From an uncultured Gammaproteobacteria bacterium (GTDB lineage Bacteria; Patescibacteriota; Patescibacteriia; 2-12-FULL-60-25), in contig CAYGDS010000001.1 in assembly GCA_964348595.1 (NCBI GenBank), positions 1 through 28,015 of the forward strand: a DNA stretch of 28,015 bases, in the 5' to 3' direction. Positions within the stretch are counted from its first letter, which is position 1; each line of letters begins with the position of its first letter. The notes under the pieces were generated by a model. That model did not search any database. It had not been told where the DNA came from and saw only the letters and a program-made list of their open reading frames with translations. The position numbers and the translations under genes were made by a program. This document shows, piece after piece, positions 1 to 28,015 of this stretch.

Positions 1-60
1 CTCTGGACGTTGATGGGACTCGGAATCGTAGCCCTTTGGAAATACATTTCGAAAAAATAG
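1..60 (+). CDS. 3' end of a gene entering from the left (hydrophobic C-terminus, probable membrane protein), partial
   Basis: Frame +1 reads LWTLMGLGIVALWKYISKK-TAG, a hydrophobic helix followed by Lys residues, with the stop at 58-60. Only 19 codons are visible. Confidence 0.5.
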   Translation, partial: LWTLMGLGIVALWKYISKK

Positions 61-113
61 ATGCAACGAGGAGTTGCCCACAGCGCAAGACGAGATGCGT
101 AAGACGAAAGATC

Positions 114-166
114 TGTCCGCTGACTTCTGTCTTCGACACTGAGCCCAGACGAAGCGAGAACGGACA
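114..166. repeat. Imperfect intergenic hairpin between convergent genes (REP-like)
   Basis: TGTCCG(114-119)/CGGACA(161-166), TTCT(125-128)/AGAA(157-160), CTTCG(131-135)/CGAAG(150-154), inner CTG/CAG closing AGCC. Confidence 0.5.
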
Positions 167-172
167 TCATCT

Positions 173-949
173 CTAGATGGAGATTTCAATTCCAACCGGG
201 CAGTGATCGGAGCCCAGGACATCTTTGTCGATCCACGCTTTCGTGACGTTTTTCTTTAACTCGTCACTCACGAAGAAATAATCAATTCTCCAGCCGACGT
301 TGCGCTCGCGCGCCCCGCTTTTCATGTCCCACCAACTGTAGTAACCCCCGTTTTTCTCAAACAAGCGAAACGTGTCGATGTAGCCGGCTTTGACGAGCGC
401 GTCAATCCAGTCGCGTTCGATGCGCATAAACCCACTGATGTGTTCGTTCTCCTTTGGTCGTGCGAGGTCGATCTCTTCGTGGGCAGTGTTCACGTCTCCA
501 CAGATAATGATTGGTTTCTTTTTGCGGAAGGACTCAACGAGCTTCAAAAATCGTTTGTAGAACTCGAGTTTGAAGTTGAGGCGCTCCTCTCCCGTCTTGC
601 CGTTCGGAAAATACACGTTGAAGAGGAAGAATTTTTCGAACTCGAGTTGGACGATGCGACCTTCGCCGTCCAGAAAGGGATCTCCGAAGCTCGTCTCGGC
701 AAAGATCGGTGAGTGCTTGGTATATACGGCCGTGCCGCTATAACCTTTTCGTATCGCGCTGCTCCAATACGATTCGTACCCGTCTGGGTGCACAAGCTTC
801 GGCGAAAGCTGGCCGACCTCGGCTTTTGTCTCCTGCAGACAGACGATGTCGTGCTTCGCCTCGTGAAACCAGTCGAGGAACCCTTTGCGCTCAGCGGCGC
901 GGACTCCGTTGACGTTCCAAGAGACAAGGGATAGGTGCGTTTTCGGCAT
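173..949 (-). CDS. xth: Exodeoxyribonuclease III / AP endonuclease
   Basis: Motifs SWNVNG, CLQETK, GYSGTA, EGR, NVYFPNG, CGDVNTAH, GWRIDYF and GSDHCP. Start moved to ATG 949 (MPKTHLSLVSW), 6 nt downstream of TACAAT. Confidence 0.96.
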   Translation of the reverse strand: MPKTHLSLVSWNVNGVRAAERKGFLDWFHEAKHDIVCLQETKAEVGQLSPKLVHPDGYESYWSSAIRKGYSGTAVYTKHSPIFAETSFGDPFLDGEGRIVQLEFEKFFLFNVYFPNGKTGEERLNFKLEFYKRFLKLVESFRKKKPIIICGDVNTAHEEIDLARPKENEHISGFMRIERDWIDALVKAGYIDTFRLFEKNGGYYSWWDMKSGARERNVGWRIDYFFVSDELKKNVTKAWIDKDVLGSDHCPVGIEISI

Positions 950-955
950 GAATGA

Positions 956-996
956 ATTGTAAAGTGTCGGGAGCAAAGTGAAAAGTCTGATACGAT
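956..996. promoter_or_regulatory. Back-to-back sigma70-type -10 elements for xth (-) and the antiporter (+)
   Basis: Minus strand: TACAAT (961-956), 6 nt, ATG. Plus strand: TG-A-TACGAT (988-996), 6 nt, ATG 1003. Confidence 0.6.
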
Positions 997-1002
997 ACAC
1001 GC

Positions 1003-1977
1003 ATGGACATCTTCTTGGCGGTTGTTTACGTAATCCTCGGACTCATTCTTCTGGCATATGCTTCGGATTGGTTCGTTGATGGCGCGGCTGGTATTGCAAA
1101 ACGTCTCAATATATCGGATCTGGCCATTGGCCTTACGATCGTGGCATTCGGCACTTCCGCCCCAGAGCTCGTCGTCAGCGTCCTTGCCGCTTGGAATGGG
1201 GGATCAGAAATAGCTCTGGCGAATGTGATTGGTTCGAATACATTCAATATTCTTGTCGTGCTCGGCGTCGCGTCGATCATCTATCCGCTCAAAGTGACCA
1301 AGCCCACCATTTGGAGGGGGATTCCCTTCAGTCTGTTTGCGATCCTTGTGCTTGGCGTGATGGCGAATACGGCGCTCATCGATCGTGGAGGAGAGGCATC
1401 GGTCAGTCGGTCGGAGGCGATCATTCTCCTCGCATTTTTCATCGTGTTCATCTATTACGTCATGGGCATCTCGCGAGATGCCCCGTCCAACGAGGCGAAA
1501 GGGTTGCCGAAGGCAGAGACCATGACCTGGCCAAGGTCCACCTGGCTGATCTGTATCGGACTGGCAGGATTGATTGTTGGCGGGCGTTTGACCGTCGATG
1601 GGGCTGTGTCGTTTGCGACGTGGCTCGGGGTCAGTCAGACGCTCATCGGTCTTACGATCGTCGCGGCTGGTACGTCGCTGCCAGAGCTCGCAACCTCCGT
1701 CCAGGCGGCACGGAAGAAAAGGGATGATATCGCGGTAGGGAATATCGTGGGCTCGAATATCTTTAACGTGTTTTTTATCGTAGGAATCGCGGGGCTGGTG
1801 CGGCCATTATCCATTTCTCCCTTCCTCATCATGGACGGTGCGGTGGCGGCTGTTGCGACGATCTTGCTCTTTGCATGTTTGTTTATCGGGCGTCGCCATA
1901 TGATCGATCGTTGGCAGGGCATCGGGTTTATCGGTGGATACGGCGCCTACCTGCTTTACCTTGTGCTTCGAGGGTAG
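1003..1977 (+). CDS. Ca2+/Na+ antiporter, CaCA family (YrbG-like)
   Basis: About 10 hydrophobic segments, with two alpha-repeats GTSAPEL...GSNTFN and GTSLPEL...GSNIFN. Confidence 0.93.
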
Positions 1978-2014
1978 CATCACCACGTCGGCCTCGGCGT
2001 GTTAGCATGTTGTC

Positions 2015-3154
2015 ATGCGTCAAATGTCTGGACCGAAAGGCGCCTCGTATCTCCAACAGGCGCTTAAAGGCGAGCGACTCGTTGCCGAGCCGATGCGTTC
2101 GGAGTGCGTATGCGCCGTCGTCGTTCCGGTAATGGCAGAGCCGATAAAACGAGTTCTCTCGTTGCTCGAGTCGCTCGTACATCAACAAGAGGTTCAGCAA
2201 GACGCGTTCGAGGTGATCGTTCTCGTGAATCGCCCGACGGACAACGGATCCAACGATTCCCGTCGTGCGGAAGCCATGAACGCTCTGGTACTTGGACTCC
2301 CCGTTTGGGCGAATCGAGATTCGTTCGACACCGTGCATCGATACGGGTCAGATGTGGTCGACCGCTGTCGAGCGATTCGTGACCACGTGACGGCTCACGT
2401 CATCGATAAAAGTTCGCCCGGCGAAGAACTTGCGGATGGGAACGTCGGCAAAGCGCGCGACCGTGCGTTGGCAGAGGGGTGCTTACGATTCGATCGCATT
2501 GGGAAAGACGGACTCATCATCATGACGGATGCTGACGTGCGTTTTACAGATGCGTACCATCTTGCAAAAGCACTCGAAGTCTTTCGTGCAGACCCGGACA
2601 TGGTCGCGGCATCCGGCGGTGTGGACTTCGTACTCGATCCCGATGAGGAAGAGGCGAACGTGCGCGCAGAAATCATTCGTGCCTTTGAACGAATCCTTCG
2701 TTTCAAACGCTGGAGCCACATGCAGGACTATCTCGCGGGACGCAAGATGCGCTTTGTGCCGCAGGGAGCTTTTTTCGGCAATCACATCCTCGTTAGAAGT
2801 TCGATCGCTTCCGAAGTCTGTGGTGTGCCGCATCGCCTGCAACACGAAGACACCGTGTTTGGTATGCGTTGTCGCGAGTACGCCGCATCCCATCACAAAC
2901 GCGTTGGCGACGTTTCGCGTGCCTTGCGTGTCTCATCAGCGTTGCGTGAATCAAATCGCACGTGGCAGTCGTTCTCGGCAGAGGCTCTCCGTCGACGTCC
3001 AGTGTTCGTCGATGAACGGGAGTACCAGGCGCTTGTCCGTAAGCTCTCCTCGCAACCAGCAGGGCGTCTCCTCCTCTCAGCCCTTGACGATACGGGCCGA
3101 GCTCTTTACGAGGACGTTGTCATTGTGTCGTCCCCCTTGGTACGCTCTGCCTAG
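2015..3154 (+). CDS. GT-A fold glycosyltransferase (family 2-like), substrate unknown
   Basis: N-terminal VVVPV strand, FEVIVLVN, GNVGKARD and the IIMTDAD (DxD) motif. Start supported by TG-T-TAGCAT 6 nt upstream. Confidence 0.7.
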   Translation: MRQMSGPKGASYLQQALKGERLVAEPMRSECVCAVVVPVMAEPIKRVLSLLESLVHQQEVQQDAFEVIVLVNRPTDNGSNDSRRAEAMNALVLGLPVWANRDSFDTVHRYGSDVVDRCRAIRDHVTAHVIDKSSPGEELADGNVGKARDRALAEGCLRFDRIGKDGLIIMTDADVRFTDAYHLAKALEVFRADPDMVAASGGVDFVLDPDEEEANVRAEIIRAFERILRFKRWSHMQDYLAGRKMRFVPQGAFFGNHILVRSSIASEVCGVPHRLQHEDTVFGMRCREYAASHHKRVGDVSRALRVSSALRESNRTWQSFSAEALRRRPVFVDEREYQALVRKLSSQPAGRLLLSALDDTGRALYEDVVIVSSPLVRSA

Positions 3155-3175
3155 AAATTTTATCCACTATTCCAT

Positions 3176-4396
3176 ATGAAAAACCGCATCATTTTTTGGG
3201 TCCTTGCGGCCGTCGCCGTCATCGCCGGGTTCCTTCTGTTTAAGCCCGCCAGTGCACCGGTTCCTGATGAGGAGGTGGGGAAGGAAGAGGCAATGGAGTT
3301 TAAGGCCATTACTCCGAACCCGAATCTTGATGGCGAGGTGGTCCTGGGGGCCGTGTTTCCTCTGACGGGGAACGGTGCCGCCTATGGTTTGCCAATCCAA
3401 AAGGCGACCGAGCTTGCTGTGGAAGAGATCAACGCTGTAAGTGGTGTGGGGGGCAAGAAAATGGTTATTCGATACGAGGATGGAAAGTGTGACGGCAAGG
3501 AAGGCCTCACGGCCGCTCAGAAACTCGTGAACGTCGATAACGTGCAAGTGATTTTTGGTGGCGTGTGCTCAAGTGAGGTGCTCGGCATGGCGGATCTTGT
3601 GAACGAAAAGAAACGCGTGGTGATCTCGCCTTCTGCAACGTCGCCGGATATTACCAAGCTTGGTGGCAATTACGTATTCCGTTTTGCTCCGTCCGACGCG
3701 CTTGCGTCAACCGTTGCTGGCCGCTATGCCGTCGAACAGGTCAAGGCAAAGCGCGCAGCCGTCCTGTCGGAAAATACGGATTATCCGCAGGGACTCCGTC
3801 GCGGGTTTAAGGTCGAATACGAAACGCAGGGCGGTCGAGTCGTTCTCGATGAAACGTGGAACACGGGCACAAGCGATTTCCGCACGCTCGCGCTGAAAGT
3901 GAAAAATGCGGACGTCGATGTGATTTACATCGTCCCGCAAACCCCGGCGCCCGGCATCACCTTGCTCCAAGCCCTGAAAGATCAGGGGGTCACAGCCACG
4001 ATCCTGACGGCAGAGGTGCTGATCGGACGCGACGTGGCAAAGGACAATGCGGTGCTGATGGAAGGAGTGTACGGATTTGAGGCTGCGTATAATGAGCAAG
4101 GATCACGCGCGATCACGTTTGCTAATGCCTATAAGGCACGATACGGCGAAGAACTCGCATTCCCGTTCTTCATGGCGAACGCGTACTCAGCGGTTTATCG
4201 CATGAAGGAATTGGTCGAGGCCGTAGGGAATGATGGCGCATTGCTCGTTTCCGAGCTCGCACGAACAAAGGACTGGTCCGGCGGTGCACTTGATGGTGTG
4301 TCGTTAGACTCTCATGGCGATATTCAATGGAAGACGTACTCAGTCAAACTTATCAAAGGGGGCGAGGTCACAGAAACAGGGATCTTCGAGCTGTAA
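3176..4396 (+). CDS. Branched-chain amino-acid-type ABC transporter substrate-binding protein (LivK/LivJ-like)
   Basis: N-terminal hydrophobic anchor, LGAVFPLTG..A.YG, EEINAVSGVGGK, YEDGKCD and ISPSATSP. First gene of a liv operon. Confidence 0.92.
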   Translation: MKNRIIFWVLAAVAVIAGFLLFKPASAPVPDEEVGKEEAMEFKAITPNPNLDGEVVLGAVFPLTGNGAAYGLPIQKATELAVEEINAVSGVGGKKMVIRYEDGKCDGKEGLTAAQKLVNVDNVQVIFGGVCSSEVLGMADLVNEKKRVVISPSATSPDITKLGGNYVFRFAPSDALASTVAGRYAVEQVKAKRAAVLSENTDYPQGLRRGFKVEYETQGGRVVLDETWNTGTSDFRTLALKVKNADVDVIYIVPQTPAPGITLLQALKDQGVTATILTAEVLIGRDVAKDNAVLMEGVYGFEAAYNEQGSRAITFANAYKARYGEELAFPFFMANAYSAVYRMKELVEAVGNDGALLVSELARTKDWSGGALDGVSLDSHGDIQWKTYSVKLIKGGEVTETGIFEL

Positions 4397-4399
4397 GCC

Positions 4400-5278
4400 A
4401 TGGACGTCGCGCTTCCGCTCCTCGTCAACATCTTCATTCCGAGCGCGTCACTCGTCCTCTTGGTAGCGGGATTCAGCTTGGTGTACTCCGTGAGTCGGGT
4501 GATGCACATTGCCCACGGTGCAGTTGCCATCCTCGCAGGATATCTCTTCTGGTTCGGATATAGCGTGCGCGGCCTTCCGTTTGCGGTGGCCGCGTTTGCG
4601 TCTCTCGCTATTGCGGTCGTTGTTGGTCTTGGGCTGAATGAGATTGTCTACGAGCGTCTGCGATCACGACGAAATGTTTCCGGCGCAGGACTCATGATTG
4701 CCACACTTTCCGTGCTGATCATCATCGAAAATCTGACCCTTGGGCTCTTCGGATCCTCTACGAAGAGTTTTCCGGACTTGAAGGGAGCCGTGCATGCATT
4801 TGGGTCCGCTGTGGTTACGGATGCACAGCTCTACTCGATGATCCTTACGGCGTTCTTGATGGGAGGACTTATTGCTTGTATTCGATGGACGAAAACCGGG
4901 AAGGCGCTGCGTGCGGTCGCAGATCATGAAGGGGCCGCGGAGATCGTGGGTATTTCTAGCCTGAACATGCGCCGGCTCGCCATGGGAATCGCCTCGGCCT
5001 TTGGAGCTATCGGCGGGATGCTATTTGCGGTCGAGTACAACCTCGAGCCGACGATGGCGACGACGGTCGCTGTTCGCATCTTTACCGTCGCACTTGTCGG
5101 CGGCATCGGAAGTTTCGGCGGGGCGATCGCAGGGACGCTCGTCATGAGCGCGGTGTTTGTGCTCACGGGTTGGTTCTGGCAGCTCGGTTGGACGACGTTC
5201 GTCGAATTCAGCGTGTTGTTTCTCGTGCTACTCCTGAGACCAAAAGGTCTCTTGGCTGTGTCACGGCGCGACGTATGA
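4400..5278 (+). CDS. livH: Branched-chain amino-acid ABC transporter permease
   Basis: Multi-TM protein with GFSLVYSVSRVMHIAHG, TKTGKALRAVAD and LVGGIGSFGG. Confidence 0.9.
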   Translation: MDVALPLLVNIFIPSASLVLLVAGFSLVYSVSRVMHIAHGAVAILAGYLFWFGYSVRGLPFAVAAFASLAIAVVVGLGLNEIVYERLRSRRNVSGAGLMIATLSVLIIIENLTLGLFGSSTKSFPDLKGAVHAFGSAVVTDAQLYSMILTAFLMGGLIACIRWTKTGKALRAVADHEGAAEIVGISSLNMRRLAMGIASAFGAIGGMLFAVEYNLEPTMATTVAVRIFTVALVGGIGSFGGAIAGTLVMSAVFVLTGWFWQLGWTTFVEFSVLFLVLLLRPKGLLAVSRRDV

Positions 5279-6159
5279 TCGAATACGTGCTCGCGCTCCT
5301 TTCGCTGTGCGCCATCTTAGGCATCGCCGCACTTGCATTAGATCTGGCGATCGGACGCACGGGTATCATCCACCTCGGGATCGTTGGACTGATGGCCGTC
5401 GGTGCCTATACAGCGGCGGTCGTGTCGACAGAGTACGCAATCAATCCGTGGCTTGCGCTCGTTGCGGCCATGATCGTTGCCGGGGCGGTGGGCGGGGCGA
5501 TCGGATTCATCACAAAATCCCTACACGGCGATCAACTTGCAGCCGTGTTGCTCGGATTCAATTTCATGGTGTACAGCCTCGCGCTCAATTGGACCGAGTT
5601 CACGCGCGGGCCGCTCGGGATTCCGGGGATCGATCGTCCGGCGGGTCTGTCGACGAGCCTCGCCTTCGCTCTCTTCACGGCGCTCTTGTTTGGGCTCGCC
5701 GTGTTCGTCATGGGACTCCTTGGTCGATCGGTACTCGGGCGTCGGCTCGCGGCCGTTCGCGACGATGAGCTCCAGGCGCGCGTGCTCGGGATCGCAAGTT
5801 TTCGCTTGAAACTCATGACGTGTTGCGTATCTGGGGCCGTTGCAGGGCTCTCCGGTGGTTTGTATGCTCAATTTGTGAGTTTCATTGATCCCGCCAGCTT
5901 CTTTCTCCCGCTCCTCGTGCTCGTGCTCTCGATCGTCTTCGTCGGCGGTCTCGGTTCGGCACGGGGTATTCTCCTAGGAAGTTTGATCATGACGTTTGTT
6001 CCCGAAGCGATCCGCTTCATCCCCGGCATCCCTCCGGTGTGGATCGGATCCGGCCGCGCCATCTTGTTCTCAAGCGCCCTTCTTCTGATCGTTCTGGCAC
6101 GTCAGAAAGGCATTCTTGGTCGCGTAGAGCTTCCCTCGTCTTATGCTGAAGGCTCATAA
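5275..6159 (+). CDS. livM: Branched-chain amino-acid ABC transporter permease
   Basis: Start reassigned to ATG 5275 (ATGA overlap with the livH stop). Motifs TRGPLGIPGI, GRRLAAVRDDE and VGGLGS. Confidence 0.9.
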   Translation: MIEYVLALLSLCAILGIAALALDLAIGRTGIIHLGIVGLMAVGAYTAAVVSTEYAINPWLALVAAMIVAGAVGGAIGFITKSLHGDQLAAVLLGFNFMVYSLALNWTEFTRGPLGIPGIDRPAGLSTSLAFALFTALLFGLAVFVMGLLGRSVLGRRLAAVRDDELQARVLGIASFRLKLMTCCVSGAVAGLSGGLYAQFVSFIDPASFFLPLLVLVLSIVFVGGLGSARGILLGSLIMTFVPEAIRFIPGIPPVWIGSGRAILFSSALLLIVLARQKGILGRVELPSSYAEGS

Positions 6160-6844
6160 TCTCAGCAAGCACTTTGGTGGTGTAACGGCTGTCGATGGCG
6201 TTTCGTTCGAGCTCCGAGCGGGAGAGGTCACGGCGCTCATTGGCCCGAACGGTGCGGGCAAGACGACGTTGTTCAATCTTCTTTCAGGCACGACCGTGTT
6301 CGATCGTGGGACCCTCTCATTTAACCAACGTGACATCACGCATGCATCTCCTGAGGCGCGTGCCCGTGCCGGTATCTCACGCACGTTTCAGCTTGCGCGT
6401 CCCTTTCGCAATTTGACCGTGGGCGATCATATGCGACTCGCCATGGACGGCGGTGTCGGTTCGACGGGTGACCCAGGGTCCTGGCTTGAACGTGTGGGAC
6501 TCGCATCCCTCCCACTTTCGCTTTCGGCGCTCGATCTTTCTTACGGACAAAGCAAACTTCTCGGGCTTGCCATGGCACTTGCTCATCCCCACGACCTCCT
6601 TCTGCTCGATGAACCTGCCGCCGGGGTCAACCCGGTCATTCGCGCACAATTGTCCGAACTCTTGCGATCATTGCGCACAGCCGGGATGACCACGCTGATC
6701 ATTGAGCATGATATGGGCTTCGTGATGCCGCTTGCGGATCGTGTTCTGGTGATGGATCGAGGGCGTCTCATCGCAGATGGTTCGCCCGAGTCCATTCAAC
6801 GCGACGAGGCCGTGCTCTCGGCGTATCTTGGTGCACACGTATGA
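6143..6844 (+). CDS. livG: ABC transporter ATP-binding protein
   Basis: Walker A GPNGAGKT, ISRTFQ, signature LSYGQ, Walker B LLLLDEPAAG, IEHDM. Confidence 0.92.
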   Translation: MLKAHNLSKHFGGVTAVDGVSFELRAGEVTALIGPNGAGKTTLFNLLSGTTVFDRGTLSFNQRDITHASPEARARAGISRTFQLARPFRNLTVGDHMRLAMDGGVGSTGDPGSWLERVGLASLPLSLSALDLSYGQSKLLGLAMALAHPHDLLLLDEPAAGVNPVIRAQLSELLRSLRTAGMTTLIIEHDMGFVMPLADRVLVMDRGRLIADGSPESIQRDEAVLSAYLGAHV

Positions 6845-7551
6845 GCCTCTTACGATTGGAACGGGTGAGCGCTGGATACGGCTCGTCTCTCGTGGTCAGG
6901 GATGTGACCGTCGAGATTGCTCCCGGGGAGGTGGTGTGTCTACTTGGTCCAAACGGCGCGGGGAAGAGCACGGTGCTCAAGGCCGTGTTCAAGCAAGCGG
7001 ATATCCAGGACGGACGCATCGCATTCAAAGGAGAAGATATCACGAAGCACGCGACTCATGAGCTGCTTGAACGTGGAATCGCGTATGTGCCGCAGGGGCG
7101 CATTAATTTTCCAACGATGACGGTGCGTGAGAACATGGAGATGGGCGGCTTCTTGCTGCATGAGCGGTCGATCGTAAACGAACGCGTTGCATTTCTCGTG
7201 GAGCGGTTTCCGATGCTCAAGACTTTGCTCGATCGACGCGCCGGTTCATTGTCCGGCGGCGAAGGACAAATGCTTGCCATCGCTCGGGCCTTGATGATGA
7301 ACCCATCGCTGCTCCTGCTAGACGAGCCCTCGCTCGGGCTCTCGCCAATATCCGTAGAGGAAATCTTCGGGCAATTACGCGCCTTCGTGGGTGAGGGGAT
7401 GGCGATTCTCATCGTCGAGCAAAATATCCATATCGCCTTGGACGTCGCCTCGCGAGGCTATCTTCTCGCGGCTGGCTCGGTGGTGTTCGCGGGTTCGAGC
7501 GCGGAGCTCGGTGATCCCGAGCGCATGCGGTCCCTGTACCTGGCTGTATGA
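6841..7551 (+). CDS. livF: ABC transporter ATP-binding protein
   Basis: GPNGAGKS, YVPQGR, LSGGE, LLLLDEPSLGLSP, VEQN. ATGA overlap with livG. Confidence 0.93.
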   Translation: MSLLRLERVSAGYGSSLVVRDVTVEIAPGEVVCLLGPNGAGKSTVLKAVFKQADIQDGRIAFKGEDITKHATHELLERGIAYVPQGRINFPTMTVRENMEMGGFLLHERSIVNERVAFLVERFPMLKTLLDRRAGSLSGGEGQMLAIARALMMNPSLLLLDEPSLGLSPISVEEIFGQLRAFVGEGMAILIVEQNIHIALDVASRGYLLAAGSVVFAGSSAELGDPERMRSLYLAV

Positions 7552-7576
7552 CACGGGGCACCGTTTATGCTATCGT
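7548..7576 (+). promoter_or_regulatory. Putative sigma70 promoter for the receiver-ftsI unit
   Basis: ATGACA (7548-7553), 17 nt, TATCGT (7571-7576) preceded by TG-C. ATG 7584 lies 7 nt downstream. Confidence 0.55.
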
Positions 7577-7583
7577 TTATATC

Positions 7584-7970
7584 ATGGCATCCAAGAAACC
7601 AAAGCGCTTGATTATGGTTATCGAAGACGATCGAACGCTTCAATTTACCCTCAGAACAGTGCTAGAAAAAGCCGGGTATGAAGTCCTCAGTGCCGAATCC
7701 GCAGAAGACGCGTCCAAGCAGCTCAAGACCCACCGACCGGATCTCGTGTATCTCGATATTCTGCTTCCGGGTATGAGCGGACTCGATCTGCTTGAGAAGA
7801 TGCGAGCGCAAAAATCTCTCCAAAGTACTCCGGTATTCATTCTGACCCAGTTTCATAACGAGGAGTACCGGCGGCGAGCGCGTGATCTCAAAGCCATGCA
7901 TTATTTTGTTAAGGCTGAATACGGACTCGCTGAGATCATGAAGGCGACGTCGGAGGCGTTGGTGAAATGA
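7584..7970 (+). CDS. Stand-alone response regulator receiver (CheY-like), no output domain
   Basis: IEDD, LDILLPG (phosphoacceptor Asp), LTQF and YFVK. Start set at ATG 7584 (MASKKPKR), 128 aa. Confidence 0.92.
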   Translation: MASKKPKRLIMVIEDDRTLQFTLRTVLEKAGYEVLSAESAEDASKQLKTHRPDLVYLDILLPGMSGLDLLEKMRAQKSLQSTPVFILTQFHNEEYRRRARDLKAMHYFVKAEYGLAEIMKATSEALVK

Positions 7971-9784
7971 ATCATCGTTTTGATGGCCAACCGAAGCATC
8001 GCACTGGACCCTCGCTGGAAGGCAGGGTTCGGCTTGCTGCGGCCCTGATTGCCGTTCCAGTCCTCGTTCTCATTGGACGGCTCTTCCAGCTCCAGGTAAT
8101 CGATGGTCGAACGTATAAGGTCCTCGCTTCTGACCAACATGAAGTGCAAGCCTCGCTCATCCCCAAACGCGGATCGATACTCGTTCGCGATCGATGGGAT
8201 GGATCTCTACAGCCCCTCGTGAAAGATCGTGACGTCTGGCAAGTGTACGCCATCACGCGTGAGATGAAGGAGCCTGAGAAAACCGCAGAGGACGTCGCAC
8301 AGGTCTTGGGACTCGCTATCCCGGATCTTGTACAAACGTTTGCGAGTTCGAGTTACGCGGTCTTGTCGAAGGACGCGTCACAAGCAGCCGTTGATCTTAT
8401 CCGCGAAAAACGGATTCCCGGAATCGGCGTTGCGAAAGCGCAAACGCGTTTCTATCCGGAACAAGGCCTCGGCGGACATATTCTTGGGTTCGTAAATTTA
8501 GGGGATGATAATCGTCGTGTAGGCAGATACGGCATTGAAGGCAACTTTCAAGAAGAGCTCGCGGGTGCCTACGGAACGCTGTTGATCGAAAAGGATGCGG
8601 CGGGACGCCGCCTCACGATTGGTTCAATGGAACTCAATAATGCGAGAGATGGATCAGACATCGTTCTCACGATCGATCGTACGATTCAGTACGAAGCTTG
8701 TCGTCAGATCAAGCTCGCCGTTGACAGTTTTCAGGCCAAACGTGGATCCATTGTCGTGATGGATCCGAATACGGGCGCTATATGGGCCCTCTGTTCGTCT
8801 CCGGATTTTGAACCGGAAACCTATAATAAAATATCTGATATTTCCGTACTCAACAACCCGGTCATCTTTGATCAATACGAGCCCGGCTCCGTGTTCAAGC
8901 CAATAACCATCGCGGCGGGCCTTCATTCTCAAAAGATCAATCCTCGAACGACGTACACCGATGTTGGAGAGGAAGAGATCGATGATTTTACGATTCGCAA
9001 TTCGGACAAGCAGGCGCACGGCGTTCAAACCATGACGGATGTTCTGCAAAAGTCGCTCAACCTTGGCACGATTTTTGTCCAGCGCACGCTTGGGAAAGAT
9101 CTCTTTCGCGACTATGTCGAACAATTTGGCTTCGGCACATCCACCAAGATCGAACTTGGCCCTGAAGTCGCCGGGGATATCCGTCCACTTTCAAAAAAAG
9201 GGTCGGTGTTCGCGGCTACCGCATCATTCGGGCAGGGGATTGCCGTCACTCCCATCCAAATGATCGCGGCGTTCGGTGCGCTCGGGAACGGCGGCAAGTT
9301 GTATCAACCGTATATTATTGACGAAGTTCGACATTCTGACGGAACAGCGCAGCGGACCGTTCCACATCTCGTTCGTGAGCCGATTGACGCGCGCACCTCA
9401 CGCTTGGTTTCCGGCATGATGGTGACCGTGGTTGAACAGGGGCACGGCAAGCGCGCGGCGGTTCCCGGGTATTACGTGGCGGGCAAGACGGGTACGGCCC
9501 AGATCCCAAATCCCGATGGGCCTGGGTATCTCCCCGGAGTCACCATAGGTACCTTCGCCGGATATGCGCCTGCGAGCGACCCAGCATTCGTGATGCTTGT
9601 GAAAATCGATGAGCCGAAAACAGTCCAGTTTGCGGAAGCATCAGCCGCCCCCGTATTCGGGTCCATGGCGAAATTTCTCCTCTCCTATCTCCAGGTGAAG
9701 CCCGAACGTCCCATCCTCGACGAACCACTCAAGCCCGCCATCTCAAATGTTTCGACGCCAGTTGCGAGCAGTACGGCGCCCTAG
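7967..9784 (+). CDS. ftsI: Class B penicillin-binding protein (FtsI/PBP2 transpeptidase)
   Basis: N-terminal TM, KRGSILVRD, R.YP, YEPGSVFK (SxxK), KSLN (SxN) and GKTGTAQ (KTG). Confidence 0.9.
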   Translation: MNHRFDGQPKHRTGPSLEGRVRLAAALIAVPVLVLIGRLFQLQVIDGRTYKVLASDQHEVQASLIPKRGSILVRDRWDGSLQPLVKDRDVWQVYAITREMKEPEKTAEDVAQVLGLAIPDLVQTFASSSYAVLSKDASQAAVDLIREKRIPGIGVAKAQTRFYPEQGLGGHILGFVNLGDDNRRVGRYGIEGNFQEELAGAYGTLLIEKDAAGRRLTIGSMELNNARDGSDIVLTIDRTIQYEACRQIKLAVDSFQAKRGSIVVMDPNTGAIWALCSSPDFEPETYNKISDISVLNNPVIFDQYEPGSVFKPITIAAGLHSQKINPRTTYTDVGEEEIDDFTIRNSDKQAHGVQTMTDVLQKSLNLGTIFVQRTLGKDLFRDYVEQFGFGTSTKIELGPEVAGDIRPLSKKGSVFAATASFGQGIAVTPIQMIAAFGALGNGGKLYQPYIIDEVRHSDGTAQRTVPHLVREPIDARTSRLVSGMMVTVVEQGHGKRAAVPGYYVAGKTGTAQIPNPDGPGYLPGVTIGTFAGYAPASDPAFVMLVKIDEPKTVQFAEASAAPVFGSMAKFLLSYLQVKPERPILDEPLKPAISNVSTPVASSTAP

Positions 9785-9841
9785 AGGAGCCGGAAGGCAC
9801 GCATTTACAGTCAGCCGCTAGCGTGTTTTGATGAGAGTCCT

Positions 9842-11203
9842 ATGACTTCCACGGAACGCTGGCTTGGGAATGCTGCGCGAGCGGTTATTGCACGCGAGCG
9901 CCCATTCATTGTTGCGATCACCGGCGCCGTGGGGAAATCCACGACAAAGCAAGCGGTGGCCGCCGTTCTTCGGGCTTCAGATCGCCCGCGAAACGAGATC
10001 CGTGTCTCTGCGAAGAACTATAATAACGAACTGGGCGTTCCATTAACCGTGTTTGATGCAGAGGCCCCGGGACGTTCGATCCCATCATGGCTTCGGTTGA
10101 TCGTGAAGGCCTGCCTTGCGAAATTTGGGTTACGGCGCGTGTGTCCGAAGACGCTCGTCCTCGAGATGGGCGCGGATAAGCCGGGGGATATCGCGTATCT
10201 TACGTCGATCGCGACGCCGGATATCGCGATCGTAACCGCCGTTACACCTGAAGGATCCGACATTGCGCCAGTGCACACGGGGAATTATGCGTCGATCGAT
10301 GCCGTGGTCGCAGAAAAGGGTTCTCTCGTGAAGGCTGTGCGCACGGGAGGGACGGTCATCGTGAACGCGGACGACAAGCGGACCTTTGCCATGCGACATT
10401 CCACGGCCGAGCATGTCCTCACGTTCGGCGAGGCGGATGGCGCGGATGTGCGTATCAAGCAGACGTCCATTCGATTGGAGGTGACCGAACACGGGAAAGT
10501 CCCGGTCGGGCTCGATATCGAACTTGAAACGTACCAGCGCGCGTTCCGTTTCTTCGTCCCTGGTGTGTTCGGGCGTCCCATTGCGTATGCGCTTGCGGCT
10601 GGCGCCGCAGTCGGCCTTGCCCTCGACGTGTCAGATGAGCAAATCCAAGACGCGGTCTCCGCACTCGAAATTTTGCCTGGCCGCACGCGCATTCTTCCGG
10701 GGATTAAGCATACGACGATCCTCGACGATTCGTATAACGCCTCGCCCGCAGCGGTGCTCTCTGCCGTACGCGATCTGATGAGCATGCCGCTTGCGCCGGG
10801 CCAAAGACGTGCCGCGGCCATCGGAGAGATGCGAGAGCTTGGGCCGGATGCTGCGACATTGCACCGCATGGTCGGATCCGAGGCGGCCAAAGCGGGGATT
10901 GACCTTCTCGTGTGCTGTGGTATCTTTGCCGGCGCCATGGCGGAAGGCGCACGTGCCAATGGGATGACTCCGGAAGCTGTGCAGGTCGTGCACGACGCAC
11001 CAGAAGCCGGTCTGTTTCTTCAGAAATGGATCAAGCCAGGAGACGTCGTTCTCGTGAAAGGCTCAGAAGGACCACTGCCATCGAGTCCGAATTTCCGTAC
11101 GACTACCGGAGTTCGGATGGAGCGCGTCGCCAAAGAATTGATGGCCGAGCCTTTACGCGCGTCAGAGCTCCTCCCGCGACAGTTGGAACGTTGGTTAGAA
11201 TAA
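9842..11203 (+). CDS. murF: UDP-MurNAc-tripeptide--D-Ala-D-Ala ligase (N-terminal domain short or absent)
   Basis: ITGAVGKSTTK, NYNNELGVPL, LVLEMGADKPGDI, DDSYNASP, GEMRELG and VLVKGS. Confidence 0.9.
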   Translation: MTSTERWLGNAARAVIARERPFIVAITGAVGKSTTKQAVAAVLRASDRPRNEIRVSAKNYNNELGVPLTVFDAEAPGRSIPSWLRLIVKACLAKFGLRRVCPKTLVLEMGADKPGDIAYLTSIATPDIAIVTAVTPEGSDIAPVHTGNYASIDAVVAEKGSLVKAVRTGGTVIVNADDKRTFAMRHSTAEHVLTFGEADGADVRIKQTSIRLEVTEHGKVPVGLDIELETYQRAFRFFVPGVFGRPIAYALAAGAAVGLALDVSDEQIQDAVSALEILPGRTRILPGIKHTTILDDSYNASPAAVLSAVRDLMSMPLAPGQRRAAAIGEMRELGPDAATLHRMVGSEAAKAGIDLLVCCGIFAGAMAEGARANGMTPEAVQVVHDAPEAGLFLQKWIKPGDVVLVKGSEGPLPSSPNFRTTTGVRMERVAKELMAEPLRASELLPRQLERWLE

Positions 11204-11213
11204 TAGAAGACGA

Positions 11214-11288
11214 GGCCCGTTCGTCTAAGGGCTAGGACATCACCCTCTCACGGTGAGAATGGGGGTTCGAATCCCCCACGGGTCACCA
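11214..11288 (+). tRNA. tRNA-Glu (anticodon CTC), CCA encoded
   Basis: Acceptor GGCCCGT/ACGGGTC, anticodon arm TCACC-CTCTCAC-GGTGA, T-arm GGGGG-TTCGAAT-CCCCC, ending ACCA. Confidence 0.97.
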
Positions 11289-11303
11289 TCGAGCTCAGCT
11301 CGA
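11289..11303. repeat. 15-bp palindrome TCGAGCT-C-AGCTCGA (copy 1 of 3)
   Basis: Perfect 7-1-7 inverted repeat starting directly after the tRNA CCA. Confidence 0.85.
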
Positions 11304-11304
11304 A

Positions 11305-11342
11305 CACGAAAAAAATCGCGCCACGACGCGATTTTTTTCGTG
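11305..11342. terminator. Strong intrinsic terminator after tRNA-Glu (potentially bidirectional)
   Basis: Perfect 16-bp stem CACGAAAAAAATCGCG / CGCGATTTTTTTCGTG with loop CCACGA. The A7 and T7 tracts lie within the arms. Confidence 0.88.
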
Positions 11343-11344
11343 TG

Positions 11345-11353
11345 TGGTATCAT
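11345..11353 (+). promoter_or_regulatory. Extended -10 element for the sensor kinase
   Basis: TG-G-TATCAT ending 20 nt upstream of ATG 11374. Confidence 0.5.
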
Positions 11354-11373
11354 GAGAGAGAAGGGACGCACGT

Positions 11374-14058
11374 ATGCAACTTAGTCGGGTTCGATTATCA
11401 ACCCAATTTTTGCTCGGCATTATAGCCGTGATGCTATTGACGACGGGAGCTTACATCGTCTTGCGTGGCAGGGATCTTGTGCGAGAAGCGAGGGCGCGAA
11501 CGGAAGAACGAGATCTCACCTATGCCCGGACACTCGCTCGTAGTATCGAGATTCACCTTGGGCACGACATCGCGGTCGTTGAGACCCTCGCGGGATCCGT
11601 GAGATCGGTCCCGTACACGACCGCGGTTCTGACACCGTACGTGGAAAACGCAGCTCTCAAGAATCCCGATTTCGCCGGTTTGGGCTTTTCAGATCTCAAT
11701 AATAAGATCATTGCCACGCTCTTACCCGATGAGACGGTAGAAGAAAAACGTCGTCCACTTGGCCTCGATATAGGCGCGCGTGCCTACGTACAGGAGGCGC
11801 TTGCAAAAAAACAAACAGCAGTATCTGACGGGCTTGTATCTCTCGTGACGGGCGAGCCGACGATTGCGGTCGCGGTGCCGGTTTTTGATGAACAGGAGAA
11901 GTTTCATGGCCTGGCCATAGGTGCAGTGAAATTGGAGGCCCTGAAGAAAATAAGTGAGGCCGTGCTCGGAAGTGAAAGCGCCCTCCCTGTTGTTATTGAT
12001 CCAAAGGGTCAGGTGGTCCTGCACAAAAATGAAACCTACGTTCGTCAGCAAAGAATCATTATAGACCTTGCACCTGCGAAACGTGTCTTAGCCGGGGAGG
12101 AAGGATTTATCGAATCCTTCACGGATATAGATGGCGTAGAGCGAAGCGCGGCGTTTGCACCCATCTTTGGACTGGGTTGGGGGGTCTGGGTCGCTCAAGA
12201 CTCGGCGCTGGCCAACCAAGTTACGTGGGAGCTGTTTCTCGCGAGCACCCTTTGGGCTCTCGCATCACTTGTCGGAATCCTCGCGATCTTTCTTCTTGTC
12301 GCACGGCATTTATTTCAGCCACTTTCTCAGCTCACCAAGGGGCTCTCCGAGGTCGTTGAGCATTACGATCTGGATGGTCGATTGGAAGTGAAAGGATTTT
12401 GGCCATCGTATGAAGTCGCGGTATTGGCGGAAACTTATAAAAATATTCTTGAGAAAATTCGTAAATCTATACGCACGATTCAGTTGATTAGCCAGGGAAA
12501 CCGCAGCCTCGTGTATAGCGAAAATGAGCAGGCGCTTCTTTCAGAAATCTGTACGTTGTTTGTTGAGGTTGGAGAGTATAAAGCAGCCTGGTTTGGATAC
12601 GTCGACGTATCCTCACGGAACAAACGTATTAAGCCTGTCGCGACCGCGGGGGTCACGCTTTCAGAACTCGAGAGTAGTTCCCTCGTGAAATTTGGTGGCC
12701 TCTTTGAGCGAACTCCCATGGCGATCGCAATACGCACGGGCAAATCCTCGGCCGTGCGTCATTTGTTAAGTCGCTCCGTCCCTCGATCGCTTCGCGAGGA
12801 TGCGGAACGTCTTGGCTTCGGATCCGTCATCGTATTTCCCGTTCTGGTACATCACGAAATGATCGGGTTGTTTGTGATTCACGCGGCGGAGGATGATGGG
12901 TTCAGCGGTACGGAAACCGAGCTGCTTCAACAACTTGTGGATGATGTGTCGTTTGGTGTGTCGAGTGCTCGTACACGAATCGACAAAGAGTTAGCGGAGC
13001 AAAAATACGAAGATCTTGTTCAAAAAGCACCAGATATTATTTTTTCCGTAACTCCCGAGGGGATCACGACAAGCCTGAACCCGGCGTTCCATGTCCTCAC
13101 GGGATGGGATATGCAAGAGTGGCTAGGAAAGCCATTCGGTGAACTCATCCATCCGGTGGACTTGACGAGTGTACAAACGCATTTACAGGAAGCACTACAA
13201 ACGCGTGTCTCTAAACCGTTTACTTTCAGGCTTCGCGCGAAGAACGGATCCTATATAAACGTAGAGTCCACTATGGTTCCGCGTATACACGGCGGAAACG
13301 TCGTTGATCTATTTGGTATTGCACGCGACGTTACAGAAAAGATGTCGCAAGCGGCGAAGAGAGGTGCATTGGAAAAATTACGCGAGCGTTTTATCCAAGT
13401 CGTCTCTCATCAGCTTCGTACTCCACTCACCTCAATCCGTTGGAACCTCGAAGCGCTCTTAACGGGTAAGATCGGCAAGCTTACTGAGGAGCAGCAGCAA
13501 TTCATTCGACTCACTTTCGATGCCGAACTCGAGGTTATCAAGCGTTTGCGTGATATCCTTCTTGTGTCGGATATTGAACAGGGACGACTTGGATTTTCGA
13601 CGGAACGAACTAAGCTCGGGCCCATGGTTCAAGCTTCATTTGAGGCATTGCGCGAGCTGTGCGCCGTACGAAATCAACACTGTGTACTTAAGATGGACAA
13701 AGCGCTGCCCGAGCTCACCATTGATGCAGATAAGGTGCGCGACTCCATTGATAAATTGCTTGAAAATGCGGCTGTATATACCCCAGAGGGAGGCCGGATT
13801 CAGGTCACAGTGAAACGTAACGTTGACTCGATACGATTCGAAGTCGTTGATACGGGCATCGGCATCCCTGCAGAACAACAATCGAATATCTTTGAGCGAT
13901 TCTATCGAGCTTCAAATGCGTTGCGTATGCACCCAGAGTCAACGGGGCTCGGACTCGGCATCGTCAAGTATTATATTGAGCAACAAGGTGGTACCGTTGG
14001 ATTTACGAGCATCGAAAACCAAGGAAGTACCTTCTGGTTCGAGCTCCCCATTAAGTAA
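11374..14058 (+). CDS. Membrane sensor histidine kinase (TM-Cache-TM-HAMP-GAF-PAS-HisKA-HATPase)
   Basis: Two TM helices flank a Cache-like region (VSLVTGEPTIAVAVPV). Then HAMP-like PLSQL, GAF-like segment, PAS (SLNPAF..LTGW...EWLGK), H-box SHQLRTPL, LLENA, DTGIGIP, IFERFYR and GLGL. Confidence 0.93.
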   Translation: MQLSRVRLSTQFLLGIIAVMLLTTGAYIVLRGRDLVREARARTEERDLTYARTLARSIEIHLGHDIAVVETLAGSVRSVPYTTAVLTPYVENAALKNPDFAGLGFSDLNNKIIATLLPDETVEEKRRPLGLDIGARAYVQEALAKKQTAVSDGLVSLVTGEPTIAVAVPVFDEQEKFHGLAIGAVKLEALKKISEAVLGSESALPVVIDPKGQVVLHKNETYVRQQRIIIDLAPAKRVLAGEEGFIESFTDIDGVERSAAFAPIFGLGWGVWVAQDSALANQVTWELFLASTLWALASLVGILAIFLLVARHLFQPLSQLTKGLSEVVEHYDLDGRLEVKGFWPSYEVAVLAETYKNILEKIRKSIRTIQLISQGNRSLVYSENEQALLSEICTLFVEVGEYKAAWFGYVDVSSRNKRIKPVATAGVTLSELESSSLVKFGGLFERTPMAIAIRTGKSSAVRHLLSRSVPRSLREDAERLGFGSVIVFPVLVHHEMIGLFVIHAAEDDGFSGTETELLQQLVDDVSFGVSSARTRIDKELAEQKYEDLVQKAPDIIFSVTPEGITTSLNPAFHVLTGWDMQEWLGKPFGELIHPVDLTSVQTHLQEALQTRVSKPFTFRLRAKNGSYINVESTMVPRIHGGNVVDLFGIARDVTEKMSQAAKRGALEKLRERFIQVVSHQLRTPLTSIRWNLEALLTGKIGKLTEEQQQFIRLTFDAELEVIKRLRDILLVSDIEQGRLGFSTERTKLGPMVQASFEALRELCAVRNQHCVLKMDKALPELTIDADKVRDSIDKLLENAAVYTPEGGRIQVTVKRNVDSIRFEVVDTGIGIPAEQQSNIFERFYRASNALRMHPESTGLGLGIVKYYIEQQGGTVGFTSIENQGSTFWFELPIK

Positions 14059-14082
14059 TTCTCCGAACCAGTACATAGGTTT

Positions 14083-14559
14083 ATGACACCAGAGCACCAG
14101 CATCACCTCCTCATTATCGAAGACGACCAGGGTCTTGCGAACTCGATGAAGATCTTGTTTTCTCGTTCGGGATTTACGGTCGACACGGCAAGCAACGCGT
14201 CCGAGTCTCGAATGCGGATTGATGAGCACCGGCCCTGTTTCATTTTTTTAGACATTTTATTACCAGGGGAGTCCGGTCTCGAGTTTCTCGAAGAACTTCG
14301 TCGTGACAAGTCGTTTAAGAACACGCCCATCTTTGTGTTAACGCAATTTCATGATGAAGCGTACCAGCAAGAGGCAAAAAGGCTTAATGTGACAGCGTAC
14401 TTTGTAAAGGCCGAGCACAGCCTGAAGGATATTATGGATCAAGTAATGAAGGCGCTTGAGAAATGTAGACGTGGGGACTGCGGGCCGTGGGAGGGTCATC
14501 AAGAGTCCGTTGCGACAGAGGAGCAGTCAATTAAAAAGAAAAAGCCCCGTTCTACGTAA
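14083..14559 (+). CDS. Stand-alone response regulator receiver with a short C-terminal tail
   Basis: IEDD, LDILLPG, LTQF and YFVK. Directly downstream of the kinase. Confidence 0.92.
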   Translation: MTPEHQHHLLIIEDDQGLANSMKILFSRSGFTVDTASNASESRMRIDEHRPCFIFLDILLPGESGLEFLEELRRDKSFKNTPIFVLTQFHDEAYQQEAKRLNVTAYFVKAEHSLKDIMDQVMKALEKCRRGDCGPWEGHQESVATEEQSIKKKKPRST

Positions 14560-14565
14560 CGAGGC
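14533..14565 (-). terminator. Intrinsic terminator for the minus-strand STAS-like pair
   Basis: The minus strand reads GCCTCGTT-ACGTAG-AACGGGGC followed by TTTTTCTTTTT. It overlaps the 3' end of the convergent receiver gene. Confidence 0.7.
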
Positions 14566-14573
14566 TGTCAGTG

Positions 14574-14975
14574 TTAGATCAGCAGCTTTTGAAGCTCGAG
14601 GGCATCCGTGATGGCATCTGCCTGCGTGGCGGCGAAGCGAAAGGTCACACCGTGCTTGAGACAGATGGTGGAGAGCGTCGTGCGGTGCATCTGAGACAGA
14701 ATGACCGCAACGACACCGGCCCCATGGTGCTTCTTGATCTCGATCGCGAGCTCAGTCAGGGGCGTACGCAGGCTTGCCCTGAGCTGTGCCTGCGAGATGT
14801 CGAGCACCCACGGGGACCGATGCGCGGCGATGTGTGGGAGTGCATGCTTCGCGGACGAGAGGAGCGCCGCGTCATCGATGACTCCCTCGAGCACGGTGAG
14901 TACACAGCCGTTCGGCAGGAGTCGTGTGGAGGGCTCGACGTATGGGACTGTTCCTCTACGTTTCCGCTCCATCAC
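14574..14975 (-). CDS. Hypothetical protein, STAS/SpoIIAA-like fold suspected
   Basis: SD GGAGGAG precedes GTG/ATG and the start overlaps the upstream stop. Alpha/beta pattern VLTVLEGVID...WVLDISQA...VVAVI...FRFAATQADAI. Confidence 0.7.
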   Translation of the reverse strand: MMERKRRGTVPYVEPSTRLLPNGCVLTVLEGVIDDAALLSSAKHALPHIAAHRSPWVLDISQAQLRASLRTPLTELAIEIKKHHGAGVVAVILSQMHRTTLSTICLKHGVTFRFAATQADAITDALELQKLLI

Positions 14976-15421
14976 CCCGTCTCCTCCCCGACGTGCACGG
15001 CGAGTTGCGCCATAGCTTCGTCGATTGTCTGGACCATCACGAACCTCGGGATGCCAGATGAAGACGACGAGATGCTGATAGAAGCGATGTGCATGCGGAT
15101 GACATCATGGGCGCAGACGATGATGACACGATGCCCGCCCCTCGCCCTGAAGTCTCGCATGATGTCGAGCAGAGGCTCCTTGATCGAAACGTCGATCTTT
15201 TCGAGCTGAGTCATGACGAGCACCCAGTCGCCGGGTGCACTCTCGAGCTCGCACATGACTTGGTAGCGCATGCGCGTCACCAGCGAGTCATTGGCGCACC
15301 CCGTCAACACGCTCACGATGAGATCGGTCGAACGACGTTCCGTCTCGACGGTGAAGGCGGCGCCAACACCAGCTTGGCTTCCTACTGCCGGCAGATTCCT
15401 ACTCCGTCTCTTTGTGGTCAC
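14972..15421 (-). CDS. Hypothetical protein, STAS/SpoIIAA-like fold suspected
   Basis: SD AAGGAG before GTG. Pattern WVLVMTQLEKID...RVIIV...FVMVQTIDEAMAQL. It has its own consensus promoter. Confidence 0.72.
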   Translation of the reverse strand: MTTKRRSRNLPAVGSQAGVGAAFTVETERRSTDLIVSVLTGCANDSLVTRMRYQVMCELESAPGDWVLVMTQLEKIDVSIKEPLLDIMRDFRARGGHRVIIVCAHDVIRMHIASISISSSSSGIPRFVMVQTIDEAMAQLAVHVGEETG

Positions 15422-15443
15422 GGACTCTCCTTGCGCGTGTGCG

Positions 15444-15458
15444 TCGAGCTGAGCTCGA
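15444..15458. repeat. 15-bp palindrome TCGAGCT-G-AGCTCGA (copy 2 of 3)
   Basis: Perfect 7-1-7 inverted repeat in the 5' leader of the STAS-like pair. Confidence 0.85.
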
Positions 15459-15480
15459 TGCGCATGAAAGGTGCGTTCGG

Positions 15481-15508
15481 ATTATACAAAAAAGCCCGTT
15501 TTTGTCAA
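15481..15508 (-). promoter_or_regulatory. Consensus sigma70 promoter for the STAS-like pair
   Basis: Minus strand: TTGACA (15508-15503), 16 nt, TATAAT (15486-15481). Confidence 0.8.
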
Positions 15509-15512
15509 CGGG
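15488..15512 (-). terminator. Probable rnhB terminator overlapping the downstream promoter
   Basis: Minus strand: CCCGTT-GACAAA-AACGGG-C-TTTTTT. Confidence 0.6.
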
Positions 15513-16128
15513 TCATGAATTCCTTGATTGGAGCGTAGCTTTTGCGATGGATAGCACAAGGCCCAAGCTTCCTTAGTGCTTTTTGGTGGAACGCGGTTCC
15601 ATAGCCCTTATGATCGGCAAAGCCATAACCAGGGAATCGGATCTCGAGCCGTCCCATCTCTTCATCGCGATGCACTTTGGCGATCACGGAAGCGGCGGCT
15701 ATCGATTTCACGAGGCGATCGCCACGGATCACGCGATGGCAGGGGATATCCAGCCCAGGGATATTGAATCCATCGGCAAGGACGGCGTGTGGTCGTACCG
15801 TGAGGCCGTTGATAGCACGTCTCGTAGCAAGAAATGTCGCCTGTCGGATGTTCAAACGATCGACTTCTTCATGCGTAGCGATGCCAACCGCCCACGCGAC
15901 GGCTTTTGCTTTGATCGATTCGATGACGCGTTCTCGTTGCATGAGTGTCAGGCTTTTGGAGTCGCGAATGAGTTTGATGCGCGAATTTAGTGGGATGATC
16001 ACGGCGGCTGCGTACACAGGGCCGGCCCATGCGCCGCATCCGGCTTCGTCGACGCCGGCGACGAGCTCGAGGCCCTGGCCGATGAATTCGCGTTCATAAG
16101 CGAAGGTGGGGATGGGGATGGCGACCAT
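15505..16128 (-). CDS. rnhB: Ribonuclease HII
   Basis: AGVDEAGCGAWAGP, IRDSK, LADG, GD...SIAAASVIAKV.RD, YGFADHKGYGT and IHRKSY. Confidence 0.96.
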   Translation of the reverse strand: MVAIPIPTFAYEREFIGQGLELVAGVDEAGCGAWAGPVYAAAVIIPLNSRIKLIRDSKSLTLMQRERVIESIKAKAVAWAVGIATHEEVDRLNIRQATFLATRRAINGLTVRPHAVLADGFNIPGLDIPCHRVIRGDRLVKSIAAASVIAKVHRDEEMGRLEIRFPGYGFADHKGYGTAFHQKALRKLGPCAIHRKSYAPIKEFMTR

Positions 16129-16200
16129 AACGCGTAACGCATAGCGTGGAGCGCCAAACGCAAAACGTCAAACGGTTTGACTTCGAGCGTTACGCGTTAT
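16126..16200. repeat. Degenerate heptamer array with nested inverted repeats (rnhB/ruvX divergent region)
   Basis: CATAACG CGTAACG CATAGCG TGGAGCG CCAAACG CAAAACG TCAAACG. Perfect 14-bp inverted repeat 16127-16140/16187-16200 and inner palindrome GTCAAAC-G-GTTTGAC (16167-16181). Confidence 0.85.
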
Positions 16201-16246
16201 TTACCCGCCTCGTTGCATGAAATGCTTCGGGCGGGCACGATATGCC
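16187..16246 (+). repeat. 60-bp structured upstream element, copy A (before ruvX)
   Basis: 56/60 identical to 19342-19401. Hairpin CCCGCC-T-CG-TT-GCAT-GAA-ATGC-TT-CG-GGCGGG. Confidence 0.92.
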
Positions 16247-16248
16247 AT

Positions 16249-16656
16249 ATGCGTGTCATAGGAATAGATCATGGTTCGGCCAGGATAGGTATCGCGATGG
16301 GGGACACGGAATCCCGCGTGGCGAGTCCCTGGGACGTGCTGAAGCCCTCGAATCAGACGGAGGCCGTGCAGCTCGTTCACGAGCTCTGTCTCGGTGAAGG
16401 CGTCGACCGAGTCGTCGTCGGTATTCCGCGACCCCTTGCAGATCGTGCGCGCGAAACCGACCAGGCGAAGACGATCCGACGCTTCATGGAAGCGCTACGC
16501 GTCGAAGGCCTGGATGTCGTTGAGGAGGACGAGTCACTCTCAACTGCGCTCGCGGCAAAACTCGCGGCGGATGCCGGATCAAAGGGCAAGCGCGATGATC
16601 TGGCGGCAACGGCTATTCTTCAAACGTACTTGGATCGCATAACGCATAGCGCATAA
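16249..16656 (+). CDS. ruvX: Holliday junction resolvase-like / pre-16S rRNA nuclease YqgF
   Basis: MRVIGIDHGSARIGIAMGD, VVVGIP, EDESLST and DDLAATAILQTYLD. Start reassigned to ATG 16249. Confidence 0.93.
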   Translation: MRVIGIDHGSARIGIAMGDTESRVASPWDVLKPSNQTEAVQLVHELCLGEGVDRVVVGIPRPLADRARETDQAKTIRRFMEALRVEGLDVVEEDESLSTALAAKLAADAGSKGKRDDLAATAILQTYLDRITHSA

Positions 16657-16777
16657 CGCATAACCCGTAACATCGACCATTAACCCATGAACCCGTTCGA
16701 CTTTATGGACTTTCATCTTTCGACTTCTGACATCTGACATCTGAGTTCTGACATCTGGGTCATGGTTATCGGTTATG
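16636..16777. repeat. Degenerate heptamer array between ruvX and recO
   Basis: CGCATAA CGCATAG CGCATAA CGCATAA CCCGTAA ... CTGACAT CTGACAT CTGAGTT CTGACAT CTGGGTC ATGGTTATCGGTTATG. Confidence 0.85.
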
Positions 16778-17401
16778 TATCTCAGAGACACCGTCTTCAT
16801 CTTAAAAAGCGAACCGTTTCGTGAGCATGATAGCCGCGTAACGATGTATGGGCGTGTCCACGGAAAAATGTCGGCCGTTGCGCGCGGAAGTCGACGCATG
16901 TCCGCGAAACACCTTGGCCATCTAGAGCCGCTCACCGTCGCCGAGGTCATGATCGCGCACGGTCAATCGTTCGATAAGCTCGCGATTGCGCGGCGCGTTA
17001 CGGTTTCATCGCCTGATCTCGCTTCTCTCGCGCTCGCTGGTGCCTTTTCTTCATTGGTAGACTCTTTGGTCGGGTTTGGCGTTCCCGAGACGGCCCTGTT
17101 CGATCTTTTATTACAAACCAGGGATGTCTTCGTCGATGGCGGTATTCCGACACCGGAGCGCGCGCGGTTTTTGTACGCGGCAGCGACACTCAAATTACTC
17201 GACATCCTCGGATACGCGCCCGTGCTCGATGATAAATTATTCAAGTTCATGCGATCCGCGTCGCTCTACGATCTCAAGCGCTTAACGGCGCCCGTTGATC
17301 AACTGTCGACAGCAAGCGCGGTTGTCGAAGATGCGCTCACGCATACGCCGTTACACCGGGCGCCCCATGGGTCAGCGACGATCGTGGCATTGCTCTCTTG
17401 A
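16775..17401 (+). CDS. recO: DNA repair protein RecO
   Basis: N-terminal OB-fold pattern ILKSEPFREHDSRVTMY....GKMSAVARGSRR..AK..GHLEP and helical KLLDILGYAP. No Zn-finger Cys visible. Confidence 0.88.
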   Translation: MYLRDTVFILKSEPFREHDSRVTMYGRVHGKMSAVARGSRRMSAKHLGHLEPLTVAEVMIAHGQSFDKLAIARRVTVSSPDLASLALAGAFSSLVDSLVGFGVPETALFDLLLQTRDVFVDGGIPTPERARFLYAAATLKLLDILGYAPVLDDKLFKFMRSASLYDLKRLTAPVDQLSTASAVVEDALTHTPLHRAPHGSATIVALLS

Positions 17402-17505
17402 GCCCACTCTTGACCGACATTGACGACCTTGCGACGGCCCGATTGAATGAGGTTGCATTGGCTCGTACACCCCCACGTCGTTCGATCGACTCATAAAGGA
17501 TGTGC

Positions 17506-18333
17506 ATGCACAACGCTTCCTACGCCCGTCGTGAATCGTGCTCGGTGACCAGACTGCCGTTCGTTAACAGGGATTTTCGCGCCGCATCGGTCTTTCCGCT
17601 GCGCGAGACGAGTCCCCAGGCACGTCGTTCAACGACGAAGCCGACGAACACCACGCACGAAGTCCCGACGGGACCTACCCCCAACCTGGATGCGGCGCCT
17701 CCCGCACCCAGCCACGTGACGGCGCTCGAGCCCGAACCGGTGCCCGAGCCCTGTGAGGGGCAGTCCTACATCGACACGCTCGCGCCGGCACGATCGTACG
17801 AGGACGCCGTGCACGGGTATCGTCCCGAACCGAAGGAGAAGCGTCGCAAGCTCACGAAGCGCGCGCCGCAACTCTCCCTCGATGAACGGATCGAGCAGCG
17901 TTCGGTCAGGATCGCGAGTCCGATCATTGGACGCTACGTTCGGGAGATTCTCGAGATCGACAGCGCGCTCGGTGCCTACCGCGATCTCGAGGTGCGCCGC
18001 ATGCTCTCGCGTGACGATGCGATGTGCGATGGGCACTTCTTGCGCCAGCGCCTGGAGCGCGGTGACATCTCGATGCGCTGGCTGCGCGATCAGGTGCGCG
18101 ATCGCCTCGTGCGTCAGATGAATGATCTGATTGCGAACGGCTCCTGGGCCGAGGAAGACTCGGCAAATGGATATCGCGTGCGCATCGTGCATGGTCGACA
18201 CCGCTGGGTGTTCCTCCTCTGCGCGCGGTATGGCAACGTCGTGACGTTCTTCAGTGCCGCTGACTATGCGCGGTCCATGAGTCATCGCCGCGCCCGCCGT
18301 GTCGGATACTTGTACCGCCGAAGATTCAGCTAG
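17506..18333 (+). CDS. Hypothetical protein (Pro/Thr-rich disordered N-half, compact C-terminal domain)
   Basis: SD AAAGGA 5 nt before ATG 17506, GC-rich third positions and a terminator immediately downstream. Confidence 0.72.
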   Translation: MHNASYARRESCSVTRLPFVNRDFRAASVFPLRETSPQARRSTTKPTNTTHEVPTGPTPNLDAAPPAPSHVTALEPEPVPEPCEGQSYIDTLAPARSYEDAVHGYRPEPKEKRRKLTKRAPQLSLDERIEQRSVRIASPIIGRYVREILEIDSALGAYRDLEVRRMLSRDDAMCDGHFLRQRLERGDISMRWLRDQVRDRLVRQMNDLIANGSWAEEDSANGYRVRIVHGRHRWVFLLCARYGNVVTFFSAADYARSMSHRRARRVGYLYRRRFS

Positions 18334-18346
18334 ATCCATCTCTCTA

Positions 18347-18374
18347 GAGCCCTGTCGCATGTCGGCGGGGTTTT
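18347..18374 (+). terminator. Intrinsic terminator after the 17506 orphan
   Basis: GCCCTGTCG-CATGT-CGGCGGGGT followed by TTT, with several G-U pairs. Confidence 0.6.
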
Positions 18375-18391
18375 GCTTGTCATCACGCTCG

Positions 18392-18540
18392 CCCATAACC
18401 CACCCCTGCCCCTCCCTTCTACGAGGGATGGGTTCTTTCGTCCCAAGTCTCCCCTCGAAGAAGGGGAGATTTAGAGGGGTTATGGTCCCAGGGGAGCGGG
18501 AGGGGTTATGGTCCAAGGGGAGCAGGAGGGGTTCTGTCCC
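18392..18540. repeat. GC-skewed REP-like cluster: two hairpins plus a 26-bp tandem repeat
   Basis: TCCCT/AGGGA hairpin (18413-18428), AGTCTCCCCT-CGAAGA-AGGGGAGATT (18446-18471) and GAGGGGTTATGGTCCMAGGGGAGCRG x2 (18474-18525) plus a partial third copy. Confidence 0.8.
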
Positions 18541-18541
18541 A

Positions 18542-18570
18542 TTGACATTTAACAAATTTTATGCCATATT
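18542..18570 (+). promoter_or_regulatory. sigma70 promoter for the 18617 orphan
   Basis: TTGACA (18542-18547), 17 nt, CATATT with extended TG-C. Confidence 0.65.
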
Positions 18571-18579
18571 CCTCGTACA

Positions 18580-18594
18580 TCGAGCTTAGCTCGA
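18580..18594. repeat. 15-bp palindrome TCGAGCT-T-AGCTCGA (copy 3 of 3)
   Basis: Perfect 7-1-7 inverted repeat just downstream of the predicted transcription start. Confidence 0.85.
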
Positions 18595-18616
18595 CGACGC
18601 TCATTCGGAGGTCAAG

Positions 18617-19288
18617 ATGGCGTGGTGGATGTACGTTCTTGCAGGACTCGGGTATGTCCTCGTGGGCGACACCATCGCCCGGCTCAAGCTCAAGGTTCTC
18701 AAGAACGAGATCACCAATCCCGTGATCAGATACTTCTGCTTTCCGCTGAGCATGGCATTCTCTTCCAGCGCCATAGTCGACGGCAAAATACAGGCTCATC
18801 CGTCGAGGGATGGTTCTGAGAAGGACCCCGAGCATGGTGCGCTGGCCTGGGTATTTAATCAGCTGCTCATCCCGCACTCCCACACGGAGCACAACCCGAC
18901 TCGACTCATGGTCAACGAAGATAGTGCGCGAAAGTACATCATGCTTTCCTGGCTCCACTGGCCCCTGCATGTCGTGTGGCTCGCGCTAGCAAGCCTCTTC
19001 GCAACGCCCATAGCGATCGACAAGATCCTCCAGGGCCTACACTGGCTCATCGGCAAAGGGTTCTCGGGCGTGTACGACCTACTCGGCAGGCTTTGGACCA
19101 AGAAGCCGGCGAAGGTGCGGGTCGACGAGAAAGTCGTCGAGGAGGCCGAGAGTCATGAAGCCAAGGTCCGTCGCGAGATGGATGAGGCAAGAGACAAGCT
19201 CGCCGAGCTCAAGGGAGAGCTCGAGGAAATCGAGAAGAAGAAGGGGCCCTACGGCAGGGGCAACGCGGAACAACAGCTGAAGAACTGA
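18617..19288 (+). CDS. Hypothetical membrane protein with C-terminal coiled coil
   Basis: SD GGAGG 5 nt upstream. Hydrophobic segments near the N-terminus and residues ~107-145, then a charged heptad-like tail (EARDKLAELKGELEEIEKK). Confidence 0.82.
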   Translation: MAWWMYVLAGLGYVLVGDTIARLKLKVLKNEITNPVIRYFCFPLSMAFSSSAIVDGKIQAHPSRDGSEKDPEHGALAWVFNQLLIPHSHTEHNPTRLMVNEDSARKYIMLSWLHWPLHVVWLALASLFATPIAIDKILQGLHWLIGKGFSGVYDLLGRLWTKKPAKVRVDEKVVEEAESHEAKVRREMDEARDKLAELKGELEEIEKKKGPYGRGNAEQQLKN

Positions 19289-19295
19289 ACGACAC

Positions 19296-19324
19296 GCCCG
19301 CACGGATCACTCCGGCGGGCTTTT
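19296..19324 (+). terminator. Intrinsic terminator after the 18617 orphan
   Basis: GCCCGC-A-CGGA-TCAC-TCCG-GCGGGC-TTTT. Confidence 0.8.
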
Positions 19325-19341
19325 GCATACCTTGACGTTAT

Positions 19342-19401
19342 GCGTTACGCGATATTTACCCGCCTAGTTGCATGAAATGCTTCTGGCGGGCACGATACGC
19401 C
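19342..19401 (+). repeat. 60-bp structured upstream element, copy B (before asnS)
   Basis: 56/60 identical to 16187-16246. Hairpin CCCGCC-T-AG-TT-GCAT-GAA-ATGC-TT-CT-GGCGGG. Confidence 0.92.
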
Positions 19402-19407
19402 TCATCT

Positions 19408-20700
19408 ATGGATGTCTTCATCAAGCAATTTCCGGAGCACGTCGGCCAAGCGGTGACCATCAAAGGATGGGCATACAACGTGCGTTCGAGCGGATCGATC
19501 GCGTTTTTGCAAATCCGCGATGGTAGTGGTTTTACGCAAGCTGTGATCGTGAAGACCGGCGTCGACGAGGCGAGTTGGACAGCGGCGACGGAGGCGACCA
19601 TCGAGTCGTCGGTGATCGTGACCGGCACGGTATCCAAACATCCTAAGCAAGAAGGCGTGTTTGAGTTGCAGGCGACGCGCGTCGAGCTCGTGCAGAAGGC
19701 GGAGGAGTTTCCGATTGGTAAAAAAGAGCATGGACCGGATTTCCTGCTCGATCAACGTCATTTGTGGCTCCGTGCACCGACGCAATGGGCGATACAGCGT
19801 GTGAGGAACGAAATCATCAACGCCACGTATCGCTGGATGTCGGATCACGGGTATACCAAAATCGACTCGCCGATCTTCACGCCGAGCGCGTGCGAAGGAA
19901 CGACGGATTTGTTCGAGGTCGATTATTTCGGTGAGCGGAAGGCGTACCTCACGCAATCCGGACAGCTGTATCTCGAGGCGGCGATCGCATCCGTTGGTCG
20001 ATGCTTCGATTTCGGACCGGTGTTCCGTGCGGAAAAATCCAAGACGCGACGCCATCTTACAGAATTCTGGATGATGGATGCGGAGGCGGCATTCGTTGAT
20101 CACGAAGAGAACTTGAAGATTCAAGAGGCGCTTGTGTGTTTCATCGTGGAACAAGTGCTGAAGAACTGTCAGCCGGAACTGAAGATTCTCGAGCGTGATC
20201 AGGAGCCGCTCAAAAAAGTGCAGGCGCCATTCATCCGCATGACGCATGCGGAGGCGATTGCGTGGTTGCGCGAACACGGTTCCGACATCGGCGACATGGA
20301 CGATCTTGGCGCGGATGATGAGACGCTGCTCACGAAGGCGCATGAGAAGCCGATCTTTGTTGAGAAATATCCAGCGGCGGTGAAGGCGTTTTATATGAAA
20401 CGCGATCCGTCTGATCCGACGCGCGTGTTGAATGCGGACTTACTTGCGCCGGAAGGATACGGAGAAATCATCGGCGGTTCGCAGCGTGAGGATGATTACG
20501 AAAAATTGCTCGCACGCATCCGCGATCACAAGCTCCCGGAGGCAGCGTTCCAATGGTATCTCGACTTGCGTCGTTACGGTTCAGTTCCACATTCCGGGTT
20601 TGGCTATGGCCTTGAACGTCTCACGACGTGGATTTGCGGCATCCATCATGTGCGTGAGACAATTCCATTTCCGCGATTGATTAATCGTTTGGAGCCATAA
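19408..20700 (+). CDS. asnS: Asparagine--tRNA ligase
   Basis: V.IKGW..NVRSSGSIAFLQIRDGSG, RHLWLR, YLTQSGQLYLE, FGPVFRAEKSKTRRHLTEFWM, GEIIGGSQRE and PHSGFGYGLER. Start reassigned to ATG 19408. Confidence 0.96.
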   Translation: MDVFIKQFPEHVGQAVTIKGWAYNVRSSGSIAFLQIRDGSGFTQAVIVKTGVDEASWTAATEATIESSVIVTGTVSKHPKQEGVFELQATRVELVQKAEEFPIGKKEHGPDFLLDQRHLWLRAPTQWAIQRVRNEIINATYRWMSDHGYTKIDSPIFTPSACEGTTDLFEVDYFGERKAYLTQSGQLYLEAAIASVGRCFDFGPVFRAEKSKTRRHLTEFWMMDAEAAFVDHEENLKIQEALVCFIVEQVLKNCQPELKILERDQEPLKKVQAPFIRMTHAEAIAWLREHGSDIGDMDDLGADDETLLTKAHEKPIFVEKYPAAVKAFYMKRDPSDPTRVLNADLLAPEGYGEIIGGSQREDDYEKLLARIRDHKLPEAAFQWYLDLRRYGSVPHSGFGYGLERLTTWICGIHHVRETIPFPRLINRLEP

Positions 20701-20705
20701 ACGTG

Positions 20706-20732
20706 AAAACCCCCGATCAGTTGATCGGGGGT
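20706..20732. terminator. Bidirectional terminator between asnS and the convergent orphan
   Basis: ACCCCCGATC-AGTT-GATCGGGGGT, with an A-tract on the left and T-rich sequence on the right. Confidence 0.8.
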
Positions 20733-20739
20733 CTGTTGT

Positions 20740-21375
20740 TCAGTGAAGGGTCTGCGACGCTTCGTGCTCGCTCAGGAGCACCGTGCGGGACCTTCCGTAA
20801 TACCGCACGAGCCGGCGAAGGATCGTCTCGGGCTTCATCCCGAGTTCCGCGCTCGTCGCGAGGAGACGGGTGATGAACCGCTTGCGGCGATGGCCGCTCA
20901 CGTGCGACCAGAACGCGCCCATGATCCGATTGCGACTCGGATGCGTGTCGATGCCAAAGCGCTTCATGAGCTCCCTGCGCTTGAGGGTGAATGGTGAGGC
21001 GCCGATGTGGCTCGCGCGAAGCAGCTCGAGGCGAGCCAGGTCGCGCTCCGCGAGCGGGATGTGCTCCAGGCTGTTCGGACTCCAGCCCGCAAAGTAGATG
21101 CCCTTCCGCTTCTTCGACCCCGGCTTGTCGCCGGGTTCGGCGGGCTGGTTACTCAGCGCCGACGGCTTGGTACGCGAGGCACGAGACGACTTGGGAGTCG
21201 ATGCGCGCTTCTCGCGATCCAGCCAATCGTAGGCACGGGCGCCCGCGGCGGCGTACATGACGAGACGCTCGAAGTCCTTGCGAAGGCTCGGACGGAGCGC
21301 GCGGATGATCGGCTTGAGATCGCCGATGCTCTTGTTGAGACGAGAGAGGTGAGTCGATCGCTTCCTGTGTGCCAC
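20740..21375 (-). CDS. Hypothetical, strongly basic protein
   Basis: GTG start with SD AAGGAG, its own promoter TTGACG-17-TAGGTT and a terminator after the stop. Confidence 0.78.
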   Translation of the reverse strand: MAHRKRSTHLSRLNKSIGDLKPIIRALRPSLRKDFERLVMYAAAGARAYDWLDREKRASTPKSSRASRTKPSALSNQPAEPGDKPGSKKRKGIYFAGWSPNSLEHIPLAERDLARLELLRASHIGASPFTLKRRELMKRFGIDTHPSRNRIMGAFWSHVSGHRRKRFITRLLATSAELGMKPETILRRLVRYYGRSRTVLLSEHEASQTLH

Positions 21376-21414
21376 GGATCTCCTTTGTGTCGTTTGAAAA
21401 TGTGCGGATGTGTC

Positions 21415-21455
21415 AACCTAGCAAAGATATGCATTTTCGTCAAGATTGCTACAAT
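21415..21455. promoter_or_regulatory. Divergent promoter pair
   Basis: Minus: TTGACG (21443-21438), 17 nt, TG-C-TAGGTT (21420-21415). Plus: TG-C-TACAAT (21447-21455), 6 nt before ATG 21462. Confidence 0.65.
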
Positions 21456-21461
21456 GGGCCC

Positions 21462-22361
21462 ATGTCCAAGCGCTCCCGTTGGTTTAAGCCCCATGGATCC
21501 TGGCTTGGAAGCCTGCTCGTCGCCGTGATAGTCGGGGGCATTACCTATGGCGTGTACAAAGACCAGGGTCTGGACGTTGTGACATCTGGGGCGACACAAA
21601 CGACAAGTACCGTCGCCGTGACGCCGGACAGAATCGTTTACCTCTCCATCGCGAAAAGTGACGGTACGACGAACGTCGTTTCCGTGAACACGACAGCGAA
21701 GCGCATTGAACCGACGAGTCGATCGACGAAGCCGGTGGGCTCCGCGTTACGTGTTGAACCATCAGAAGATGGTGTCTCGCGCATTGTCGACGGTAACGAT
21801 TGGAACGTCGCTCTGCGCGCGAGCAACGGAGCGCCCTTTGTGAACGCGCGTATTGTCTCAGAGCTGAGTCCGTCGCGCGTTGTCGTCATCGGATCAACGG
21901 ATGGAGATCATCTTCTTTACGTGGAACGCTCGGGATCTATCCGTGACGTTTACGCGTTGCCACCGTTGTACGTCCTCCATGGATTGATGGAGGGGGTGCT
22001 GTGGATCTCAACGGCAGAGCCGGGTGAGGGGATTGAGTCTCCTCCGCAAGGTCCGTCGGCGATTATCCGGATCACGAGCGCGGGAGTCGTCGAAACACGA
22101 AAAAGCTCTCCCGACGCCGTCTCCGCACTCGCCGTAGGTCCTGCCAATGCCCTGGCGTACATGACGGAAAATGGGAATGTGATCGCGGAGAGTGGCTCGT
22201 CAAGCTGGAACGGTACGGGACGACCACTCATGTGGGTCGACGTAAGCCATCTTCTCGTTGCACGTGGCCAAACAGTCTCGTTGGTCGATCTCGAAACGAA
22301 GACACAACAGGACATTGGAGACGCGGGAGGGATCCCAGTGGCAGCACTGCCTGAGGAGTAG
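21462..22361 (+). CDS. Hypothetical membrane-anchored extracytoplasmic protein (beta-rich)
   Basis: Basic N-terminus, one TM (WLGSLLVAVIVGGITYGVY), a Thr-rich linker and repeated short beta-strand patterns. Start reassigned to ATG 21462. Confidence 0.75.
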   Translation: MSKRSRWFKPHGSWLGSLLVAVIVGGITYGVYKDQGLDVVTSGATQTTSTVAVTPDRIVYLSIAKSDGTTNVVSVNTTAKRIEPTSRSTKPVGSALRVEPSEDGVSRIVDGNDWNVALRASNGAPFVNARIVSELSPSRVVVIGSTDGDHLLYVERSGSIRDVYALPPLYVLHGLMEGVLWISTAEPGEGIESPPQGPSAIIRITSAGVVETRKSSPDAVSALAVGPANALAYMTENGNVIAESGSSSWNGTGRPLMWVDVSHLLVARGQTVSLVDLETKTQQDIGDAGGIPVAALPEE

Positions 22362-22384
22362 CTCTGTGGTATGATGCTCCGCGT

Positions 22385-22978
22385 ATGAAACAGGACAGTC
22401 CACAGGTACTTTGGATACGCGTCTGGATTGGTATCGGCGTCGTTGGGTTCGTGCTGTTCATCGTCGTGACCGCTTCGATCATGGCCACGGTCAAACGCGA
22501 GGTGACTCGACGGGCCGACTGTGCGACAGGTGCGCGAGAGGATTGCCTTCCATCCTTCATCTGGACTTTGCAAGATGCGTGGCGTGAAGGTCGAACCAGC
22601 GTCAAACCAGGTTCTGATGAAACGCGCACGATGGAAAAATCCGGCACGCGTCAAACCGTCACATCCGAACGCGCACCACGTGTTACCATCGTTGATCGTT
22701 CCGAGTGGTCGCTCGTGGATGGCGTATATCGCTTGCCAAAGGGTGCGCTTGGGCTTGCGGCGGGTGTGGAGGGGGAAGTGGATCGAGTCGACGTCCTCTA
22801 TATCCCACAAGACACCCTGACCCCTGGGATCGGAAAAAAGATTGGGGAGCTCGAAAAGGCCGTGAATCGTTTCGTTGGCCAAGTGACTCTCACGTCGAAC
22901 ATGAACGGCGAGCTTGAGATCCGAGCCATGAAAGGCATGGAATATGGCTCCTTGATTGTCCGATTTGCCGTAGAATGA
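22385..22978 (+). CDS. Hypothetical membrane-anchored protein
   Basis: Single N-terminal TM (VWIGIGVVGFVLFIVVTASIM). TG-G-TATGAT 9 nt upstream. Confidence 0.75.
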   Translation: MKQDSPQVLWIRVWIGIGVVGFVLFIVVTASIMATVKREVTRRADCATGAREDCLPSFIWTLQDAWREGRTSVKPGSDETRTMEKSGTRQTVTSERAPRVTIVDRSEWSLVDGVYRLPKGALGLAAGVEGEVDRVDVLYIPQDTLTPGIGKKIGELEKAVNRFVGQVTLTSNMNGELEIRAMKGMEYGSLIVRFAVE

Positions 22979-23003
22979 TTTTTTTGCTGAGATAGGCAGC
23001 GTT

Positions 23004-24443
23004 ATGACAAGAACGACGGCTAAGGACACGATCTCAAAGGTCGGCGAGCGGGTGGATTTGATGGGCTGGGTCCATGTCCGGCGCGACATGGGAAAAATCG
23101 CCTTTATCGATCTCCGGGATCGCTCCGGCATTGTTCAGGTCGTTCTGGTCCCATCCGAACTCGATGCGGCATCACAAGAAGTCCTGAAGGACCTCCGTTC
23201 AGAATATTGCGTGCGTGTCTCTGGCCTCGTCCAGGAGCGCGGCAAGAAACAACAGAATCCTGCTTTGCCGACGGGTATGGTGGAGGTGCTTGCAAAGGAG
23301 ATCGTTGTCTTGAACCCGTCGAAGACGCCGCCGTTTGAGCTCTCAGACACGTCTGCGATCAACGAGGAACTTCGTCTCAAGTATCGATACCTCGACTTGC
23401 GGAGTCCGCGCATGCTCAAGAATCTCGTGCTGCGAGACAAGGTCATCACCTTTTTCCGCGGCTATCTCCATACACAGGATTTTCTCGAGGTCGAAACGCC
23501 GATTCTGACCAAGGGCACACCGGAGGGCGCGCGTGAGTTCCTCGTGCCATCACGACAACACCCGGGGAAATTCTACGTTCTCCCGCAGTCGCCGCAGCAA
23601 TTTAAACAATTATTGATGGTCGGCGGCGTGGAGAAATATTTCCAAATTGCGCGCTGCTTCCGAGACGAAGATCAGCGTGGTGATCGCCAACCGGAGTTTA
23701 CGCAGCTCGATCTCGAGATGTCATTTGTCGAGCAGGAAGATGTGTTGCGATTGATCGAGAAGATGATGATCGATCTTGTGAAAACGGTTTCTCCTGAAAA
23801 ACGCATTCAGCAAGTTCCGTTTCCCCGTCTCTCGTACAATGAGGCGATGGAGAAGTACGGCTCAGACAAGCCGGATCTGCGTGAAGATAAAAACGATCCG
23901 AATCTTCTCGCATTCTGTTGGGTTGTCGACTTTCCGTTTTTCGAGAAAACCGAGGATGGTTCTTGGACCTTCAGTCACAACCCGTTCTCCGCTCCAAAGC
24001 CAGAACACATGGATTGGCTTCTTACCAAAAAGAACATCGGCGAGATCCTTACGACGCAGTACGATATCGTGCTGAACGGATTCGAAGCGGGTGGAGGAAG
24101 CATTCGTAATCACCGTCCGGAGGCGCTGCGTGCAGTGTTCGAGATTCTTGGATTCAAGGACGAAGAAATCGACGCGCAATTCGGTCACATGCTGGAGGCC
24201 TTCTCGTTCGGCGCACCTCCACATGGTGGCATCGCTCCTGGGATCGATCGCATTGTGATGATTCTCGCCAACGAGCCGAATATTCGCGAAGTCATCCCGA
24301 TCCCGAAAACGGGTGATGCGCGTGATGTCATGATGGGAGCTCCGTCGGAAGTGCCAGATAAGAGGTTGGATGAGGCGCATATCAGCATAAATCAAAAGTC
24401 GAAAGTCGAAAGTCGAAAGTCAATACAAAAGCGCAAAACGTAA
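23004..24443 (+). CDS. aspS: Aspartate--tRNA ligase (bacterial type, GAD domain absent)
   Basis: GWVHVRRDMG..FIDLRD, RLKYRYLDLR, TPEGAREFLVPSR, LPQSPQQFKQLLM, CFRDED.R.DRQPEFTQLD and PPHGGIAPGIDR. KPDLR joins directly to ..AFCWVVDFP. Confidence 0.96.
   Translation: MTRTTAKDTISKVGERVDLMGWVHVRRDMGKIAFIDLRDRSGIVQVVLVPSELDAASQEVLKDLRSEYCVRVSGLVQERGKKQQNPALPTGMVEVLAKEIVVLNPSKTPPFELSDTSAINEELRLKYRYLDLRSPRMLKNLVLRDKVITFFRGYLHTQDFLEVETPILTKGTPEGAREFLVPSRQHPGKFYVLPQSPQQFKQLLMVGGVEKYFQIARCFRDEDQRGDRQPEFTQLDLEMSFVEQEDVLRLIEKMMIDLVKTVSPEKRIQQVPFPRLSYNEAMEKYGSDKPDLREDKNDPNLLAFCWVVDFPFFEKTEDGSWTFSHNPFSAPKPEHMDWLLTKKNIGEILTTQYDIVLNGFEAGGGSIRNHRPEALRAVFEILGFKDEEIDAQFGHMLEAFSFGAPPHGGIAPGIDRIVMILANEPNIREVIPIPKTGDARDVMMGAPSEVPDKRLDEAHISINQKSKVESRKSIQKRKT
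24394..24421 (+). repeat. Heptamer tandem repeat (GAAAGTC)n inside the aspS 3' end
   Basis: AAAAGTC GAAAGTC GAAAGTC GAAAGTC, with degenerate units continuing to about 24456. Confidence 0.85.
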
Positions 24444-24459
24444 AGTCAATCAAACGACC

Positions 24460-25167
24460 ATGGGCTACGGAGTCAAAATCGAAAATTTCGAAGGTCCAAT
24501 GGACCTGCTGTTGCAATTGATCGAATCGGAGAAACTTGAGATCGCGAACGTATCGCTTGCGCAGGTCACCGAACCTTTTGTCGCACATGTGCGAGAGAAT
24601 CAGGGTAAGATCGCGCCGGAGGAGCTCGCCGATTTTCTTGTGATCGCCGCGAAGCTCGTCTATCTCAAATCGAAAATCTTGTTGCCGTACCTGTCCGACG
24701 CGGAATTAGACGAAGGACCGGACCTCGAAACACAGCTGCGCATGTACAAGGCGTTTGTGGAGGCCGCAGCGAAGATCGATGCCCTCGCGCAAGCCGGGAA
24801 CACGGCGTATGGACGAAGTCGTCGCATGACTATCGCTCGAGAACCGCAATTCATTCCACCGCCCGGTGTCACGAACGAGACACTGCACGAGCTCTTTGTC
24901 CGAGTGGTGCGTCGCCTCGAACCCATCTTGCAACTCCCGAAAGCAGCCATTGAACGTGTGGTGACGCTTGAAGAAAAAATTTCGCAATTGATAGGACGCG
25001 TAAAAAAACTTATGCACGTTTCGTTCCATCGTTTTCTGTCGGAAGCGGGCGATCGACACGAAATGATCGTTTCGTTTTTGGCGTTGCTTGAATTGGTAAA
25101 ACAGCGCACGATCACGTACGAGCAGCAAGAATTGTTCCAGGATATCCGTATTACCCATTCCGCCTGA
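24460..25167 (+). CDS. scpA: Segregation and condensation protein A
   Basis: FEGPMDLLLQLI, ADFLVIAAKLVYLKSKILLP and IVSFLALLELVK...QQELFQDI. Confidence 0.94.
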   Translation: MGYGVKIENFEGPMDLLLQLIESEKLEIANVSLAQVTEPFVAHVRENQGKIAPEELADFLVIAAKLVYLKSKILLPYLSDAELDEGPDLETQLRMYKAFVEAAAKIDALAQAGNTAYGRSRRMTIAREPQFIPPPGVTNETLHELFVRVVRRLEPILQLPKAAIERVVTLEEKISQLIGRVKKLMHVSFHRFLSEAGDRHEMIVSFLALLELVKQRTITYEQQELFQDIRITHSA

Positions 25168-25168
25168 T

Positions 25169-25750
25169 ATGACACTTGACGCCTCCATCGAAGCGATTCT
25201 CTTTGCCGCAGCGGAGCCGATCACAGCGAAGCGGCTGGCGAGTTTTTTGGATCAAGATCTTACGGATATCACCGAGGCCCTTAAAACGCTCGAGACGCGT
25301 TTGCGCGATGCGGAGGGCGGCACAAGGCTCATTTTGCAAGGGGGGACGGCGGAACTTGTGACGGTCCCAGCTGCCGCCGAGGAGGTCCGTCGTGTCCTCA
25401 AACAAGAACTGCAAGGCGAACTCACGCACCCATCGCTCGAGGCGCTCGCTATTCTTGCGTATCGCGGGCCGATGACGCGACCAGAGCTCGAACAGATCCG
25501 CGGCGTTCAGTCATCGCTTATCTTGCGCAATCTCATGCTCCGCGGTCTCGTCGAACAACACGAGGAGACTCGTCTCGGACAGCCGCTCTATAGCGTCACC
25601 GTCGATTTTCTGAAACATATTGGAATGACGCGCGCGCAAGATCTTCCAGACTACGAGTCCTTGCATGGACACTCGGCCGTCGTTCAGGTGTTGCAAGAGC
25701 TCGAGCCGTCGAAAGAAACAAGCGAGCCTCGCGCGTCGCTCGAAGTATGA
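25169..25750 (+). CDS. scpB: Segregation and condensation protein B
   Basis: IEAILFAAAEP, LEALAILAYRGPMTRPELEQIRGV and Y.VT.DFL.H.G...DLP. Confidence 0.94.
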   Translation: MTLDASIEAILFAAAEPITAKRLASFLDQDLTDITEALKTLETRLRDAEGGTRLILQGGTAELVTVPAAAEEVRRVLKQELQGELTHPSLEALAILAYRGPMTRPELEQIRGVQSSLILRNLMLRGLVEQHEETRLGQPLYSVTVDFLKHIGMTRAQDLPDYESLHGHSAVVQVLQELEPSKETSEPRASLEV

Positions 25751-25751
25751 T

Positions 25752-26678
25752 ATGGGAGCTGAGACCCTGACCGTCCTCATTGGCATTCTGGCCTTGCAGG
25801 CATTCGAACCTTCACGACCACCGCTTGTCGGGGGTCTTCCCGTTGCCCGATACGTGGTGCCGCAGGCGGCGGTCCCAGTCAAAAAAGAAGCAGGACGTTT
25901 GGGCGTTGAACTCACTGCACGCGCGGCCGTGGCGATTGATGCAAAGAGCGGTCACATGTTATTTGAAAAAGATGCGGATCGTCCTTACCCCGTGGCGAGT
26001 CTCACTAAGATTATCACCGCCATGGTGCTCTTAGATCAGAAGCCGCGTCTTGAGGAAAAGGTAACCCTTACCACGGCAGATCGAGGACGTGTTGGACGGA
26101 CGTTCGTTGATCTTCAGGATGCGTTCACAAGAAAAGAGTTGCTCCAGATCATGCTTATCGCTTCGTCGAACGAAGCAGCGCATGCTCTTGCACGCACTTC
26201 GGTTGGCATGGATGCATTCGTCGCGGCTATGAATGCGAAGGCGCGAGAGCTCGGCATGGTGCACGCGACCTTTCATGATCCATCGGGGCTCGATCCTCGA
26301 AACGCCGCGAGCGCGAAGGACATGGCTATCGCGATTCGTGCCGCGTTGAATTACCCGCTTTTGCAATCGATCACGCCGATTCAGACGCTGGTCGTCCGGG
26401 GGCGTGCGACGGGACGATCCTATACGCTCAAGAGCACGAACCTGCTTCTTGGCTCAGCCCTGAACAAGGATCCATACAAAATCATGGCTGGCAAGACGGG
26501 CTCCTTGGAGGAGGCGGGCTTCTGTTTTGCCCAGGTTACACGTAATAAGGAGGGGGATGAGGTGATTGCCGTCGTGCTTGGAAGTGACTCGCATTTCTCG
26601 CGTTTCCAAGATGTAAAATCGATGACATACTGGGCGTATGACGCCTTCCTCTGGCCTGCCGTTGCGGCTCGCCGTTGA
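25752..26678 (+). CDS. Serine-type D-Ala-D-Ala carboxypeptidase (peptidase S11)
   Basis: ASLTK (SxxK), SSN (SxN), F.DPSGL and GKTG. Start reassigned to ATG 25752. Confidence 0.92.
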   Translation: MGAETLTVLIGILALQAFEPSRPPLVGGLPVARYVVPQAAVPVKKEAGRLGVELTARAAVAIDAKSGHMLFEKDADRPYPVASLTKIITAMVLLDQKPRLEEKVTLTTADRGRVGRTFVDLQDAFTRKELLQIMLIASSNEAAHALARTSVGMDAFVAAMNAKARELGMVHATFHDPSGLDPRNAASAKDMAIAIRAALNYPLLQSITPIQTLVVRGRATGRSYTLKSTNLLLGSALNKDPYKIMAGKTGSLEEAGFCFAQVTRNKEGDEVIAVVLGSDSHFSRFQDVKSMTYWAYDAFLWPAVAARR

Positions 26679-27672
26679 TCTCAGGCACCTACCGAGAGAT
26701 GGGGGGCCTGGGGCCGGCGTCGAGCACGCATCCATAGAACTTGTGCAAGCTCTGCGACCGCTCGCCGCGGATGCCGGGATAGATTTGGTTCCTCTGTACG
26801 AGCCTAAGGGCGCGTTTGGATTCTCTACCGCAGTTCGCATGAAGCGAGCGCACGCCGTTCTCGTGCCATCGGGAAGTGTGCCGCCGTTTTTGCGAAAACC
26901 GTTTTATCCGTGGGTGCACGATGTCGCTATCTTCCGTCACCCGGAATGGTTCCCGCAACATCCAGCAAAACGTGGTCTGACAACACGGCTCTTTTTGCGG
27001 GGCGTAAGACATGCGCGTCATGTCTTTGCCGTAAGTGAAGATACGAAACGTGCGCTCATGGAGATCGCTCACATTCCCTCCGATCGCATCACGGTGACGT
27101 ATCAGGCGATTCACCAGATTCGATCTTCCGCGCAACCGCAATCCATCACGAGACCATATGCGTTGATCATGGGCACGGTTGAACCGCGTAAAAATATTCA
27201 CCCCATTGTGCAGCTCTGGCCTCGCATCGTCGAGAGCATGTCTGCTCCGTTGACACTCGTGATCGCCGGACGACCCGGATGGGGGACGGTGAACGACCAG
27301 ATTATCCGCGAGTTCGGAGACGCTCCATGGCTCGTTCGATTGAATGATGTAAGCGATCGCGAGCGGGACGCCCTCGTGCAGCATGCGACCATGCTCCTCG
27401 TGCCATCGTTGCACGAGGGCTTTGGTCGGACGGCCCTCGAAGGTCTCTCCGCAGGAGTTCCGGTTATTGCCTCGAACGGTGGCGCACTCCCCGAGATTCT
27501 CGGTGACGCCGGCGTTCTGCTCGACCCGAACGATGATGATGGTTGGATCTCAGCCATTCGCGAAACGTATGCGAGGCCACATGACCCACGCCCAGGTTAT
27601 TCAAGAGCCGCACTCTTTACGTGGCAAAAAACAGCCACTATCATGCTTGCCAAGATCATGGAAACCTGGTAA
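26638..27672 (+). CDS. GT-B glycosyltransferase, family 4
   Basis: VHDVA, VSEDTK, GTVEPRKN, LVIAGRPGW and PSLHEGFG...LEGLSAGVPVIASN. The start is uncertain (41-nt overlap with the upstream gene). Confidence 0.9.
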   Translation: MTPSSGLPLRLAVDLRHLPRDGGPGAGVEHASIELVQALRPLAADAGIDLVPLYEPKGAFGFSTAVRMKRAHAVLVPSGSVPPFLRKPFYPWVHDVAIFRHPEWFPQHPAKRGLTTRLFLRGVRHARHVFAVSEDTKRALMEIAHIPSDRITVTYQAIHQIRSSAQPQSITRPYALIMGTVEPRKNIHPIVQLWPRIVESMSAPLTLVIAGRPGWGTVNDQIIREFGDAPWLVRLNDVSDRERDALVQHATMLLVPSLHEGFGRTALEGLSAGVPVIASNGGALPEILGDAGVLLDPNDDDGWISAIRETYARPHDPRPGYSRAALFTWQKTATIMLAKIMETW

Positions 27673-27688
27673 TCTCGGGCCCACATAC

Positions 27689-27776
27689 GATGTCAGAACC
27701 CAGATGTCAGATGTCAGAAGTAGGGACTTGAATGTGTTCGTTTCTGACATCTCGGATCTAGGATCTGACATCTCGG
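27689..27776. repeat. Bipartite heptamer array (CAGATGT units, then their complement) before tRNA-Met
   Basis: GATGTCAGAACCCAGATGTCAGATGTCAGAAGT (27689-27721), then TCTGACATCTCGG twice (27743-27755, 27764-27776). Confidence 0.85.
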
Positions 27777-27787
27777 TTGGTTGTCAT

Positions 27788-27864
27788 GGCGGGGTAGCTC
27801 AGTTGGTTAGAGCGAAGGACTCATAAGCCTTAGGTCGCCAGTTCGATCCTGGCCCCCGCTACCA
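27788..27864 (+). tRNA. tRNA with CAT anticodon, most likely elongator tRNA-Met (Ile2 not excluded)
   Basis: Acceptor GGCGGGG/CCCCGCT-ACCA, D-stem GCTC/GAGC, loop CTCATAA and T-arm GCCAG-TTCGATC-CTGGC. Confidence 0.93.
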
Positions 27865-27869
27865 TGTAC

Positions 27870-27893
27870 AAACCCGGCGCGAGCCGGGTTTTT
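27870..27893 (+). terminator. Intrinsic terminator after tRNA-Met
   Basis: AAACCCGGC-GCGA-GCCGGGTTT followed by TT. Confidence 0.85.
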
Positions 27894-27920
27894 ACTTTCA
27901 TGGACTCACCGTTCTCAAGG

Positions 27921-27949
27921 TTGACACGATCCATTATCTCGCGTAGTCT
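27921..27949 (+). promoter_or_regulatory. sigma70 promoter for tRNA-fMet
   Basis: TTGACA (27921-27926), 17 nt, TAGTCT (27944-27949). Confidence 0.7.
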
Positions 27950-27954
27950 CCGGA

Positions 27955-28015
27955 CGCGGGGTAGAGCAGTTGGCAGCTCGTCTGGCTCATAACCAGAAGG
28001 TCGTGGGTTCAAATC
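27955..28015 (+). tRNA. Initiator tRNA-fMet (CAT), truncated by the window end
   Basis: Starts CGCGGGGTAGAGCAG..GGCAGCTCG as in bacterial fMet tRNAs. Anticodon arm TCTGG-CTCATAA-CCAGA, then GGTTCAAATC. The 3' end is missing. Confidence 0.88.

Follow-up and report, generated by a model that had tools for sequence, protein, structure and literature searches.

Palindromes in a Candidatus Uhrbacteria genome as probable solo members of a dispersed hairpin family linked to a single-domain GIY-YIG nuclease

The DNA analysed here (the window, 28,015 nt) contains three copies of a 15-bp palindrome, TCGAGCT-N-AGCTCGA, which we interpret as solo members of a dispersed DNA-hairpin family, quite probably the cognate repeat of a ~90-aa, single-domain, Ssn-like GIY-YIG nuclease. 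This interpretation draws on the genome-wide census of the palindrome and the positions of its copies, on its physical linkage in several genera to the gene for the nuclease and on the match between nuclease clades and hairpin types.

The three perfect 7-1-7 palindromes reported by the initial annotation were recovered at 11289–11303, 15444–15458 and 18580–18594 (no strand assigned). They are the only exact matches in the window, while 100 dinucleotide-preserving shuffles of it gave none, which places the motif frequency above chance. No fourth copy was found in the window even with up to two mismatches, and none of the three lies within a called CDS, as had been noted before.

Copy 1 (TCGAGCT-C-AGCTCGA, centre C) starts at the first base past the CCA of tRNA-Glu(CTC) (11214–11288, plus strand; ARAGORN), confirming their reported adjacency, and is a solo hairpin repeat between this CCA and a terminator. 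Folded as DNA, it gives a hairpin of 6-bp/3-nt (−5.6 kcal/mol, z −3.4). The bidirectional terminator-like element that follows, A-tract/hairpin/T-tract at 11304–11344 (unstranded), was missed by a simple terminator scan and recognised by eye and by comparison with relatives; it is the counterpart of the terminator located directly after the CCA in relatives with an empty site.

Copy 2 (centre G on the plus strand, C when read along the downstream minus-strand gene) belongs to the 5′ leader of the gene pair 15421–14972/14975–14574 on the minus strand and is situated between 4-bp direct repeats TGCG (15440–15443 and 15459–15462). Upstream of it, a consensus sigma-70-type promoter, TTGACA-16-TATAAT (12/12; 15481–15508, minus strand), overlaps the terminator (15512–15495) of rnhB, a gene assigned through Pfam RNase_HII. 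The −10 box is 23 nt away from the palindrome, in good agreement with the earlier estimate of about 20 nt past the promoter. Copy 3 (centre T) begins 10 nt past the −10 box of a promoter-like site, TTGACA-17-CATATT (10/12, with TG preceding the −10 box; 18542–18570, plus strand), and would thus cover roughly positions +3 to +17 of the transcript predicted for the orphan gene 18617–19288, directly after the predicted start site, as the initial annotation had it. No T run follows any of the three copies, and none of them qualifies as an intrinsic terminator (G+C-rich stem plus T run).

The window belongs to a Candidatus Uhrbacteria MAG (G000; 1.136 Mb, 92.9% complete), in which TCGAGCT-N-AGCTCGA has 39 exact copies and is by far the most frequent 7-1-7 palindrome. 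Eight copies of the symmetric variant CCGAGCT-N-AGCTCGG bring the family to 47; rarer symmetric relatives are TCAAGCT-N-AGCTTGA (n = 1) and CGAAGCT-N-AGCTTCG (n = 3). The spectrum of variants comprises 39 perfect copies, seven with one mismatch, nine double but perfectly symmetric variants and 14 asymmetric doubles, a number close to the 8 of the control. Position −1 is a purine in 92 of 94 half-sites and position −3 is non-A in 93 of 94, a rule independent of pairing between the two flanks. The family consensus is R|YCGAGCT-N-AGCTCGR|Y, with symmetric flanks: either side has R at −1 and Y at +1. All 14 specified bases are the same in 22 of 33 genera and the surrounding stems vary; across genera whose gene sets are otherwise alike, copy numbers range from 0 to 47.

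We identified the candidate partner of this family on another contig (C53) of the same genome. P0001 (G000:C53) is a 93-aa protein with a Pfam GIY-YIG match (PF01541, 1.2e-14, residues 1–70). Its AF2 model (pLDDT 94.4) has UPF0213 BH0048, Slx1 and I-TevI as best folds, and residues Y5, Y16, R26, H30, E50, R61 and E62 do not vary among 25 relatives. The gene lies behind tRNA-Leu(TAG) within a direct array of hairpin units, with three family palindromes upstream, the first of which adjoins the tRNA-Leu CCA, and five downstream; all eight share the AGCT-core family. The order of the cassette is tRNA, palindrome 1, 14–20 nt, palindrome 2 (SGAAGCT-N-AGCTTCS), ~40 nt, palindrome 3, terminator, promoter and GIY-YIG gene. 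The genome also encodes a GIY-YIG paralogue (C34:1676-1888) flanked by canonical NTS repeats, with inverted GTCATYCCCGCGCAGGCGGGRATCCAGG on both sides. P0001 is closer to it (39% identity, E = 9e-11) than to UPF0213 structures (E = 8e-5), and the two proteins fall into separate clades of the tree.

Orthologues of P0001 (clade A, n = 11, at least eight genera) are 50–62% identical, and all 11 genomes exhibit the layout tRNA-CCA, palindrome, palindrome, …, GIY-YIG, behind tRNA-Glu, Leu, Arg or His; in the 10 other clade-A genomes the repeats are found only upstream of the nuclease gene. In the sister clade B (six genomes), the equivalent place is taken by TCGCGTT-N-AACGCGA together with GCGACGTT-N-AACGTCGC, and clades C and D have other hairpins. 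Along the nuclease tree the hairpin type changes 8 times, compared with 21.3 in shuffles (0 of 200 as low), a clustering for which co-inheritance of the gene with its adjacent hairpins is sufficient alone. The B 13-mer is represented by 4–35 copies in B-cassette genomes vs 0–3 in A-cassette genomes, and the A-type 13-mer by a median of 8 in A-clade genomes vs 0.5 in the other 116, without correction for kinship; some B-cassette genomes additionally contain 7–10 A-type copies. The linkage between palindrome and nuclease is an association: for the 22 family genomes with at least five copies of the 13-mer, the clade-A gene was absent among the 30 loci fetched, and G084, G093 and G096 have no GIY-YIG gene near any palindrome.

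The site of copy 1 itself is polymorphic. When the 3′ flanks of tRNA-Glu were compared across 20 relatives, with orthology judged by Mur ligase synteny, the locus running from Mur ligase to tRNA-Glu(CTC) proved to have four states: it can be empty, with just the terminator, contain an A cassette or a B cassette or, as in the window, have a solo palindrome. Additionally, gene-less three-hairpin units adjoin the CCA of other tRNAs in G004, G093 and G096.

Of the 47 copies in G000, 33 are intergenic, against a non-coding share of DNA of ~18% (P = 4e-15), by a crude gene call in which most of the remaining copies fall at over-extended ORF starts. About 23 of some 40 intergenic copies follow a gene end or tRNA CCA at a distance of no more than 34 bp, only one occupies a spacer of the divergent (promoter-only) type, and some 10 make up the top of terminator hairpins of the form CCCCCG-[pal]-(T)CGGGGG-Tn. 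The absence of full copies from CDS, which holds in the window, has a few in-frame exceptions elsewhere, among them two in the C-terminal linker of rplJ, each encoding ELSST. Flanking 4-bp direct repeats accompany five of the 47 copies (0.58 expected) and 32 have no flanking duplication; in orthologous 3′ UTRs the palindrome is present in G066 and absent from G065.

Such a distribution might be anticipated from an element acting in RNA, a 3′ or 5′ protective stem or a signal that guides the processing of mRNA ends and tRNA trailers, selected as such, with the GIY-YIG gene merely sharing its niche. The bias towards 3′ UTRs, terminator tops and sites directly past the CCA or stop codons would fit, as would the placement of copies 2 and 3 at the extreme 5′ end of predicted transcripts and the preservation of the stem in symmetric double variants; moreover, E. 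coli REP elements are known to stabilise upstream mRNA. We nevertheless regard this explanation as unlikely. A stem kept for stability could have any sequence, yet the 14 bases are identical across most genera, the purine −1/pyrimidine +1 rule holds without pairing ability, and the centre base has no strand preference (16 G and 15 C on the plus strand). The hairpin type switches along with the nuclease clade, a stable stem next to the CCA would impede exonucleolytic trimming of the tRNA 3′ end, and copies occur in frame in rplJ. Furthermore, RNA is not a substrate of SsnA of Neisseria meningitidis (Chenal et al., Nat Commun 2025, PMC11893778).

The initial annotation favoured, as one option, a shared operator of a dimeric repressor, with a regulon including the sensor kinase, the STAS-like pair at 15421 and the 18617 orphan. 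The 7-1-7 geometry and symmetric flanks are compatible with it, and copies 2 and 3 overlap the +1 to +30 region of good promoters, a position that would equally fit a 5′ stabilising stem. However, copy 1 lies between the tRNA and its terminator, outside the kinase promoter, and the family forms tandem arrays, enters rplJ and varies widely in number between genera. Moreover, its spectrum (39 perfect copies against seven with one mismatch) is not graded like that of a transcription-factor regulon. In view of the copy count (39–47), the bias to positions after gene ends, the copies within terminator stems and this spectrum, the operator reading is unsupported and appears very improbable.

The other option, a lineage-specific REP-like family, came close in that the palindrome is indeed a dispersed repeat, but it departs from the data in the enzyme, which is GIY-YIG and not RAYT/HUH. 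A classical family of the REP/REPIN type, driven by a RAYT (Y1 HUH transposase) not captured in the incomplete assembly, would account for dispersed intergenic palindromes at 3′ ends and for BIME-like mosaics of two to three hairpin types with spacers. We give it hardly any credence: the search for a RAYT/HUH gene recovered no Y1_Tnp (PF01797) match in this 93%-complete genome, and in 127 family genomes the number of palindromes did not differ with the presence of Y1 (medians 1 vs 1, P = 0.35). The palindrome-richest genomes (G000, G118, G045, G084 and G096) are without Y1, while the Y1-rich G007, G056 and G132 are without palindromes; the GTAG/CGTC head is absent, and the gene flanked by the repeats encodes a GIY-YIG protein.

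Equally remote is another DNA-level recognition site (DNA-uptake signal, site of a nucleoid or segregation protein, or restriction-modification), for which one may cite the exact conservation of a short sequence, terminator-forming pairs like those made by DUS/USS of Neisseria and Haemophilus, and the competence-type uptake genes carried by Patescibacteria, but which is at odds with a density of just 1 per 24–29 kb, half-sites that are not unusually common (298 and 301 copies, fewer than several other heptamers), GCTNAGC and AGCT neither enriched nor depleted outside the family, and a strong avoidance of genes unlike that of parS/NBS/DUS, with parS separately present in five copies.

We therefore return to the palindrome as the cognate repeat of the GIY-YIG nuclease. 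By analogy with SsnA of Neisseria, we infer that the nuclease would bind the hairpin in single-stranded DNA and cut beside it. Hairpin units might then spread to, or survive at, the few sites that a compact genome tolerates, i.e., gaps between stop codon and terminator, terminator tops, leaders, tRNA trailers and in-frame protein linkers, where 15 bp would add five codons. Copy 1 may represent a cassette remnant at the commonest home of the family (Mur ligase, tRNA-Glu-CTC) or a landing pad, whereas copies 2 and 3 would be insertions into 5′ leaders. Any effects on neighbouring genes, as a 5′ stem or roadblock, would be secondary.

A more tentative suggestion, which we hold somewhat less likely than its opposite, is that the palindromes and the mini GIY-YIG gene constitute an integrase-free selfish or domesticated system that homes to exact tRNA 3′ ends and seeds 15-bp hairpins across the genome, sometimes with a 4-bp target duplication, with sister clades having co-evolved hairpin specificities. 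Under co-evolution, these specificities would be GAGCT-N-AGCTC for clade A and CGTT-N-AACG for clade B, in addition to those of C and D. GIY-YIG nucleases cut DNA; we know of no joining or strand-transfer chemistry in them. If true, the Patescibacteria would offer a natural set of single-strand DNA nucleases, each with its own sequence specificity, together with a targeting rule (the tRNA CCA end) not employed in this manner by any described mobile element.

Several known systems share individual features with this one. Rickettsia palindromic elements (RPE) measure 100–150 bp and can sit in frame within protein genes, as the two ELSST-encoding copies in rplJ do; in-frame copies are exceptional here and a nuclease is linked to the repeat, while for RPE, to our knowledge, none is known. 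In T-even phages, the Seg family (e.g., SegB, encoded in the T4 tRNA cluster) consists of free-standing genes for GIY-YIG homing endonucleases. The resemblance lies in a small, selfish GIY-YIG gene that has settled amid tRNA genes or behind them and that is present or absent at an orthologous site. Seg proteins, however, have a DNA-binding domain and no associated dispersed hairpin repeats, whereas in our case the protein is the catalytic domain alone and the repeat is the conspicuous part. With REP/BIME/REPIN elements the family shares short extragenic palindromes at gene 3′ ends, hairpin-type mosaics, a single-copy enzyme gene between its own repeats and lineage-specific expansion. It differs in its enzyme (GIY-YIG, with no IS200/IS605-like Y1 HUH protein), in an element of 15 bp, perfect, instead of 20–40 bp, imperfect, without the GTAG/CGTC head, and in being anchored to tRNA ends.

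Ssn nucleases with NTS/dRS3 repeats of the ‘Ssn-related motif’ (SRM) are the closest known system, characterised by site-specific cleavage of single-stranded DNA adjoining the hairpin, with dsDNA and RNA left untouched. SsnA is a 94-aa single-domain GIY-YIG nuclease that cuts single-stranded DNA beside NTS hairpin repeats, which flank the ssnA gene and are also dispersed, mostly in intergenic regions (PMC11893778). Both systems combine a bare GIY-YIG domain (~93 aa here) with a gene flanked by a hairpin repeat and with tens of dispersed, often clustered intergenic copies, and in both different hairpins accompany different nuclease lineages. NTS is oriented and cleaved on one strand only (PMC11893778), unlike the perfect, fully symmetric 7-1-7 repeat described here, which has no oriented flank; the SRM pattern HGTCWY..RNCYNB matched none of the 47 palindromes within ±15 nt and matched seven canonical NTS-like sites of the genome. 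In contrast to the Ssn reports, the host is a Patescibacteria lineage and the activity of P0001 is a predicted one. The word ‘tRNA’ has zero occurrences in the Ssn paper, which thus describes no anchoring to tRNA ends (PMC11893778), whereas our cassette begins exactly at the tRNA CCA end. New with respect to that work are a palindrome outside the SRM motif and the anchoring of the system at tRNA ends.

The palindrome TCGAGCT-N-AGCTCGA has exactly three exact matches in the window, at 11289-11303 (copy 1), 15444-15458 (copy 2) and 18580-18594 (copy 3), and none in 100 dinucleotide-preserving shuffles of it; with two mismatches tolerated, no additional copy was found in the window. Copy 1 starts at the base immediately behind the CCA of tRNA-Glu(CTC) (11214-11288) and is directly followed on its 3' side by an A-tract/hairpin/T-tract terminator. 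Copy 2 lies 23 nt past the -10 box of a minus-strand promoter with a perfect TTGACA-16-TATAAT match and is bracketed by 4-bp direct repeats (TGCG/palindrome/TGCG); for copy 3, a promoter scoring 10/12 has its -10 box 10 nt before the palindrome. Each copy folds, as DNA, into a 6-bp hairpin with a 3-nt loop (-5.6 to -8.7 kcal/mol). The initial annotation of three perfect palindromes and of their neighbourhoods was accurate; its 'STAS-like' label for the 15421 and 14975 genes downstream of copy 2 is unconfirmed, as neither has a Pfam match. The 246-bp spacer upstream of the copy 3 promoter is mostly made of tandem ~22-28-bp units, GGGGAGCGGGAGGGGTTATGGTCC-like (window 18450-18540), that seem unrelated to the palindrome.

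Four public DNA runs, all from one study, contain the window stretch, only as Logan contigs at ~6x; no RNA run is listed as containing it. No insertion or deletion variants were found in these contigs, several of which end at palindromes and are hence uninformative on polymorphism. One contig ends at 11288 and others at 15429-15435, restarting at 15425, 15463 or 18572; the contigs tend to break off at or beside the palindromes, and the hairpins are probably one reason why such assemblies are fragmented.

The whole genome (G000; 1.136 Mb in 211 contigs, 56.9% G+C, 92.9% complete), which its asnS gene assigns to the Candidatus Uhrbacteria/Patescibacteria MAGs, holds 39 exact copies, which makes this by far its commonest 7-1-7 palindrome; the next symmetric variants are CCGAGCT-N-AGCTCGG (8 copies) and CGAAGCT-N-AGCTTCG (3). 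At least three more paired bases flank 51 of the 64 AGCT-N-AGCT cores, the remaining 13 being mostly tRNA D-arms. Besides the 39 perfect copies, the variant spectrum comprises 7 single-mismatch copies, 9 double changes that remain perfectly symmetric, and 14 asymmetric doubles, the last close to the 8 counted when the reversed genome served as control. The half-sites are flanked by a purine at -1 in 92/94 and by a non-A base at -3 in 93/94, independently of the ability of the two flanks to pair; the motif extends one base outward beyond the palindrome. No bias of centre-base orientation relative to transcription direction was seen. Palindrome doublets recur at C54:5853-5888, C50:1077-1112 and C80:4547-4582 with similar 6-nt spacers (CTGCGG, CTGGAA, CTGCCG), which suggests that a 36-bp two-hairpin unit was copied as a block. 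The genome also carries other repeated hairpin families, for example CCTCCTC-N5-GAGGAGG (11 copies) and TTCCCGC-N4-GCGGGAA (5 copies), and the parS consensus TGTTTCACGTGAAACA is present five times.

Crude gene calls based on codon usage, which cover 82% of the genome, place 33 of the 47 copies (39 exact plus 8 CCGAGCT-N-AGCTCGG) between genes (P = 4e-15), and the 'coding' ones lie mostly within the first bases of over-extended ORFs. About 23 copies follow a gene end or tRNA at no more than 34 bp, several of them immediately behind the stop codon, and only one occupies a divergent spacer. Some ten form the apex of a longer terminator hairpin, CCCCCG-[palindrome]-(T)CGGGGG followed by T's. Two in-frame copies, 45 bp apart and each translated as ELSST, are found in the ribosomal protein L10 gene (C31:8615-8674, locus L113); the protein has 250 aa, its Ribosomal_L10 Pfam domain spans residues 38-132, and the palindromes fall in the C-terminal Ala/Pro/Glu-rich linker or extension. 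This placement is that of tolerated insertion, not of an operator. The shared operator of a small regulon that had initially been proposed is accordingly unsupported, and nothing suggests that the three window copies define a regulon, though they could incidentally influence the downstream genes. We read copy 2 as an insertion, accompanied by a 4-bp duplication, in the leader of the 15421/14975 pair, and copy 3 as one at ~+3 of the predicted transcript of the 18617 orphan. Reading identical dyads before unrelated genes as repeat insertions and not as regulons changes the annotation of such compact genomes, in which these palindromes turn up within some terminators and leaders and even in protein linkers.

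The other early proposal, a lineage-specific REP family, survives in spirit, the repeats being REP-like; the enzyme differs, since the family is linked to a GIY-YIG gene and no Y1 HUH transposase was found in G000. Of the 127 genomes compared from this GTDB family, 69 (22/33 genera) contain the 13-mer CGAGCT-N-AGCTCG at 1-47 copies (0-2 in the reversed control), and Y1 genes, present in 43, are unrelated to it (medians 1 vs 1, P = 0.35). A RAYT-driven repeat is thereby very unlikely, and so is a TnpB/IS605 partner, no PF07282 match having been found in G000. A DNA-uptake signal is dismissed because the half-site alone is not over-represented and the density is too low, and a restriction site because the core GCTNAGC, AGCT and TCGA are neither depleted nor enriched outside the family.

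The nuclease gene in question, P0001 (93 codons, C53 933-1211, minus strand), is surrounded by eight AGCT-core family palindromes within 650 bp. It encodes a bare GIY-YIG domain (Pfam 1.2e-14) with a confident AlphaFold model (pLDDT 94.4; closest solved folds UPF0213 BH0048, Slx1 and I-TevI), and its catalytic residues are all invariant in 25 relatives. In the gene sense, the cassette reads tRNA-Leu(TAG)-CCA, CCGAGCT-C-AGCTCGG, 20 nt, CGAAGCT-T-AGCTTCG, 36 nt, TCGAGCT-T-AGCTCGA, terminator, promoter, the GIY-YIG gene and two further direct copies of the same composite hairpin unit. Five paralogues elsewhere in G000 (36-44% identity) lack these palindromes.

With P0001 as query against the 127 family genomes, we identified 11 orthologues (clade A; 50-62% identity, at least eight genera), every one with a same-strand tRNA 150-430 bp upstream (Glu in eight, plus Leu, Arg and His). 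At these loci YCGAGCT-N-AGCTCGR begins at the first base behind the CCA, with SGAAGCT-N-AGCTTCS 14-20 nt further. The sister clade B (six orthologues, L146:1501-1770 among them) has TCGCGTT-N-AACGCGA and then GCGACGTT-N-AACGTCGC in the equivalent position; the hairpin of a third clade is TGCACC-N4-GGTGCA and that of a fourth CGTAAAA…TTTTACG. In a maximum-likelihood tree A forms one branch (86/85) and B one clade (94/65), and hairpin type tracks the nuclease clades (8 label changes vs 21.3 in shuffles, 0/200 shuffles being as low). Such agreement alone is weak, as adjacent DNA is co-inherited with the gene; unlinked dispersed copies carry more weight. The six genomes with a B cassette contain 4-35 copies of the B 13-mer, and counts in the eleven with an A cassette stay at background level (0-3); A-type 13-mers reach a median of 8 in A-cassette genomes, compared with 0.5 across the remaining 116 (P = 8e-6, with no correction for kinship). 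Dispersed hairpin type broadly matches cassette type; 22 genomes have at least five copies but no clade-A gene among the inspected loci. Gene-less three-hairpin units adjoin the CCA of tRNA-Ile and tRNA-Lys in G004 and occupy the spacer between tRNA-Gly and tRNA-Thr in G093 and G096.

Phylum-wide, homologues of P0001 are present in 130 of 301 sampled Patescibacteria genomes; among the best 29 loci, 14 are preceded by a same-strand tRNA at a distance of up to 431 bp, and at several of these a hairpin starts at CCA+1. The exact CCA junction occurs at no fewer than eight tRNA species, which bears on how the element finds its targets. In G000 itself, 9/33 tRNAs carry CGTAAAA-hairpin-TTTTACG from the first base past the CCA (C7, C13, C19, C54, C105, C108, C209), a type (D) that precedes another GIY-YIG clade in other genomes; four of the nine (Ala-GGC, Val-TAC, Val-CAC, Ile-GAT) then share the near-identical tail GTCGCGTGATGAGGAGCNAAGCGA. 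In type C cassettes (L141, L142, L144 and L152; genomes G119, G120, G133 and G058) TGCACC-N4-GGTGCA after the CCA is followed by TGGCGGAGCC; as this is the reverse complement of a tRNA 3' end (GGCTCCGCCA), the cassette may carry a tRNA-end fragment in inverted orientation.

Throughout the family tRNA-Glu(CTC) is preceded by a syntenic Mur-ligase gene, and four states were observed at this orthologous locus: empty, with the terminator directly after the CCA (G020, G023, G014, G013, G019, G006, G044); an A cassette (G118, G063, G045, G127); a B cassette (G111, G107, G123, G055); and, in G000, a solo 15-bp palindrome between CCA and terminator. Copy 1 is this solo palindrome, at the commonest cassette site of the repeat family. 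Because the C53 cassette sits inside direct repeats of its own hairpin unit, unit-unit recombination would leave gene-less arrays and ultimately a solo hairpin; alternatively, copy 1 could be an independent insertion of a solo palindrome.

G065 and G066, of the same genus, have two palindromes in common at orthologous places, and two occur in G066 only: in two orthologous 3' UTRs, a palindrome lies between stop codon and terminator in G066 and is missing in G065. The inserted bases are not exactly definable, as the spacers are too diverged (flanking genes 70-86% identity). Flanking 4-bp direct repeats are found at 5/47 copies, including copy 2, vs 0.58 expected (P < 0.001); target-site duplication is not a fixed feature, since 32/47 copies have none. 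From the 3' UTRs and the direct repeats we infer that copies arise through insertion. Observed directly are the repeat family, its placement and its linkage to one nuclease clade across genera.

The closest precedent is SsnA of Neisseria meningitidis, a 94-aa single-domain GIY-YIG protein (cd10448) that binds the NTS/dRS3 hairpin repeat in single-stranded DNA only and cleaves immediately upstream of it; copies of NTS border ssnA and are also scattered elsewhere, mostly in intergenic regions, and thousands of homologues have their own repeats (Chenal et al., Nat Commun 2025, PMC11893778). By this precedent, the nuclease would recognise a hairpin extruded in single-stranded DNA, exposed by replication, transcription or transformation, and cut alongside. 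In the library searched we found no paper that connects GIY-YIG genes to hairpins at tRNA ends, to REPs or to repeats of Patescibacteria; the Ssn paper alone comes close. Another small GIY-YIG paralogue of G000 (C34, 1676-1888, minus strand; locus L163, 1585-1924) is flanked on both sides by inverted GTCATYCCCGCGCAGGCGGGRATCCAGG, the canonical Neisseria-type NTS/SRM hairpin, and about seven such G000 sites fit the published SRM pattern; judged by sequence, a textbook Ssn pair is therefore present in a Patescibacteria genome.

If the pairing holds, the one-year-old concept of a bare GIY-YIG domain reading a single-stranded DNA hairpin would be extended in three ways: by a new, perfectly symmetric recognition element; by sister nuclease sets with switched hairpins, offering candidate specificities for single-strand DNA tools; and by an anchor placed exactly at tRNA CCA ends throughout the candidate phyla radiation. 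The SRM pattern is matched by none of the 47 AGCT-core palindromes; they are symmetric, whereas NTS/SRM is oriented, and the anchoring to tRNAs found here has no counterpart in the Ssn paper, which never mentions tRNAs. We file the present system, with its predicted nuclease activity, as a variant of the Ssn/hairpin-repeat kind.

Follow-up and report, generated by a model that had tools for sequence, protein, structure and literature searches.

Two near-identical 60-nt repeats lie immediately upstream of ruvX and asnS in the stretch of DNA analysed here (28,015 nt, termed the window), which comes from a small-genome lineage of Patescibacteria. On balance, we favour the reading that these repeats are copies of a promoter cassette of ~70 nt, in which a palindromic insert of 36 nt supplies the −35 box. 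By sequence comparison the element is real and conserved, and is more likely to act as promoter DNA than as a regulatory RNA; the genes downstream of it probably have little or no mRNA leader.

The two repeats, copy A (16187–16246) and copy B (19342–19401), match at 56 of 60 positions by direct reading, with mismatches at offsets 11, 25, 43 and 57. Both contain a 32-nt hairpin of the form CCCGCC-T-NG-TT-GCAT-GAA-ATGC-TT-CN-GGCGGG (16204–16235 in A, 19359–19390 in B), with a 6-bp GC clamp, a bulge and an internal loop; such a short, GC-rich imperfect palindrome is a REP-type feature. This pattern is found twice in the window, where 0.00 matches are expected from 100 shuffles. RNAfold returns the structure as both the minimum free energy (MFE) and the centroid fold of each repeat (−20.0 kcal/mol and z = −2.7 for A; −18.5 kcal/mol and z = −2.8 for B). 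The two differences within the hairpin are pairing partners: C16211/G16229 in copy A and A19366/T19384 in copy B. TTGAC begins 10 nt ahead of each 60-mer (16177 and 19332), TTGCAT followed after 17 nt by CACGAT is common to both, and the 60-mers end 2 nt before the ATG of ruvX (16249) and 6 nt before that of asnS (19408). Orthologue N-termini confirm both start codons (MRVIGIDHGS versus MRLLGLDYGS for ruvX, MDVFIKQF versus MDVFIKDF for asnS). The match, the bulged hairpin, the compensatory partners, the two spaced motifs and the distances to the ATGs had been claimed in a sequence-only reading, and all are borne out.

Independent Logan contigs, taken from two DNA runs, cross each copy together with its unique flanks and show no difference; the duplication is thus not an assembly artefact. 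Recombination between the direct repeats had also been proposed, but four DNA runs lend it no support, and contigs linking copy A to copy B are absent. No RNA run contains the locus. At its left end, the 60-mer starts with 14 nt (GCGTTAC GCGTTAT) that correspond to two heptamer units; tandem arrays of this heptamer occur at dozens of intergenic sites in the repeats' own genome, and such arrays are strongly over-represented in intergenic DNA. The sequence specific to the pair amounts to only ~46 nt: TTTA, the hairpin and CACGATAYGCC. Pfam searches confirm RuvX, RecO and the class II aminoacyl-tRNA synthetase, while the two genes between ruvX-recO and asnS match no Pfam family. The asnS product is 83–86% identical to its orthologues, with the same N-terminus. 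The features of the two loci are:

16143–16171, minus strand: probable promoter of the divergent rnhB (TTGACG 16166–16171, 17 nt, CACGCT 16143–16148), assigned to the TTGACN-17-CANNNT class by sequence reading.
16177–16182, plus strand: upstream −35-like hexamer of copy A (TTGACT), which now lies 53 nt from the −10 box and is followed by exactly 17 nt and TTTA.
16183–16199, plus strand: putative former spacer of copy A, 17 nt, containing heptamer units of the GCGTTAC type.
16200–16235, plus strand: putative insert of copy A, 36 nt, comprising TTTA and the 32-nt bulged hairpin (16204–16235).
16213–16218, plus strand: TTGCAT within the hairpin, the proposed ruvX −35 box, 17 nt before CACGAT and invariant in seven of seven copies.
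16236–16241, plus strand: CACGAT, the proposed ruvX −10 box, 7 nt before ATG 16249 and positioned as in hairpin-less ruvX orthologues.
16249–16656, plus strand: ruvX, first gene of ruvX-recO (PF03652, E = 8e-27), with an orthologue-supported start.
19296–19324, plus strand: canonical intrinsic terminator of the upstream orphan gene, a GC stem and TTTT, as read from the sequence.
19323–19328, plus strand: TTGCAT directly after the terminator T-run, a probable relic of the ancestral asnS −35 box.
19332–19337, plus strand: upstream TTGACG box of copy B.
19338–19354, plus strand: putative former spacer of copy B, 17 nt, made of heptamer units.
19355–19390, plus strand: putative insert of copy B, 36 nt, comprising TTTA and the 32-nt hairpin (19359–19390).
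19368–19373, plus strand: TTGCAT, the proposed asnS −35 box.
19391–19396, plus strand: CACGAT, the proposed asnS −10 box, 11 nt before ATG 19408.
19408–20700, plus strand: asnS-type class II aminoacyl-tRNA synthetase (PF00152 and PF01336).

The element is not confined to this genome. Among 127 genomes of one Patescibacteria family, seven close copies are found in four genomes of two genera: A and B are the only two in the genome that contains the window (G000; 93% complete, 1.14 Mb), and three other genomes have one or two each. All seven are co-oriented with the downstream gene, and the hairpin ends 13–17 nt ahead of a validated ATG. The genes themselves are unrelated: ruvX, asnS, an EVE-domain gene (three orthologous cases), an ABC-F ATPase and a small Phd-like ORF. 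The sequence-only reading would have been undermined by random placement relative to start codons; the placement of the close copies is strictly non-random, and only diverged relatives of the hairpin are found elsewhere. Six of the seven share one layout: TTGACN, 17 nt of heptamer-repeat DNA, TTTA, the 32-nt hairpin, CANNNT, 7–11 nt and ATG. TTGACN is replaced by TCGACG in copy F, the spacer is 18 nt in copy C, and copy D has no upstream TTGACN, since the miaA coding sequence runs into the hairpin. TTGACN lies exactly 17 nt ahead of TTTA in five of seven copies; D and F retain hairpin and hexamer despite the missing or altered TTGACN. Substitutions in the hairpin fall mostly in its 5′ arm. None of the seven copies departs from the others in TTGCAT, in the 3′ half of the hairpin or at C, A and T of the hexamer. 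The hairpin of copy B is the family consensus and is identical at 32 of 32 positions to that of copy D from another genus, whereas their flanks are only ~65% alike.

The hexamer that follows the hairpin occupies the position of the −10 box in the promoters of orthologous ruvX, asnS and EVE genes that have no hairpin. These promoters consist of a −35 box, 17 nt, a −10 box and then 6–11 nt to the ATG. For ruvX (G236, G506) the −10 box is CAAGCT or CAAGAT, 6 nt from the ATG. For asnS the arrangement is TTGCMT-17-TATNCT-9..11, and in G236 TATGCT lies 11 nt before an ATG that is directly preceded by the same CATCT as here. The asnS promoters of G508, G506 and G236 also have TTGCAT or TTGCCT at the same position relative to the terminator as TTGCAT 19323–19328, which suggests that the latter is the ancestral relic listed above. 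EVE sites without the hairpin (G318, G506) read TTGACG-17-CATGCT-9/10-ATG; filled sites end in CAAGCT-7..9-ATG and, in copies C and F, begin with TTGACG or TCGACG, 17–18 nt and TTTA before the hairpin. On this alignment, filled and empty orthologous sites differ by an insert bearing the putative −35 box, either gained or lost. At copy A, as read from the sequence, the heptamer register is restored once the 36-nt insert is taken out.

Genome statistics support the same assignment. In the host genome, 61 of 756 genes have a TANNNT that ends at −7 from the ATG, over a background of ~7. Of the 76 CANNNT hexamers that end at −7 to −12, 14 have TTG at a spacing of 17 nt, compared with 0–4 for the other spacings and 0 for an intragenic control; neither GANNNT nor AANNNT in the same genome has a TTG peak at 17 nt. 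TTGACN-17-CANNNT occurs 64 times genome-wide, versus 27 at 16 nt and 17 at 18 nt. TTG-17-CANNNT is a real promoter class, located 7–12 nt before start codons. The repeats belong to it: TTGCAT lies 17 nt upstream of the hexamer in all seven copies, and CACGAT, with A2 and T6 present, ends at −8 for ruvX and at −12 for asnS, the latter at the edge of the enriched window (−8 to −11 in the other five copies). Measured against the E. coli consensus the promoter is weak, with three of six matches in each box (6/12) and no TG extension, and a scan with that consensus calls no promoter at either copy. A Shine-Dalgarno sequence is absent ahead of the downstream AUGs.

We propose that the insert (TTTA and the 32-nt imperfect palindrome) lies between the 17-nt spacer and the −10 box of what would formerly have been a TTGACN-17-CANNNT promoter. 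It would displace the old −35 box 36 nt upstream and bring a new one, TTGCAT at hairpin positions 10–15, exactly 17 nt ahead of CANNNT. If TTGCAT/CANNNT is an active promoter, as we infer, RNA polymerase would start ~7 nt past the −10 box, the ruvX mRNA would be leaderless and the asnS leader would be ~4 nt. The hairpin would then serve as promoter DNA (upstream flank, −35 box and spacer) outside the transcript. The cassette, or the insert with some flank, probably spread between promoters by recombination or gene conversion, for which the similar heptamer-array flanks may have provided homology. A portable promoter/operator cassette is thus the best fit of the three options raised at the outset, the others being a cis-regulatory RNA and a REP/MITE-like unit. 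TTGCAT-17-CACGAT, which the sequence-only reading took for a possible weak promoter held inside the stem, coincides in position with the −35 box, 17-nt spacer and −10 box of orthologous promoters that have no hairpin, and its class is backed by the genome-wide spacing counts. A plain promoter does not explain the conservation between genera of the 17-nt spacer and the complementary 5′ arm, nor the fixed distance of 17 nt from TTGACN to TTTA. The conserved dyad symmetry may mark an operator or a structural signal; the palindrome could have been conserved as an operator, as an RNA structure in read-through transcripts, or as the relic of a REP-like mobile hairpin.

One alternative, which we consider unlikely, is that the hairpin is a mobile palindrome of the REP or RPE type, and that its promoter position reflects a preference for certain targets (heptamer arrays or TTAC-like sites) and not a function. 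Related 32-nt GC-clamped bulged hairpins do occur in other contexts: in five genomes they directly follow the D-loop GGTA of truncated tRNA copies, sometimes as adjacent pairs; one more is found in a NUDIX-like ORF, within its tail; and other GC-clamped hairpins are embedded in heptamer arrays. A relative matching at 25 of 32 positions lies antisense in the linker of an ABC-F gene, where the G000 protein has ~10–11 extra residues compared with orthologues, as judged from one alignment through a poorly conserved linker. The rearrangement breakpoint of copy D falls exactly at the 5′ foot of the hairpin. The 7-mers flanking TTTA and the hairpin form direct repeats at 5–7 of 7 positions, but within tandem heptamer arrays this is confounded and not diagnostic of a MITE or IS end; no autonomous element was found. 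Seven close copies in 127 family genomes, two at most per genome, are few for such an element. A Y1/RAYT transposase (PF01797) is absent from G000, G020 and G507, and the two RAYT-like genes of G508 have no hairpin near either. Moreover, the presence of all seven close copies at the same promoter junction in the same orientation would require selection or copying of the whole cassette. The REP/MITE-like option therefore holds as a possible origin, given the diverged relatives, but fails on copy number and cognate transposase.

About as improbable is a hairpin in the 5′ UTR: transcription would start from the upstream TTGACN, placing the hairpin at or near the mRNA 5′ end, 13–17 nt before an AUG that lacks a Shine-Dalgarno sequence, where it would stabilise the mRNA or be recognised by an RNA-binding regulator. 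Several pairing results favour this. The stable fold is the MFE in six of seven copies (copy F is without the two outermost pairs), and 97.6% of cells pair, compared with 36–49% when partners are slid. Pair 8/26 is C-G, A-T or G-C across copies, G·U-compatible changes occur in the sense orientation only (four G·T cells), and diverged relatives differ by pair-preserving changes only. The three-state pair and the sense-only wobble cells hint at selection on nucleic-acid pairing; however, C-to-T mutation in a C-rich arm can account for the wobble bias, and the covariation score of 0.159 is matched in 29 of 500 shuffles (seven sequences, 12 pairs), one pair alone changing on both sides. Evidence of covariation is thus weak. 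The fixed distance of TTGACN in five of seven copies also favours a start upstream, but a good TTGACN is missing from D and F, and the hexamer 17 nt after it is TTTACC or TTTATC, without A2 and T6; this is no usable −10 box, and any transcript initiated from it would begin within the 5′ arm and lack part of the stem. No upstream read-through is possible at copy A, because the neighbouring promoter is divergent; that rnhB promoter does not overlap the hairpin of copy A and so does not transcribe it. Nor would TTGCAT/CACGAT, if it is the promoter, transcribe the hairpin. No Rfam family matches the element in the window at the gathering score, nor the five loci holding copies A–E at E ≤ 1. Together with the covariation score and the lack of a usable −10 box, this leaves the cis-regulatory RNA option unsupported.

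A terminator or insulator blocking upstream read-through ahead of a leaderless promoter is very improbable. In its favour are the stable, GC-rich stem and the setting of two copies with no other terminator near either: copy D, which overlaps the stop codon of miaA, and copy E, which lies behind an ABC transporter gene. Against it, no copy has a T-run after the stem (the tails are CACGAT.. and CAAGCT..), as ordinary terminators of these genomes do, and a scan found no terminator at copy A or B. Copies A and C are placed between divergent genes, where there is nothing to terminate, and the canonical terminator 35 nt upstream of copy B means that its hairpin is not needed as one.

The favoured cassette shares features with several known systems. 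IS elements of the IS26/IS257 type create hybrid promoters through an outward-facing −35 box (reviewed in PMC7986276). There, as proposed here, an insert places a TTG-type −35 hexamer 17 nt from a −10 box already in place, and the pair forms the promoter of the neighbouring gene; however, the present insert measures only 36 nt, lacks a transposase, IS-type terminal inverted repeats and a clear target duplication, and is kept at orthologous sites across species, which is not a recent acquisition. Classical palindromic operators also have dyad symmetry over the −35 box and spacer, with the spacer conserved beyond the need of the promoter. The candidate operator differs in that 32 bp with a one-base asymmetry (the bulge) would be a long site for one dimer, and in that the genes downstream have no obvious function in common. 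In Actinobacteria and Deinococcus, promoters of leaderless mRNAs have TANNNT 6–7 nt before the start codon. A −10 box 6–11 nt before the ATG, no Shine-Dalgarno sequence and a genome-wide signal are common ground; the differences are the Patescibacteria lineage, a second −10 class (C at position 1) that depends on TTG at 17 nt, and a −35 box and spacer embedded in a conserved palindrome.

Among repeats, Rickettsia palindromic elements (RPEs) are numerous units of 100–150 bp. They too are small palindromic repeats of reduced genomes, found between genes, in RNA genes and in frame in protein-coding genes, whereas the units here are ~32–36 nt and few. REP and REPIN elements are associated with RAYT transposases (PMC3116915, PMC3337134). 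Like the element described here, they are short, GC-rich, bulged imperfect palindromes in extragenic DNA with related copies at several loci, and some hairpin relatives likewise form adjacent pairs. REPs number tens to hundreds per genome and lie mostly downstream of genes; here there are two close copies per genome, fixed in position and orientation just upstream of start codons, and three of four host genomes are missing a RAYT gene. Finally, intergenic heptamer tandem repeats are known as the STRR of cyanobacteria and the TAACTGA repeats of Beggiatoaceae (PMC4679880). Here, too, 7-nt tandem arrays over-represented in intergenic DNA flank the element, but with other unit sequences, in another phylum, and forming the spacer region of promoters.

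The element that precedes ruvX and asnS is real and conserved. Its two 60-nt repeats (16187–16246, copy A, and 19342–19401, copy B) match at 56 of 60 positions, as the sequence-only reading had claimed, and each contains a 32-nt bulged palindrome, the hairpin (16204–16235 in A, 19359–19390 in B), within which the sole two differences are pairing partners. The claimed fold is both the minimum-energy and the centroid structure given by RNAfold, at −20.0 and −18.5 kcal/mol (z approximately −2.7). The genes that follow are unrelated core genes with starts at 16249 (ruvX) and 19408 (asnS), each backed by orthologue N-termini; an asnS start at the in-frame ATG at 19372, in the hairpin loop, is ruled out because the orthologues begin MDVFIK. 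Logan contigs from two independent DNA runs span each copy together with its own unique flanks at zero differences, and none joins both copies; the duplication is therefore real. Recombination between the direct repeats had been proposed, and the joint or deletion form that it would leave is seen in 0 of 4 DNA runs, the only sequencing runs returned for the locus. Between two orphan genes, a 26-nt tandem repeat (18474–18541; 2.7 copies, 88% matches) overlaps a minus-strand ORF (17629–18555).

A search of the host genome (G000) for the 60-mer, proposed in the sequence-only reading, returns only two close copies, and blastn of an 83-mer against 40 relatives gave chance-level matches only. The copies in other genera emerged once all species-representative genomes had been scanned for the pattern, 400 genomes of the class searched for it with mismatches allowed, and all 127 genomes of the family screened with covariance model R1. 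Combined, these give seven close copies (57–73 bits) in four genomes of two genera. An order-level covariance-model search covered the same 127 genomes and added nothing, and a RecO-based search for related loci in metagenome contigs found none. The DNA pattern scan of metagenome contigs returned only two Hainich H41 contigs (label Hain-H41), which correspond to copies D and E.

Close copies of the element and the gene downstream of each
Copy A, G000: ruvX
Copy B, G000: asnS
Copy C, G020: EVE-domain gene
Copy D, G507: EVE-domain gene
Copy E, G507: small Phd-like ORF
Copy F, G508: EVE-domain gene
Copy G, G508: ABC-F ATPase gene

All seven copies are oriented like the downstream gene, with the hairpin ending 13–17 nt before the ATG. 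Copies B and D, from different genera, are identical over all 32 nt. AsnRS (19408–20700) is 83–86% identical between G000 and genus g21; RuvX (16249–16656), encoded 3 kb from asnS, is only 51–54% identical. The distance between ruvX and asnS is at most 3.2 kb in all four g21 genomes that have both (G020, G506, G508 and G236), and G507 is without this asnS and keeps only a 30%-identical paralogue.

A scripted parse assigns one layout to copies A, B, C, E, F and G: TTGACN (TCGACG in F), 17 nt (18 in C), TTTA, the hairpin, CANNNT, 7–11 nt and ATG. In copy D the miaA coding sequence extends into the hairpin, where it has its stop codon; the upstream box is absent, and hairpin and hexamer are intact. 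At its left end the 60-mer has two units (14 nt) of the heptamer tandem repeat GCGYTAY, which forms dozens of intergenic arrays in the genome, and both the 17-nt segment and the sequence after the hairpin are heptamer-array DNA. Removing 36 nt (TTTA plus hairpin) from A and B restores the heptamer register, as we read the sequence. Genomes of g21 that are without the hairpin at a given gene have ordinary promoters in the same place.

Promoters at the empty sites
EVE-domain gene, G318 and G506: TTGACG-17-CATGCT-9/10-ATG
asnS, G506, G508 and G236: TTGCMT-17-TATNCT-9 to 11-ATG
ruvX, G507: TTGCTA-17-GATACT-7-ATG
ruvX, G236 and G506: CAAGCT or CAAGAT, then 6 nt to ATG

These parses therefore place the hexamer that follows the hairpin at the position of the −10 box; at the EVE-domain gene it is CAAGCT after the hairpin and CATGCT at empty sites. 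Hairpin positions 10–32 take the place of the −35 box and 17-nt spacer of the empty sites, with TTGCAT as the −35, and the former TTGACN and its spacer are displaced 36 nt further upstream. An extra TTGCAT in G000, directly after the upstream terminator (19323–19328), is probably a relic of an older −35, since the asnS promoters of g21 have a −35 box there.

The host assembly comprises 1.14 Mb at 56.9% GC and is 93% complete; the genomes sampled from the class (n = 400) are all 0.6–1.6 Mb. It carries a genome-wide sequence signature of leaderless or near-leaderless mRNAs. Of 756 crude gene calls, 61 have a TANNNT whose end is exactly 7 nt from the A of the ATG, often with a TGN extension; at each position from −8 to −10 the number is about 30, and the background is about 7. 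A Shine–Dalgarno signal occurs in about one-fifth of the genes. Of 76 CANNNT hexamers that end 7–12 nt before the ATG, 14 have TTG at a spacing of 17 nt and 0–4 at any other spacing; the intragenic control has zero TTG at the 17-nt spacing, and GANNNT and AANNNT have no such peak. Genome-wide, TTGACN and CANNNT are separated by 17 nt 64 times, by 16 nt 27 times and by 18 nt 17 times. CANNNT forms a second −10 class, used only together with a TTG box at 17 nt.

Tandem arrays of period 7 are strongly over-represented in this genome, with 252 found by TRF compared with 34 for period 6 and 49 for period 8. Their unit families include TCTGACA (51 arrays), GAGTAGT (28), GCGTTAC-like (about 33) and CATCGCT (13). 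Many of the arrays serve as the −35/−10 spacer of promoters, and they are common to other organisms of the same metagenome, with many loose ends at 16723–16757.

Period-7 arrays in the window
16152–16174
16636–16671
16722–16757
24395–24421
27689–27718

Two ORF-less arrays of another kind occur in G000, at C8:11598–15300 (about 17 units) and C111:1773–3321 (about 10 units), with units spaced 130–200 nt apart. Each unit runs from a TTGTCAAT-like box through ATAGAACAG, CCCC-[variable stem-loop]-GGGG and CTCGGTAG to about 100 nt of unique sequence, and the arrays may be tandem small transcription units.

The most likely reading, held with moderate confidence, is that the element serves as a promoter cassette for leaderless or short-leader mRNAs and that its 36-nt palindromic insert supplies the −35 box. 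The sequence-only reading had listed a promoter/operator cassette among its options and had noted TTGCAT-17-CACGAT as a possible weak promoter; of its options this fits best. The sequence fits the CANNNT class, and the operator is a candidate role only. All elements of the internal promoter are invariant in 7/7 copies, and they are kept in D, which has lost the upstream box, and in F, in which it is mutated. Only about 2% of random 32-nt inserts would bring TTG to the 17-nt position. Measured against the E. coli consensus the internal promoter scores 6/12, and an E. coli consensus scan for promoters and terminators reported nothing at copy A or B. A promoter formed by the upstream TTGACN with TATTTA or TTTACC is unlikely, because the spacing is wrong or A2 and T6 are missing and the box is dispensable in D and F. 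The hexamer 17 nt after the upstream box is TTTACC or TTTATC; it has neither A2 nor T6, and transcription from it would begin within the 5′ arm of the hairpin.

A promoter alone leaves unexplained the conserved spacer, the conservation of the complementary 5′ arm between genera, and the fixed distance of TTGACN in 5/7 copies. The palindrome is a candidate operator for a dimeric or hairpin-binding protein. Another candidate role is a structure in read-through RNA, copies D and E following genes without a terminator. For covariation, raised from the single compensated pair of A and B, the support is only suggestive, because 29 of 500 shuffles reach the score. Hairpin cells are paired in 97.6% of cases against 36–49% for slid partners, with two cells unpaired; at pair 8/26, four copies have A-U, one has C-G and one has G-C. 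Three pairs vary by G·U wobble, only in the sense orientation, a bias that could be mere C-to-T mutation in the C-rich arm. The element is no member of any Rfam family: searches of the window at the gathering threshold and of five copy loci at E ≤ 1 returned only tRNAs and sub-threshold noise. With no Rfam match and covariation only suggestive, a new riboswitch-like cis-regulatory RNA is not borne out. A terminator reading is rejected, the scan having found no terminator at either copy.

The palindrome might also be inherited from a mobile palindrome. Lower covariance-model matches (20–34 bits) include hairpins of 28–35 nt, mostly 32 nt, with the same GC clamp and bulge but with GCGC as inner stem. 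In five genomes such relatives directly follow the D-loop GGTA of a truncated tRNA copy, and an intact tRNA gene lies 100–150 nt downstream. Each truncated copy comprises the leader and first 21 nt to GGTA and runs straight into one or two CCCGCC..GGCGGG hairpins, which form adjacent pairs in some genomes.

Loci with a truncated tRNA copy and hairpin
G000:C112:1836–2091
L049, in G004:C3
L047, in G506:C18
L046, in G003:C62
L057, in G020:C14

The G020:C14 hairpin agrees with the consensus at 25/32 positions, and each difference keeps or makes a pair. The tRNA-Ala gene of G000 is preceded by an insert of about 110 nt flanked by a 44-nt direct repeat. Rfam searches of the tRNA-linked loci at E ≤ 0.1 returned only tRNAs and sub-threshold noise, and the arrangement matches no Rfam family. 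Elsewhere in G000, a 32-mer at C53:91–122 (L003) is identical to copy A at 25/32 positions and lies antisense in the C-terminal linker of an ABC-F ATPase, where about 10–11 residues are absent from four orthologues. For seven mismatches in 32, chance expectation in the genome is estimated at roughly 0.001–0.01, and the 32-mer is probably a diverged relative, not a chance match. The orthologous ABC-F gene of G508 has hairpin copy G in its promoter instead. In G020 the tail of a NUDIX-like ORF contains another relative, and heptamer arrays enclose further hairpins with a GC clamp.

Taken together, the relatives suggest a dispersed family of REP- or RPE-like hairpins. The REP/MITE-like option of the sequence-only reading gains from these diverged, dispersed relatives and loses from tiny copy numbers and the want of a transposase. 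A Y1/RAYT transposase is rejected as mobiliser: RAYT/IS200-like Y1 transposase ORFs were found in none of G000, G020, G507 and G506, so that three of the four host genomes are without one, and no hairpin lies beside the RAYT-like genes of G508. One of the latter (L082, C3:24699–25355, minus strand) has the motifs HVHGIV and YYERVIR. As a speculation that we regard as improbable, these streamlined Patescibacteria may carry a family of GC-clamped, bulged palindromic mini-elements of about 32–36 nt that are mobile without a resident transposase, perhaps by gene conversion via heptamer arrays, and that settle in promoters, copies of tRNA genes and the tails of coding sequences. A subfamily would have been domesticated to rewire promoters, inserting at the spacer/−10 junction, retiring the old −35 and installing its own, with a putative site for a hairpin- or dyad-recognising factor.

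For lack of cultures, promoter architecture and gene regulation in the Patescibacteria (CPR) have, to our knowledge, hardly been studied. The main interest of the locus is the light that it sheds on promoters and small repeats in this group, for which it offers a concrete conserved promoter module. Evidence at genome scale suggests that much of transcription in G000 is leaderless or nearly so, alongside a −35-dependent CANNNT class, and at core genes (ruvX–recO, asnS) the −35 appears to have been replaced by a very small palindromic insert that has been kept across genera. Were the palindrome an operator, it would mark a small regulon in a genome that has very few regulators; were it a mobile hairpin, it would illustrate promoter rewiring in a 1-Mb genome without IS elements.

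Among known systems, the period-7 arrays of G000 resemble cyanobacterial STRR and the TAACTGA repeats of Beggiatoaceae (PMC4679880). The present element departs from REP elements in copy number and in its lack of an associated transposase. It is predicted to work like an insertion-derived hybrid promoter, with an operator-like palindrome in addition.
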